In this document: one piece after another, positions 1 to 64,000 of the stretch
How positions within the stretch are numbered: position 1 is the stretch's first letter
Layout of the letters: each line of letters opens with the position of its first letter
DNA from: Spirochaetia bacterium
Lineage (GTDB): Bacteria; Spirochaetota; Spirochaetia; SZUA-6; Bin103
Length of the DNA: 64,000 nt
Direction of reading: 5' to 3'
NCBI GenBank assembly: GCA_965203905.1
Contig: CBDBDQ010000005.1
Coordinates: forward strand, 1,760,001 to 1,824,000
Translations under genes and position numbers: made by a program
Notes under the pieces: generated by a model
What the model was told of the DNA's origin: nothing
Database searches by the model: none
The model's input: the letters and a program-made list of their open reading frames with translations, nothing else

Positions 1-1012
1 GCTGCTGACGCGGGAGGAGATGCCGCTCTGGCGGAGTCCCGCATCCGTAGGGGAGGCCACGGAGACTCCGCTCAGTGCCGCCGCCGAAGCGATCTGCGCC
101 AGCCTGCGCCGTGACGGCGCCCTGTTCCGCGACGAACTGCAGCGCGCCGCCGGTTTGCTGCCGGCGCAGGTGGACACCGCGCTGGGGGAACTGGCTGCGG
201 CAGGTATCGTCACCTGCGACAGCTTCGCCGGGCTGCGCACGTTGATCCGGCCGGCGCCACGCGGCGCGGTGGAACGACGCGCCGCGCGGGTGGGCGGGGC
301 GCTCGGCGCGGGCCGCGGCGTGGCCGGTGGGCCGCGGCGGTTGGCGGCCGTCCCCGCCGGCGGGCCGCGCGCCGGCGGCCGGCGCCTGGAGCGCACGGGC
401 CGCTGGAGCCTGCTGCCGCGGCCGGCGCAGCACGGCGAAGAACGCCCGGCGTCGGAGCTGGAGAGCATCGCGTTGCGTCTCCTGGAACGGTACGGGGTGG
501 TGTTCCGGCGCATCCTGGAGCGGGAGTCGCTGGCGCCGTCGTGGCGCGAGCTGGTCTCCGTGTACCGGCGGCTCGAGGCGCGCGGCCAGATTCGCGGCGG
601 CTACTTCGTAAGCGGGGTGGGCGGCGAGCAGTTTGCCCTGGCCGAGGCGATCGCCAGGATGCGCGCCGTGCGCCGGAGCGCACCGTCCGGCGAGCTGCGA
701 GTGCTGGCGGCGGTCGATCCAGCCGGCGGTATCGGCCTCCGGGTGCACCCGGCTCGGGAGCGGCAACGGGTGGCCGGCGTGCGCGGGAATCGGATCCTGT
801 ACCGCGATGGAGTGCCGCTGGCGGTGCGTGAGGCGGGTGCCGTCCGGCTCCTCGACGGCGTCGCTGCGGCCCTGTCGGAAGCGGAGCGCTGGGAGCTGCA
901 ACGGCTGTTGCTGGCCCGCGACCCGCGCCGGGCACGCCGTGTCGCCGCGCACCTGCATGCGGTCGCCGCGCAGCGAGAGGCAGGTTCCGTGCCCGCCGCG
1001 CCCGCATCGTAA
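1..1012 (+). CDS. lhr: Lhr-family ATP-dependent helicase, C-terminal part (5'-truncated by window edge)
   Basis: Frame is open from the window start. Contains the Lhr C-terminal signature LLERYGVVFR...WRELVSVYRRLEARGQIRGGYFVSGVGGEQFA and an upstream winged-helix segment (GALFRDEL...ELAAAGIVTCDSFAGLR). Confidence 0.8.
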   Translation, partial: LLTREEMPLWRSPASVGEATETPLSAAAEAICASLRRDGALFRDELQRAAGLLPAQVDTALGELAAAGIVTCDSFAGLRTLIRPAPRGAVERRAARVGGALGAGRGVAGGPRRLAAVPAGGPRAGGRRLERTGRWSLLPRPAQHGEERPASELESIALRLLERYGVVFRRILERESLAPSWRELVSVYRRLEARGQIRGGYFVSGVGGEQFALAEAIARMRAVRRSAPSGELRVLAAVDPAGGIGLRVHPARERQRVAGVRGNRILYRDGVPLAVREAGAVRLLDGVAAALSEAERWELQRLLLARDPRRARRVAAHLHAVAAQREAGSVPAAPAS

Positions 1013-1059
1013 CTGCGAGGTTGCATTACCCCGGTCGAAAACCGTAGATTCTCACAGGA

Positions 1060-1806
1060 ATGGCTCCGGTCGCGGGCACCTCCGGCGTGCCATTGCTGGT
1101 GCGCACACGCGCTGCGGATCGGATCGGCGCCATGTTTGACGGAATTGCCCGTCGCTACGACGTTCTGAATCGCGTGCTGTCGCTGCAGCGCGATCAGCGT
1201 TGGCGCAGATTGGCAGCGCAGTTGGTATTGGCCGCTCATCCCCGCACGGTTCTCGACATAGCTACCGGCACCGCAGATCTGCCCCTGATACTCGCGGCGC
1301 TCGATCCGCGCCTTCGCGTGACCGGGATCGACATCGCAGGCGAGATGCTGGCGCGGGGACGCGCCAAGGTGCGCCGCCAAGGGGCCGGCGGGCGCATCGA
1401 CCTGCGTCAGGGCGACGCTCTGGCGTTACCGTCCGCCGCGGCGAGCGTGGACGCGGTCACCATCGCCTTCGGGATCCGCAACGTGGCCGACTACCGTACC
1501 GCGTTGCGCGAGATGTACCGCGTCCTGCGGCCATCCGGATCGGTCACGATCCTGGAGTTCTCGCTGCCGCCGCACCCCCTCGTACGCCTCACGTATCTGC
1601 TCTACTTCCGCCACCTGTTGCCCGCCGTCGGCGGTCTGATCTCGGGCAACCGCACCGCGTATCGCTACTTGAACCGCTCGGTAGAGTCGTTTCCCGGCGC
1701 CGAGGAGTTCGCCCGTCTGCTCACCGCCGTCGGCTTCGAACGGGTCCGGCGGCTGGCGCTGACATTCGGGATCGCGGCGATCTACCACGCGCGCAAGCCG
1801 GCCTGA
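1060..1806 (+). CDS. menG: Demethylmenaquinone methyltransferase (UbiE/MenG)
   Basis: MFDGIARRYDVLNRVLS, SAM motif VLDIATGTADL, IAFGIRNV, YRYLNRSVESFP; adjacent to menF/menD. Confidence 0.92.
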   Translation: MAPVAGTSGVPLLVRTRAADRIGAMFDGIARRYDVLNRVLSLQRDQRWRRLAAQLVLAAHPRTVLDIATGTADLPLILAALDPRLRVTGIDIAGEMLARGRAKVRRQGAGGRIDLRQGDALALPSAAASVDAVTIAFGIRNVADYRTALREMYRVLRPSGSVTILEFSLPPHPLVRLTYLLYFRHLLPAVGGLISGNRTAYRYLNRSVESFPGAEEFARLLTAVGFERVRRLALTFGIAAIYHARKPA

Positions 1807-3255
1807 ATGATGCCCGTGTCGCGGCACCGACTCGCGCCCGCTGCCACGCCGCCCGACCGCCGGCTCGAGCGCGCTCTGCAGGCCCTTTGTCCGGGGTCCT
1901 GGCACTGGTGCGAGCGGTATCCGGGCGCGGTTTGCCACCGCGCCGAGCTGGCACTGGGCGGAGCGGATCCCCTCACCTTTCTCCGTCACCTCGCCGCCGA
2001 CGGCAGTCTGCCGTGGGGCGGTGGCTGCTACTGGTCGGATCGCAGTCACACCCTGCAGTGCGCGGGAGTGGGGAGTGCGGCCGAGGTGACCGGTGAAGAC
2101 GGCATTCCGTTTACCGAGGTGTGTGCCGCCGTGGCAGCGCTGATCGGGAGCCCGCGGCAACGGCTCTACGGGGGGTTCCGGTTCCGTGGCGGGCAGCGGG
2201 CCCACGGCGAGGAGCCGTGGTGGACGCCGTTCGGGAGCTACCGCTTCACCCTGCCTCGGATCGAGTTGGCGCGGACCCCGGCGGGCACCACCCTGGCGTG
2301 CAACTTCCGTCACGACGAACAGGATGCGGCCGGCTTGCCGCACGACCTGGCCGCCCGCTGCCGCGCGGCGGTGCAGGCGGCATTGGCCGGGCCGGCCGCC
2401 CCGCAGGGACGCCCGAACCCGGTAGCCGCGTGCAGCCACGTGCCGGATCAATCGCGCTGGCGGCAACTCGTCGCCGCGGTGCTGCGGCGCTTTGGAAGCT
2501 GCCTCGACGGCGGCAGCGATCCGCTGGAGAAGATCGTGTTGGCGCGCAGGACGACGCTGCAGTTCGCCGCCCGCATCTGCGCGCTTACCCTGCTGCAGCG
2601 GCTGCGGACGGTGAACCCGGCGGCCTACCACTTCGCGCTGCAGCCGCCTTCCGGCGTCACGTTCTTCGGTGCCTCGCCGGAGCGGTTGTTGCGCATCTCC
2701 GGTGACACCGTGGAAACGGAAGCGTTGGCCGGTACCCGGCCCCGCGGCGACAGCGCGGCGGCGGACGCACGGCTGGAAGCAGAGTTGCTGCGCTCGGACA
2801 AGGAGTTGCGCGAACACCGGTACGTCCATGCCAGCATCGCCCGCAGCCTGCGCGAACTGTGCAGCCGGGTGTCCACCCAGGATGTGGTCCGGGTACGCAA
2901 GCTGGCTCACGTTCAGCACCTGCACACCTCGTTCAGCGGCACGCTGCGGCCGGGAGTAGGGTTGGCCGAGGTCCTGCAGCGGCTGCACCCGACCCCTGCG
3001 GTCGGCGGCTACCCCACCTGTGGGGTCAGCGACCTGATCGCCGCCACCGAGGCGTTCGACCGCGGCTGGTACGCCGGTCCGGTTGGCTGGATCGGTGCCG
3101 GCGCCGCGGAGTTCGCCGTGGGAATCCGCGCCGGCGTGGCCGACGGCGACACGCTCCATCTCTACGCCGGGAATGGGATCGTGCGCGGCTCGACGGCGGA
3201 CGCGGAGTGGGCGGAGATGGAACAGAAGATTCTTCAGATCCTGGACGTAGTCTGA
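1807..3255 (+). CDS. menF: Isochorismate synthase
   Basis: Chorismate-binding motifs EKIVLAR, FFGASPERL, EALAGT, KELREH, LHPTPAVGGYP, RGWYAGPVGW; sits between menG and menD. Confidence 0.9.
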   Translation: MMPVSRHRLAPAATPPDRRLERALQALCPGSWHWCERYPGAVCHRAELALGGADPLTFLRHLAADGSLPWGGGCYWSDRSHTLQCAGVGSAAEVTGEDGIPFTEVCAAVAALIGSPRQRLYGGFRFRGGQRAHGEEPWWTPFGSYRFTLPRIELARTPAGTTLACNFRHDEQDAAGLPHDLAARCRAAVQAALAGPAAPQGRPNPVAACSHVPDQSRWRQLVAAVLRRFGSCLDGGSDPLEKIVLARRTTLQFAARICALTLLQRLRTVNPAAYHFALQPPSGVTFFGASPERLLRISGDTVETEALAGTRPRGDSAAADARLEAELLRSDKELREHRYVHASIARSLRELCSRVSTQDVVRVRKLAHVQHLHTSFSGTLRPGVGLAEVLQRLHPTPAVGGYPTCGVSDLIAATEAFDRGWYAGPVGWIGAGAAEFAVGIRAGVADGDTLHLYAGNGIVRGSTADAEWAEMEQKILQILDVV

Positions 3256-3269
3256 ACGGAACGGCATGC

Positions 3270-5066
3270 GTGGGTGACGGCGGCGGCAGCAACAGCCACT
3301 GGGCCCAGCTCCTGGTCGAGGAGCTGACGCGCTGCGGCTGCCGTTACTTTCTCATCTCTCCGGGGTCGCGCTCGACGCCGCTGGTGGTCGCCGCCGCGCG
3401 CCACCCGGCAGTGACCGCGCGCGTCTGTCTGGAGGAACGTGGCGCCGCCTTCCATGCCGTGGGTTACGGGCGCGCCGCCGGCCGGCCCGCGGTGCTGGTG
3501 TGCACCTCCGGCACGGCACTCGCCAACTACCTGCCGGCGGTGGTGGAGGCCGCCCAGGACCAGGTCCCGCTGCTGGTGCTGAGCGCGGACCGGCCACCCG
3601 AGCTGCAGGATACCGGCGCCAACCAGACGATCGCACAGCGCGGCATATTCGGCGGATACACCCGCTGGAGTGGCGAGCTTCCCGCGCCGACGCCGCGCAT
3701 CGATCCGCGGGTGGTGCTGACGACCGTCGATCAGGCGGTGTTTCGCGCCACCGCCGACGCGCCCGGACCGGTGCACCTCAACTGCCCGTTCCGCGAGCCG
3801 CTGGAACCGGAACCGCTTCCCGAGCCGCTGGTCGCGGGGCCCGCCGCTGCGCGCTGGCGCACCGGCGGCGAACCGTTCACCACCTATCGCACGCCGGCGG
3901 GCACCGAAGCGCGGGCCGCGCCTCCGGCCACTGCCGCGGCGCCGCCTGAGGAGCCGGTGTCTGCGCTCCTGAGCCTGGTTGCGGAGAGCCGGCAGGGCTT
4001 GCTGGTGGCAGGCGGCCTGCCGCAAGGTTGCGCCGGCGCCGTCGAGGCGCTGGCGGCCCGCCTGGGGTGGCCGCTGCTCGGCGACATCACCAGTGGTGTC
4101 CGCGGCACGCCGGGACTGCAACTTCTGCTGCAGTGCGCGGCTGGACGCGAACTGCTGCACCCGGACTGCGTGCTGCACTTCGGCACCCGCGTCGTGGCCA
4201 GACAGTACCAGGAGCTGCTCGCCGCCGCGGCGCCGCGGTTGGCACAGGTGGCGGCCGCCCCGGACCGCCTCGATCCCAGCCACTCGGCGGCGCTACGTAT
4301 CGTGGCCGACCCGCGCCGGGTGGCGGATCAGCTTCACCGGCGCATTCCGAAGCGGCCCGTGTCTGCCCATGCCGGCGCGGTCCAGGCTGCCGCGGCTCGG
4401 GCGCGGCAGGCGCTGGCCGTATTGGGCGCCGGCCGCCGTGCCCCTTCCGAGCCAGCCGTTGCGGCCGCGGTGGCCGCGGCGGCCACGGGGCCGCCGGCGT
4501 GTGGGCTGTTCGGCGCCAGCAGCATGCCGATCCGCGACCTCGACACGTTCGCAACGCCGCTGCCGCCGGGCGTGACGGTGGCGGCCAACCGCGGCGCCAG
4601 CGGCATAGACGGTGCCGTGGCCAGTGCGGCGGGCTTTGCCGCCGGGCTGCAAGCTCCGGTGATTGCACTCCTTGGCGATCTTTCGCTGCTGCACGATCTA
4701 CCGTCTCTCAGTCAACTTCCGGATGTCGCCCCAGGCCTCGTCATCGTGGTGATCAACAATCGGGGAGGTGGGATTTTCTCGCTATTGCCCTTGGCGCAGA
4801 TCGAGGAGGCGGGATTCGAAGAACTGTTCGAACGCTACTTCGCAACGCCCCACGAGGTGGCGTTCCGCGAACTGGCGGCGACGTTCAGCATGCACTATGC
4901 ACGGCCACGAACAGTTGCCGAACTGGAGCGGCACCTCGCCGTCGCCACCGTTCGTGCCGGGCAAGGCGCCGACACCCTGCTCGAAGTCACCACCGAACGG
5001 GCGGCCAACGCCTCCCTGCATGCTGAGCTGCGCGACCTGGTAGAGCGCGCAGTACGTGAACGCTAG
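3270..5066 (+). CDS. menD: SEPHCHC synthase (ThDP-dependent)
   Basis: ISPGSRSTPL, ERGAAF, CTSGTALANYLPAVVEA, SADRPPEL, NRGASGIDG, GDLSLLHD, NNRGGGIF. Start reassigned from 2859 to GTG 3270, just after the menF stop. Confidence 0.93.
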   Translation: MGDGGGSNSHWAQLLVEELTRCGCRYFLISPGSRSTPLVVAAARHPAVTARVCLEERGAAFHAVGYGRAAGRPAVLVCTSGTALANYLPAVVEAAQDQVPLLVLSADRPPELQDTGANQTIAQRGIFGGYTRWSGELPAPTPRIDPRVVLTTVDQAVFRATADAPGPVHLNCPFREPLEPEPLPEPLVAGPAAARWRTGGEPFTTYRTPAGTEARAAPPATAAAPPEEPVSALLSLVAESRQGLLVAGGLPQGCAGAVEALAARLGWPLLGDITSGVRGTPGLQLLLQCAAGRELLHPDCVLHFGTRVVARQYQELLAAAAPRLAQVAAAPDRLDPSHSAALRIVADPRRVADQLHRRIPKRPVSAHAGAVQAAAARARQALAVLGAGRRAPSEPAVAAAVAAAATGPPACGLFGASSMPIRDLDTFATPLPPGVTVAANRGASGIDGAVASAAGFAAGLQAPVIALLGDLSLLHDLPSLSQLPDVAPGLVIVVINNRGGGIFSLLPLAQIEEAGFEELFERYFATPHEVAFRELAATFSMHYARPRTVAELERHLAVATVRAGQGADTLLEVTTERAANASLHAELRDLVERAVRER

Positions 5067-5069
5067 CGG

Positions 5070-5657
5070 CTACGCCGCCGGCAGCAGGGACTCGGCCTGA
5101 TTCACGACGGCACGCAGCAGCGACTCGTCGGGCCGGCTCCGCACCAGCACCTGCATGCCGAGAAACAGACTGAGCAGGCAACGCGCCGCCTGAGTCGCAT
5201 CTACCTGCCGCGCGATCTCGGCGCTGGCGATGCCGCGCTCGACCGCACTGCGGAAGCTGGCCTCCAACTCGGTGAGCGCGCCACGTACCATCGCAGCTAC
5301 CTCGAGGTCACTCGGAAGCAGTTCCATCGCCGTGCTGATGAGCAGATTGTGGTCGTCTGACCGCTCCACGCCAACTTCCGTGACCAGCGATTCAAAGACG
5401 TCGATTATCGCTTGGCGCGGTGCGGACGCCTCGGTCAGATCCGACAACCCGGCAGATGGAGAGACCTGGCCGTCGTGGCGCAGGGCCTGCAGAAACAGGG
5501 CATGCTTGTCACCGAAGGTAGCGTATACGCTGCTCCGGCTGACCCCCGTATGCTTCGCTATGTCCCGCATCGAGGTGGCCCGGTAGCCGCGTGCCCGGAA
5601 CAACTCCAAGGCCTTGGTCAGAGCATACTCGACGGTGAAGGTCTTTTTCCTCGGCAT
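5070..5657 (-). CDS. TetR/AcrR family regulator (NemR/ComR-like)
   Basis: N-terminal HTH ALELFRARGYRATSMRDIAKHTGVSRSSVYATFGDKHALF. Confidence 0.9.
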   Translation of the reverse strand: MPRKKTFTVEYALTKALELFRARGYRATSMRDIAKHTGVSRSSVYATFGDKHALFLQALRHDGQVSPSAGLSDLTEASAPRQAIIDVFESLVTEVGVERSDDHNLLISTAMELLPSDLEVAAMVRGALTELEASFRSAVERGIASAEIARQVDATQAARCLLSLFLGMQVLVRSRPDESLLRAVVNQAESLLPAA

Positions 5658-5700
5658 GGCATTTTTCCAGTCGGCTGATCTTGTTGCGCAGCAACATCCT

Positions 5701-5716
5701 TAGACCGACCGTTCCA
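5701..5716. promoter_or_regulatory. Imperfect palindrome, probable TetR operator
   Basis: TAGACCGACCGTTCCA ~45 bp upstream of the TetR start at 5657; resembles the NemR box TAGACCN4GGTCTA. Confidence 0.55.
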
Positions 5717-5865
5717 GATTACCATGTCCGATGAAGAAGGCACAAGCGGTCGCTGGTTGGACTAGGTTGGACTGGTTGGACGGATCTCGTCGGTCACGGT
5801 CAAGCTGGTCCAATAGCGTTCCGAGGCGACGGGGTTCGGGCGCTGAGTGCGCCTGAACTGGTGCT

Positions 5866-6447
5866 TTATTGCAGCAGAGCCTCGGCCTGATGCTTGATCG
5901 CGCGCAGCAACGACTCTTCCGGTCGACTCCTGGCTAGAACCTGCAACCCGATCATCAGGCCGAGCAGCGAGCGCGCGGTGCGGTCAGGGTCCACGCTCCG
6001 GCCGATCTCGCCGGCTTTCTGTCCCTGTTCGATCAGGCTGCGGAAACCGTTCTCGATGCGCGTGAGGCCCTGGGTCACGAGGGCGGCGACCTCCCGATCG
6101 TGCGGCGACAGTTCCAGCGCCGTGTTGATCAGGAAACAACCGTTGCGGGTAGTGTCGTCCAGGGCCCGTTCGACAGCGTTCTCGAATGTGCTCGATATGG
6201 CCGCAAGCGGAGACGGCGCATGCGCCAGCATCGACACCGCTCCGGTGTGACACAGACCCATGTAGTAGCGGAGGGACTGCAGGAACAGACCGTGCTTGCT
6301 ACCGAAGGTATCGTAGATGCTGCCGCGTCCGATGCCCATGCAGTCGACGAGATCCTGCATCGACGTGGGGGCGTAGCCGTGTTTCCAGAACATGTGCATC
6401 GCGCTGGTCACGGCTTCCTCGATCTTGAATTGCTTCGTTCTGGGCAT
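5866..6447 (-). CDS. TetR/AcrR family regulator (paralog of 5070-5657)
   Basis: MPRTKQF...FWKHGYAPTSMQDLVDCMGIGRGSIYDTFGSKHGLF, GCFLIN; start placed at ATG 6447. Confidence 0.9.
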   Translation of the reverse strand: MPRTKQFKIEEAVTSAMHMFWKHGYAPTSMQDLVDCMGIGRGSIYDTFGSKHGLFLQSLRYYMGLCHTGAVSMLAHAPSPLAAISSTFENAVERALDDTTRNGCFLINTALELSPHDREVAALVTQGLTRIENGFRSLIEQGQKAGEIGRSVDPDRTARSLLGLMIGLQVLARSRPEESLLRAIKHQAEALLQ

Positions 6448-6573
6448 GACGTGATTCTTGGATGACCTGTCTTGGGTTCTATCTGGGTCGCCCAAGCAGT
6501 ATAGCTTACTCTCGGTATCGTGTCACGCGCGATCAGGTAATCTACGCTTCCTGAATAGCGTGTACAGAACGCT

Positions 6574-6700
6574 TCACGCCACCCGGCCGGTGCCGCCGTC
6601 CAGGATACGGACGCAGACGTCCGCCATCGACTCCGGCTCGGTGATCACCTCGGCGCGCCCGTCGCCGTCGATGTCGTGGATCGCCACCGGCCCTGGGGAG
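6574..6700 (-). pseudogene. Short remnant with an FG-GAP/VCBS-like Ca-binding repeat
   Basis: Translates PGPVAIHDIDGDGRAEVIT...ILDGGTG (DxDGDG motif) with no plausible start or surrounding gene. Confidence 0.4.
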
Positions 6701-6706
6701 CGGGGC

Positions 6707-7507
6707 TCAACGTTCCCGGCGCGGGTGCAGCAACGGCAGATGGCGGTCGTCGTCGAGGGGGTCGCCTGGCTGCAGCCGCTGCGCCAGCTCCGCCGGCAGG
6801 GCCGCGGGGTGACCGTTGTAGGTGCTGTCACCCGGCATGAACAGGAAGCCGAAGGCCCGCCGCCGGTGGCTGGTCATGTTGGGTCCGGCGGCGTGGGCCA
6901 GCATGCCATTGATGAAGATGCCGGCGCCGGCGCGCACCTCCGCCACCGACGGGTCGTTCCTCGCCCAGTCCGGAAAGGCGCGGAACAGGCCGCCCACGTT
7001 GGCGCTGGCGAGGTCGGCCTGGACCCCGACGTCGCCCTGCAGGTGGGTGCCGTCCAGGAAGTAGAGGCAGCCGTTCTGCACGCTGGCGTCGTCGAGGGCG
7101 ACCCACAGCATGATGGCGGCGCGGCTGTAAAACGGATCGTAGGGGTTGTCGATGTGCCAGTTGGTCGGGTTGCCCCACGGCGGCTTGTACAGCGCGTGGT
7201 CGTGGTACAGGCGGATCGAATCCACGCCGGCCAGCTCCGCCGCCATCGGCCCCAGCGGGCTGTCGAGTATCAGCCCTTCCACGGCCGCATTGCTCTTCCA
7301 CAGGTTCACGCACTGGGTGAACACGTTGCGGTAGTAATCTTCGTCCTCCGCGCCGTCGTGGCCGGCCTGCGCTACCCGCTCGGCCACCGCGGCGTCCACG
7401 GCCGTGCGCCAGGCCGCAAGCTCGGCCGCATCCAGCAGGTCATCCACCACCAGGAAGCCGCGTCGGCGGTAGGAGGCGATGCGCGGTTCGGTCAGCGTGC
7501 AATTCAT
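6707..7507 (-). CDS. Phytanoyl-CoA dioxygenase (PhyH) family Fe(II)/2OG oxygenase
   Basis: Fe motif WHID, WVALDDASVQNGCL, distal His in LAHAAGPN..RR. Confidence 0.88.
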   Translation of the reverse strand: MNCTLTEPRIASYRRRGFLVVDDLLDAAELAAWRTAVDAAVAERVAQAGHDGAEDEDYYRNVFTQCVNLWKSNAAVEGLILDSPLGPMAAELAGVDSIRLYHDHALYKPPWGNPTNWHIDNPYDPFYSRAAIMLWVALDDASVQNGCLYFLDGTHLQGDVGVQADLASANVGGLFRAFPDWARNDPSVAEVRAGAGIFINGMLAHAAGPNMTSHRRRAFGFLFMPGDSTYNGHPAALPAELAQRLQPGDPLDDDRHLPLLHPRRER

Positions 7508-7585
7508 CCCATCGGCACCTGCAACCTAGCGTAGCATATCGCTGACAGGCGCGCCGCGAGCTCCATTTTTTCGCATTGTTAAGAG

Positions 7586-8161
7586 GTGAGTAGCGGCAGG
7601 TTGAGGTTCGGCGGCTGCTCAGCGCGGCGGGCGGTGCTGGTGGCAGCCTTGGTGATGGGCGCCGCGATCGCCGTGGCGAGCGGAGCGGGCGAGGCCCAGG
7701 AGGGCGAGGTGGTGGTGCTGATCACCGACCACCGCGAGGCGATCGACGACTTTGCGTCGCTGGTGGTGACCGCGACCGGTGCCCGGCTGCACCGGCGCGG
7801 CCACGTTGCCGACGCGGGCTGGACGGTGATCGAGGTGCCGCCGCGGGAGGTGGATCTGACCCGTTACCGGGACGGTGCCAGCCTCGAGCTGGTGCGGGCG
7901 CCGGTGGCCGCGGGGCGGTACGATGCGGCCGACCTGCTCCTGGCCGGCCCCGCCCGCGGCGTAGTGCTCGCCGGCGACCGGGTGACGGTGCCGCTGGAGG
8001 TCTCGCCGGTACGGGTAGCGGTCGAGGTGCGGCGCGGCCAGGTGACGAACCTGACCTTCGATCTGGTGGTGCACGACCTGCGCGATCATCCCGGAAAGAC
8101 CTGGGGCGTGCTGCTGGAAGAGGTGCGCGTCGCCAACGTGGCGGTCACCGTACCCGAGTAA
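7586..8161 (+). CDS. Exported DUF4382-like protein
   Basis: Hydrophobic signal peptide followed by VVLITDH..IDDFASLVVT, EVDL, GRYD, LTFDL; ends 8 bp before the ATP-grasp gene. Confidence 0.55.
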   Translation: MSSGRLRFGGCSARRAVLVAALVMGAAIAVASGAGEAQEGEVVVLITDHREAIDDFASLVVTATGARLHRRGHVADAGWTVIEVPPREVDLTRYRDGASLELVRAPVAAGRYDAADLLLAGPARGVVLAGDRVTVPLEVSPVRVAVEVRRGQVTNLTFDLVVHDLRDHPGKTWGVLLEEVRVANVAVTVPE

Positions 8162-8169
8162 CTGCAGCG

Positions 8170-9540
8170 GTGCCCGGCTCCCCGGCTACGATCTTCAACG
8201 AGTGGCAGGACGCGGCCGGCCGGCCGCGGGATCACTACGCGCCGCTCGCCGCTGCCGTCGCCACGCTCGGTCGACGCGAGCTGTGCCGGCGCTGGGATAC
8301 GGCCCGCCGCCGCGGGCTGCTGGACGCGGTCACCTTCTGCCTCGAGCCGCACCGGTTCCGGACGGCGCCGGCCGACTGGCTTCCGCGCGTCATCCCGCAC
8401 GCGCACTGGGAGGTGATCGCGGCCGGAGTGGGGCAGCGGCTGAAGGCGATCAATCGCTTCCTGCTCGACCTGTACCACGGCGGCCAGGACATCGTGCCCG
8501 ACGAAGTGGTCTATACCGCGCAGCATTTCTATCCCGAGGTGCTGGGATTCCAGCCGCCGCGCGACCTGTTCGTCCATCTCTATGCGATCGATCTGGTGCA
8601 CCTGGGCGGCGGGCGCTACGTGGTCCTGGAAGACACCGCGCGGATTCCGTTCGGGATCGGTTACCAGCTCAAGACGCTGGAGCTCGTGGGCCAGGTGATA
8701 CCGGAGTTCGCCGCCGGCTACGACCTGGAACGCTACGAGATCCGGCAGGCCTACCTCGACCTGTTCCGCTCGCTCTGCGACTCCCCGTCACCGGTGTGCG
8801 TGCTGCTGACCGACGGCAGGTTCGGAGCTGCCTTCTTCGAGCACCGCTACCTGTCGGAGCTGCTGGGCATCCCGCTGGTGGAGGGCTCCGACCTCTACGT
8901 CGGCTATGACGGGCGGGTGTACCTGCGCACCCTGGATCGCGATCTTCCCGTCGACCTGGTATACCGGCGGGTGGAAGACCTGGACCTGTTCGTGCCGGGC
9001 CTGCACGACGCCTGCCTGGACCACCGGGTGATTCTGGTGAACGCCATCGGGGCCGGCGCGGTGGAGGACAAGCTGGTGTTCAAGTGGGTGCCGGAGATGA
9101 TCGAGCGTTACCTGGGCGAGGCGCCGATCCTGCCGCAGGCGACCAGCTACGACCTGACCGACCCGGAGAGCCGCCGCTACGTGCTGGACCACCTGGACCG
9201 GCTGGTGATCAAGTCGCGCCGGGAACACGTCGCCGGCGGCGTCTCCGTAGTGTCCGATCTGGGGCCGGCCGCCAGGAGGCGTCTCGGCGAACGCATTCTG
9301 GAGCAGCCGCGGATGCTGGTGGCGCAGGAGTGTCTGGACTTTTCCCAGCACCTGGTCTTGAATGCCGCGACGGGTGCGCTGGAGGGTCGCTACGTGGACT
9401 TGCGGGTGTTCGCGCTGCAGGACGGTTCGGGCCAGGTGACCGTGTTCGCGGGCGGTTTGACCCGTGTCGCTGCGGCCACCGGGCGCATCACCAGCCACTC
9501 GGCGGGTGGGTCGTTCAAGCCTACCTGGGTGCTCCGTTAG
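8170..9540 (+). CDS. Circularly permuted type 2 ATP-grasp protein
   Basis: DWLPRVI, GVGQRLKAINRFLLDLYH, AFFEHRYL, LVEGSDL, VDLVYRRV, DLRVFA, GGLTRVA, TWVL. Confidence 0.88.
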   Translation: MPGSPATIFNEWQDAAGRPRDHYAPLAAAVATLGRRELCRRWDTARRRGLLDAVTFCLEPHRFRTAPADWLPRVIPHAHWEVIAAGVGQRLKAINRFLLDLYHGGQDIVPDEVVYTAQHFYPEVLGFQPPRDLFVHLYAIDLVHLGGGRYVVLEDTARIPFGIGYQLKTLELVGQVIPEFAAGYDLERYEIRQAYLDLFRSLCDSPSPVCVLLTDGRFGAAFFEHRYLSELLGIPLVEGSDLYVGYDGRVYLRTLDRDLPVDLVYRRVEDLDLFVPGLHDACLDHRVILVNAIGAGAVEDKLVFKWVPEMIERYLGEAPILPQATSYDLTDPESRRYVLDHLDRLVIKSRREHVAGGVSVVSDLGPAARRRLGERILEQPRMLVAQECLDFSQHLVLNAATGALEGRYVDLRVFALQDGSGQVTVFAGGLTRVAAATGRITSHSAGGSFKPTWVLR

Positions 9541-9574
9541 GAGTCTGCACGGTCACTCCGCGACATGGAGAACG

Positions 9575-10543
9575 ATGAAAATCGATGCACAGGCATCGTC
9601 CGCCGGATTGCGCCAGACTCCTGACGCCGGGACGGAACGGGCCACCGGCGGCGCCGATACCCGCATCGCCTCCTATCTCTACGCAGCTCGCTACCGTTAT
9701 TCCGATTCCGTCCTGCACAACGACAACCAGCTTCGCATCTTCCCGCTGACCGACTCCGGTCAGGAGCCGGTGGACCTGCAACTCTGGACCCGCCCGCATG
9801 GCAGGGGGGTGGAGTACGTGGACCGTTTCGGCAACCGCGTGCGGCGCGTGCGCATCGTCGCCGCTCACGACAGCCTGGTAGTGGCCAGCGCCGGCCGGGT
9901 GCGGCTGGCCACCGCACGGCCGGAACCGGAGGACGCGGATCTGGAAGAGGTGCGCGCGCTGCCCGAGGCCTTCGAGTACACTTCGCGTTCGGCGCTGGTG
10001 GACCCCGCCGCCGTCTCCGGCCTGGCCGACGAGGTGGCCCCCGCTCCCGACTCGCTGCTCGCTGCGGTCGACGGCGCCGCTGGCTGGGTGCACCGCAATA
10101 TCCGATATCGCCGCGGCACCACCGGTGTGACGACCACCGCCGTCCAGGTGCTGCGGGCGCTGGAAGGCGTGTGCCAGGACAAGGCCCACCTCACCCTGGG
10201 GATGCTGCGGGCGCTGGGCATCCCGAGCCGCTACGTGAGCGGGCTGCTCACCGGTGAGGTGGGCGAGACCCATGCCTGGGTGGAGGTGCGCCACCCGCGC
10301 CGCGGCTGGCTCGCGGTCGATCCCACGCGTGGGATGCTGTGTCCGCCTCCCTGCGACTACATCAAGCTGGCGGTCGGCCGCGACTATGCCGACGTGCCCC
10401 CGGTAGCCGGTTCGTTCCTGTCCCGGGGTGCGGCCAGCGAATGTGCCGCCATCTCGACGGCGAAGCTGGACGCCGCCGGCGCCGCGACGCTCGGCGACGC
10501 CCTGGAGCTGTTGCGGAGCGCCCACGTGGTCAGGCACGCGTAG
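9575..10543 (+). CDS. Transglutaminase-like protein
   Basis: Catalytic triad segments GVCQDKAH, RYVSG, THAWVEV, DPT, GRDYADVPP; GGAG RBS before ATG 9575. Confidence 0.9.
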   Translation: MKIDAQASSAGLRQTPDAGTERATGGADTRIASYLYAARYRYSDSVLHNDNQLRIFPLTDSGQEPVDLQLWTRPHGRGVEYVDRFGNRVRRVRIVAAHDSLVVASAGRVRLATARPEPEDADLEEVRALPEAFEYTSRSALVDPAAVSGLADEVAPAPDSLLAAVDGAAGWVHRNIRYRRGTTGVTTTAVQVLRALEGVCQDKAHLTLGMLRALGIPSRYVSGLLTGEVGETHAWVEVRHPRRGWLAVDPTRGMLCPPPCDYIKLAVGRDYADVPPVAGSFLSRGAASECAAISTAKLDAAGAATLGDALELLRSAHVVRHA

Positions 10544-10545
10544 GC

Positions 10546-11067
10546 ATGGATCCGAGAACCGCCGCCCTGGGGGCCGACCGCTGGCTGACCGACTCCCGAG
10601 TATACAACCTGGTCTGGCTGGGGCGCTGGATCGAACGTGCCCAGAGCGTGGCGCGCCTGCTGCTGTGGTCCGCAAGGCACGATGCAACCAACCGGCTGCA
10701 GGACGTACTCGCCATCGCGTCCGAGATACGCGGCGTCACGGTGGCGGAGAACGAGTCGCCGCTGGAGGCGCTGCTGATTCGCGACAACGGCGCCTCCCTG
10801 CGCGCCTGCCTGGCGGCCGCGCGCTACAATGCCACCCACGTGGCGCCGATCGCGGTGATCCGCAGCATCGGCGCCGCGATCGAGACCTTGGACCACCACG
10901 ATCCACCGCCCGCGACGACGGCGGAGGTGGGCGCACTGATGGAGCGCACCCTGGGCCTGCTGAACGACCTGCATGCGGCGGTGGAGGAGGCCTGGTTCCA
11001 TCCCGAGGTGCCGTCCGAGGAAGAGGTGTATCGGCGCTTCCTTCAACAGCAACAGCAGCAGCAGTAG
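10546..11067 (+). CDS. Alpha-E domain protein with C-terminal Gln7 tail
   Basis: Alpha-E ER motif LVWLGRWIERAQSVARLL; starts 2 bp after the transglutaminase stop; ends QQQQQQQ. Confidence 0.8.
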   Translation: MDPRTAALGADRWLTDSRVYNLVWLGRWIERAQSVARLLLWSARHDATNRLQDVLAIASEIRGVTVAENESPLEALLIRDNGASLRACLAAARYNATHVAPIAVIRSIGAAIETLDHHDPPPATTAEVGALMERTLGLLNDLHAAVEEAWFHPEVPSEEEVYRRFLQQQQQQQ

Positions 11068-11100
11068 CCGGCAGCCGGCGCGGGGCGGACGGTACCCGCC

Positions 11101-13647
11101 TTATCCCTGGAGGAACAGCCCTGGTACGAACCGATGCGGCAGGGCGGGGTGCACCGGCATCACCCGTACCGTGGCCCGCAGCTTGCCGGTGCTGCGGCAG
11201 ACCGCCTGGGCGCGGTAGGTGGCCACCTCACCGCTCTGCTCGACCAGCTCCATCACCGTGCTCTCGCCACCGTCGATGGCGTCGTCGGCGCCGGCCAGCA
11301 AGCCGTGGTAGAGGGCCACCTCCACCGCCGCGGGCTCCAGGCCGCCGAGCCGCACCGAGGCGGTAACGTCGATCCGGTCCCCGACGCGTAACGTCGGCGC
11401 GCTGGCGGTGGTGAGCCGCTCCACGGTGATCCCCTCCCAATGCTGCTCCAGCAGCGCCAGGTAGCGCGCCAGGTCGACCGCTTCGCGCCAGCCGTCAGCG
11501 TGCAGCCGTTGCGCCTGGGCCAGCGCCGGCTCGTAGAAGTTGCGGTGGTACTCGGCGACCATGCGCTGGGCGCTGAAACGCTGGCCCACCTCCTTCATCG
11601 AGCGCCGCATCTTGGCGATCCAGGAGCGCGGCAGGCCGTCGATGCTGCGGTCGTAGAACGCCGGTATCACCATCTGCTCCAGCTCGGCGAAGACCGCGTC
11701 CACCTCCAACTCGTCCTGTACCTCGTGGTCGTCGTAAGTGGTAGTGGAGCCCACCGCCCAGCCGATCTCGGGACGGTACGCCTCGTCCCACCAGCCGTCC
11801 AGCGTGGACACCACCAGCGACCCGTTGACCGCCGCTTTCATGCCGCTGGTGCCGCTGGCCTCGTGCGGCCGGCGCGGGGTGTTGAGCCACACGTCGCAGC
11901 CCGCTACCAGGTAGCGCGCCACGCTGATGTCGTAGTCGTCCAGGAACACCAGTCGGCTGCGCAGGTCGTGGTCGGCGGCGAACTGGATGATGTGGCGGAT
12001 CATCTCCTTGCCCTGGTGGTCGTTGGGGTGGGCCTTGCCGGCGAAGATGATCTGCAGCGGGCGTTCCTGATCGGTCAGCAGGCGCACCAGCCGCTCGGGC
12101 CGGCGGAACAGCAGACCAGCCCGCTTGTAGCCGGCGAAGCGGCGTGCGAAGCCGATGGTGAGCGCGTCCGGGCGCAGTGCCACCTTCGCCGCCTGCAGAT
12201 CGCGATCCGAGGCCCCCTCGTGACGGAGCTGCGCCACGATGCGGCGGCGCGCGAACCAGATCATGCGCTCACGCCGCCGCTCGTGGGTACGCCACAGCTC
12301 TTCGTCGGCGATGTTGTCCACCTGGTCCCAGATTGATACCTCGGGGGCGTGTTTCTCGACCGCGGGCCCCAGGTAGCGCACCAGCAGGTCCTGGATGTCG
12401 TGCGAGATCCAGCTGCGCGGATGCACCCCGTTGGTGACGTGGCGGATCGGCACCTCGGCGACCGGCACTCCAGGCCACAGGCCGCGCCACATGCGCCGCG
12501 ACACCTGGCCGTGCAGGCGGCTGACGCCGTTGCAGTACGCCGCCAGACGCAAGGCCAGCGGCGTGAGGCCGAACTCGCCGTGGTGCTCGCCGTTGTGTAC
12601 GGAACTGCCCAACCCCAGGAACTGATCCTCGCTCAGCCCCAGTTCCGTGCGCATGCTGCGCGCCTGGTCGAGCACCAGCGCGGCGTCGAAGCTCTCGTTG
12701 CCCGCCGGCACCGGGGTATGGGTGGTGAACACCGTCGTGCTCCACACCGCCAGCCGCGCCTCGGCAAAGCTCAGCCCGTGCTCGCTCATCAGGGCCCGCA
12801 CCCGCTCCAGACCCAGGAACGCCGAATGGCCCTCGTTCATGTGGGTAACCGCCAGCGGGATCTGCAGTGCCTGCAGCGCGCGGATGCCGCCGATGCCCAG
12901 CAGCAGTTCCTGGCGCAGACGGGCGCGGCGGTCGGCGACGTACAACTGGCCGGTGATGTGCCGGGTCGAGGGATCGTTGGCCTCCAGATCGGTGTCCAGC
13001 AGGTACAGCGTCACCCTGCCCACCAGCACCCGCCACACCTGGGCGTGCGCCAATTCCTCGCCCAGCTCCACCGCCACCGTCAACGGTGAGCCGTCGGCCC
13101 GGGTGCACAGCTTCAGGGGCAGGTTGTAGAAGTCGTTGGCCGGGTACGATTCCTGCTGTTGTCCGTCCATGCCGACGTGCTGGCGGAAGTAGCCGGTGCG
13201 GTACAGCAGTCCCACGCCAACCAGCGGCAGCCCCAGGTCGGAGCAACTCTTGAGGTGATCGCCGGAGAGCACTCCGAGACCACCCGAGTAGATCGGCAGG
13301 GCGACGTCGAGGCCGAACTCCATGGAGAAGTAGGCCACCACGCCGTCGCGCGGGCCGCGGTACCAGGACTCGGCTTCCAGGTAGGCGCGGTAAGTGGCGT
13401 AGACGCGGTCCATGTGCGCCAGGAACGCCTCATCCCGCGCCAGTTGCTGCAACCGTTCCTGCGCCACCGCGCCCAGCAGCAGAACGGGAGTCTGGCGGGT
13501 TTCGAACCAGAGGTCGTTGTCGATGCGCATGAACAGACGAATGGCGTCGAAGTGCCAGCTGATCCAGAAGTCGTGGGCCATCTCGGCCAGCGGCGCCAGC
13601 CGCGCGGGAAGGTTCGGTTTGACCGTGAAGGTGAGTTGGTTGGGCAT
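11101..13647 (-). CDS. glgP: Alpha-glucan (glycogen) phosphorylase
   Basis: YFSMEFG, YSGGLGVLSGDHLKS, HMNEGH, FTTHTPVPAG, GFARRFAGYKR, PLP site EASGTSGMKA. Confidence 0.95.
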   Translation of the reverse strand: MPNQLTFTVKPNLPARLAPLAEMAHDFWISWHFDAIRLFMRIDNDLWFETRQTPVLLLGAVAQERLQQLARDEAFLAHMDRVYATYRAYLEAESWYRGPRDGVVAYFSMEFGLDVALPIYSGGLGVLSGDHLKSCSDLGLPLVGVGLLYRTGYFRQHVGMDGQQQESYPANDFYNLPLKLCTRADGSPLTVAVELGEELAHAQVWRVLVGRVTLYLLDTDLEANDPSTRHITGQLYVADRRARLRQELLLGIGGIRALQALQIPLAVTHMNEGHSAFLGLERVRALMSEHGLSFAEARLAVWSTTVFTTHTPVPAGNESFDAALVLDQARSMRTELGLSEDQFLGLGSSVHNGEHHGEFGLTPLALRLAAYCNGVSRLHGQVSRRMWRGLWPGVPVAEVPIRHVTNGVHPRSWISHDIQDLLVRYLGPAVEKHAPEVSIWDQVDNIADEELWRTHERRRERMIWFARRRIVAQLRHEGASDRDLQAAKVALRPDALTIGFARRFAGYKRAGLLFRRPERLVRLLTDQERPLQIIFAGKAHPNDHQGKEMIRHIIQFAADHDLRSRLVFLDDYDISVARYLVAGCDVWLNTPRRPHEASGTSGMKAAVNGSLVVSTLDGWWDEAYRPEIGWAVGSTTTYDDHEVQDELEVDAVFAELEQMVIPAFYDRSIDGLPRSWIAKMRRSMKEVGQRFSAQRMVAEYHRNFYEPALAQAQRLHADGWREAVDLARYLALLEQHWEGITVERLTTASAPTLRVGDRIDVTASVRLGGLEPAAVEVALYHGLLAGADDAIDGGESTVMELVEQSGEVATYRAQAVCRSTGKLRATVRVMPVHPALPHRFVPGLFLQG

Positions 13648-13744
13648 GGTCGTTGGCCACCCGAAGTGTCAGGCTCGGGGTGCGTATTAGTGCCCGGATG
13701 GCCTCCGGCTGTCTACCGCTGCCGGTGACGCCGGCGCGGCGGTG

Positions 13745-16700
13745 TCAGGAAGCGAGATCGGCTGCGGGGATCGTCTCCTGCAACGCGTGCAGCTCTTCCA
13801 GATAGCGCTGCGCCGCGCGGTCCCAGGACACAATGCTGCGGCGAGCGTTGCTGCGCGCCCGCTGGATCTGGCCGGCGCTGGCGTGGCGGAAGAACCAGGT
13901 GCAGCGCTCCATGGCGTCGAGAAACCCGGCGGGACGATAGTCGCCGAACAGCACGCCGCAGCCGCTCACCGTCGAGCCGCGGAGCTGCAGCGGCGTCACG
14001 GTGTCGCGCAGCCCGCCGGTGGCGTGCGCGACCACCAGGCAACCGCAACTCATCGCCTCCAACTGGGAGATGCCCCCCGGCTCGAACTGCGACGGCATCA
14101 GGAACGCGTCGGCGGCCAGCAGCGGCAGGCTGATCTCCTGGTAGCCGATGCGGGTTGAGACCGCCCCGGGGTAGTGCTCCATCAGGGCCCGCATCCCGTC
14201 CGCGAGCTGCTCCGCGCGATGATCGTTGGGCGCGATCGGGCCGCCGATGATCGCCTGCACGCCGAGGTTGCGGAAGATCCCTTCTGACGCCTCCAGCAGA
14301 ATCTGGAACCCCTTCTGATCGCTGACCCGGTGAATCATCACGTAGAGCACCTGGTCGGGGTCCACGACCAGGCCGTACTCGAGCTGCGCCAGCAGCTTGG
14401 TGCGCATCCGCACGACCTGGTCGCGGCGGCCGCGGCTGCGGCAGCGGATGGCACCCGCCTCCGCGGCCAGCAGCTCGGGATAGCGCCGCTCCAGCTTGAC
14501 CCGCAGCTCCGGGTCGCCGGCGATGCGCTCGCGCAGCCGCGGGTACTGTTGTTGCTCCAGCCCCGAGCGGCTGAGCCGCCGCTGCACGCCGCTGCGGAAT
14601 CCCTTGCCGATTCCGTTGTTGATCCCGATGACGTCGTGCAACAGCGGTTCCAGGCCGTCGCAGTGCTGCTCGATCTGCTCGGCGTAGGAGGGACTCACGG
14701 TGAAGACCCGGTCGGCAAAGCGGATTCCGGCGGCCATCAGGTTGAACAGCCGCTCGTCGCGCGGGTCGGTGAACTGCGCCGCACGGTGTTCCGGCAGGTT
14801 GAACAGGGCGAACAGATCGACGCCATCCTCGTAGCGGTCGTAGCAGTCGAAATACTGCCAGCCGCCGTTGTGGATGATGTGCACGAAGCTGGTGCGGGCG
14901 AAGGCGGGACTGTCGGCGTAGTAGGGGTCGGCGCGCACGATGCCGCTGATCAGGGCAGCCGCGGCATCGTTGGTCGCCACTGCCAGCGGGTGGAGCTGAA
15001 AGCTGGCGATCACCTCGGCGGCGGCGCGCGCCAGGGCGATGCGGCGGCGGATGCGCTCGTTGGAGCGGTAGCCCCAGTACAGCCCGTCGAACAGCTCGTG
15101 GTGGTCGAGCAGGTAGTAGGTCACGCCGTCGACCACCCCGCCGTGGACTCCGATCGCGTAGTGCTCGCCGCCGACCTGGAACTGGACGTTGACCCCGGTG
15201 TAGGTCACGCCGAAGCGCTCGATCGCGGCTTCCATCTTGCTGACGGCATGCGCCTCGCCGCTGCGGTACAGGGGGGTGATGACGCACAGCCGCTCACCGA
15301 GGCCGGCCAGCTCCCGCGGCAGCTCGCAGGTGACGTTGGCCAGGCCGCCGCTCTTGGAGAACGGCTCTGCCTCGGCGGTCACGAACACGACCGTCCGGCT
15401 GCGAAGCTGGGCCAGCGCCTGCTCCAGCACCCGGTCGCGGCGCGTGCGTCCGCGCTGCACGGCGCCACGCAGGCGGTCCAACCCGGCGCCGGGTGGCAGT
15501 ACGCCGTCCCGGTGGGCGTGATACAGCACCCGTTTGAGCCCCAGCGCCACGCCCGCGTCGGCGGCCGCATCGTACAGCGGCAGCAACACCTCATCCAGGA
15601 ACCGCAGCAACCCGGCTTCGCCGCCGGCCGCGGCCGCCACCAGCTCCCCGTAGGCGAACGACGCCGCGACCTGCTCGCGCGACGCCGCAGCCAGCAGGCG
15701 GTCGAACGAATCGCGCAGCAGCGGGCCGTAGGCGGCGGCGTCGCCGGCCAGATCGATGCGCAGCAGCTTGACCCGTTGCCGGTAGCTCACCGACGTGGTG
15801 AGCGCTGACACGCGCAACTCGCGGCCGGTGAAGTAGCCGTAGCGCTGAGTCACCGGCGAGTAGGTGGGGTCCGCCACCACGTACCGGGCCCGCGGATCGA
15901 TCGCCGCGGCCGAGCGCAGGTCCACGCTCACGGCGGCGCTGTCCGTGGCAAAGCTGCACACCGCCAGCCACAGGCCCTCCGGGCCGGGTTTGATGGCGGC
16001 CGCCACCTGGTGGTGGTCGGTCGGCAGCAGGGTGCCGCGGCCGGGATTGCGCCGGTGGAAGGCGTACACCTCGCGGAACACTCCCTCCACGCTGCGGTCC
16101 GCCGCGCTGTCGAATCGGTTCCAGTCGACGTAGATATTGTCCGGGAACACCTTCCAGGCTTCGCCTTGCGCGTTGCCCTCGTAGTCCAGCAGCAGGTTGA
16201 CCAGGAACGACGTCAGCGTCAGCACCGGCCGCAGGTTGTCACGGCCGAAGGTGTTCACCGGTCGCCGCTCGTCGTGGTTGCCGAACATCCCCACCAGCTC
16301 GGCGCCCGGCGGCAGCGCGCGCCGGTAGTGCTGTTGGTACAGGTGATAGATCTCGCTGACCGGCGAGGTGCCCTGGGCGACCCGCTCGCAGATCTTGAAC
16401 AGCGCGGAGTCGTAGGGGACGATGCCGACCCGGCTGAGGTACTGTTCGCGCCCCCAGTAGGACTCCGCCAGGTGGAGCGAGAACCGCTTGCCCGCGCCGC
16501 GGGCGCTGCGCTCCAGCTCCCGCATCAGCAGGTAGTGCAGCGGACTGGCGATCAGGTCGTGGCACGCCGAGTCGAAGAACCCGGTGGTGATTAAGTGGTC
16601 GTCCTCGCGCTCGTTGACCACGATGGTGCCCTCTACCTGGTCCTCGTCCGAGCGCCTGCCGGTGGCAAGCACCGGAGCGTTGTTGCGCTTCATCATGATC

Positions 16701-18628
16701 GGCAGGGCGTGGGCGATGTCGCAGCGCACCCCGTCCACGTCGAATCGCTCCAGCAACGTGCGCAGAGCCTCGGCCAGCCATTCCCACACCGCCAGGCGGC
16801 GGTAGTTGAGCAGCACGCCGTCGTTCCAGCTTCCGTAGCGGCCGTCGGTGGAGGCGCGCGGCACCAGGTTGCCGGCGTCATCGAAGCACTGCACCAGCAG
16901 CGACGCGGGTACGTCGTGGACGCGGCGGTTGAGGTGCGGGATCAGATCCACCAGCACCTTCATCTCCAGCTCGTGGGCGGCGTCCACCAGGGCGCGCAGG
17001 CCGTCGTTGCCGCCCAGGCTCGGCTCCATCTCCACCAGGCTCTCCGGTGCGAACGGCGACGGCGAAGTGGCGTGGCGCGACCAGTCCTCGCGGTTGCTGC
17101 CGCGCTTCTGGACTCCCAGGAGATAGATGGCGGTGTAGCCGTAGGTCCGTTTCAGTTGCGGCAGGTGGGCGGCGATGTCGGCGAACGTGCCGAGGCGAAT
17201 CACCTGGCCGTGCTCGTTGTACACCAGGCCGGGGTGCTCGCCGTCGCTCCACCAGGCCCGCGTATGCCCGTGTATGTCGGGGAAGATCTGCAGCACCAGC
17301 TCGCCGCGCAGGTCGGGGATCACATTGACGCGCCCGCTGCAGGAAGCGTCTGCTACCCATTGGCGGCGCCCGCTGGGGAGTACCCGCGTCACGCAGAAGT
17401 CGTAATGGCCCAGCTCCTCGAACCGGTACTCCGCCACCAGGGGCGCGCCGGAAGCGTGGCGCGTCAGATCCAGCTCGGTGTAGTCGAGGTCGCTCTCGGC
17501 GGGATAGCGATCGAGGCGGTGGCCGTGGTAGATGTGCAGGCGGTAGCTGCCGCGGCGCGGCGGCAAGTCGAAGGAGAAGCGGTGAGCGGCGCCGCGCACC
17601 AGGGTGCGAAAGGTGCGCGCCAGGGGCGCGTCGAACTCCTTGGGCGCCAGCATCCGCTCCAACAGCAGGTTGGCGTGGTTGCGCACCTCGTGCAGGTCGT
17701 GGCCGGAGGCCGCCACCAACAGGCGCATCACCTCGCGGCGTGCCGTCTCGTCGCCGTACGCCTTGGCACGTTGGGCAAGGCGTTCAATGCGGCGCATGGC
17801 GGAGACGCAGACGGCCTCGTCGAAGTCCAGCGGAGCGTCGGCGCGGCGCGCGTTCAGTTGCCCCAACAGGGTTTGCCGCCGTGCGGCGGAGACCCGCACC
17901 GGAGTGCGCGGCGGCGCCGCCCGCTCCGCCGGCGCCAGTCCTGGGGTGGGCTCGCGCAAGGCGTGGAACAGGGCTTCCAGGATGGCGCGTTGCGGCGCCT
18001 CGAGCGTCTCCAGATGGGAGTAGCCGGTCTCGATCGCCCGCTCCTCCAGGCGCAGCAGGAGGGGCAGGGCGGCCGGCAGGGCGCCACCACTGCTGCGCTG
18101 CTCGGCAGCCAGGACATCGAACAGCCGCAGTCCGAGATAGATGGAGGGGGCACGCGCCGCGATCGGTCCCGGGCCCACCCGCGCCACCACCGCGGCGGCT
18201 TCCGCTTCGTAGAGGCAGGTGGCGCCGGGCCGCTCGCGGATCAACACGATGCGGCGGCCGGCCAGAGCCTCGTGGGTTGCGGCGCCGGCGAGGGCGAGTG
18301 CCTCGTGAATCAGCCGTACCGCGGTGCCGAGCCGCTGCATCAGGCGCTCGTCGCGGCGCAGGCGTTCTCCCGCCGCCGCACTCTCCTGCGCCGCCGCCAC
18401 CACCGCCGCATCGCGTGCTGCGGCCGCCAGGCGCCGGCGCTCCAGCGAATCGGCCGCCGCCCACTCCGGGCGCGGCGTGAACGCAAACGCGCGCTGCTCG
18501 GCGAATGCTCCTCGGATCGCCTCGCGGACCGCCTCTTCGTCGACCTCCGCCACCGTGAGCGGCGCCGTCAGGCAGGGTCCGAAGCCGACGCTCGTCGCCG
18601 GTGGGGAGGTGTCGTCGCTCAGCATCAT
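13745..18628 (-). CDS. ~1630-aa fusion: unknown N-terminal region + GH13 alpha-amylase domain + GT5 glycogen/starch synthase
   Basis: GH13 regions VLVDLIPHL, DGVRCDIAH, LAESYW, GNHDE; GT5 motifs EAEPFSKSGGLANV, GINNG, HRVSDQKG, PSQFEPGGISQLEAM, ATGGLRDTV. Start ATG 18628 forms an ATGA overlap with the upstream stop. Confidence 0.85.
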   Translation of the reverse strand: MMLSDDTSPPATSVGFGPCLTAPLTVAEVDEEAVREAIRGAFAEQRAFAFTPRPEWAAADSLERRRLAAAARDAAVVAAAQESAAAGERLRRDERLMQRLGTAVRLIHEALALAGAATHEALAGRRIVLIRERPGATCLYEAEAAAVVARVGPGPIAARAPSIYLGLRLFDVLAAEQRSSGGALPAALPLLLRLEERAIETGYSHLETLEAPQRAILEALFHALREPTPGLAPAERAAPPRTPVRVSAARRQTLLGQLNARRADAPLDFDEAVCVSAMRRIERLAQRAKAYGDETARREVMRLLVAASGHDLHEVRNHANLLLERMLAPKEFDAPLARTFRTLVRGAAHRFSFDLPPRRGSYRLHIYHGHRLDRYPAESDLDYTELDLTRHASGAPLVAEYRFEELGHYDFCVTRVLPSGRRQWVADASCSGRVNVIPDLRGELVLQIFPDIHGHTRAWWSDGEHPGLVYNEHGQVIRLGTFADIAAHLPQLKRTYGYTAIYLLGVQKRGSNREDWSRHATSPSPFAPESLVEMEPSLGGNDGLRALVDAAHELEMKVLVDLIPHLNRRVHDVPASLLVQCFDDAGNLVPRASTDGRYGSWNDGVLLNYRRLAVWEWLAEALRTLLERFDVDGVRCDIAHALPIMMKRNNAPVLATGRRSDEDQVEGTIVVNEREDDHLITTGFFDSACHDLIASPLHYLLMRELERSARGAGKRFSLHLAESYWGREQYLSRVGIVPYDSALFKICERVAQGTSPVSEIYHLYQQHYRRALPPGAELVGMFGNHDERRPVNTFGRDNLRPVLTLTSFLVNLLLDYEGNAQGEAWKVFPDNIYVDWNRFDSAADRSVEGVFREVYAFHRRNPGRGTLLPTDHHQVAAAIKPGPEGLWLAVCSFATDSAAVSVDLRSAAAIDPRARYVVADPTYSPVTQRYGYFTGRELRVSALTTSVSYRQRVKLLRIDLAGDAAAYGPLLRDSFDRLLAAASREQVAASFAYGELVAAAAGGEAGLLRFLDEVLLPLYDAAADAGVALGLKRVLYHAHRDGVLPPGAGLDRLRGAVQRGRTRRDRVLEQALAQLRSRTVVFVTAEAEPFSKSGGLANVTCELPRELAGLGERLCVITPLYRSGEAHAVSKMEAAIERFGVTYTGVNVQFQVGGEHYAIGVHGGVVDGVTYYLLDHHELFDGLYWGYRSNERIRRRIALARAAAEVIASFQLHPLAVATNDAAAALISGIVRADPYYADSPAFARTSFVHIIHNGGWQYFDCYDRYEDGVDLFALFNLPEHRAAQFTDPRDERLFNLMAAGIRFADRVFTVSPSYAEQIEQHCDGLEPLLHDVIGINNGIGKGFRSGVQRRLSRSGLEQQQYPRLRERIAGDPELRVKLERRYPELLAAEAGAIRCRSRGRRDQVVRMRTKLLAQLEYGLVVDPDQVLYVMIHRVSDQKGFQILLEASEGIFRNLGVQAIIGGPIAPNDHRAEQLADGMRALMEHYPGAVSTRIGYQEISLPLLAADAFLMPSQFEPGGISQLEAMSCGCLVVAHATGGLRDTVTPLQLRGSTVSGCGVLFGDYRPAGFLDAMERCTWFFRHASAGQIQRARSNARRSIVSWDRAAQRYLEELHALQETIPAADLAS

Positions 18629-19401
18629 CGCCGGCGGGCGTTCTGGCAGCTTACGAAGCTGGCACCGACATCGGGCAACGGAGCCGGCAGCGGCGGCAGC
18701 GCCGTGAGAGGCTCCGGCGAGCGCGCCGGCGCCGACCGGACCCGTGCAGCGAAGTGGTCCAGGGTCTGCAGCAGCGTATCGGCGGTGCTCGAGGTGACGA
18801 CACCGATGAGGCCGAACGGTGGCTGGGGATCGCTCACCACCGCGGCCGTCACCTGCGTCCGACCGCCCGCAAGAGGCGTGAACGTCCAGCGCTCGCGCAG
18901 GCACAGGACGCGTGTGCCCTCGAACCTGGCGGCCAGATGATCGTCCCCCGCCAGGTCCGCGACGGCGCCGCCGGCTGGCAACCGCCACCAGGAGTCGCGG
19001 CTCACCACGACTCGCCGCGTAAACCCTTCGCCGCTGCGCACGTGACGGATCGACTGGTGTGCGGCACCGGCCGGCAGGGACAGTTGCTCGGCACACATCG
19101 CCTGCCACACGGTGCAGCCGGCCGGGTCGCGAAACAAGCCGACCGCCGCATCGACCGTGCCGAACACCCACGTCCGGGCACGCACCAGGCGATAGTCGGT
19201 CCCGGCGATGCCGCAGGACTCCGCTGCCGCCGCACCGCGCTCACCCTCGGGCCGACATCCGTCCGTTTCCGCGACCGCGGCGGTGGTGCCGAGCGTGGCC
19301 AACATCAGGCTGGTGAATGCGGTGAACGTTGCCCGCACCCCCGATCGCGCCGCACGACCGGTACCGCCGCAGGACTGCGCCCCGGCGCCGCGTTGCTTCA
19401 T
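18625..19401 (-). CDS. Probable exported START/SRPBCC-like protein
   Basis: Hydrophobic N-terminal segment; WTFTPLAGGRTQVT..SDP resembles START-domain C-terminal strands; coupled to the downstream fusion gene. Confidence 0.5.
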   Translation of the reverse strand: MKQRGAGAQSCGGTGRAARSGVRATFTAFTSLMLATLGTTAAVAETDGCRPEGERGAAAAESCGIAGTDYRLVRARTWVFGTVDAAVGLFRDPAGCTVWQAMCAEQLSLPAGAAHQSIRHVRSGEGFTRRVVVSRDSWWRLPAGGAVADLAGDDHLAARFEGTRVLCLRERWTFTPLAGGRTQVTAAVVSDPQPPFGLIGVVTSSTADTLLQTLDHFAARVRSAPARSPEPLTALPPLPAPLPDVGASFVSCQNARRR

Positions 19402-19454
19402 GGCGATAACCTAATGCAACGACAGCTCGCCGGACGAGCGGGCTGCGAGACAAA

Positions 19455-21923
19455 TCAGATCCGTACCCGGCGCAGGCGCAGCGCGTTGCCGATCACCGAG
19501 ACCGAGCTCAGGCCCATGGCCGCCGCCGCCAGCATGGGGCTCAGCAGCACGCCGAACAGCGGAAACAGCACCCCGGCCGCCACCGGTATGGCGAGACTGT
19601 TGTACAGGAACGCCAGGAACAGGTTCTGGCGGATGTTGCGCCGAGTGGCGGCACTCAGCGCGCGGGCGCGGGCGATGGCGAGCAGGTCCCCTCGCACCAG
19701 GGTGATATCGGCGCTTTCCATCGCCACGTCGGTGCCGGTGCCCATGGCTATGCCGACCTCGGCCTGAGCCAGGGCAGGGGCGTCATTGATGCCGTCGCCC
19801 GCCATTGCCACCACGTGGCCCGCCTGTTGCAGGCGCTTGATCTCGGCCACCTTCTGCTCGGGAAGCACCTCGGCGACGACCGATTCGATGCCCACGCTGC
19901 GTGCCACGGTCTCCGCGGTGGCACGGTTGTCGCCGGTCGCCATGACCAGGTCGATGCCGGCCGCGCGCAGCAGCGCCAGGGCGGACGCGGTGGTGGGCTT
20001 CACCGAATCGGCGATTGCAATCGCGCCGGCCAGGCGGCCGCCGGCCGCCACCAGGACCACCGTGTGACCCGATGCGCGCAGCTCCGCGGCCGCGGCGTCG
20101 AGCCTGCGGTCGCCGGCCACCCCGCGCGTGGCCAGGAACGCGGGGCTCCCGAGCAGAATCTCCTGGCCGTCGGCCATGCCTGCGACACCCTGTCCGGTGA
20201 ACGAGGTGAACGCGGTCGCCGGCGCCACCGGGTAGCCGCGCTGCCGCGCCGCCGCCACTATGGCCTCGGACAGCGGGTGTTCGCTGGGAAGTGCCACCGA
20301 GGCGGCGGCGTGTAACAGGGAACGCTCGCCGGCAGGCGGCACGGCGACTACCCGCTGCACCCGAGGTCGCCCCTCGGTGAGGGTGCCGGTCTTGTCGACG
20401 ACCAGGGTGTCCACGGTGCTCAGCATCTCGCTGGCGGCGGCGTCCCGGAACAGCACGCCGAGAGTCGCGCCGCGGCCGGTGGCCACCATGATCGACATCG
20501 GGGTGGCCAGACCGAGGGCACAGGGGCAGGCGATGATCAGCACCGCCACGGCGTTCAGCAGCGCCACGGTCAGGCTGGGGTCCGGTCCGAGGAGCAACCA
20601 GACGCCGAAGGTGATGGCGGCGATGGCGATCACCGCCGGCACGAAAACGGCGGACACCGCGTCGGCGACGCGCTGGATCGGTGCCCGGCTGCGCTGAGCG
20701 TCCGCGACCATCTGCACGATTCGCGCCAGCAGGGTGTCGGCACCGACCTTGGCGGCACGGATCTCCAGCGCGCCGGAGCCGTTCACCGTGCCACCGATGA
20801 CTGCCGAGCCGGGCTCCTTCGACACCGGGATCCCCTCACCGGTAACCATCGATTCGTCCACGCTGCCGCTCCCGGACAGGACGACCCCGTCCACGGGCAG
20901 TTTCTCCCCGGGCCGCACCCGCAGCCGGTCGCCGACGGCGACCTCGTCGAGCGCCACGTCATGCTCGGTCCCATCGTCGTCCAGGCGGCGTGCGGTCGGA
21001 GGGGCCAGCTCCAGCAGCAGGCGCAGCGCCGCTCCGGTACGGCGCCGGGCGCGCAGCTCCAGCACCTGGCCGAGCAGCACCAGGGTGGTGATGGCGGCCG
21101 CGCTCTCGAAGTAGTACAGGGATATGTCGGCGCCGGCCCCGGCGGCCGCACCGCGAAAGGTGCCGGGGAACACGGTAGCCGCCACGCTGTAGAGGTAGGC
21201 GACCGCGATGCCGAGGCCGACCAGGGTGAACATGTTCAGGCTGCGGTTGACGATGGAAGCCCAGCCGCGCTGGAAGAAGGGCGCCGCGCCCCACAGCACC
21301 ACCGGGCTGGCCAGCACCAGTTGCAGCCACCCGAACCAGGGAGAAGCCGCCACGGGCGAGAGGGGGAGGACCATCAGCGGCGCGGTGAGGAGTGCGCTCA
21401 CTACCAGGCGGCGGGTCATGTCGCCGAGCTCGCCGTCATCGTCCGCGCCGGCGGACACCGTCCGCGGTTCCAGCGCCATGCCGCACGAGGGACAGGCGCC
21501 GGGACGCGGCTCGTCCACTTCCGGGTGCATCGGGCAGGTGAACCGAGTCACGGCGCCGGCGGCAGTGGGAGCAGCGTCGGCTCTGTGCCCCGCCATGTGC
21601 GCCGCGTGGTGGTGATGATGCACCTCAGTCCCGTGTCCGTGGGAGTGTTCGTGCCGATGGTCGCAGTGGTCCGCCGGCTGGTGTCCATGGTGGTCGCCGG
21701 CGTGTGTGCCGCCATCGGCGTGCGCATGGCACGCGCCGGGTTCGTGCGCCGCGTCGTGGTGCTCGTGTGTCGGGGCAGGCTGCTCCAGGAAGCTCTCCGG
21801 ATCGGCGCTGAACCGGGCCCGGCAGCCCGCAGAGCAGAACCGGTACGTCTTGCCGCCGTGCTGCAGGCGGTGCGGGCCGTCCGCCGCGACGGTCATGCCG
21901 CAGACCGGGTCGACGTGCGCCAT
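19455..21923 (-). CDS. copA: Cu(I)-exporting P1B-type ATPase with YHS domain and His-rich linker
   Basis: [57 protein letters not shown] and MGLSS motifs. Confidence 0.95.
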
Positions 21924-21925
21924 GG

Positions 21926-22237
21926 TCAGAAGTCGGACCGCGCCAGCACCGCCATCAGCTCGTCCACCACTCTGGGCAACTCCCCGGCATCACTCCGGGC
22001 GGCATCCGCCACGCAGTGGTCGAGGTGCCGCTTGAGCACATTCAGGCCAAGCGAGTTGAGGGCCGCGCGGACGGCTGACACCTGGGTCAGGATGTCGACA
22101 CAGTAGCGCTCTTCCTCGATCATGCGACGGATCCCGGCGACCTGCCCCTCGATGCTGCGCAGCCGGCGCAAGGCGGCTTCGTTCACCGGGTGGGGACCGC
22201 GGCGAACGGTGGCGTCCCGGCTGCGATCGGTAGTCAT
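21926..22237 (-). CDS. csoR: Copper-sensing repressor (CsoR/RcnR family)
   Basis: [26 protein letters not shown]...HLDHC (Cys, His-x3-Cys ligands); directly upstream of copA. Confidence 0.92.
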
Positions 22238-22266
22238 CGCTGGCATTCCCTGCACGGGCACAGATA

Positions 22267-22288
22267 CAGTATAATACCCCTGGGGGGT
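22267..22288. promoter_or_regulatory. CsoR-type operator next to a minus-strand -10 box
   Basis: TACCCCTGGGGGGT C/G-tract pseudo-palindrome (22275-22288) beside AGTATA (TATACT on the minus strand), between divergent csoR and cytochrome c. Confidence 0.75.
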
Positions 22289-22317
22289 GGGGTCCACCCG
22301 CCACTGCCGGCGTGGTC

Positions 22318-22791
22318 ATGAACAAGCGTGTCTATACCATCATCACCGTGAGCGCTCTAGCGGCGGCCGCCATTCTGGCCGCTGTGGGCTACGCCTTACG
22401 ACACGACGACGAGCCCGACCGGGCCGACGCCGGCGACCCGGAGCTGGTGGCGCGCGGTCGGATCGTGTACCAGGAGAGCTGCGCCGCCTGCCACGGCTCG
22501 CGTCTCGAAGGGCAGCCGAACTGGCGCCAGATGAAACCCGACGGCACCCTGCCGGCGCCGCCCCACGACGTGACCGGCCACACCTGGCACCATTCCGACC
22601 AGCTCCTGTTTCAGATCACCAAGTTCGGGTCTGCCTCCGTGGCCGGCCCCGGCTTCAAGAGTGCCATGCCGGTCTACGAGGGGGTCCTGGAGGACGCCGA
22701 CATCTGGGCCGTGCTGGCATACATCAAGAGCCACTGGCCCGCGGACATCCAGGCAGCGCAGAGCGCGCGCTCGGGAGACACCCGCCGTTGA
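22318..22791 (+). CDS. Monoheme c-type cytochrome of the kind linked to copper-resistance clusters
   Basis: N-terminal membrane anchor, CAACH, PAPPHDVTGHTWHHSD, axial Met in SAMP. Confidence 0.88.
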   Translation: MNKRVYTIITVSALAAAAILAAVGYALRHDDEPDRADAGDPELVARGRIVYQESCAACHGSRLEGQPNWRQMKPDGTLPAPPHDVTGHTWHHSDQLLFQITKFGSASVAGPGFKSAMPVYEGVLEDADIWAVLAYIKSHWPADIQAAQSARSGDTRR

Positions 22792-23001
22792 AGGCCTGGT
22801 GGAGCCGAGCGCTGGCTGCAAGCCCGAGGATCGTTACGAGCTGACCTTGATTTACGATCGGCTTGGTCGCCCGCGGGAAATGCACGGTCAGCTCACCGTC
22901 CTCGCAACTCGTGCTGATGCCGTCAGAGTCTACTTGGCGCGGCCGGCTTTGCCGCATCGGGACACCGGCGTGCTCACGTGCTCTGGTGTGGAGGCCGGCA
23001 C

Positions 23002-23330
23002 ATGGCAATAACTCAGGCGCGCGCTCCGGTTGCGGTTGACTACCCCGATTCGGATGGCCAGCCGATGGCCGGGCGGCTACGAGCGGCATGCGGCGGCGCG
23101 GTTGGCGGATGGGACGCTGACGCTGGAGAGCGAGGTGCTGGGGCTGGAGGCGTGGGCAAAGCCGGGCCGGCCGATGCGGTTCCGCGATCCGGCGACAGGC
23201 CGGGACCTGCCGAGCCAATCCGAAGAGCGTGCCGCGCGCCGCGCCGCCGACGCCCGCGCCGAACGCGAGGCTGCCGCGCGCCGCGCTGCCGAGGCATGGT
23301 TGGCGGAGTTGCAGGGCGCTCATCGGATCT
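23002..23330 (+). pseudogene. Uma2-family endonuclease remnant (internal deletion and frameshift)
   Basis: GGAGG RBS, then MAITQARAPVAVDYPDSDGQPMA; in another frame GYE...SEVLGLE...RFRDPATG and an E/R/A-rich tail. The nuclease core is missing. Confidence 0.7.
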
Positions 23331-23715
23331 GGTCGACGCCGAGGACTTCCCGGAACGCGCCGCGGCCGCACTTGCGCGCATGCCCGTGATCGTGCAGAAA
23401 ACCAACGTCACCGCGGTGCTCGACGCGGAGCTTCGCCATCCGCGTACGGGTAGCTCGCCGCAATTCCGGTTCTTCCTTGCCGCAGCCGTGGCAGTTCACG
23501 CGTGGCGGCTGAGGATAGCCGTCGGCAGGCTCTGATTCTGCATCACCGATTCCGAGCATCCCGTACACGCCGAACAGCGCTGCGTGCGCGTGGATCGGGT
23601 TCGTGAGTTGTGCGTACCGAAACGGCCGATTCGGCCTGTTCCGCTGGTGCTTGGCGCGAATTCAGCGCAATAGCGGTTCCGCGTCCGCGGCGGGCACATC
23701 GCCGTCGTTCACTGC

Positions 23716-23919
23716 GTGACGGCGAGCCTCTGCAACGTGCTAGTGTTGGCGCTGCTCGGTGCGGCGCGCGGCGCAGTAGGCTGGATATGGCTGGCAGACC
23801 GGTGGTGCTCGGCGCCATCATGCTGTTCTCCGCGGGCGGCATCCTCTACCGCAGGTGCCGATGAAGCGTCACTGGACGCCGCCGCTCGGTGCGGTGCTGG
23901 GTTGCGATGGCATTGGTGA
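23716..23919 (+). pseudogene. ZIP-family divalent metal transporter C-terminal remnant
   Basis: Fragments in three frames: LALLGAARGAVGWIWLAD, VVLGAIMLFSAGGILY, MKRHWTPPLGAVLG. Confidence 0.55.
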
Positions 23920-24098
23920 GCGAGCTGGGCGTTCAGGTGAAGAGTGCGTCAGCTCCACTCCGCCAGGCAGCCGACGCCTCGGTTCGGCGACGCTCAGATT
24001 CGGGTCGCCGGGCGCATCGTGGCATCGTATACTCCTCTCCCGCACCGTGCGGCCTATCGCTTCACTGAATGCGGAAAACAGCACCTGAGAGGTGGGAG

Positions 24099-24416
24099 AT
24101 GCTGAAAAAGAGAGTTGAGAACATCGTGTCCGGAGCGACCGATGCCGTCACCGGTGCCCTGGATGCGCGGGCCCACTCGGCTTCGGTGCGCCTCGATGAC
24201 GACAGCATGCAGCGGATCGATCAACTGGTCGAAGCGGAGATGGTGGCCGACCGCGCGGCAGGCATTGCATTCCTGGTGCAGGAGGGCATCAAGGCGCGCA
24301 CGGACCTGTTCGACCAGATCAACGACAGCTTCGCGAAGATCCAACAAGTCAAGGACCACCTTCGGAGCCTGGGACCCGATTCCTCACCGGGCGAGGAGGC
24401 CGGCGCGTCCGATTAG
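24099..24416 (+). CDS. Small RHH-like/coiled-coil hypothetical protein (paralog of 41201-41518)
   Basis: GGGAG RBS; SVRLDDDSMQRIDQLVEAEM..DRAAGIAFLV pattern; near-identical N-terminus to the paralog. Confidence 0.7.
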   Translation: MLKKRVENIVSGATDAVTGALDARAHSASVRLDDDSMQRIDQLVEAEMVADRAAGIAFLVQEGIKARTDLFDQINDSFAKIQQVKDHLRSLGPDSSPGEEAGASD

Positions 24417-24589
24417 CCTCGCCATGACGTCCAATGAGCCACCTTGCGCCTCGCGGCGGCCCGGGAAGCGAGCGGCGCGGCAAGTTGCGCATCGACGAGC
24501 GAGTAGTGGCGGAGGACGGTGCGTGCCGGCATCGATCTTCGACCGGCAGGTCGCGATCCGGCTGCTCGAACAGTCGCGAACGACCAGGC

Positions 24590-25377
24590 GTTGAGTGTCG
24601 TTGCGGCCTACGTTCGCGCGCACCCCGCCGCGGCGGCACACGTCATGGAGGGTCGTTCGCACGACGAGCTGATTGCGTTGCTGGCCGCCATCCCGGACGA
24701 CCTGGCGGCGGTGCTGCTCGCGCGATGGAGGTGACCATCGCCGCGCGCAGCCTGGACCGGATCGTGCCGTCGCGGGCAGCGGCCGTACTGGCCCGGCTTC
24801 CCGCCGCGCGAGCGGTGGCGCTGGCGCGCGGCATGCGGTCCGAGGCGAGGCGGCAGGCGCTGCGCTCGTTGCCTCCAAAGCGCAGGGAGCCTCTGGAGCG
24901 GCTGCTCAGCCTGGCGCGCCCATACCGTCGGTACGCGGATGGAGTCGCGCGTCCTCACGCTTCCTCCCGATACCACTGCAGCGGACGCCATCGTCCTGGT
25001 TCGCGCAGCCACGGCTCAGGTGATCACAGTACCTGTACGTCGTCGATCGACAGGGGCAATTGCTCGGCGTCGTCAGCCCCAAGCAGCTACTGGCCGGGGC
25101 CGCCGGGGCCGCCGTTGCGACGTCTGGCGCTCGCCGAGGCGTATCTGTGGCACGGCACGTACGACCTTGCGCTGGTCCTCGGTCCGGCGATGATCTTCTC
25201 CATGACGATGGCGGGCATGACCGGCGCGCTTATCCCGATCGTGTTGACCGCACTCGGTCGCGACCCCGCGCAATCAGCGTCCATAGTGCTGACCACCGTC
25301 ACGACGTGATCGGATTCCTGAGCTTCCTCGGGCTGGCGTTCCTGCTGGCCGACTTATTCGGCGTCATCTCGCCGTGA
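24590..25377 (+). pseudogene. mgtE: MgtE magnesium transporter, fragmented
   Basis: Several frames give N-domain helices, CBS-like MESRVLTLPPDTTAADAI and QYLYVVD..LLGVV, and the TM end AGMTGALIPIVLTALGRDPAQSASIVLTTVT / DVIGFLSFLGLA. Confidence 0.75.
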
Positions 25378-25398
25378 GGGAGTATCCGCCCGGCGAGT

Positions 25399-26550
25399 TC
25401 ACGGACCGGATCTGCGACGGTTGCCGTCGGCGCTGGTCGCGGGTGGGCGGCGCGGCGGGGCGTGGTCTAGCACGAAGGTCATCAGCGACGGGATGCCGGC
25501 GACCCAGACGACCGGCGGCCGTTGGGCCGGCGGGCTCCAGACGTAGCCCAGCCGGTTCAATTCCTCGCGTGCCGCCAGTCGCCCCGCAGCGTCTTCGCCG
25601 GTTGCGACGAGGGCGTCATCGAGGTCGCGATCGGTCGCGGTCGCCGCACCGCCTGCGAACGGCGCCGCCGCCGCAACCGCCGCCGGCAGCAGGGCGCGCG
25701 CCTCCAGTTCCCGATAGCGGTCCTGGTAGTAGTCCGTAACCCGTCCGATTACGTGCGGTCGCGCCGCCGCTGCGTGCGCGGCGGTCAGCCGGGAGCCATC
25801 GATGGCCAGGCGCTGCTGCCACAGGGCGCGACCCCAGACTTGAATGAAGTACGGGTAGCGCTGGCTGTGCTCGACCACCGCATCGAGGGCATCGGCCTCG
25901 ATGCCGACGCCGTGGCCGGCCAGCGGGTCGATCAAAGCAGCGCGGGCAGCAGCGTCGCTCAGCAGGCCGATGCCGAGGCGTCCTTCATCCAGCCGGCTCC
26001 AGAACGAGGCGTTCATGGTATTCAGGTGCGCCGGCAGTCCCGGAGTACCGGCCAGCACCAGCAGCAACGGCGCGTCGGCGCGCACGTCCTGGCTCAGGTT
26101 GAGCAGCAGTTGGCCGACTTCACGCGTGAGGGTATGCGCTTCGTCGACCAGCACCACAGCCGGTCTTCTACGGCAGCGCGCAGTCAGCCGAACCGTGAGA
26201 TCCTGCGCCGATCGCTCCGGCGCCGCCCATTCGGCTTGACCGATGCCGCGCCGGATGAACGACGCCGGTAACAAGGCGTCGGCCAGGGACTGCCCGGTCC
26301 GTATCCGGCTCGGCGACAGCCGCACGACGTCCACCCTACCAGCGTCGCGACAGGTGCCCGCGAACCAGTTGAGCAGCACGGTCTTGCCGTTTCCGCGCGG
26401 CCCCATCAGCACCACGTCGTGCGGCGGGGCATTGCCGCCCAGCAGGTCAGCCAGGCACTGCGTCAATACGCCCTGCTCCCGCTCGCGGCCGGTCAGCGCA
26501 GGCGGAGCGGCGCCCGCACCGGGAGTGAATACCCGTTGTGGGGCTCTCAT
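25399..26550 (-). CDS. Standalone AAA+/STAND-like P-loop ATPase
   Basis: FTPGAGAAPPALTGREREQ, Walker A GPRGNGKT, Walker B VLVDEAH, YPYFIQ. Confidence 0.85.
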   Translation of the reverse strand: MRAPQRVFTPGAGAAPPALTGREREQGVLTQCLADLLGGNAPPHDVVLMGPRGNGKTVLLNWFAGTCRDAGRVDVVRLSPSRIRTGQSLADALLPASFIRRGIGQAEWAAPERSAQDLTVRLTARCRRRPAVVLVDEAHTLTREVGQLLLNLSQDVRADAPLLLVLAGTPGLPAHLNTMNASFWSRLDEGRLGIGLLSDAAARAALIDPLAGHGVGIEADALDAVVEHSQRYPYFIQVWGRALWQQRLAIDGSRLTAAHAAAARPHVIGRVTDYYQDRYRELEARALLPAAVAAAAPFAGGAATATDRDLDDALVATGEDAAGRLAAREELNRLGYVWSPPAQRPPVVWVAGIPSLMTFVLDHAPPRRPPATSADGNRRRSGP

Positions 26551-26889
26551 GGCAGCCACCGGACGGGGCGATACGCGATCACGGCCGGTAGGACCACTAC
26601 TCCTTCCTTGAATCAATGAGGCGTAACGCAGTTTCGATTGCCGTCAAGCCGTGCCGCCGGGCGGTGGGTCGTCCGTGCCGCTGCTGGCGCGTGTGATAGT
26701 CCGCCGCCTGGGCCCGGTGCCCAGCATGGCAGCCTTCGTGGCGATCCGCAATCTGCTGATACTGCCGATCATGGTGGCACCGCTGTTCGCCAACGCCGGA
26801 CGCTCCGACATCGGGTCTCGCTGATCATCGCCAGTGTGAACGGTTTCAACCTCGCGCGTGGGATCTCGATCACCGGCAACAGGCCTCGA

Positions 26890-27234
26890 CTACGCGTTGG
26901 CCACCGTAGCCTCTCGCAACCCAAGGAATCGCACGACCGCGTGGCTCAATCGCTCCATGTCCCGGGCACTCAAGTGACCGATGCGCTGCCCGAGTCGACT
27001 CTTCGGAACAGTCGTAATCTTGTCTGCCATGAGACGTGAGACCGACCTGAGCCCGTTGCTCTCACTCGGTGCTACCGGCAGCCGTATCAAGGGAGCCTCG
27101 GTCTGGTCCGTGGTGAACACACAGATCGTTATCGACGCGGTGGCGTCGAAGCGATTATCCTGCACGATTACAGCCGGTCGTGGTTTTCCGGCGTAGCCGG
27201 CTCCGGACACGGTCCACACCTCTCCGCGTCTCAT
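26890..27234 (-). CDS. mazF: PemK/MazF-family endoribonuclease toxin
   Basis: MRRGEVWTV..GKPRPAVIVQ..NGLRSVSRLMADKITTVPKSRLGQRIG. Confidence 0.92.
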   Translation of the reverse strand: MRRGEVWTVSGAGYAGKPRPAVIVQDNRFDATASITICVFTTDQTEAPLIRLPVAPSESNGLRSVSRLMADKITTVPKSRLGQRIGHLSARDMERLSHAVVRFLGLREATVANA

Positions 27235-28196
27235 TCGTCATTCGAATCCGTTATTGCATTGATGAAGGCTTGGTCCTCGCGCTCTCGGACGCTCTCGCCG
27301 ACCGCTTTGGAGTCTCGATGAGCGGCGCGACGATAGCCACACGAGGATGTGTCTTGCGTCAACTTGACAGCAGCATCGAAGTCACCTGCGGTATGCCATT
27401 CGATTCCATCCAGATTGACGGGACAACCAGCAGTCTCTAAGCGCTGAGCAAGCTGCTGCCGCTGTTGAGAAGTATTGTCGAGACGTAGGATATGACGCGC
27501 ACCAATGTCACTAAACGGCCGAACAGCTCCTAATTCCACAAGAATCGTCCTGTTGGAGTCTCTACCCATCGCCATGCCTGCTTCGAACAAGACGTTCGGG
27601 CGTGCCTGCCCGGTCGGTTCGACCTCGTATTTGGGATCGTTCTCGCTTCTGAACTGTTGCTTAAGGCACGCTTCATCGTCCGGCGTCAGTAACACGATCA
27701 CGGCATGAGCGCGTGCAAATGCAGCATTCAGAATCTCGCCAACATAGGGCGTTGGCTGTCCTGCAGCTTGCACCGCTTCGGACCACTCCAGAGGATCAAG
27801 CCCAACTGAATGCAAGAATGTGAATAGTGCTACTCGTGCTTTCTCGTTACGCCCATGGACTACAAACACGTGGCGTGAATCGGGCGGGGGAAACGAGCCC
27901 TTGGAGCCCCCGTGATCGGGGCCTTTCACTACTCCGGGAGGACCGGTTATCAGTTCATCGGTGACGTCCCGGCACACACTTTGGTCTTGCCATGATTCGT
28001 CTGTTTCTTCTATCGTTATACGTTCAATTTCTTCCAAACGTGTGGTCCTTCCGCGTAGAGTAATGGGCCTTCCTTCCTGGTACGGAACAAGCACACGGTG
28101 TCGGATCATTTCGAAAGATAAATCATCGACCCATTGCCAGTAGTTAGGATTCTCGACTGTGTAAATCTTTACGTGGTAGTACGCCATCTGTCCCAT
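27231..28196 (-). CDS. TIR-like nucleotide-binding protein (Cap12/PycTIR-type, PF10137) with a C-terminal MazE/DUF3018-like tail
   Basis: VFVVHGRN, LDPLEW, VIVLLTPDD, ARPNVLFEAGMAMG (catalytic Glu present), FSDIG. Last ~40 aa resemble a DUF3018 antitoxin C-terminus. ATGA overlap with mazF; visibly lower GC than flanks. Confidence 0.85.
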   Translation of the reverse strand: MGQMAYYHVKIYTVENPNYWQWVDDLSFEMIRHRVLVPYQEGRPITLRGRTTRLEEIERITIEETDESWQDQSVCRDVTDELITGPPGVVKGPDHGGSKGSFPPPDSRHVFVVHGRNEKARVALFTFLHSVGLDPLEWSEAVQAAGQPTPYVGEILNAAFARAHAVIVLLTPDDEACLKQQFRSENDPKYEVEPTGQARPNVLFEAGMAMGRDSNRTILVELGAVRPFSDIGARHILRLDNTSQQRQQLAQRLETAGCPVNLDGIEWHTAGDFDAAVKLTQDTSSCGYRRAAHRDSKAVGESVREREDQAFINAITDSNDE

Positions 28197-28268
28197 CCCT
28201 TTGGCTGAAACCGTGAGGCGTCGGCATAACGCTGGGCAAGCGCGCCAAGGTGGCGCACGGCCTACACA

Positions 28269-29525
28269 TCAGGTCGTCGAGTCTTCCGGGGCCTCGACTT
28301 CAAGGTCGTGATCCTCGCGGTAGGTTGGGTGGTACTCCTCGGTCTCCACGTCGGGGTCGGAGTCCGGGCGCAACCGCTGCAGATCCCACGTGGTGATAGC
28401 CGCGCGTACTTTGTACCGCATGCGCTTCTGGTGGCTGGCACCACCTACTGCAGCGGTGGCCGCTGGTGCGGCCCAGTCGTATGCGCGGCCGTAGATGCGT
28501 CTGATGTGCTCGACCGCGGCTTCCACAACGTCGTCGGTCACCTCGCTCAGCCTCGTGCGGCGTGAGGCGAGCCACCGCATGCCGAGTTCCGCTTGCCGCG
28601 CCATCTGTGCTTCATCACGCTCACGCAACCGCGCAGGCACCTTGAGGCGGTCTCCCTTCTCCTCCAGGATCGCCTGGGCGAAGTCCTCCGTGATGGCCGC
28701 CACAACCACCAGCCCGGGATATGAGTCGTCGTCCGCCGCACCCATCCAACGGGCCAATTCCGCATACGATCGCGCGCGCTGCAGGAGGCTGTAGCTGCCG
28801 ATCAACTCCAACTCGTCGATGAGCACGACCCAGCCGCGATAGCCGGCCGTCTTGATCATCTCCAGTACGAAGCGTAGACGCTGCGGAGGCAGGTCGCGGA
28901 GCTTCGGAGCGCGGAACGTGTAGGCACCTTGTTGCCCAATCTGGCGCAGACCGCGTTTTACGTCGCCCACCGCCACCTTGTCGCCCGACCAGAACCACCT
29001 GATGGAGTTCAACACCTCCTGATCCGGCAGCCGTTCATGCACCATCAGCGTGGCAGGGAAGATGCGGTGCAGGCCACAGCCAGTACTGTCGGCCCACTGA
29101 AAGAAGCGTGCGTAGCCCGCGTCTTTCGGACCCAGCAGTCTGTTTCCGATTTCATCTACCATGGCGCCGACTCTCCCGTCGGGGAGGGTGCCGCTGTCGG
29201 CCGCCGCACGGAACATCTTGCCCAGGTCGTAGAACGGCGTCTCCTTGCTCACGGCGACGCGGCTGCAAACGAAGTTTCGGTCCAGCGCAAGGTCCTCGAA
29301 GTGCTCCAGAAGGTGTGATTTCCCGGTACCGAAATCGCCCGAGATCAGCAAGCCACCGGGATTATTGCCCGCGTCAAGACCGAGGCGAGCCTGAAACTGT
29401 TGTTCCGCCTGGGGTTGCGTGCTGCCGAGAATGCGCACCGCCTCGCGGTTCGGAACGCCGTTGCGCAAGGCCTCTATCGCACGCCGACAAGCAAGCTGAT
29501 CAGGCATGTTCCGGTCTGCTTCCAC
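28269..29525 (-). CDS. DUF2791 / BrxD-like P-loop ATPase with intact motifs
   Basis: AIEALRNGVP, Walker A GDFGTGKSH, ISKETP-like VSKETP, Walker B VVLIDELE. Confidence 0.82.
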   Translation of the reverse strand: MEADRNMPDQLACRRAIEALRNGVPNREAVRILGSTQPQAEQQFQARLGLDAGNNPGGLLISGDFGTGKSHLLEHFEDLALDRNFVCSRVAVSKETPFYDLGKMFRAAADSGTLPDGRVGAMVDEIGNRLLGPKDAGYARFFQWADSTGCGLHRIFPATLMVHERLPDQEVLNSIRWFWSGDKVAVGDVKRGLRQIGQQGAYTFRAPKLRDLPPQRLRFVLEMIKTAGYRGWVVLIDELELIGSYSLLQRARSYAELARWMGAADDDSYPGLVVVAAITEDFAQAILEEKGDRLKVPARLRERDEAQMARQAELGMRWLASRRTRLSEVTDDVVEAAVEHIRRIYGRAYDWAAPAATAAVGGASHQKRMRYKVRAAITTWDLQRLRPDSDPDVETEEYHPTYREDHDLEVEAPEDSTT

Positions 29526-29532
29526 GCCGGCG

Positions 29533-30483
29533 TCAACCCGTCATGCGGCACAGCGCCGCCGCCGGATTCTCCATTCTCTTGTCGCGTACGTCATCGATTA
29601 TCCTGGTCTGCAAAGCCGGATAGATGCCCACGCCGCGCGACTGTCGATCCGCTTCCTGATCAAGAAACTCGACTTCGCAGCAGGACACTATCATGCTTGC
29701 CGAAAGCAGGTCGGCACTGTCGATGAATTCGCGCAGTATCTCATAGAAGTCCATGGTCATGGCCCTTGTGTAGTAGCGCGAGCCGTCGGACTGTCTCTTC
29801 CGCGCGGTGACCCGGGCGCTGTCGAGAATCACTACCGTCCCGGGGAATCCGACCTTGGCAAACCAGTAGAACGCGGAGCGCAGCAGATGCCGTGCCGTGT
29901 TGCGGTTGATCGGGTTGTAGATCGAGAATGGCTTGACGTTCGAAATGCGCGTGTTGGCACCCGTGAGCCAGTCGATGATCGGCTGCCCAGGATAAGGCTG
30001 TTCCGCGGAACGCTCGAACAGGCACAGGTGCGACATGGCGACACGGAAATCCTTGGCCATGTTCACGTCGTAGAAGACCTGTCGCTGCAGGCGCGGATTC
30101 AAGGCGGCAAGGAGGAACTCCTTGGCTACGTTGTTGCGTTCGGCCACGGCGTGCAGCGCATCCTCGTCGGCCGCCCCCACGCCCTCCGTCAGGTAGCCTT
30201 CATCAGCAACCAGCTTGAGCAGGAAAGAACGCGCGGCCAGACGCCAGTCCACCTGCGCGGCGAGAGCGAAGAACAGATCCTGCGGCATGTGGAAACGATG
30301 CGTGGCGGCATCCGCGGTCAGCACGAGATAGTCATGACTCTCTGCCAGCGTGGTGAGAGCGGATCGCAACTCGGACCGCTGTCGGTCGTCTCCCACGACA
30401 AATTTGACTGCCGTCCCGCCACGTTTGACGAACGTAGCGAGATAATCCCGTTCGATCTGCTCCAGCCACTCCGCGAGGTGCAT
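29533..30483 (-). CDS. DUF2791 / BrxD-like protein with degenerate Walker motifs
   Basis: GGTAVKFVVG followed by DDRQRS instead of GxGK[ST]; Walker B position VVILDS; YEILREFID and YPALQTRI resemble the BrxD C-terminal region. Confidence 0.7.
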   Translation of the reverse strand: MHLAEWLEQIERDYLATFVKRGGTAVKFVVGDDRQRSELRSALTTLAESHDYLVLTADAATHRFHMPQDLFFALAAQVDWRLAARSFLLKLVADEGYLTEGVGAADEDALHAVAERNNVAKEFLLAALNPRLQRQVFYDVNMAKDFRVAMSHLCLFERSAEQPYPGQPIIDWLTGANTRISNVKPFSIYNPINRNTARHLLRSAFYWFAKVGFPGTVVILDSARVTARKRQSDGSRYYTRAMTMDFYEILREFIDSADLLSASMIVSCCEVEFLDQEADRQSRGVGIYPALQTRIIDDVRDKRMENPAAALCRMTG

Positions 30484-30487
30484 CGGT

Positions 30488-31276
30488 CTACTCGGTGAAT
30501 TGAACCCCGTAGTAGCGGATCAGGTTGCCATTGCGATCCACAAACGAGAAGATTCCGGTACTCCCTCTCACGGAACCGGTAAAGCTGACCCGTGCTCCTG
30601 ACTTCGTGGTCGTCACCGGCGAAGAATCCAGAAGGTAGATATCACGCGCGAAATCGGTCTTCGTATACTGCGCGCTGGTCCCCGGCAGCGAGGTGAACAC
30701 GGCGTAGATCTCGGCCAGCGGAACCACCCGAGTGACGTCCGACAGGGGATCGGAAGTCTTGCCTTCGATGACTCTGAATGCCTTGTAGAGCGCGTTCAGG
30801 AAGCGCTGTTGTTGGGCGGCGCTCTTCGGCCGCATCCGCTGCTGAATGGCACGCAGATCAGCCGCGAGCTTCGAGGGACGAACGGCCACACGCTTCTTGC
30901 CGTCGATTTTCAGCGCGCGATCTGCAGGGAACAGTCGAATAATCGACGGCGAACATACGAGTGCATCGTCGCGGCTGCTGACATTAAGCCCGACTGCCGC
31001 TGCCTCACCACGCAATTCGTCTGCATACCGCTCGCTCAGGTAGGCCGTCTCGTCGGACTCTGCGAATGGCCAACTCCCCTTGGCATCGGTCACCTTTTCG
31101 CCCGTTGTTCCCAGTGTGGCGACGAGCTGCTCACCCTCACGCCGAATCTTGCCGATGTCTCCCTCCTGAGCTGCTCTCCGCAACTTTCGTGCGGTCGCGG
31201 CCAACACCTTGGCGGCGGCCTCCGCTGCTTCGGCAGCCGCTTCGACCGCGGCGAAGGCCTGTTCGAAGGTCGGCAT
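30488..31276 (-). CDS. Hypothetical protein with Ala-rich helical N-terminus, first gene of the ATPase cassette
   Basis: 262-aa ORF with natural composition; starts 1 bp after the cytochrome stop and ends 4 bp before the next gene. Confidence 0.75.
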   Translation of the reverse strand: MPTFEQAFAAVEAAAEAAEAAAKVLAATARKLRRAAQEGDIGKIRREGEQLVATLGTTGEKVTDAKGSWPFAESDETAYLSERYADELRGEAAAVGLNVSSRDDALVCSPSIIRLFPADRALKIDGKKRVAVRPSKLAADLRAIQQRMRPKSAAQQQRFLNALYKAFRVIEGKTSDPLSDVTRVVPLAEIYAVFTSLPGTSAQYTKTDFARDIYLLDSSPVTTTKSGARVSFTGSVRGSTGIFSFVDRNGNLIRYYGVQFTE

Positions 31277-31277
31277 A

Positions 31278-34196
31278 TCAGGGTGACCCCAGGGTGAGCA
31301 GGTAGTCGCGCAGGACCTCCAACTGGTGGCCGGTGTCGCCGCCCAGCACGTCGGGGGCGCCGAGCGGGTAGAACGCCGGCATGCGGGTGCCGGGCATCAG
31401 CGACTGCGGGTCGGCCAGCCAGTCGATGATCCAGTCGGGGCGCAGCCGCTGTGCGGCCAGCGCGAAGTCGGGCGCCCAGCGGTCCGGGGTGCCCGGCGGG
31501 AACTGGTCGCCCTGGATGTGACAGGTGGTGCAGTTGAAGTAGTCGGGCGAGAACATGGTCAGCGCCGCGGTCAGCTCCTCCGGCGCCAGGTCCGGCTGCA
31601 CCTGCTCCGCGAACGGATAGGCGGCGGCGTCGAGCGCGGTGAAGTAAGCGGTCAGCGCGTTGCGGTGCTCGGCGCTCATCCCGTAGCTGGGCATGCGCAT
31701 GCGCAGCCAGGGCCGGATCGTGGACGGCTCGTGGAAGAACGCGAACAGCCAGTCGGTCTGAACCTTGCGCCCCTCGCCCAGCAGGTTGGGCGGCGAGAAG
31801 CTGGCCGCCAGGGTGTCGGCGTCGGCACTGGAGCGCCCCTCGAACCGTTCCAGCCAGCTCGCCACCTGTTCCACTACCGCGCCGCCCTCGCCCTCGATGA
31901 CGTGGCAGCCCTGGCAGTTCATCTGCCGCACCAGGCGCTGCCCGGTCTCGAGACGCAGGTTGCGCGGCGTGCGCGGCACGATCCTGGTGACCTGCGGATC
32001 GACGTCCACGAACCCCGACAGTGCCGTGACCATGGCCTCCACCTGCTGGTCGGTGAAGCGGAAGTTGGGCATCCGGCTCTGCTGCAGCGGCTCCAGGTCG
32101 CGGTGCAGGTCGAACACCCGCGGATCGGTCAGCTTGGCGGTCCACCAGGCGGTGCGGCTGTGCTCGATATGGAGGAAGCCGAAGTCGAACTGGTGCAGGG
32201 CCTTGCGGCCGATGTTGGTAAGCGCGGTGCCGATCGGTTGCGCGTCCTCGAAGCCGGCGATGTCGTGACAGGCGAAGCAGCCGTACTGGGAGATCAGCCG
32301 CTCGCCCGCGTACTCCAGCTTCTGGGCACGGTTCATGCCGGAAAGCTGATCCTGGGCCGTGATCATCGGCGCGGTGTTGGACAGGTAGTCGAGCGCGATG
32401 CGGTCGACGATCTCCTCGTCCACCGCCGGGACCGCCCGCCCTGCGAATGCGGCGTCGGTGGAGCCCATCAGGTAGGCGGTGATGTCGGCGGCTTCCTGAT
32501 CGGTGAGCCGCAGGCTGGGCATGCGCGTGTCGGGATGGTAGCTGGCCGGATCCTTGAGCCAGTTGTAGACCCATTGCGCCGAGGTCTTGCTGCCCAGGCC
32601 CTGGAAGTTGGGACCGAACTGGCGCCGCAGATCCTGCTGGCTGGTGACCGTGCGCTCGGTGGCGCCCACGGTCTCCTCCGGAGCCTGGTGGCACGCCATG
32701 CAGCCCACGGACGCCACCAGCTCCTCGCCCCGCACCGGATCGCCCCTTACCGGGATCGGCTCCATGTCGTAGGCCGTGCTGTTGGCGAACAGGTAGCTGA
32801 CGATGGCGATCACTTCCTGGTCGGTGCGCGCCACCGCCTCGGGACCGCTGTTGTTGCTCTGGCCGAAATAGGCAGGCATCCAGGTCTGCGCCCGGAACCC
32901 GGCGGGATCCTTGATCCACTGGAACGCGAACTCCGGAGACAGCTTGTCGGCCACGTTGCGCAGGCTCGGCCCACGCTTGGGAGCCCCGGCGAAGCTGGCG
33001 ATCTCGTGACACGAGTAGCAGCCCGCCTGCTCGACCAAGTCCAGCCCGTAGCTGAGCTTGGCGGCGCCGCGGATCTGGGTCTGGCCGCTGTGGCACTGGA
33101 AGCAGCCGGCCTCCGCGTAGCGCAGCGGATGCATCGGCTCCTCCCACAGGTGGTACTCTTTCCAGCCGAGGCGCTCCTCCCAGTCGTGGAGCTGCTCCTC
33201 GGAATCGGGGATGTGCACCGTGCCGACGAAATCGGTGGCGCGGCCGCGGCCGCCGTGGCAGCTGGTGCAGCCGAATTCCTCCAGCGGATGCGGCGAGTCG
33301 CTGGCCACGAACAGGGCCAGCCGCGGATGCGCCCCGTGCGGGTTCTCCACCCCTTCCAGGTCGGCGCGCTCCACGCCCTGGTGACAGGTGACGCAGCGGT
33401 CTACCCGTGGCACCTGGGCGAAGTTGAGGTTCTCCCTGATGTCGGCCAGCACCACCTGCTCGACCTTCAGCGAGGGCTGCGACAGGTCCAGGATCGGCAG
33501 GTCACGGATCACGTTGGCGATCTTCACTCCGACCGGCGAAAACTCCGGGTCCATCCGCACCAGCCGCCGCATCAGCAGGTCGGCGTCGCGCGACTCCTGG
33601 TCGCGGGCGCGGGTGGCGTCGCGGACGTCGTCCTCGAATCCCTGCAGCGCCGCGGTGGCCTGGTCCAGGGCCAGCTGCGCTTCTTCCTGGGCCACCGAGG
33701 CGCCGGCGAACTCACTCTGCCAGCGGTCGAGCTGGCCTGAGGTGCGTTCGCGCCGCAGCCCCAGACCCTCGGTGCCGGCAGCCGCCTGCTCGTCGCGGTA
33801 GCGGGCCCGCTCCATCTGTGCCTTCACGTTCTGGAAGCGGGAGTTGACGATGTCGAAGCGCGCCTTGAGCCGGTCCACCTCGCGCTCGGCGGCGCGCACC
33901 TCGTCCTGCCGCGCCTGCAGCGACTCCTCGGCGGCGGCCACCTGCTCGCGCGCCCGTGCCAAGTCGGCGCTGTTCTCCATCTGCACGGCCATCTCGTCGT
34001 ACGCGCCGCGCGTGACGTCACGGTCGATGCGCCGGAACTCGCGTTGCCAGCGCTTCCACTCACGCCCGTAGTCCTGGGCGAACGAGGCGATGATCGTGAC
34101 CAGGAGGACGATGCTGCCGATCGCGAACCACTTGTTGAGGGTGCCGATCTTGTAGTGCCGCTCTTCCGGCTGCGGTGCTTGAGGACGGACTGCCAT
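31278..34196 (-). CDS. Membrane-anchored octaheme c-type cytochrome of a Rieske/cytochrome b complex
   Basis: Eight CxxCH motifs (CVTCH, CTSCH, CFQCH, CYSCH, CMACH, CFACH, CQGCH, CTTCH); N-terminal TM helix followed by a long coiled coil. Confidence 0.9.
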   Translation of the reverse strand: MAVRPQAPQPEERHYKIGTLNKWFAIGSIVLLVTIIASFAQDYGREWKRWQREFRRIDRDVTRGAYDEMAVQMENSADLARAREQVAAAEESLQARQDEVRAAEREVDRLKARFDIVNSRFQNVKAQMERARYRDEQAAAGTEGLGLRRERTSGQLDRWQSEFAGASVAQEEAQLALDQATAALQGFEDDVRDATRARDQESRDADLLMRRLVRMDPEFSPVGVKIANVIRDLPILDLSQPSLKVEQVVLADIRENLNFAQVPRVDRCVTCHQGVERADLEGVENPHGAHPRLALFVASDSPHPLEEFGCTSCHGGRGRATDFVGTVHIPDSEEQLHDWEERLGWKEYHLWEEPMHPLRYAEAGCFQCHSGQTQIRGAAKLSYGLDLVEQAGCYSCHEIASFAGAPKRGPSLRNVADKLSPEFAFQWIKDPAGFRAQTWMPAYFGQSNNSGPEAVARTDQEVIAIVSYLFANSTAYDMEPIPVRGDPVRGEELVASVGCMACHQAPEETVGATERTVTSQQDLRRQFGPNFQGLGSKTSAQWVYNWLKDPASYHPDTRMPSLRLTDQEAADITAYLMGSTDAAFAGRAVPAVDEEIVDRIALDYLSNTAPMITAQDQLSGMNRAQKLEYAGERLISQYGCFACHDIAGFEDAQPIGTALTNIGRKALHQFDFGFLHIEHSRTAWWTAKLTDPRVFDLHRDLEPLQQSRMPNFRFTDQQVEAMVTALSGFVDVDPQVTRIVPRTPRNLRLETGQRLVRQMNCQGCHVIEGEGGAVVEQVASWLERFEGRSSADADTLAASFSPPNLLGEGRKVQTDWLFAFFHEPSTIRPWLRMRMPSYGMSAEHRNALTAYFTALDAAAYPFAEQVQPDLAPEELTAALTMFSPDYFNCTTCHIQGDQFPPGTPDRWAPDFALAAQRLRPDWIIDWLADPQSLMPGTRMPAFYPLGAPDVLGGDTGHQLEVLRDYLLTLGSP

Positions 34197-35303
34197 TTAT
34201 ACGTTCAAGAAGAATTCCGGGATCGAGACGATGTACTTCAGGTTGAACAGCCAGCGCGTATACATCTTGATCGGCAGCGCCAATCCCATCAGCAGCAACA
34301 CGATGAAGAAGCTGTAACGCACCACGCCGAGGCGTTGGAACAGCCGCTTGAAGACGGTCTGCGCCAGCAGCCCCGGGAGGATGGCGAAGTACCCCAGAAT
34401 CAACAGTATCCCGAACAGCTCGCGTACCAGGATGTTCTCCGGCAGCCCGGAACGCAGCAGGAAGATGTAGACGTATTCCGAGAGGTTGACGTTGTTCAGC
34501 ACCTCCCGCTTGTTCGGGTCCCAGAATTCGAATGGTCCATAGAAATTCCAGTTGGGCCCGCGAAAGAAGGTGCCCACCAGGATCAGGAAGATCCACATCA
34601 CCACGAAGCCGAACAGGAAGATGCTGATCGACTTCATGCGCGGCTTGTAGCTGTAGAAGCCCTGGCCGCCGGGGTTGATGTCCATGTAGGGGATGGCGAC
34701 CAGGCCGACGATGATCAGCGTCGGCAGCACCACGCCTGCCAGCCACGGGTCGTAGTAGACCAGCATCTCCTGCAGGCCGAGGAAATACCACGGCGCCTTG
34801 GACGGGTTGGGCGAGACCGTGGGGTTGGCCGGCTCCTCCAGCGGCGCCTTGAGGAACAGCGACCAGACGATCATCAGCGCCATCGACAGGATCAGGGAGA
34901 TGAACTCCACGTATACCAGGTCGGGCCACACCAGCACCTTCTCGTTGTCCAGCGCCTCCTGCGGCGGCTCGCCCTTCTCGGCGCGCAGGTCGTTCTCACG
35001 CGCCTGCTTCATCGAGTACCAGAGGAAGAACGGCACCAGGAACAACAGCGCCGTGATCGGGATGTTGTCCGGCTTGAACACGATGAGGCGAAAGTTGGCG
35101 TCGGTGATGCCCCACAGGAAGAAGATCGCCAGCAATGCGAAGAACACGATGCCGCCGGCCGGGGTCCACAGCAGGTCCAGCTTCAGGCGCCGGTTGAGCT
35201 GGTACAGCCTGCCGCCGGGCGGAAAGATGAAGAAGAACCCGACGATGAAGATCGAGAACAGGATGGCCGGGTTGGAGACCCAGTTGAAGAATTGCTTGAG
35301 CAT
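34197..35303 (-). CDS. Cytochrome b6-type subunit IV (PetD/QcrC-like), extended
   Basis: VWPDLVYVE, PLEEPANP..PNPSKAPWYFLGLQ (PEWY-equivalent); extra TM helices at both ends. Confidence 0.85.
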   Translation of the reverse strand: MLKQFFNWVSNPAILFSIFIVGFFFIFPPGGRLYQLNRRLKLDLLWTPAGGIVFFALLAIFFLWGITDANFRLIVFKPDNIPITALLFLVPFFLWYSMKQARENDLRAEKGEPPQEALDNEKVLVWPDLVYVEFISLILSMALMIVWSLFLKAPLEEPANPTVSPNPSKAPWYFLGLQEMLVYYDPWLAGVVLPTLIIVGLVAIPYMDINPGGQGFYSYKPRMKSISIFLFGFVVMWIFLILVGTFFRGPNWNFYGPFEFWDPNKREVLNNVNLSEYVYIFLLRSGLPENILVRELFGILLILGYFAILPGLLAQTVFKRLFQRLGVVRYSFFIVLLLMGLALPIKMYTRWLFNLKYIVSIPEFFLNV

Positions 35304-35312
35304 TTCTTGCCT

Positions 35313-36179
<867 letters not shown>

Positions 36180-36217
36180 GGATCGCGTTACTCCTCGTGT
36201 TCATCTTGCTGCGCTCG

Positions 36218-37111
36218 CTACACGGCCAGGAACGACTCGGGGTCGCTCCACTCGCCCTTCTCCCACTGGTACTTGCGGGTCTTGTCGACCAGGATCTGGC
36301 CGTCGTCGGCCAGTGCCACGCGGTAGCGCTCCAGTGGCCGCGGCGCCGGCCCTTCGAAGTTGATCCCGGTCTTGCGGAAACCGCTGCCGTGGCATGGACA
36401 CTTGAACTTCTGCTCCCCGGACAGCCAGTTGGGCGTGCAGCCGAGGTGGGTGCAGACGGTCGACAGGACGTAGATCTCGGTCGGGGTGCGCACGATCCAG
36501 ACGCCGAACTGATCCTTGAAGCGGGTCGACACGTCGCCCACCGTGTACTCCTCGGGAAACCCGGCACGGAAGGTTTGCGGCGGCTCGAACAGCACGTTGG
36601 GAAACAGAAAGCGCACCGTGCCGATCAGCGTGCTGGCGGTGAGCGCCCCGAACGCCAGCCAGCCCGCGGTGATCCAGGAGAGGAAACCGCGGCGCGATAC
36701 CTCGCCACCGGCGACCGCGGCGCTCGCTGCGCCGCCCCCCGCACTGCCTCCGGAGCGCGAGCTCACGGCGGCCGTAGAGCGCGCCCCGGCCGCACCGGCG
36801 CGTGCCGCGCGGGCACCTGCCGCGGCCCGCGCTGCCGGCCGTCCCGCTGCGCCACCCGCCCGCGGGCTGGCGCCCGCGGCAGCCGCACGGCGCGCTGCGG
36901 CGGCTGCCTTGGACGGCCGCGCCTCGTCGGCAGGCTTGGGCGCGGCGCTCTTGGCGTCAGCGTCCTGTGGCGCGGCGCCCTTCGAGGCAGCATCCTTGGG
37001 CGCTTCCGCTGCGTCGCCGGAGCCGCCCGTGGTACCTGGCTCCTGGGGTTTGGGCGCCCGGGGTTTGGGCGCCTGGGGGCCGGTGCCGGCTTTCGCGTCT
37101 TCTTGGCTCAT
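36218..37111 (-). CDS. petC: Rieske iron-sulfur subunit with long Ala/Pro-rich N-terminus
   Basis: Tat motif SRRGFL plus TM helix, CTHLGC, CPCHGS, GPAPRPL. Confidence 0.92.
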   Translation of the reverse strand: MSQEDAKAGTGPQAPKPRAPKPQEPGTTGGSGDAAEAPKDAASKGAAPQDADAKSAAPKPADEARPSKAAAAARRAAAAGASPRAGGAAGRPAARAAAGARAARAGAAGARSTAAVSSRSGGSAGGGAASAAVAGGEVSRRGFLSWITAGWLAFGALTASTLIGTVRFLFPNVLFEPPQTFRAGFPEEYTVGDVSTRFKDQFGVWIVRTPTEIYVLSTVCTHLGCTPNWLSGEQKFKCPCHGSGFRKTGINFEGPAPRPLERYRVALADDGQILVDKTRKYQWEKGEWSDPESFLAV

Positions 37112-37171
37112 CTCGGTCTACTCGTTCTCGGGTTCTCGCGCGCCGGGGATTCCGGGCTCGGTAGGGTACCG

Positions 37172-38137
37172 TCAGCGCTTACCATAATTATTTACCGCTT
37201 GCTGTGCAATTCGTCTCACGCTCAAACTTACATCATCGCGCGCCAGCGTGGCGATGCGATCCTGCAACTCCCGGTCGGCGAACGGTGCGGCCGCCTCGAC
37301 CACCGTGGCCATCAGCAGATTCTGGTCCCGGTCGTCCACGTTGGGGAACTGCTGCAGATGCTCGCGGTCGAGCAGTTGCAGCAGGATCGTCTTGCCGCTC
37401 AGGTCTCCCAGCCGCGCCAGCGCCAGGGCGGCGTCCCAGGTCACCGCCGGCTCGGGGTCGTGCAGGGCGCGCTGCAGCGCCGCCGCCGCCGCCGGGTTCC
37501 CGGCCAGCCCCAGGGCGGTCGCCGCCCCGGAACGCACGCGCCCCGATTCGTCGTTCAGGTAGGGCAGCACCTCCGGGACTACCTCCGGGTCGCCGAACAT
37601 GCCCAGCGCCACCAGCAGCATGAAGCGCGTGCCCTCGGATTCCTGTGCGATTGCAGCGCTGATCGGCTCGATGAAGGCCTCGTTGCCGGCCCGCGCCATG
37701 GCCAGCGCCAGGTACTGGCGCACTCGCGGGTCGTCGTGCTCGGAGGCCTCGAAGACCCCCAGCATCTCCGCCGCGAAGCGCTGCTCGCCAGGCACGCGCT
37801 CGGGGTCGGACAGGATCTTGGACAGCTCGAACGCCGCCTGCCAGCGCTTGGTGGCCCCGCCGACCTTCACGTCGGCGATGTAGTCGTAGACCGTGTGCGG
37901 CTCGTTGGTCAGGATGCGCCAGGTCACCACCAGCAGCCCGGCGAACACCGCGATCAGAAACGGGATGATGAAGAAGGAGTGGATGATGACGCTGATGAAC
38001 GAGCGCTGCTGCGGCTGTTGGGCCGCGGCCTCCGCGGTGGTGCCGTTGGCGCCGTGAGTGGCGTCGGGCGGCTCCGGCGTGCCGTTGGCGCCGGGTTCGG
38101 GCAAGGAGACTTCGGGCCGCTGATCGGCGGGATCCAT
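37172..38137 (-). CDS. Membrane-anchored HEAT-repeat protein
   Basis: TM helix then repeats such as DPRVRQYLALAMA, GRVRSGAATALG, PAVTWDAALALA; upstream of the Rieske gene. Confidence 0.8.
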   Translation of the reverse strand: MDPADQRPEVSLPEPGANGTPEPPDATHGANGTTAEAAAQQPQQRSFISVIIHSFFIIPFLIAVFAGLLVVTWRILTNEPHTVYDYIADVKVGGATKRWQAAFELSKILSDPERVPGEQRFAAEMLGVFEASEHDDPRVRQYLALAMARAGNEAFIEPISAAIAQESEGTRFMLLVALGMFGDPEVVPEVLPYLNDESGRVRSGAATALGLAGNPAAAAALQRALHDPEPAVTWDAALALARLGDLSGKTILLQLLDREHLQQFPNVDDRDQNLLMATVVEAAAPFADRELQDRIATLARDDVSLSVRRIAQQAVNNYGKR

Positions 38138-38249
38138 CGCCGGCAGTCTACGGAGATGGCACGCCGTCTTCAACCGCCCGCGCCCGGCGTCGCGCAAGCC
38201 GGATCCGCGCTGCTGGCAGCGGACGGCCGCGCCGCGTTACCGTTGCCCG

Positions 38250-38678
38250 ATGCCTCGATTCCGGTTGATCCCCGAAGTGTACCTGCTGCTGCTGGACCGC
38301 GATCGGATCCTGCTGCTGCGGCGCTACCGCACCGGCTACGAGGACGGCAACTACGGCCTGGTCGCGGGCCACGTCGACGGCAACGAGCCCGCCTCGGCGG
38401 CGCTGGTGAGGGAGGCGGCGGAGGAGGCCGGCGTCACCGTCGCCCCGGCCGCACTCGAACTCTGCCACGTGATGCACCGGCGCTCGGACCGGGAGAGCGT
38501 CGGCTTCTTCTTCCGCTGTCGCACGTGGTCGGGAGAGCCGTACAATCGCGAGCCGCACAAGTGTGACGACCTGCGCTGGTTTCCCACCGCCGCCCTGCCC
38601 GGCAACACGATCCCCTACGTGCGCCAGGCGATAGCGCTGGGCCTCGCCGGGCGGCCCTACTCGGAGTTTGGCTGGTAG
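38250..38678 (+). CDS. NUDIX hydrolase
   Basis: Nudix box GHVDGNEPASAALVREAAEEAG; NREPHKC. Confidence 0.9.
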   Translation: MPRFRLIPEVYLLLLDRDRILLLRRYRTGYEDGNYGLVAGHVDGNEPASAALVREAAEEAGVTVAPAALELCHVMHRRSDRESVGFFFRCRTWSGEPYNREPHKCDDLRWFPTAALPGNTIPYVRQAIALGLAGRPYSEFGW

Positions 38679-38711
38679 GAGGCGCCGGCGCGGCGCTTGC
38701 GGGCCGGGCCG

Positions 38712-39686
38712 TCACCGGCCGTAGCGGTCGGCGAGCTCGGTAAGCAGCGCGGCGGTGCACTCGCCCAGTGCCTCCAGGCTGTAGCCGCCCTCCAGCACGA
38801 ACAGGTGGGGGATGTGCAGCCGGTCCAGCTCATCCAGCAACAACCGGTACAGCGTCGTGAAGCCGGCGGTGGAGACGCGCATCATTCCCAGCGGATCGCG
38901 CCGGTGGGCGTCGAAGCCGGCGGAGACGATCACCAGCTGCGGGGCGAACGCACGCAACGCCGGCAGCACCTGGCATTCGGTGGCGGCGAGGTACTCGTCA
39001 TCGCCCGACCCGGCGGGCAGCGGCAGGTTGAGCGTGTAGCCGGCTCCCGGTCCCGACCCGCGCTCGCCGGCGGCGCCGGTGCCGGGGTAGAACGGGTACT
39101 GGTGGATGGAGACGTAATAGACCGCCGCCGAGCGGTAGAACAGGTGCTGGGTGCCGTTGCCGTGATGCACGTCCGGGTCGAACACCAGCACCCGCTGCAG
39201 CGGTCCCGCCAGCGCCGCCGCGGCCGCCACGGCGACGTTGTTGAACAGGCAGAACCCCATCGCGTGGTCGCGCTCCGCGTGGTGCCCCGGCGGGCGCACC
39301 GCGCACAGCGCCGAGCGCGCGGTTCCGGCCAGCACCGCGGCGCTGGCGTCGAGCGCGGCGCCGGCGGCGTGCAGCGCCGCCACCACGCTGCCGGGGCCGA
39401 CCACCGTGTCGGCGTCCAGCCGCCGCCGGCGGCCGCGCAGGCCCAGGATCATCTCCACGTAGGAGGCCGCGTGCACCCGTTCCAGGGCCGCGCGCGGGGC
39501 GGGCCGCGGCGCGCACACCTGCAGCCGCGCGCCCAGGCCGGCGGCGTCGACGGCGGCCGAGATCGCCGCCAGCCGCTCGGGGCGCTCGCGGTGCCCGAGC
39601 CCGGGATCGTGCCCGGCGCAGGCCGCATGGGTGTACAGCCTCACGCGCCCGCCGCGCTCCGCCTCCGTCATCTCCGGCGCAACCAT
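38712..39686 (-). CDS. Histone deacetylase-family amidohydrolase
   Basis: RPPGHHA, GFCLFNN, DPDVHHGNGTQ, SAGFDAH..DPLG, LEGGY. Confidence 0.92.
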   Translation of the reverse strand: MVAPEMTEAERGGRVRLYTHAACAGHDPGLGHRERPERLAAISAAVDAAGLGARLQVCAPRPAPRAALERVHAASYVEMILGLRGRRRRLDADTVVGPGSVVAALHAAGAALDASAAVLAGTARSALCAVRPPGHHAERDHAMGFCLFNNVAVAAAAALAGPLQRVLVFDPDVHHGNGTQHLFYRSAAVYYVSIHQYPFYPGTGAAGERGSGPGAGYTLNLPLPAGSGDDEYLAATECQVLPALRAFAPQLVIVSAGFDAHRRDPLGMMRVSTAGFTTLYRLLLDELDRLHIPHLFVLEGGYSLEALGECTAALLTELADRYGR

Positions 39687-39832
39687 GCACCACCTCCGTC
39701 GGCGCCACAAGCGCCCCGAAACCCGCCGCCTCGCGGCGTCGCTTCGGCCCAGACCCGCCTTACGTACGGAGTCCTGTCGGACCTGCCGCTGGCGCCCGTC
39801 CGACAGACTCCGAGAACATGCTAATCTCGCGC

Positions 39833-39860
39833 TTGACAAACGGCCGCCGATGAGTAGCTT
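39833..39860 (+). promoter_or_regulatory. Sigma70-type promoter for the ferredoxin cluster
   Basis: Perfect TTGACA at 39833, 16-bp spacer, TAGCTT at 39855; ATG 39871 lies 10 bp downstream with no clear SD. Confidence 0.55.
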
Positions 39861-39870
39861 TAGGGCACCC

Positions 39871-40125
39871 ATGGCCTATATCATCGCTGAGCCCTGCATC
39901 GGTACCTGCGACACCTCCTGCGTCGAGGTGTGCCCGGTGGACTGCATCCATCCGGCGGAGGGGTATGACGATCCGGCAGACAAGCAGCTCTACATCGACC
40001 CCGACGAGTGCATCGACTGCGCCGCGTGCGTCCCGGAGTGTCCGGTGGACGCCATCTTCGAGGAGAGCGAACTCCCCGACAAGTGGGCGCACTTCATCGA
40101 GATCAACGCCAACTACTTCAAGTAG
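39871..40125 (+). CDS. Dicluster ferredoxin (FdxA/YfhL-like)
   Basis: CIGTCDTSCVEVCPVDCI and CIDCAACVPECPVDAI. Confidence 0.92.
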   Translation: MAYIIAEPCIGTCDTSCVEVCPVDCIHPAEGYDDPADKQLYIDPDECIDCAACVPECPVDAIFEESELPDKWAHFIEINANYFK

Positions 40126-40162
40126 CGGCGGGAAACGGAAGCTGACCAAGGAATAACGCGGC

Positions 40163-40498
40163 ATGGCCAAGACGCGACAGGCCTTCTACAAGTCGATTCC
40201 CGAGTTGCCGAAGGCCATGCAGACCAAGAAACGCAAGCCCAAGCTGATGGCCGTGGTGGACGAGGACAACTGCACCGGCTGTCAGGTGTGCGTCCCGTTC
40301 TGCCCGGTCGACTGCATCGAGACGGTGGCTTCGGACGTGTACGACAACCGGCCGATTCCGCCGGTGCAGATTCGCTTCAACGAGTGCATCGGCTGCCAGA
40401 TCTGCGCCCGGGTATGCACCCAGCTCACCTGGGACGCGATCCGCATGCTGCCCACGGCGCAGTTCGAAGCCCAGTACGGCATTTCCATCGACGCCTGA
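40163..40498 (+). CDS. 4Fe-4S dicluster domain protein
   Basis: CTGCQVCVPFCPVDCI and CIGCQICARVC...WDAI. Confidence 0.88.
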   Translation: MAKTRQAFYKSIPELPKAMQTKKRKPKLMAVVDEDNCTGCQVCVPFCPVDCIETVASDVYDNRPIPPVQIRFNECIGCQICARVCTQLTWDAIRMLPTAQFEAQYGISIDA

Positions 40499-40560
40499 CG
40501 CCGGCCCCCGGCCCGGCGCCGGGCCGAGCCCGCTGATACCGATCCCCGCCAGTATCTCCC

Positions 40561-41079
40561 ATGTGGCTGTTCATGTACGTCTGCTACCTGATGGGAGCGC
40601 TGACCTACGTGCTGTTCCTGTTCAGCGCGCTGCAGGACATCTTCCAGTTCGTGCTGTTCGGCGTCCCCCGCCTTACCTTCGCGTTCCTGACCGCCATCTT
40701 CTACCTGTTCACCCAGACCCTTACCATCTTCTTTTTCGTGGGCACCAGCAGCAACATCCGCGAATACCTGGAGTCGCAACCGGAGACTCCGGATCGCACC
40801 CAACTTGCGGCCCGCGCCCGCTACATCCGAGGGGCGGTGTCAGGCCATATCTATCTGAACATCCTGCTGTTCCTGGTCCAGGTGGTGCTGGGCGGCGCCG
40901 TGGCAGCGCGCGCTGTGCCCCACTTCCTGCATGCCGCCATGGTCGCGGTCGCGTTCCTGCACTTTCACTACGTGCTGTGGCGCGAGCATCTCGCGTTCCG
41001 GGACATCACCGGGGTGGTGGTGGCGATGACCGAACCGAGTCGTTCCGATCCTGCTGCCGACGCACCCCCGGACGCCTGA
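40561..41079 (+). CDS. Hypothetical integral membrane protein (~4 TM)
   Basis: Four hydrophobic segments with several His residues; co-oriented with the ferredoxins. Confidence 0.7.
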   Translation: MWLFMYVCYLMGALTYVLFLFSALQDIFQFVLFGVPRLTFAFLTAIFYLFTQTLTIFFFVGTSSNIREYLESQPETPDRTQLAARARYIRGAVSGHIYLNILLFLVQVVLGGAVAARAVPHFLHAAMVAVAFLHFHYVLWREHLAFRDITGVVVAMTEPSRSDPAADAPPDA

Positions 41080-41095
41080 CCGCCGTTCGCCCGGC

Positions 41096-41122
41096 GTGCT
41101 CCGGGTGCTCCGGGTGCTCCGG
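41096..41122 (+). repeat. 9-bp tandem repeat (GTGCTCCGG)x3
   Basis: Read directly in the intergenic region. Confidence 0.8.
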
Positions 41123-41200
41123 GGCGACGACTGTGCGGTCAACGGACGGGATGTATATATTCGTGCCGGACCCGCTTGGCGGGCACATGGAGGTCATCAA

Positions 41201-41518
41201 ATGCTCAAGAAGAGAGTGGAAACAATCGTGACGGGGGCGACCGACGCGGTCACCGGGGCACTGGATGCGCGCGCCAATGCGATAACGGTGCGTCCGGACG
41301 CCGCCAGCCTGAAACGCATCGACGAGCTGGTCGAGGCGGAGCTGTTCGCCAACCGCTCACAGGCCACGTCGTTCCTGGTAGCGGAAGGCATCAAGGCCAA
41401 CAGCCAGATGTTCGACCAGATCTACGACGGGTTCGAGAAGATACGCCAGGTGAGGGAGGAGCTCCGCGGGCTGGCGGGCGGCGCCGCGCCCGAGACGGAA
41501 GAGCAGGCGTCGGAGTAG
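41201..41518 (+). CDS. Small RHH-like/coiled-coil hypothetical protein (paralog of 24099-24416)
   Basis: GGAGG RBS; MLKKRVETIVTGATDAVTGALDAR..RIDELVEAELFANRSQA. Confidence 0.72.
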   Translation: MLKKRVETIVTGATDAVTGALDARANAITVRPDAASLKRIDELVEAELFANRSQATSFLVAEGIKANSQMFDQIYDGFEKIRQVREELRGLAGGAAPETEEQASE

Positions 41519-41533
41519 CGCGCCTCGCCCCGG

Positions 41534-41716
41534 CTACAGCAGGTTCCAGAAGAAGTAGACGGCAAACAGCAGCAGTCCGCCGGCGGCGACGGCCAGGGTC
41601 ACGATGGCGCGGGTAAAGCCGCGGCGGCCGCTGTCGAACTTCAGGACCGTGCGCGTCGGAACCTCCGCGTCGGGCCGCTCCGGACCGGCCGCCGGGGACG
41701 GTGACTGATCCTTCAT
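41534..41716 (-). CDS. Small single-TM hypothetical protein
   Basis: 60 aa with C-terminal hydrophobic helix; ATGA overlap with the upstream small ORF; purine-rich RBS. Confidence 0.55.
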   Translation of the reverse strand: MKDQSPSPAAGPERPDAEVPTRTVLKFDSGRRGFTRAIVTLAVAAGGLLLFAVYFFWNLL

Positions 41717-41877
41717 GCCTTTCCCTTCCCACCCTTCACCAGGAACCAGCCCAGCAGGAACACGCCGGCGGCGATCGCCAGGTCGCGGCCGCGCGGGCTG
41801 GCGGGGAGGGTGAGGACGTAGCTTACCCCGAGGTAGGCCAGTGCCGCCGCCTGCAACACCTTTCCCGCGATCAGCAT
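41713..41877 (-). CDS. Small two-TM hypothetical protein
   Basis: MLIAGKVLQAAALAYLG...AIAAGVFLLGWFL; coupled to the downstream ORF. Confidence 0.55.
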   Translation of the reverse strand: MLIAGKVLQAAALAYLGVSYVLTLPASPRGRDLAIAAGVFLLGWFLVKGGKGKA

Positions 41878-42004
41878 GGAGAGGTTGCCGGCGAGCGGTT
41901 GACAGCCCGAGAGACCACCATATGATGGAACAGTAGCGTTCACGGGCGCCCGCGGCCAGAGGCCCGGTGCCGGCGCCGAGACGTTTATTCCCTCAGGAGA
42001 CAGC

Positions 42005-43375
42005 ATGAGCACGATTTCAGGGCGCCCCGCGCGGGTCGCCATCGTGGGCAGTGGCCCTTCCGGATTCTACGCGGCCGACGCGCTGATCAAGGCGGATCAG
42101 GCCGTGACCATCGACATGTACGACCGTCTGCCGACCCCGTTCGGCCTGGTGCGCGGCGGCGTCGCACCCGACCATCCCAAGATCAAGAACGTGATCCGCG
42201 TCTACGAGCGCACCGCCAGGGACGCCGCCTTCAGTTTCCTCGGCAACGTCCACGTCGGCCGTGACGTGAGCGTGGAGGAACTGCGCGCGCACTACGACGC
42301 GGTGATCTTCACCTGCGGCGCGGAGACCGACCGCAGCCTGAACATTCCCGGCATCGAGCTGGCCGGCAGCCACACCGCTACCGAGTTCGTGGGCTGGTAC
42401 AACGGCCATCCGGACTACCTGGGACGCTCCTTCGACCTGTCGCAGGAGGTCGCCGTGGTGATCGGCCAGGGCAACGTCGCGGTGGACGTGACGCGGGTGC
42501 TGGCCAAGACCGTGGACGAGCTGAAGGACACCGACATCGCCGCCCACGCCCTCGACGCCCTGGCGGCGAGCAAGGTGAAGGAAGTGCACATGATCGGGCG
42601 CCGCGGCCCGGTGCAGGCGGCGTTCACCAACAAGGAGATCCGCGAGCTGGGCGAGCTTGACGACTGCGACCTGGTGTTCAACGACCTCGGCGACTTCGAC
42701 CTCAACCCGGCCAGCCAGGCGGAGCTGGACGACGCCGCCAACATCGGCGCCGGCCGCAACTGGAAGGTGCTGGAGGAGCTGCGCGTCCTGCAGCCGGCCG
42801 GCAAGAACCGCCGCATCGTGGTGCACTTCTTCCAGAGTCCGCGCGAGCTGACCGGCAACGGCCGGGTGCAGTCGCTGGTGCTGGAGCGTAACAAGCTGGC
42901 CGGTGAGGCCAACGACCAGTGGGCGGAAGGCACCGGCGAGACCGACACCATGGACTGCGGGCTGTTCTTCCGCAGCGTCGGCTACCGCGGGGTGGAGATA
43001 CCCGGTGTGCCGTTCGAGGCACGGCGCGGGGTGTTCCCCAACGAGGCGGGCCGCATCGTCGCCGACGGCGACCCGGTGCCGGGGCTGTACGCCGCCGGCT
43101 GGATCAAGCGCGGGCCCTCGGGGGTCATCGGCACCAACAAGCCCGACAGCGTGGAGACGGTGGCGAAGGTGATCGAGGACCTGCCGTCGCTGCCCGCCTG
43201 CGAGACCCCGGACACGGCGTCGGTCCAGGAACTGCTGGCGGCGCGCGACGTGCGCGTGGTCAGCTACGCCGACTGGCAGAAGATCGACGCCGCCGAGGTG
43301 GCGCGCGGCAAGCCGCACGGCAAGCCGCGCGAGAAGTTCACCACCGTGGAGGAGATGCTCGCCGTCCTGGACTGA
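42005..43375 (+). CDS. fprA: NADPH-ferredoxin reductase (adrenodoxin reductase/FprA type)
   Basis: [58 protein letters not shown]; AGGAG RBS. Confidence 0.92.
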
Positions 43376-43401
43376 CCCTTCGTTGCAAGGAGCCTATGAA
43401 C

Positions 43402-43417
43402 GTGCTACAAGTAGCAC
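43402..43417. promoter_or_regulatory. Perfect palindromic operator of the vapBC operon
   Basis: GTGCTAC-AA-GTAGCAC immediately before the antitoxin ATG. Confidence 0.75.
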
Positions 43418-43418
43418 T

Positions 43419-43694
43419 ATGGATGCGATCGGAATCCGTGAGTTGCGGCAGCGGGCGAGCGACTACCTGCGGCGGGTAGCGGCGGGAGAGACATTCGAGG
43501 TGACCGATCGCGGGCGTCCGGTTGCCCTGCTCACCCCGATTCCAGACTCCTCGCCACTCGATCAGCTTCGTGCCGCCGGCGAGCTGGAGGAGGCGACGCA
43601 TTCGTCCGGCGAGCTGCCCGAGCCGGTCGATCCGGATCCGGGAAAGGAGCCGCCCTCGGTCAGGCTTGCGCGGCTGCGCAGCGATGAACGCTGA
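43419..43694 (+). CDS. vapB: Phd/YefM-type antitoxin
   Basis: IGIRELRQRASDYLRRVAAGETFEVTDRGRPVALL. Confidence 0.9.
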   Translation: MDAIGIRELRQRASDYLRRVAAGETFEVTDRGRPVALLTPIPDSSPLDQLRAAGELEEATHSSGELPEPVDPDPGKEPPSVRLARLRSDER

Positions 43695-44082
43695 GCGAGT
43701 CTGTTACCTCGACTCGTCCGCCATCGTAAAGCTGGTGGTGCGGGAAAGGGAGTCTGCCGCGTTGCGGCGCTATCTCCGCGGCCGCTCTCTGGTTTCGAGC
43801 GCACTCGCTCGCGTGGAGGTAGCGCGGGCAGTCATGCCGCATGGGACCCGAACGCGGCGCAAAGCGGGGGAGGTACTGTCGCGCATCGATCTGGTACGGA
43901 TCAACAGCAAGGTGCTCTCCCGGGCAGCCGCCATGGTACCGGCCGACCTTCGCACTCTCGATGCGATCCACCTCGCCACGGCGTCGCTCTTCGGGCGGTC
44001 GCTGAGCCGCTTCGTATGCTACGACGGGAGGTTGGCGGGTGCGGCGAAGGCTGACAACTGGAACGTCGTGTCACCGGGTTGA
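43684..44082 (+). CDS. vapC: PIN-domain toxin
   Basis: YLDSSAIVKL, SSALARVEV, LRTLDAIHLATA, YDGRL; overlaps the antitoxin. Confidence 0.92.
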   Translation: MNAERVCYLDSSAIVKLVVRERESAALRRYLRGRSLVSSALARVEVARAVMPHGTRTRRKAGEVLSRIDLVRINSKVLSRAAAMVPADLRTLDAIHLATASLFGRSLSRFVCYDGRLAGAAKADNWNVVSPG

Positions 44083-44110
44083 CGGCGCCACAGGCGCAGT
44101 TGGTTGTCGG

Positions 44111-44641
44111 TCAGGCCGGGAGCCGTTCCGCGGCCAGTTCCGTAAGCAGTTCGAGCTCGGCGGCCTGAAGGGCTTCCAGCAGAGCCGCCGCGGTGGCGTT
44201 GGGGCCGGTGGCGGCGGCACAGAGATCCACGAAGGCGAACGGATCCCACTGCTCGCGCAGCGCCGCGAGTTCCCGCGCCGGCTGCCCGCCCGCCTTGGCG
44301 AGCACTTCGACCGCGCGTCGCGACATCTGCGCGAAACCGGCGTGGGTGCCCACCTTGCGGAACCAGTACTTGCTGTTGGAGAAGTCGCCCTCGCGCCGGT
44401 GCATGGCGCCGTGCAGCCAGCTCCCGAAGCGGTCCGGCAGACCCTGCGACACGGTGTGGGACGCGTCCAGGTCGTCGTTCCACAGCAGCAGGGCGCTTGC
44501 CAGCGCCGGGTCCAGGTCGGCCGCGGAGATGCGGCGGCTCAGCTCCTGGTTCCAGGGCGCCGTGGGACACAGTGGCGGCAGCGGTTGCCGAGAGCGCAGC
44601 TCGGAGCTGACCTGCTGCACCAGTTCCCGAACGTCGGTCAT
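44111..44641 (-). CDS. Conserved hypothetical protein
   Basis: LLLWNDDLDASHTVSQ..WLHGAMHRREGDFSNSKYWF; ATGA overlap with the upstream gene. Confidence 0.75.
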   Translation of the reverse strand: MTDVRELVQQVSSELRSRQPLPPLCPTAPWNQELSRRISAADLDPALASALLLWNDDLDASHTVSQGLPDRFGSWLHGAMHRREGDFSNSKYWFRKVGTHAGFAQMSRRAVEVLAKAGGQPARELAALREQWDPFAFVDLCAAATGPNATAAALLEALQAAELELLTELAAERLPA

Positions 44642-44928
44642 GGGGTCGCCTCCAATCCGACCGGCATACGCGGCAGATCCGTCATCAGGGTACGCAACCG
44701 GTCCGGGGTCATGTCGGTGTGCACGGTGCCGTCGAGCATCAGGTTGGGGCCCTCCTCGCAGTGGCCGAGGCAGCCGCAACGCTGCATTTCCACGTCGCTG
44801 CGCGGATGGTCCTCCGCCTCCGCCAGCAGGTCGCTCGAGAAGTTGACGCCGCAGGTCGGTCCCACGCAGATGCGCAGGCTGTGACTGGTCCGCACAAGCT
44901 GCCCATCGGACGGCGCCTGATGGCTCAT
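44638..44928 (-). CDS. Thioredoxin-like (2Fe-2S) ferredoxin (NuoE-like)
   Basis: CVGPTC...CLGHCEEGPN. Confidence 0.82.
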   Translation of the reverse strand: MSHQAPSDGQLVRTSHSLRICVGPTCGVNFSSDLLAEAEDHPRSDVEMQRCGCLGHCEEGPNLMLDGTVHTDMTPDRLRTLMTDLPRMPVGLEATP

Positions 44929-46256
44929 GCCGCGGCCACCGCCGCGAGGTGCTCGATCGTCGGGTAGGGGAACAGCCCGGTGCTGTGGCCGTCGCTCCAG
45001 GTGATCGAGAGGGCGTAGTTGCCGACCGTGCGGATCTCACGCGCGTGAACGTCGGCCGGAATCGCGGCCGGATCGGCGGTCCGCTCACCACTGAACTCAT
45101 TGATGCAGTGGGCGCAACGGCAGCTCGCGCGCAACTCGCGGTTGGCTATCGATACCGTCTTGCCGTCGGCCCAGCGCAGCGTGATTCGCTCGGCGTCGTG
45201 CTCCACGCTGATGCTTTCCTGCGCCACCGACGCCTTGCCCAGGGCACGCACCATGCGGTCCGCCGCCGCGGCGATCTCGGGCAGGTCCACCTCGTCGCCG
45301 AAGGTGCGCCCATAGCGCTGCGGGTCGAGCGGGAGCTGCCCCAGCACCTCCACTCCGAAACGCTCCTGGAGCTGGCGTCCGCCGTCGCTGCCGAACACCG
45401 CGTGGCGCTCGCCGCGGGCCTCGAAGTAGGCCATGTTCTCGACCACTCCCAGCACCGGAACGCTTACCTTGTCGAACATCAGAATGCCCTTGCCGACATC
45501 CGCCAGCGCCAGCGGCTGGGGGGTGGTGACCACCACGGCGCCGTTGAGTTGCACCGCCTGGGTGATGGTGAGCTGGATGTCGCCGGTGCCCGGCGGCAGG
45601 TCGAGGAACAGGTAGTCCAGTTCGCCCCACTGGACCCCGTGCAGAAGCTGCTGGATGTAGTTGGTGACCATCGGGCCGCGCATCACCGCGGGAGCATCGC
45701 CGAGCCAGAAGCCGAACGACATCAGCTTGAGGGCGCCGACCCGCGCCGGCAGCAGCATGTTGCCGTCGTCCGCTTCCAGGTCCAGGTCGCGGCAGTCGAA
45801 CAGGGTCGGGATCGACGGCCCGAAGATATCGGTGTCCAGCAGCCCGACGCGATGACCGCGCTGCGCCAACTCGCACGCGAGTGCTGCGGCCACGGTGGAC
45901 TTGCCCACGCCTCCCTTGCAGGAGGCGACCGCGATCAGCGCCCCCACCTGGTTGAGCCCGCTCTCCCGCGCGCCGCCGGAACGCTGCGCGGCGGGACGTT
46001 CGGCGGCGGTGGGCTGGTTGCTGGTAATGGTCACGGTGACTGACCTGGTTCCCGGCAGCTCCCCCACCAGCCGCTCCGCCTCGGACTTGAACTGGTCGCG
46101 CACCGGACACGCGGGCGTGGTGATGTTGATCTCCACCAGCACGTGCCCGTCCTCGATCTCGAGGTTGGTGATGAAGCCGAGCGCGACGATGTCACGCCCC
46201 AGATCGGGGTCGACTATCTGCGCCAGCGCGGCAAGCACCTGATCCTTGGTAACCAT
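44925..46256 (-). CDS. mrp: Mrp/ApbC Fe-S carrier ATPase with DUF59 and DUF971 domains (HCF101-like)
   Basis: DPDLGRDIV..TTPACP (DUF59); GKGG-like CKGGVGKS, DLPPGTGD, VTTPQ, VENM; C-terminal LRASCRCAHC..VGNYA..WSDGHSTGLF (DUF971). Confidence 0.9.
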   Translation of the reverse strand: MVTKDQVLAALAQIVDPDLGRDIVALGFITNLEIEDGHVLVEINITTPACPVRDQFKSEAERLVGELPGTRSVTVTITSNQPTAAERPAAQRSGGARESGLNQVGALIAVASCKGGVGKSTVAAALACELAQRGHRVGLLDTDIFGPSIPTLFDCRDLDLEADDGNMLLPARVGALKLMSFGFWLGDAPAVMRGPMVTNYIQQLLHGVQWGELDYLFLDLPPGTGDIQLTITQAVQLNGAVVVTTPQPLALADVGKGILMFDKVSVPVLGVVENMAYFEARGERHAVFGSDGGRQLQERFGVEVLGQLPLDPQRYGRTFGDEVDLPEIAAAADRMVRALGKASVAQESISVEHDAERITLRWADGKTVSIANRELRASCRCAHCINEFSGERTADPAAIPADVHAREIRTVGNYALSITWSDGHSTGLFPYPTIEHLAAVAAA

Positions 46257-46270
46257 GATCCAGCCTCAAT

Positions 46271-47593
46271 CTACGTCGAAACCGGCGCCGCGGCCAGCCG
46301 TGGCGCCGGACCGACGTAGCGCGACCGCGGGCGCAGCATTACGCCGGTCGCGTATTGCTCCATGGCGTGGGCGATCCAACCCGCGGTTCGGGCGACGATG
46401 AACAGCGTCTCGGAAGCGCCGGCTGGAAGGTCGAGCACGGCGGCGAGGACGGCAAGTGGCAGGTCGACGTTCACCGGTGCATCGGTCACCATGTCCTGCA
46501 CCGCCTCCGCTGTCGCGGCCGCCACTTCGAGGGCGCGATGGCCGGGAGCGGCCGCGCGCAGTTGTCGCATCAGCTCCTCGGCGCGTGGGTCGCGGGTGCG
46601 GTAGAGCTTGTGCCCGAAACCGTACAGCGGGCGCCGCAACCGCAGGTACTCGGCGACGACCAGACGGGCCCGCCGTGGCTTGGCTACCGTCCGCAGCAGC
46701 TCCGTGACCAGGACGCTCGCCTGCCCATGCAGCGTCCCCTGGACCGCGGCGAGGCCGGCCATTACGGCCTGATAGGGGCTGGCGCGCGCCGACGCGGCGG
46801 TGCGCGCCGCCAGGGTCGAGACGTTGAGCTCGTGGTCGGCGAGGAGCACCAGGGCCGGCTCGATCAGGGCCGCCGCCAGTGCCGGGTCGGCCACTCCCCA
46901 GCATTTGGCCAGGGTGCTTGCGACCAGTCCGGGCGCCGCGGGCGGAGCCGCGTCTGGGCGCCGGGGGTCACCGGACGCTGAGCCCCCGGACCGCGACGAG
47001 GAGTGGTCGGTTGCTGCCAGCCGTTCCAGGCAGGCGAGTTGCGCCAGGATGATGCGCGCCCCGGTGCGCCGGACGGCCGCGGGGCTCAGATCCTCCGCGG
47101 CGGCGTCGGCGGCGGCCAGCCGCGGCAGGACCGACTGAAAGGCGAACCAGGGCTCCAGCGGCCGGCCGTTCGCGCGCACCCACCTGCGCCGCACCTTCGG
47201 CAGCACGGGATTTGCCAGTGCGGGGATCCGTGCCTCCAGGTCGCCGCTCCACAACAGGGCCACCACCTGCTCGAAGGTGTGCGTGCGCGCCAGCGTCGTA
47301 ACCGGCTGTCCGCGGTAGTACAGCTCCTGCTCGGTGATCAGGGTGAGCGACGAGTCCAGGATCGGTGCCGCACTGTGCTCGAAAGCGTGGCGAGCCGCCG
47401 TACTTGGATCGGAGCGTACCTCGGCACGCTGCTTGAGACGCATTACGTCGGCGCGCCGGTAGCGGCGCCGGCGTCCCGCCGCGATGCGCTCCGACCGGAT
47501 CAGTCCACGACTCACGTAGGCGTAGATCGTCTCCAGCTTGACGCCCAGAACCTCGGACGCTTCCGCGGCGGTCAGAAACGCGCCGTCCTTCAC
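46271..47593 (-). CDS. Citrate synthase-like protein with N-terminal HTH DNA-binding domain
   Basis: LTAAEASEVLGVKLETIYAYVSRGLI; DHELNVST, LHG, GFGH, NVD, ARTAGWIAH. Confidence 0.88.
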   Translation of the reverse strand: MKDGAFLTAAEASEVLGVKLETIYAYVSRGLIRSERIAAGRRRRYRRADVMRLKQRAEVRSDPSTAARHAFEHSAAPILDSSLTLITEQELYYRGQPVTTLARTHTFEQVVALLWSGDLEARIPALANPVLPKVRRRWVRANGRPLEPWFAFQSVLPRLAAADAAAEDLSPAAVRRTGARIILAQLACLERLAATDHSSSRSGGSASGDPRRPDAAPPAAPGLVASTLAKCWGVADPALAAALIEPALVLLADHELNVSTLAARTAASARASPYQAVMAGLAAVQGTLHGQASVLVTELLRTVAKPRRARLVVAEYLRLRRPLYGFGHKLYRTRDPRAEELMRQLRAAAPGHRALEVAAATAEAVQDMVTDAPVNVDLPLAVLAAVLDLPAGASETLFIVARTAGWIAHAMEQYATGVMLRPRSRYVGPAPRLAAAPVST

Positions 47594-47612
47594 GCTGCCG
47601 AATCTGACATAT

Positions 47613-47630
47613 ATTGATTACCTGATCAAT
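47613..47630. promoter_or_regulatory. Inverted repeat between the divergent citrate-synthase genes
   Basis: ATTGAT-N6-ATCAAT in an AT-rich 77-bp spacer. Confidence 0.6.
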
Positions 47631-47670
47631 CTTGACTACGCCGCCACCGGGCGCAACCTTGTGAGTTGAG

Positions 47671-48801
47671 ATGGATTCCCAAACGGAGGGGCTGGGCGAG
47701 AGACCGGTGGCCAGCACGGCGCTGACGCATATCGATGGTGAACGGGGTTGCCTGACGGTCGCCGGCTACGCCATCGAAGAGATTGCGCCGCGGTGTTCGT
47801 TCGAGGAGGCGTGTTTCCTGCTGTTCCACCAGCGTCTGCCCAACGCCGCCGAGCTGGAACGGTTCGCCGCCGGCCTGGTGCGGGGACGCGAGCTGCCGGC
47901 CGGGCTGTGGGCGGCGGCACGGCAGGCGGCCGTGGACCGCATCGAGCCGGTGGATGCCCTCATGATCCTTGCCGGGCTGCTGCGCCGTCAGGAACACGAT
48001 CCGCATCCGGCGGAGGTCGTCGCGGGGTTGATGATGGCGGCCGGCTGCTACGCGCGCCTGCGGGTCGGTAGCGATCCGAAGCCGCCGCCGCGAGAGGCGT
48101 CGCACGTCGCGGCCTACCTCCACCTGGTGTCCGGCCGGGCGCCTCACCCAACCGTGGTCCGGGCGCTGGAGACCTACCTGGTCACGGTTATGGACCACGG
48201 GCTGAACGCCTCCACGTTCGCCGCGCGCGTGGCGGCGTCCACCCATACCGACCTGCTGTCATGCACCCTGGCGGCCCTGGCCACGCTCAAGGGACCGCGC
48301 CACGGCGGCGCGCCGGGGCCGGCGCTGGAGATGGTGGAACGGATCCCCGACGTGGCGCAGGCGGCGGACTACCTGCGCGCGACGCTGGGCCGCGGCGAGC
48401 GGCTGATGGGTTTCGGGCACGGTGTCTACCGGGTGCGCGACCCGCGCGCCGACGTGCTGGCCGCGGCGCTTGAGGAATTGATCGACGCCCGAGTCCCGGG
48501 TCACGCCCAGGCTCAGGCGCTCTACGGCAAGGCGCGCGCCATTGAGCAGGTGGCGCTGCGCGTCCTCGCCGAGCACCGCCCACAGGCCCGGCTGCAGACC
48601 AACGTCGAGTTCTACACCGCGCTCCTGCTGCACGCCGTCGGCCTCGACCGCGAGCTGTTCACGCCCACCTTCGCCGTGGCGCGGGTGGTCGGCTGGCTGG
48701 CGCACGCAATCGAGCAGCGCGACTCCAACGTCCTCTTGCGACCACGCGCACGGTACCGCGGCCCGCACGGCCGCCGCTGGCTCCCCCTCACCGACCGCTG
48801 A
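47671..48801 (+). CDS. Citrate / 2-methylcitrate synthase family protein
   Basis: DHGLNASTF, GPRHGGA, MGFGHGVYRVRDPR, NVEFY, ARVVGWLAH. Confidence 0.9.
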   Translation: MDSQTEGLGERPVASTALTHIDGERGCLTVAGYAIEEIAPRCSFEEACFLLFHQRLPNAAELERFAAGLVRGRELPAGLWAAARQAAVDRIEPVDALMILAGLLRRQEHDPHPAEVVAGLMMAAGCYARLRVGSDPKPPPREASHVAAYLHLVSGRAPHPTVVRALETYLVTVMDHGLNASTFAARVAASTHTDLLSCTLAALATLKGPRHGGAPGPALEMVERIPDVAQAADYLRATLGRGERLMGFGHGVYRVRDPRADVLAAALEELIDARVPGHAQAQALYGKARAIEQVALRVLAEHRPQARLQTNVEFYTALLLHAVGLDRELFTPTFAVARVVGWLAHAIEQRDSNVLLRPRARYRGPHGRRWLPLTDR

Positions 48802-49018
48802 TCTTGTTCTTCATGGATCCGCATAATCTCCCATGAGAGACCGCTATGGCATCACCGTGAGAGTGCATTTCCATCGAGTCCAAGATATTGTTGGCGGCAT
48901 CGATTGCTTCGCGAAGATCAGAGAAACTCACAGAACCGCCGCCGCGATGAGCGACGGCATGGCGTTGGCGAACAGCGTTGTTCCAGGTAGACGTCATTAG
49001 TTTGTACCAGCCTTTCAT
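48788..49018 (-). pseudogene. HEPN-domain C-terminal remnant
   Basis: Rx4H motif RHAVAH with a following helix; only ~76 aa, directly downstream of the DUF262 remnant. Confidence 0.55.
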
Positions 49019-49042
49019 CCATGCCCGCGAGTAGTACCGCCG

Positions 49043-50035
49043 TCAGCGAGATCCAAGCAGAATCTCCTGAGCTCGTGCGAAGCGTTGCTTGACCATTTGG
49101 GTGTCACTCGTATTCCGCGTTACAGATGCTTCATTAAACACATCGTCCGATAATAAGGCGTCATAGCGTGTACGCCACTCCGCAGCCAGGTCTTCTTCAG
49201 CTGTGGATATCGCCACCATGACGGAGTCGAGAAGGCTAGGATTCAGCGCCCTTGACTTACGATGGAACGGTCTTTCGCCGAGCTCTCGGACCACCGTTGC
49301 ACATGTCCGGTTGAACGTTTCGCGAATCTGATCGGTGTAGACTCGTAATGCGTTCTGGTCCAGGCTCTGCTTATTGGCCATATTTGAGTTGAGAAACGTC
49401 TTCATTGGCTTCTCATAGCTTTGCCATTCTTCGCGCATGGCAATGAACCGAAGCACCAACTCAACGTCGCGAAGTCGCTGGTCCGGTTGCTCCGACCCCA
49501 GGATTGTCCTCCACTCGGAATCTTGGTTGAGTTCCTCGAGAAAAGCAAAGAACTCGCCCGAGTAGACGCACTTCCGGACCTCCATAGGGCTGAGGCGAAC
49601 TGCTCCCGTAGTCAGTCGCTCGAAGACGTGGTATATGCTCGAGTTGTCGTTTGGATTCAATTGACGGACAATAGTAGCGCGAAGCACTGCATGTTGAAGT
49701 TCTATCTGATCTGGTTCGGATAGTTGTTCGAGGTCTTGCCAGCCCACTTGGCGTTGATGTTCTTCAATTTGAACGGACCGGAAGGCCGAGCAAGAAGGAC
49801 TCGATCAGCTTGCTGGCTCGAACTTGGTCCCACACGTACGCCCGTTGGAACTCGGGCAGGATAATGCGCTGAGCGGTCCACTCTTCATAGTAGCCCTTTG
49901 CGTAAAGTCTGAAGGATAATAGTCGATGTCGAATCCGATCTGATCCTCCTCTTGCTCCGTTGGAGTTTCGGTGTCGACGATTTCCAAAGTGTTATGAGCG
50001 AGAGTCGCATCCATGCGCGAATCCTCTTTAGCCAT
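49043..50035 (-). pseudogene. DUF262 (ParB-like) protein, frameshifted and internally deleted
   Basis: YYPSDFT | frameshift | IILPEFQRAYVWDQVRASKLIESFLLGLPV | DGQQR region absent | IYHVFERLTTGAVRLSPMEVR; lower GC than flanks. Confidence 0.8.
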
Positions 50036-50274
50036 CGTACAGTTATGGGGCCTCCATACATCGGCAGCAGTCTGCTGTGGGTGCACGTGATCATACTACC
50101 ATAACGTGTTTTGCGGAGCGGCCCTTGGGCTACGCAACGATACGCGGGGCTGTCAGAGGAGCGCACCGAAACCCAACCTAGTGACGGTGCCATCATGAGA
50201 CATGCGGGGAAGTTGTTACTGCCACTGGCGTCGCGGGCGGGGCATGGGGTAGATTGTGACTGTCTCACCCGTCC

Positions 50275-50934
50275 ATGCGCTGGCTGCTCGATCTGCTCTC
50301 CACCTCCATCGGCAAGAAGCTGCTGATGGCGCTTACCGGCCTGTTCCTGGTGCTGTTCCTGGCCGTGCACCTGTACGGCAACCTGTACCTCTACGTCGGT
50401 GAGGAGGCATTCAACCACCACGCCGAGTCGATCTCCGGCAACGCGCTGATCCGCGTCGTGGAGGTGCTGCTGTTCCTGGCGATCGTGGCGCACGCGGTCA
50501 ACGGCGTGCAGTTGACCGTTCGCAACCGGCGCGCGCGACCGCAGCGCTACCGCGTGAAGCGGCATGCCGGCTTCAGCACCCTGGCGTCGCGGAGCATGAT
50601 TGTCAGCGGCAGCGTGGTGTTCATCTTCATTGTCGTGCACCTGCGCAACTTCTTCTGGGAGGCGCGCTTTGGGCGCGCGGCGGCGGGCGAGTCGCTGTAC
50701 CAGGTGGTCACCGAGACGTTCGCGATGCCCGGTTACGCGGCGCTGTACGTAATCGCCATGGTGCTGCTGGGCCTGCACCTGGCGCACGGCTTCCTGAGCG
50801 CGCTGCGCACCTTCGGCATCGAGCACCGGCGCTACACGCCGCTGCTGCGCGGGGTGGGGCTGGTGCTGGCGATCGGCTTCGCCGCCGCGTTCGCCTCGCT
50901 GCCGATCGTGTTCTTCGTCCGGAGTCTCGCGTGA
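50275..50934 (+). CDS. sdhC: Succinate dehydrogenase cytochrome b558 subunit
   Basis: SIGKKLLMALTG, HLYGN, five TM helices with four candidate heme His, HLAHG. Confidence 0.92.
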   Translation: MRWLLDLLSTSIGKKLLMALTGLFLVLFLAVHLYGNLYLYVGEEAFNHHAESISGNALIRVVEVLLFLAIVAHAVNGVQLTVRNRRARPQRYRVKRHAGFSTLASRSMIVSGSVVFIFIVVHLRNFFWEARFGRAAAGESLYQVVTETFAMPGYAALYVIAMVLLGLHLAHGFLSALRTFGIEHRRYTPLLRGVGLVLAIGFAAAFASLPIVFFVRSLA

Positions 50935-50955
50935 CGCTGGCGCCACGAGGTGTAC

Positions 50956-52874
<1,919 letters not shown>

Positions 52875-52878
<4 letters not shown>

Positions 52879-54131
52879 TCGTGTCCATGGACACGTGGTC
52901 CGTACCAGAGACCGCTTCGGTGCCTGGCAGGCTCCGGCGCCGTCGCGAACCCGTTACAGGTGGCAAATCGCACCGTCGGTTACTCGCAACCTTAATGTTC
53001 CCCCTGCTGACGGCCACACTTGGAGCTCAGGAATGGCAACTCCCAACTGATGCTGAGTCTGACAGGGTTGAGTTAGAGATAATGCTCCGCTACCTGCTGC
53101 AGAGTGGCGATCCCGGTGTAGTGCGCCAGTTGTTCGCCGACCACCTTCCTTTGTCACTGGGTGAGCTTGCCGAGATCGATAACCTGTTCACACACCATCT
53201 CAGCGACGACGTATCGGACCGATTGTGTGGCCTATTTAATGATGTATCCGATTCCGCGTTTGGGATGTTGGTGGTACTGCACGAACAAGGGTTACTGCAT
53301 CCGGGCGACGAAGCAGACGAAGCCGGCGATATGCTCACCAACCTACTCGCACTTGCGTTGTTGTGCCGGCAGTCACCGCACCGAGGGGATATCGACAAGA
53401 CTGGACCAACTGCTGCCCCCGGCCTGGGCGCCCAGGCGCGGATAGTTGCATCTGTTGCCGACCCGCACACCGCTTCGGTTAGCGGCACGGTCAGTTTTGC
53501 GGGGTACGTGCCTGAGATGGCTCTGCTTGATATGTCGGCGGATCCGGTGTGCGCAGAGCTAAATCGAAAGGACCCTAAGCGTCGCGAAGTCCTGGTGCTT
53601 GGCGACGCGAGGAGGATCGCCAACGTGCTGGTACAGATCAAGGGTGGCCTGCCCCACACGCTGCTGGAAAGGGTGGATAGCCCACCCGACATGGTCGTGG
53701 AGTTCGACCAGGGCGGCTGCCAGTACAGCCCGCACGTGTTCGCGTTGCGCGTCGGCCAGACCCTGAAGATCCTCAATCCCGACGGCACGCTGCACAACGT
53801 GTACGCCTTCTCCAAGGTCAACGCGGAGTTCAACGAGGCGATGCCCAAGTTCCGCACCGAGCTGGAGAAGGTGTTCGACAAGGCGGAGCCGACGCCGTTC
53901 GCGATAAAGTGCGACGTGCATCCGTGGATGAACGCTTGGGCGGCGGTGTTCGATCACCCGTACTACGCTGTGACCGGGAGTAGCGGCAGGTTCACGATCA
54001 GTAATTTGCCGGCAGGCACCTACGAGTTGGAGATCTGGCACGAGCGGATTCCGGCGCAGACCTATGTGGTTAGCGTGGGAGCAGGTGAAGACGTTCACTT
54101 AAACGCAGTGATGAGGGTTCCGTCAAGCTGA
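52875..54131 (+). CDS. Exported protein: unknown helical N-terminal domain + carboxypeptidase-regulatory-like/cupredoxin module
   Basis: 3' part of ORF 51009-54131 after the sdhA stop (GTGA overlap; ATG 52887 is an alternative start). Signal-like [16 protein letters not shown]; [41 protein letters not shown]. Confidence 0.75.
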
Positions 54132-54159
54132 GCTACAACGTCTTGGAAGGTAGAGAACA

Positions 54160-54954
54160 ATGAGATTGCAACTGACCATCCGGTGGCCACAGCGCCGGCA
54201 CGCTGCTGTTGTCGGGATGCGCCTATGGACCGTTGCGGTCGTAATGCTGTCGTTGGTGACTTTCACACTCGGGGCTCGCGAACGGCAACCCCTGATGGAT
54301 GCCGAGCATGCCTCCATCAGCGGCACGGTCACCTACGCGGGACCCGGTTCCGAGATCACCTTGTTGGACATGTCCACGGACCCCGTGTGCGTCGAACTGA
54401 ACCGGGAGAGTCCGCAGCGCCGCGAGGCCTTGGTGCTCGGCACGGCGCGGGGGCTGGCCAACGTGCTGGTGCAGCTCAAGGGAAGGCTGCCGCGTAACGG
54501 CGATGCGCTACCCGGCACGGCCGTGGAACTCGACCAGAGCGGGTGCCGGTTCGCCCCGCACGTGCTTGCCCTGCGCGTCGGCCAGACCCTGAGAGTGCTC
54601 AATCCCGACGGCACGCTGCACACCGTGCACGCCTACTCCAGGGTCAATCCCAGCTTCAATGATGCGATGCCCAGGTTCCGCACCATGCTCGAGAGGGTGT
54701 TCGACCAGACGGAGCCGACCCCGTTCGTCGTGAAGTGCGAGGTCCACCCGTGGATGAGCGCCTGGGTAGCGGTGTTCGATCACCCGTACTATTTCGTCAC
54801 CGGGCGTGACGGGAGCTTTCGGATCGGCAACCTGCCGGCCGGCACCTACGAGTTGGAGCTCTGGCACGAGCGGCTGCGGGCACAGACGCACACGGTTACG
54901 GTGGCGGCTGGCGAGAGTGTCCGCGTGGACGCCGTGATGCGAGTGGGAAGGTAG
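54160..54954 (+). CDS. Exported carboxypeptidase-regulatory-like/cupredoxin protein (paralog of upstream gene)
   Basis: Signal peptide; [42 protein letters not shown]. Confidence 0.8.
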   Translation: MRLQLTIRWPQRRHAAVVGMRLWTVAVVMLSLVTFTLGARERQPLMDAEHASISGTVTYAGPGSEITLLDMSTDPVCVELNRESPQRREALVLGTARGLANVLVQLKGRLPRNGDALPGTAVELDQSGCRFAPHVLALRVGQTLRVLNPDGTLHTVHAYSRVNPSFNDAMPRFRTMLERVFDQTEPTPFVVKCEVHPWMSAWVAVFDHPYYFVTGRDGSFRIGNLPAGTYELELWHERLRAQTHTVTVAAGESVRVDAVMRVGR

Positions 54955-54960
54955 AGAACG

Positions 54961-55704
<744 letters not shown>

Positions 55705-55719
55705 CGGGCTCAGCTGCGA

Positions 55720-56112
55720 TTAGCGGCGGCGGCGCAGGACGGCGACCGCGATCCAGACCGGCAGACTCAGAATGACCGCGTAGAAGGCGATCGCCAGCGG
55801 GCCCAGGAGCCCCGCGACCAGCGCCGCCGCCACGGTCGCGGGCGCCAGCACCGCGGCGGCGACCCAGGTGGCGCGGACGTAGCCCAGCCGGCGCAGCTGC
55901 CGGCAGGCCAGCGCCAGGGGCAGGCCCGCGGGCGCCACCACGACCAGCGACAGCAGCGGCGCCAGCAACGATGCCATCGCCGGCACGTCAGGCCCGCTAC
56001 CGAATCCGAAACCACGCAACAACGCCGAAAGGATCAGCCCCACCGGCAGCCACAGCAGTGCGGCGATGAAGAAAATCGGGCCTGACCACTGCCGCGCCTT
56101 GCGAGCGGACAT
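55720..56112 (-). CDS. Hypothetical membrane protein
   Basis: 130 aa with ~4 hydrophobic helices, starting 5 bp after the fic stop. Confidence 0.6.
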   Translation of the reverse strand: MSARKARQWSGPIFFIAALLWLPVGLILSALLRGFGFGSGPDVPAMASLLAPLLSLVVVAPAGLPLALACRQLRRLGYVRATWVAAAVLAPATVAAALVAGLLGPLAIAFYAVILSLPVWIAVAVLRRRR

Positions 56113-56117
56113 GGCAG

Positions 56118-57242
56118 CTACGCTTGCCCGGAGCTGTGCGGCTCTGCGGCGGCCAGCCGGTAGCTGGTGCTGCGTCCTCCGCCCGGGTTCCGAACGATGA
56201 CGCCGCGAGCCAGAAGGTCGCGAATGTCGCGCAACGCGGAGTCGGTGGAGCACTTGGCGAGCTTGGCGTACTTCGACGTCGTGAGATGGCCGTGGAAGTC
56301 CCCGAGCAGAAGGTTGATGATCGCGCGCTGCCGGTCGTTCACCGGCCGCTGGTTGATCCGCTGCCACAGCCTTGCCTTGTAGAGTACCGAGGCGAGCTGA
56401 TTGCCGGCTTCCTGGATGCAACGGTCGAGGCAGGCGAGGAACCACGTGAGCCAGACGGTAATGTCGAGGCTGCCGCGCTGCGCGGCTTCCAGGCGGCGGT
56501 AGTACTGCTCGCGCTGTGCTTCGATTGCGGAGGACATGCTGTAGTAGCGCTCCTGCGTGCCGTCGGCCTGCGCCAGTGCAAGTTCGGCGATGGCGCGGGC
56601 GATGCGACCGTTGCCGTCGTCGAATGGGTGAATTGTTACAAACCAGAAATGGGCGACGCCCGCTTTGAGCACGGGGTCGATCGCCGGCGCCGCGAACCAC
56701 TCCAGGAAGCGCCTCATCTCGTCTTCGAGGCGCGCGGCGGCGGGTGCCTGAAAGTGCACCCTCTCCCTGCCCAGCGGACCCGACACGACCTGCATCGGTC
56801 CGCCCTCATCCGTACGCCACGCTCCCACGGCAATCCGGTTCAGCCCGCTGTAGCCGGTGGGAAACAGTGCCGCATGCCAGCGAAACAGTCGCTCGGCGGT
56901 GAGCGGCCGGTCGAAGTTGCGGGTGGCATCGAGCATCATGGCGACCACTCCTTCGACGTCGCGTCCCGGCACGGGGAGGCGCGCGGCGTCGAGGCCAAGC
57001 TGGCGGGTGATCGACGAGCGCACCTGGGCCGGGTCCAGATGTTCGCCCTCGATGGCCGATGACCGTACGACCTCGGTGGTCAGCACCGAGACCCGGGCCT
57101 CGGTTCGAAGGTCGAATCCCAGGGCTTCCAGGTTCCCGAGATGTCTGCCCTGCTTGTGGCGCACATCCGCCAGCAACGCCCCCACGGGGGCATCGTCCCA
57201 GGTGAAATCGGGCCATTCCGGCCGTTCGTGGATCCAGGTCAT
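56118..57242 (-). CDS. Fic family protein (DUF4172-Fic-wHTH)
   Basis: WIHERPEWPDFTW, SSAIEGE, HPFDDGNGRIAR, C-terminal GGGRSTSY. Confidence 0.92.
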   Translation of the reverse strand: MTWIHERPEWPDFTWDDAPVGALLADVRHKQGRHLGNLEALGFDLRTEARVSVLTTEVVRSSAIEGEHLDPAQVRSSITRQLGLDAARLPVPGRDVEGVVAMMLDATRNFDRPLTAERLFRWHAALFPTGYSGLNRIAVGAWRTDEGGPMQVVSGPLGRERVHFQAPAAARLEDEMRRFLEWFAAPAIDPVLKAGVAHFWFVTIHPFDDGNGRIARAIAELALAQADGTQERYYSMSSAIEAQREQYYRRLEAAQRGSLDITVWLTWFLACLDRCIQEAGNQLASVLYKARLWQRINQRPVNDRQRAIINLLLGDFHGHLTTSKYAKLAKCSTDSALRDIRDLLARGVIVRNPGGGRSTSYRLAAAEPHSSGQA

Positions 57243-57368
57243 GATCGCCGCACGAATTGCAGCGATTATGGCAAATGCCCTGGCATCCGGTCAATCATTC
57301 GCCGCAACTTGTGCGGTGAAAACCGTCCGCATTCACGGCATGGCTCATCGACCGGCGCGCCTTCGCCC

Positions 57369-58169
57369 TCAGTAGATTCTGAATGGGAAGTACTTTGCAT
57401 TGATTCGGGCGTAGGTACCGTCGGCGAGGATCGCCGCGATGGCGGCGTTGAGCCGCTTGCGCAGCTCGTCATCCTCCTTGCGTACCGCGATGCCGATGCC
57501 TTCGTCCACGCTGTGGGCATCGCCGACCATCTGGTACTCGCCCCCGGCCTCGGTCTGCAGCCACTCGTACAGCATCAGCCCGTCGCCGAACACCGCGTCG
57601 AGTTGGCCGCCGGCCAGGTCCAGGAACACGCTCGCCTGAGTGTCGTACAGCGTGACCTGCGCGGCGCCGGCATGCTCTTCCAGCCAACTCGCGGCGATGG
57701 TGCCACGTTGCGCGCCGATGTTCTTGCCGGACGGAAACGCAGGATCGAATCCGCCGCCCTTGGCGGCAACGAAGCGCACCTGGTTGCTGTAATACTTGTC
57801 GGTAAAGCTGACCATGCGCTTGCGCTCATCGGTGATCGACATGCTGGCCACGATCGCGTCGTACTTCTTCTCCAGCAGCGCCGGGATGATGCCGTCCCAC
57901 TCCTGGGCCACGAATGCGCACTCCACCTGCATCTGCGCACACAGCGCCAGCGCTATGTCGACGTCAAACCCCGTCAGTTCACCCGACTCGTCGAGGTAGT
58001 TGAACGGAGGGTAGTTGGCCTCGGTGCCGATGCGCAGCGTTGCGGGCAACCCGCCGTCCGCATCCGCACCGCCGCCGGCAAACAGCAGCGGCGCGCTCAG
58101 CGCCACCAACAATGCCGCCAAGACCGGTCTCACTACCGCCTCCCGCAGCTCCAACGATGCGGCGCCCAT
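57369..58169 (-). CDS. Polar amino-acid ABC transporter substrate-binding protein (ArgT/HisJ-like), no permease adjacent
   Basis: GTEANYPPFN, GFDVDIA, WDGIIPAL, SMSITDER, GIAVRK. Confidence 0.9.
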   Translation of the reverse strand: MGAASLELREAVVRPVLAALLVALSAPLLFAGGGADADGGLPATLRIGTEANYPPFNYLDESGELTGFDVDIALALCAQMQVECAFVAQEWDGIIPALLEKKYDAIVASMSITDERKRMVSFTDKYYSNQVRFVAAKGGGFDPAFPSGKNIGAQRGTIAASWLEEHAGAAQVTLYDTQASVFLDLAGGQLDAVFGDGLMLYEWLQTEAGGEYQMVGDAHSVDEGIGIAVRKEDDELRKRLNAAIAAILADGTYARINAKYFPFRIY

Positions 58170-58292
58170 CTTTGGATCATAGCGGTCGCGGGGCGTCCGG
58201 CGCCAGAGCCACCACGGACTCGCACCGGTGCGGCGCCCACCGCTACGACCGTGTCGCCGGCGTCGAGGTGCACCGGTACGCGCGGAAAGCGG

Positions 58293-59315
58293 TCACAGGC
58301 CGGTCTCGAGCAGTGCCTTGGCGAGGCGGTCGAGATCGGCACGGTTCTCGATCCTGCCGAGCTTCAAGGTACGGCGCACGACGGGCAGCCAGGGGCCCAG
58401 CGCCGTGCGCAGCGACTGCAGCTCGAAGGCGGTGGTGTCGGGGGCGGCGCCGGCGGCGAACGGCAGTTGGTCGAGGGCGCCGAGCAGGGTGGTGAGAAAG
58501 CGCGCGATGCGCCGCATCTTGCGGTAGTTGAGCTGCGCAGGGGTGTCGCTCCCCTGGTGATAGTGTTCCCAGCGGCCGCAGGAGAAGAACAGGTAGGGCT
58601 GCTCGGCACGGCGAAACGGCAGGTGGTCGCTGACGTCGCCGATGTAGCGGTTGAGGGTCGCGATCAAAGGCAGCCGCCAGGGCCTCCGGCACCCCGCCAC
58701 CGCCGGTGCCAGTTCCGCATGTGACTCCGCTCCGGTCATGAACAGGAGGTTGCGGATGCGCGGCAGGCGGCGCTGCCGGCCGCCGAGCGGGAGCCGCACG
58801 TCGTGGCCGGTGAGGTCCTGGATCACCGCGCAGGCGATGCCGCGCTCATCCATCTGCCGGCCGTGGAAGTGCAGGCTGCCCATCGCCGGGGTGCCGGTGT
58901 AGGGCGACTCCTCGTTGTCGAACAGGGCCACCACCACGTCGCGCGACAGCGGCCGGCTCACCAGCTCCAGGGCCACCTCCAGCACGATGGCCACTGCCGC
59001 CGCGTTGTCGTCGGCGCAGGGAGCCTCCAGCACGCTGTCGTAGTGGGCGCCGAGCAGCAGCGGCGGCGCCTCGCGCCGGGACCCGGCCACCACCGCGGCC
59101 AGGTTCATCCCCTCCGTCGCCGCGCCGCCCTCCGGGGCTCCCGGCACGGTGAACGGCAGGCGGAAGGAGTCGCCCCGGTAGGGCCGCAGGCCGATGGTGT
59201 GCAGCCGCTCCACCAGGTAGTGCTCGGCGCGGCGGTGGCCGAGGGTGCCCGGCTTGCGGCCCTCGGCGGTGGCCAGAGCCGCCACGTCGTCACGCAACCG
59301 CCGTACCGCCGTCAT
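58293..59315 (-). CDS. M28 family metallopeptidase
   Basis: GAHYDS, ADDNAA, FDNEE, SDHLPF, YHQGSD. Confidence 0.88.
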   Translation of the reverse strand: MTAVRRLRDDVAALATAEGRKPGTLGHRRAEHYLVERLHTIGLRPYRGDSFRLPFTVPGAPEGGAATEGMNLAAVVAGSRREAPPLLLGAHYDSVLEAPCADDNAAAVAIVLEVALELVSRPLSRDVVVALFDNEESPYTGTPAMGSLHFHGRQMDERGIACAVIQDLTGHDVRLPLGGRQRRLPRIRNLLFMTGAESHAELAPAVAGCRRPWRLPLIATLNRYIGDVSDHLPFRRAEQPYLFFSCGRWEHYHQGSDTPAQLNYRKMRRIARFLTTLLGALDQLPFAAGAAPDTTAFELQSLRTALGPWLPVVRRTLKLGRIENRADLDRLAKALLETGL

Positions 59316-59327
59316 GCTGCGCCTCCC

Positions 59328-60734
<1,407 letters not shown>

Positions 60735-60737
60735 GAT

Positions 60738-61691
60738 TCAGGCCAGCTCCGGGTACAGCCGCCGCACCGTGTCCACCAGCTCGCCCACGTGGGCCGCGGA
60801 CTCCGCCAGCAGGCGCTGTTCCGGTTCCTGCAGGCTCACTTCCAGCACCCGCTCCATGCCGCCGGCGCCGAGCACGCAGGGCACGCCCACGAACAGGCCG
60901 TCGATCCCGTAGTGGCCGGCGCAATACCCCGCGCACGGCAGAATCCGCTTCTTGTCGCGCACGATCGCCTCCACCATCTGCGTCACCGCCGCGGCCGGCG
61001 CGTAGTAGGCGCTGGTGCCGAGCAGCCCCACGATCTCGCCGCCGCCCTGCTTGGCGCGCTCCACCAGTTGCGCCAGCCGCTGCTCGCTGATGAACTCGGT
61101 CACCGGAATGCCGGCGATGTTGGTGAACCGCGGCAACGGCACCATGTCGTCGCCGTGGCCGCCCAGCAGCAGGGTGTTGATGTCCTCCACCGAGAAGCCG
61201 GTCTCCTCGGCGATGAAGGTCTTGAAGCGGCCGATGTCCAGGCAGCCGGCCTGGCCGACGATGCGGCTGGTGGGGAAGCCGGTCACCTTCCACGCGGTGT
61301 ACACCATGGCGTCGAGCGGGTTGCTCACCACGATCACGATGCTGTCGGGAGCGTGGTTGACGAGCTGCTCGCTCACGCTGCGCACGATGGCGACGTTGGT
61401 CTTGATCAGGTCGTCGCGGCTCATTCCGGGCTTGCGCGGTATGCCGGCGGTCACCACCACCACGTCGGCGCCGGCGATGTCGGCGTAGTCGGCGGTCCCG
61501 CTCACGGTGCAGTCGAAGCGCCGTATCGGCGCGCACTCGTACAGGTCCAGCGCCTTGCCCCGGGTCGGGTTCTCCATCTGCGGTATGTCCACCAGCACCA
61601 CGTCGCCGAGCTGTTGCGACACGATCCAGAGCGCGCACGAGGCGCCGACGTTGCCCGCGCCGATCACGGCGATCCTGGCCTTTCCAACCAT
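60738..61691 (-). CDS. mdh: Malate dehydrogenase (LDH-like)
   Basis: [39 protein letters not shown]. Confidence 0.96.
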
Positions 61692-61798
61692 TCAGAGAGC
61701 CTCCTGTTCCCGGCGCACAGCAACTCCGCCCGCCGTGGTCCATCTGTCGTTTGCTTGTCGGTGGCACACGCTGTCTCTATATTCCGGGAACCAGACGC

Positions 61799-62374
61799 AT
61801 GGGTGCCGCCACCACAGATGCAGCCACCGAAATCGAGGCGTGCTACCGCCGGATTATACGGCAACTGGGGGAGGATAGCGACCGCGAGGGTCTGCTGCGT
61901 ACCCCGCAACGGGCGGCCCGCGCGCTGATCGATCTCACCGCGGGCTATGGCGAGGATCTGCGCAGCATCGTCAATGGCGCCATCTTCGAGTCCGAATCGG
62001 ACGAGATGATCATGGTGCGCAACATCGAGACCTATTCGCTGTGCGAGCACCACCTGCTGCCGTTCATCGGCCAGTGCCACGTCGCCTACATCCCCGACGG
62101 CAAGATCATCGGACTCTCCAAGATCCCGCGCATCGTCAATCACTTCGCGCGCCGGCTGCAAATCCAGGAGCGGCTCACCACCCAGGTGGCGCATGCCGTC
62201 GAGCAGGCGGTCGGTGCCCAGGGCGTGGGCGTGGTGGTGGAGGCCAGCCACCTGTGCGTGATGATGCGCGGCGTCGAGAAGCAGCACTCGCAGATGAAGA
62301 CCTCCTGCATGCTCGGAAGCTTCCGCAGCTCGGCCACCACGCGGGGCGAGTTCCTGCAGTTGCTGGGCTCCTGA
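61799..62374 (+). CDS. folE: GTP cyclohydrolase I
   Basis: [42 protein letters not shown]. Confidence 0.96.
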
Positions 62375-62395
62375 CCGGAGCGGGGCGCCGGGCAC

Positions 62396-62746
62396 GTGGA
62401 CCGCATCGTGATTCGCGAGCTGCGCATCCAGTGCATCGTGGGCGTGCTCCCCGCCGAGCGGGTTACCCCGCAGGAAGTGCTGGTCAGCCTCGACGTCGGT
62501 ACCGACGTGGCGCGCGCGGCCCGCTCCGGCGACCTGGATCACACCATCGACTACGCAGCGCTGGCGGAGCAGGCGCGGGCACTGGTGGTGGCGGGGCGCT
62601 ACCGGCTGCTGGAGACCATGGCCGAGGATTTAGCGCGCTGCGTGCTGCAGTCGCCGTTGGCGAGCGAGGTGCGCGTGAGCGTCCGCAAGCCCGCCGCCAT
62701 CGCCGCGGCGTGGGATGCGGGGGTGGAGATTGTCCGTACCCGTTGA
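62396..62746 (+). CDS. folB: Dihydroneopterin aldolase
   Basis: DRIVIREL..GVLPAER..Q, TIDY, LLETMAE, VRKP. Confidence 0.92.
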   Translation: MDRIVIRELRIQCIVGVLPAERVTPQEVLVSLDVGTDVARAARSGDLDHTIDYAALAEQARALVVAGRYRLLETMAEDLARCVLQSPLASEVRVSVRKPAAIAAAWDAGVEIVRTR

Positions 62747-63530
62747 CCGGCGGCCCACCATCCTCGGCGTCATAAACCTGTCGCCGGAGTCGAACGTACC
62801 CGGTTCCCATGCCACCGACCTGCGGTCGGTGCGGGCTCGGGCCGCCCACCTCCGCGCCGACGGTGCCGATTTCGTGGAACTGGGCGCGCGTTCCATCAGC
62901 CCCGATCGGCCGCCCGTGGGCGAGGCCGAGGAGTGGCGCCGGCTGCAACCGGCGCTGCAGGCGCTGGTGGCTGCTGGCTACCGGGTCGCGGTGGACACCT
63001 GGAGCGAGGCGTGTGCGCAGCGGGCCCTGGAGCACGGGGCCGGCTTCATCAACTTTACCGGCGCCATGCCGTCCGCGGCGCTGTGCGCTGCGGTGGCACG
63101 AAGCGGCGCGGCCCTCTGCGTGCTGTACCTGCCCTATCCCGATCCCTACGCCATGCGGACCTGCAATCCCGTGGCCTACGACGGCGCGGCCATTCTCGAT
63201 CACTTGTGGAAGGCACTGGCGCGCGCTCGCGCAACAGGGCTGCGGCGCCTGGTCCTGGATCCCAACCTGGGCATATTCCATCCCACGTTCGACGCCGCCA
63301 CCAAGATCGCGTATCAGATCCAGGCGATCGCCGCGCTGCCGGCGGTGGCGGCCCTGGGCGTCCCGACGCTGGCCTACCTGGCGCGCAAGAAGGAGCTCTC
63401 CAGCAGGCTGCTGATCGCGGCCCAGCTGGCTGCGGCGGGAGTGGATTACGTGCGCGCCCACGAGCCGGCCCTGGCGCTGCAGGCATGGACGCTGCGGGTC
63501 ACGTCACCGGTGGCTGCCCGTGGCTGCTGA
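62730..63530 (+). CDS. folP: Dihydropteroate synthase (divergent)
   Basis: ILGVINLSPES, GADFVELGARS, VDT, LDPNLG, ARK, RAHE; between folB and folK; start uncertain. Confidence 0.82.
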   Translation: MSVPVDRRPTILGVINLSPESNVPGSHATDLRSVRARAAHLRADGADFVELGARSISPDRPPVGEAEEWRRLQPALQALVAAGYRVAVDTWSEACAQRALEHGAGFINFTGAMPSAALCAAVARSGAALCVLYLPYPDPYAMRTCNPVAYDGAAILDHLWKALARARATGLRRLVLDPNLGIFHPTFDAATKIAYQIQAIAALPAVAALGVPTLAYLARKKELSSRLLIAAQLAAAGVDYVRAHEPALALQAWTLRVTSPVAARGC

Positions 63531-64000
63531 TCTGTACCTCGCCCTCGGCTCCAACATCGCACCGCGGCGCCACCTGGCGCAGGCGCTGCGGCTGTTGCGG
63601 GCGCGCTATCCGCTGTTGCGGGTGTCATCCTGGTTCCACACGCTGCCGTGGGGAGAGACCAGGCAGCCGTGGTTCCTGAACTGCGCCGTGCACGTGGTGA
63701 CCTGGGAACAGCCGCTGCAGGTGCTGGACTTCACCCAGGCGGTAGAGCGGCTGCTGGGACGGCGGCGGGTGCTGGCCAACGGGCCGCGTACGGTGGACAT
63801 CGACCTGCTGCTGTACGGCGACCACGTGCATGACGGCGCCCGCCTCATCCTGCCGCATCCGGGACTGCGGGCACGCGACTTCATGCTGGTGCCGCTGCTG
63901 GAGCTGGCGCCACGGGCGCGTGACCCGCGCGACGGCACCAGCCTGGCCGCGGCGCTGCCCGCCGTGACCTGGCACCAGATCGTGCGCCGCACTCGCCGCC
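63520..64000 (+). CDS. folK: 2-amino-4-hydroxy-6-hydroxymethyldihydropteridine diphosphokinase (3'-truncated by window edge; absent from the ORF track)
   Basis: Manual translation from GTG 63520: YLALGSNI, QPWFLNCAV, ERLLGR, GPRTVDIDLLLY, LPHP..RDFMLVPLLEL. Confidence 0.93.
   Translation, partial: MAADLYLALGSNIAPRRHLAQALRLLRARYPLLRVSSWFHTLPWGETRQPWFLNCAVHVVTWEQPLQVLDFTQAVERLLGRRRVLANGPRTVDIDLLLYGDHVHDGARLILPHPGLRARDFMLVPLLELAPRARDPRDGTSLAAALPAVTWHQIVRRTRR

Follow-up and report, generated by a model that had tools for sequence, protein, structure and literature searches.

Among the described systems, those that come closest to the locus analysed here include the TIR effectors of the PF10137 family (Cap12, the TIR-STING protein of CBASS, and PycTIR of Pycsar), and the type II toxin-antitoxin (TA) operons in which a DUF3018 antitoxin directly precedes a PemK/MazF toxin. 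Both Cap12 and PycTIR have NADase activity. A DUF3018 protein encoded upstream of a MazF-like toxin is reported as the putative pair TA5 of a Pseudomonas syringae plasmid (PMC6354349). The two kinds of systems have also been connected in Escherichia coli: a preprint reports that MazF acts there as the executioner downstream of TIR-STING toxicity, and that deletion of mazEF protects the cells (10.1101/2022.06.09.495361). A literature search, which covered papers without their supplementary files, returned no description of a TIR-antitoxin or TIR-MazE fusion.

The window, i.e., a stretch of 64,000 nucleotides from a Spirochaetia bacterium (contig CBDBDQ010000005.1, positions 1,760,001 to 1,824,000), carries a locus in which an immune enzyme and a TA pair appear to be physically tied together. 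On the minus strand, the reading frame 27231..28196 encodes 321 residues, in which a TIR domain of the PF10137 family stands between an N-terminal domain and a tail of 40 residues. The true start is probably the ATG at 28187, giving 318 residues, because the copy in the sequence collection (P0001) and the homologues begin at this second methionine. The tail (residues 282-321; 27234..27353, minus strand) is followed immediately by a mazF/pemK gene of 114 codons (26890..27234, minus strand). Indeed, the plus-strand tcat at 27231-27234 reads ATGA on the minus strand, so that the TGA stop of the fusion gene (27233-27231) overlaps the ATG of mazF (27234-27232). By this overlap, the locus displays the type II TA gene order, with the antitoxin directly upstream in one operon. 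An earlier note on this DNA had proposed a TIR gene with an antitoxin-like tail overlapping the mazF start, and this is what the reading frames, the Pfam matches, and the ATGA confirm. In NCBIfam, neither the fusion protein nor MazF received a useful name. A promoter and terminator scan was uninformative (one promoter-like site, on the wrong strand, for 1.2 expected), and no RNA run was among the listed sequencing runs that carry the locus. The explanation that we favor, with good confidence, is that of a protein with two jobs, i.e., a TIR body of the CAP12/PycTIR type and a disordered MazF-binding tail that would be the sole antitoxin of the coupled MazF, arisen once and having a lock and release behavior toward the toxin.

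The identity of the tail is established by its alignment with the DUF3018 family. In the whole-protein scan, residues 282-321 match positions 25-65 of the 65-position profile PF11455 (MazE-like, formerly DUF3018) at E = 0.0088 and 16.4 bits, under the 22-bit gathering cut-off; scanned alone, the tail reaches E = 2.6e-4 and 21.4 bits, still under 22 bits. For comparison, a canonical DUF3018 member scores 94.4 bits over positions 3-64. Hence, the protein falls below the cut-off as a full-length PF11455 member and possesses the homologous C-terminal half. All of the 10 homologous tails scanned match PF11455 at E <= 1, and when the tail profile is compared by hhalign with 19 canonical DUF3018 antitoxins, the probability is 98.8%, with E = 1.1e-16 and 55% identity over 40 columns. 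The tail aligns with canonical columns 34-73, the first of which correspond to the PD that closes the conserved WVPD motif, and the canonical N-terminal half that ends in WVPD is absent. The tail is thus homologous to the C-terminal, MazF-binding half of DUF3018/MazE-like antitoxins, as the earlier note had suggested, including its remark on the missing N-terminal half; the canonical motifs that this note named were found in 41 metagenome loci. A search of PDB sequences with the tail profile gave two chance matches only (E > 8).

Proteins with other N-termini carry this tail, too: that of P0128 is ribbon-helix-helix/VapB-like, and P0127 and P0262 have still other N-terminal parts. The tail therefore behaves as a portable neutralising module, which may be shuffled more widely. 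We also considered an internal TTG at codon 279 as a start for a free tail peptide; this is unlikely, since no ribosome-binding site is apparent for this codon, nor is the codon conserved.

The earlier claim that the locus has no separate antitoxin gene holds as well. The ORF listing contains no other antitoxin frame between or beside the fusion gene and mazF, and this locus is the single PF11455 match in the whole genome. Most likely, the fusion protein is the only antitoxin of this MazF. Another MazF of the genome (44% identical) is accompanied by an antitoxin of its own, a DUF3018-like protein of 71 residues, which may cross-neutralise the MazF of the window.

As for the toxin, PF02452 matches the 114-residue protein with 73.1 bits (cut-off 23.1; E = 2.6e-20), residues 2-103 covering positions 1-108 of the 109-position profile. 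The protein is 75-94% identical to many MazF proteins, and its closest solved structure is Mycobacterium tuberculosis MazF7 (E = 2.2e-8). It would thus be an endoribonuclease toxin. One may ask, however, whether the module is decaying or inert, with a MazF that is inactive or otherwise neutralised and a vestigial tail; the broken copies of same-genus relatives and the second DUF3018-like antitoxin of the genome would agree with this. We regard it as improbable, since both reading frames are intact, the tail retains every column that is invariant across the fusion proteins and the canonical antitoxins, and MazF is 72-94% identical to 36 aligned homologues, with 33 invariant columns in the 37 sequences.

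As the earlier note had proposed, we modelled the tail together with a MazF dimer. The model predicts that the tail binds across the dimer: residues 288-318 contact both MazF copies and cover MazF residues 9-19, 26-34, 39-51, and 69-77 of the two subunits. The ipSAE values were 0.86, 0.86, and 0.85, against 0.08 for the best of three controls, a score that may also stem from the memory that the model has of solved MazE-MazF complexes; solved complexes attain the corresponding mark in 58 of 80 cases and mismatched pairs in 2 of 110, counts that hold roughly here since own alignments were used. The runs share at least 79% of their contacts, and the partner pLDDT is 75. In the monomer model, the pLDDT of the tail is below 50. 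Paired differences between tail and MazF at the clade level (D/I/N/A vs Q/F/D/V) were examined as a sign of co-evolution, and this reading was rejected, as they represent one event among kin.

Upstream of the tail, the TIR domain (Pfam residues 110-238; 27483..27869, minus strand) belongs to PF10137, the CAP12/Pycsar TIR family (87.4 bits for a cut-off of 24.7; E = 9e-25), and its modelled fold extends to about residue 283 (base 27348). The motif around E205, which we take, by analogy with TIR NADases, to be the putative catalytic glutamate, shows no variation across the 18 aligned proteins. This long conservation argues against the TIR domain being a mere dead carrier of the tail. Among defence models, PADLOC reports PycTIR (E = 9.1e-5) and five PDC-S35 models (E from 7.2e-18 to 7.6e-12), PDC-S35 being a candidate single-gene defence family only, a term that no paper found in our literature search uses. 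By structure, Foldseek ranks TIR-STING and other TIR domains first in the PDB, with weak matches throughout (E >= 4e-3); no match at E <= 0.001 was obtained for the models of the window protein or of the middle domain found in longer relatives. The N-terminal domain (residues 5-65; 28002..28184, minus strand) is modelled by AF2 as a small beta/alpha fold, with strands at 6-13, 20-26, 45-47, 50-52, and 57-65, a helix at 28-41, and a block pLDDT of 73-85. It has no match in the Pfam scan, and its top Atlas score is just 0.75, to AbiJ_NTD5, which we take as a lead only. This domain is kept across the aligned homologues and is possibly a sensor.

We then considered how widely the fusion is distributed. 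Among the top 120 TIR homologues, exactly 12 possess the tail; they are 59-83% identical to the window protein and form, with one fragment, a single clade (SH-aLRT 99). A profile search adds P0123, P0256, and P0258, for a total of 15 PF10137 clusters with the tail, from several sources, and thereby answers the suggestion of the earlier note to look for other TIR-DUF3018 fusions. Tail-less relatives end after the TIR domain or after a winged-helix-like domain. Judged from these sequences, the fusion is old and clade-wide and not a recent accident. Hence, the idea that a TIR gene had replaced the N-terminal half of an antitoxin while its tail was kept stands as a structural inference, from Pfam and hhalign, and fails as a local or recent insertion. 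That the frame joins two genes through an assembly or sequencing artefact is a negligible eventuality: no evidence was found for it, at least 15 protein clusters from other assemblies display this in-frame junction, and, among independent Logan contigs, one of 4141 bases covers 26700-28400 with zero differences, while the contig of a second run bridges 27211-27519 (the run that best covers the locus may be that of the source sample). The junction check called for by the earlier note thus came out in favor of the locus as assembled.

For three of the fusion proteins, the longest contigs have the same size as those of MazF proteins (8687, 2701, and 13399). From these matching contigs and from two decayed same-genus loci only, we infer that mazF also neighbors other intact fusions. 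Outside the window genome, an intact fusion was found in none of 23 other genomes of the family (5 of which had fragments or tail-less relatives) and in none of 91 other genomes of the order. No TIR fusion was found in 401 sampled genomes of the phylum, 3 of which have PF11455 matches at E <= 0.01, one of them over the cut-off. A contig search with the fusion protein gave two loci, both from tail-less Chloroflexota MAGs; among plasmids, 20 records match the TIR part only, and none covers >= 80% of the query. The 41 loci of a metagenome scan with the tail motifs include no TIR fusion, all being canonical antitoxins or pieces of them.

In long-form relatives, a middle domain, winged-helix-like by weak fold matches only, lies between the TIR domain and the tail. 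It has been lost by in-frame deletion on at least three occasions, with boundaries that differ, and the tail was kept. Probably, the ancestral form had this domain, and the lineage of the window lost it later in frame. The direct TIR-tail junction described by the earlier note is therefore correct for the window and would not be ancestral. The TIR domain itself can be deleted: in P0257 (123 residues; 5 sequences on 4 contigs), the N-terminal domain is joined in frame to the tail, and the same arrangement is found in a same-genus genome (G010). All the deletions seen upstream of the tail are in frame, which fits a logic where neutralisation must be kept. In another genome (G006), a single deletion took the tail and most of mazF together. 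In same-genus relatives, the module has decayed and is therefore dispensable.

These observations must be weighed against a passive reading, raised in the earlier note as survival through preserved neutralisation, in which a neutral fusion was frozen because its tail cannot be lost as long as MazF is active, with no selected functional link, the TIR part working or decaying independently. This reading predicts precisely that deletions upstream of the tail are in frame only, and it accommodates the loss of the middle domain and even of the TIR domain with the tail kept, the decay of the module in relatives, and the lack of an intact fusion in the other genomes of the order and in the phylum sample. 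On the other hand, the clade extends down to 59% identity and yet its TIR motif is invariant and its N-terminal domain kept; at least 15 clusters of several origins contain the fusion; and a neutral fusion would be expected to resolve, or its TIR domain to gather missense decay. We thus find it rather unlikely.

The explanation that we favor, a TIR protein carrying the antitoxin of its downstream toxin, accounts for these observations by a single origin. A TIR gene, then with a winged-helix-like C-terminal domain, would have been joined, in frame, to the antitoxin gene of a canonical DUF3018-mazF operon, keeping the distal half of that gene and losing the N-terminal half, with the ATGA junction of the operon inherited unchanged. 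In this arrangement, mazF would be translationally coupled downstream of the fusion gene. As the tail is at the extreme C-terminus, the antitoxin would be lost with any nonsense mutation, frameshift, or out-of-frame deletion in the TIR gene. The halt of fusion-protein synthesis, or proteolysis, would likewise free MazF. By tying the antitoxin to the TIR gene, such an arrangement would allow MazF to lock this gene against truncation and would make its own activity depend on whether the TIR protein is supplied and intact.

This can be extended to an active coupling, compatible with the favored explanation. In this guard or two-stage switch, an idea present in the earlier note as guard-like MazF release, the TIR protein would sense infection, and MazF would be freed when this protein is activated (by oligomerisation or NAD+ loss), or when a phage destroys or inhibits it; NADase activity would be followed by RNase activity, or bound MazF dimers would keep the TIR monomers apart until the trigger. 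The conservation of the TIR motif and of the N-terminal domain throughout the tail clade suggests a TIR protein that remained functional after the fusion arose. In the short form, about 5 residues separate the last modelled TIR helix (residues 273-283) from the first MazF-contacting residue (288), so that a bound MazF dimer would be predicted to sit against the TIR domain. The reported E. coli precedent of a MazF acting downstream of TIR-STING (10.1101/2022.06.09.495361) and the low-GC island beside BrxD-like ATPases where the locus lies point the same way. However, long forms put a whole domain between TIR and tail, so that this close contact is not conserved, and the tail is retained in the TIR-less P0257 and G010, whose tail thus has a role that does not need TIR. 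We hold the coupling as a minority possibility. Equally tentative is the broader picture of a "toxin leash", in which the tail wires the TIR enzyme to MazF: the toxin would kill when the TIR gene is truncated or when its product is degraded, blocked, or unmade, and TIR activation would feed MazF release in a two-effector abortive-infection switch. If this is true, MazF guards both the TIR gene and the TIR protein.

A natural joining of a defence enzyme and a TA pair in one polypeptide opens the reported TIR-to-MazF death pathway to direct tests, and it suggests a general route by which a toxin can lock a costly defence gene against loss-of-function truncation. It is also a warning for annotation: an "orphan" MazF may have its antitoxin hidden as the 40 C-terminal residues of a larger protein encoded upstream, and such a tail can fall below the Pfam cut-off in a whole-protein scan, as here.

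The locus lies in a low-GC island adjoining BrxD-like ATPases, and five genes from 31276 to 26890 run in the same direction. The assignment of the upstream ATPases to the BREX BrxD equivalog was rejected (64.6 and 20.8 bits for a cut-off of 350), and no other BREX family (PglZ, PglX, BrxC) was found in the ORFs scanned.

Compared with the PF10137 effectors, the fusion protein shares the TIR domain and the conserved glutamate motif and differs by having, in the Pfam scan, neither a STING nor a cyclic-nucleotide-binding (cNMP) domain. No cyclase gene is found among the neighbors scanned from 25399 to 38197, and the locus is not assigned to CBASS or Pycsar. With the canonical DUF3018-PemK/MazF operon, it shares the toxin family, the C-terminal antitoxin half, the gene order, and the ATGA overlap. 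Indeed, in 33 of the 41 canonical metagenome loci, a MazF 49-75% identical to that of the window lies directly downstream, and 18 of 22 canonical DUF3018-mazF pairs share the 4-nt overlap, some of them also with flanking bases that are nearly identical. The difference is that the N-terminal half, up to WVPD, is replaced here by about 280 residues, i.e., the N-terminal domain and TIR. Neither the Pfam scan nor the AF2 model of the window protein displays a DNA-binding domain, and with the canonical N-terminal half missing, any autoregulation that this half might provide is no longer possible. By its portable behavior, the tail resembles modular type II antitoxins in which N-termini are swapped, such as those of NetFlax-type networks, whereas the partner here is an immune enzyme domain and not a DNA-binding domain. 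Finally, as in the TIR-MazF axis of E. coli, a TIR NADase and a MazF RNase may belong to one death pathway; the E. coli link is reported to be indirect, via (p)ppGpp and the loss of a free-standing MazE (10.1101/2022.06.09.495361), while here the link would reside in one polypeptide and one operon.

The fusion gene (ORF 27231..28196, minus strand, 321 aa) and mazF (ORF 26890..27234, minus strand, 114 aa; PemK/MazF, PF02452, E 2.6e-20) overlap by four bases (27231-27234, minus strand), tcat on the plus strand being ATGA on the coding strand, where the mazF start codon ATG runs into the stop codon TGA of the fusion gene. The ATG at 28187 is likely the true start of the fusion gene, since its homologues and our collection's own copy of the protein (P0001) start at the same Met. 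The protein carries a TIR domain of the CAP12/Pycsar type (aa 110-238; Pfam PF10137, E 9e-25), in which the motif that surrounds E205 does not vary among the 18 proteins aligned. PADLOC assigns the protein to PDC-S35, a candidate single-gene system (E 7.2e-18), with PycTIR as a weaker match.

The two genes are the last of five closely packed co-directional genes and lie within a stretch of 56-61% G+C in a genome of ~70%. The three genes directly upstream (28269-31276, minus strand; intergenic gaps of 0-80 bases, G+C ~0.61 vs. ~0.70) encode a 262-aa protein without family match and two BrxD-like P-loop ATPases of 316 and 418 aa. The scores of the latter fall far under the BREX BrxD cut-off and BREX membership was rejected for them; the three genes could together form a defence module not yet described. 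Downstream of mazF, 270 bases away, lies a 405-aa AAA/ORC-Cdc6-like or STAND-like ATPase gene (25399-26616, minus strand) of background G+C and with no PADLOC match. The low-GC island also adjoins a respiratory cluster with cytochrome bc-type genes (31278-38197), which includes a 972-aa multihaem cytochrome c, split cytochrome b genes, a Rieske protein, and a HEAT-repeat protein. The earlier note had named misassembly as a possible origin of the TIR-tail junction. One Logan contig, which may be from the source sample, spans 26700-28400 without difference, and another, from a second run of the same study, bridges 27211-27519; because of these contigs and of the conservation of the same junction in other assemblies, an artefact is ruled out.

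The earlier note, from DUF3018 motifs, had proposed that the tail (aa 282-321) is the toxin-binding half of an antitoxin deprived of its N-terminal half. In Pfam, these residues match positions 25-65 of the 65 of PF11455 (MazE-like) weakly (E 0.0088, 16.4 bits, for a cut-off of 22); scanned by itself, the tail reaches E 2.6e-4 and 21.4 bits, still under this cut-off, and 10/10 homologous tails match at E<=1. A metagenome scan using the two most conserved motifs of the tail gave 153 pattern matches and 41 confirmed loci, all of which carry canonical small DUF3018 antitoxins, or pieces thereof, with a TIR domain joined to the antitoxin at none. At 33 of the 41, a MazF 49-75% identical to that of the window lies directly 3' of the antitoxin. 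These canonical antitoxins (94.4 bits against PF11455 for one of them) have an N-terminal half that is conserved up to its final WVPD, and their C-terminal half closely resembles the window tail. When the profiles of 10 tails and of 19 canonical antitoxins are compared, the probability is 98.8% (E 1.1e-16, 55% identity), the window tail corresponding to columns 34-73 and beginning at the PD of WVPD. Moreover, the same four-base toxin-start/antitoxin-stop overlap exists in 18/22 canonical pairs, some of which nearly match the window in the flanking bases as well. Hence, on the PF11455 matches, the metagenome antitoxins, the profile alignment, and the overlaps, the earlier note proved correct both in its motifs and in its proposal: the toxin-binding half has been retained and the N-terminal half lost.

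Complex modelling predicts that the tail binds the MazF dimer. Two MazF chains and residues 277-321 of the fusion protein gave ipSAE values of 0.86, 0.86, and 0.85 (best of three controls, 0.08); the same mark is reached by 58/80 solved complexes and 2/110 mismatched pairs, a calibration that holds only roughly since our own alignments were used. The runs share at least 79% of contacts (partner pLDDT 75), and tail residues 288-318 span both MazF subunits, contacting residues 9-19, 26-34, 39-51, and 69-77. As MazE-MazF complexes have already been solved, this high score may stem from a similar complex already familiar to the model. The monomer model shows a folded N-domain (aa 5-65) and a folded TIR domain (aa 109-283), and its top PDB matches, all of them weak, are to TIR-STING and other TIR domains. 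From residue 284 on, pLDDT is <50 and the tail is disordered, as would be expected for an antitoxin peptide folding upon binding.

A whole-genome PF11455 search gave no match other than the tail locus. A second MazF, 44% identical, is encoded far from the window pair (contig 5, ~782.5 kb; locus L003, 1501-2032, minus strand) and is preceded by its own 71-aa DUF3018-like antitoxin, whose ORF overlaps that of the toxin and whose PF11455 match is weak (E 0.012); cross-protection of the window MazF by this antitoxin is unlikely. In the best-supported reading, the fusion protein is probably the sole antitoxin of MazF, acting via its C-terminal tail.

The large TIR family comprises 5450 proteins at E<=0.001, out of 7463 candidates, and among its best 120 homologues the tail is present in exactly 12, which are the 12 top-ranked matches (59-83% identity with the window protein). 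A rapid maximum-likelihood tree built from N-domain and TIR (63 rows; of the first 70, 7 were missed by the motif filter and left out) places these 12 in one group (SH-aLRT 99), together with one fragment ending just before the tail position, a topology compatible with a single origin of the fusion. Three more proteins with PF10137 and tail (P0123, P0256, P0258), and several fragments, came from a profile search aimed at longer proteins. Five long forms of the tail clade (P0002, P0003, P0006, P0007, P0011) present a ~95-residue domain between TIR and tail, which is also the C-terminus of tail-less relatives (e.g., P0013, P0016, P0020, P0033); it is modelled confidently (pLDDT 93.5), and its nearest fold matches, each of them weak (E >=0.02), are winged-helix proteins (eS10, QsrR, SqrR, MarR-type). 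This domain is wholly or partly gone, with differing boundaries, in the window protein, P0004, P0005, P0008, P0009/P0012, and P0010; these boundaries and the tree indicate that it was deleted at least three separate times, each in frame with the tail. On the toxin side, the nearest MazFs (82-94% identity, 114-117 aa) are set apart from a very large group of 107-aa MazFs at 75-81%. In three cases, fusion and MazF proteins have exactly equal longest contigs (P0004/P0131, 8687; P0008/P0139, 2701; P0252/P0150, 13399), and in P0251, a long ORF, the mazF frame extends back through tail-coding DNA.

The intact fusion was found in none of the other 23 genomes of the family or the other 91 of the order. 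Two genomes of the same genus retain the upstream BrxD-like genes (82-93% identity), followed by TIR/mazF remnants. In G010 (locus L012, 1399-1842, minus strand), the N-domain leads in frame straight into the tail, with the TIR domain lost, and the following mazF is without its first 59 codons. In G006 (locus L013, 1504-2100, plus strand), the remnant ORF runs from the TIR end through the middle domain and the first tail residues into the last ~24 MazF residues, and one deletion appears to have removed tail and toxin together. Both remnants fit toxin-antitoxin logic. An intact N-domain plus tail protein of 123 aa with the TIR deleted, P0257, is also known from 5 sequences on 4 contigs. A contig of coral-metagenome run X3 joins tail-coding sequence (27247-27331) to the region 5' of the TIR gene (28236 onward), skipping the whole TIR gene (904 bases) with 26 other bases between; given its low likeness and a depth of 5.6, it may be from another organism. 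Several TIR-family homologues of related genomes are split or carry in-frame stops (TGA, TAA, TAG) at L010, L011, L015, and L061/L062 (G023, G020, G472), and tail-less TIR copies thus seem to decay by truncation, which the arrangement of tail and MazF would forbid.

Indeed, if the fusion protein is the only antitoxin, a truncating mutation anywhere in the TIR gene, or a halt in synthesis of the protein, would leave MazF unopposed. Selection could then have favoured the tail because it locks the defence gene, because it guards the TIR protein, or because it makes a two-step kill switch; that it is a purely passive frozen accident seems to us improbable. Active coupling between TIR and MazF is a somewhat better, still doubtful, candidate. 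A preprint on E. coli (10.1101/2022.06.09.495361) reports MazF to act downstream of TIR-STING toxicity, mazEF deletion protecting cells, and thereby offers a precedent for a TIR-to-MazF axis.

The tail is not confined to TIR proteins. The same tail stands behind a ribbon-helix-helix (RHH)/VapB-like domain in P0128 (84 aa) and behind uncharacterised parts of 60 aa in P0127 (101 aa) and 250 aa in P0262 (290 aa). In P0261 it belongs to a complete DUF3018 antitoxin that ends in 'FINAVTD', as the fusions do, and is extended by 170 aa at its N-terminus; the starts of some of these four may be mis-called. Our literature search found no description of a TIR immune domain carrying an antitoxin tail. 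Exchange of N-terminal domains is a familiar trait of antitoxins, and what seems new here is the TIR immune domain as carrier.
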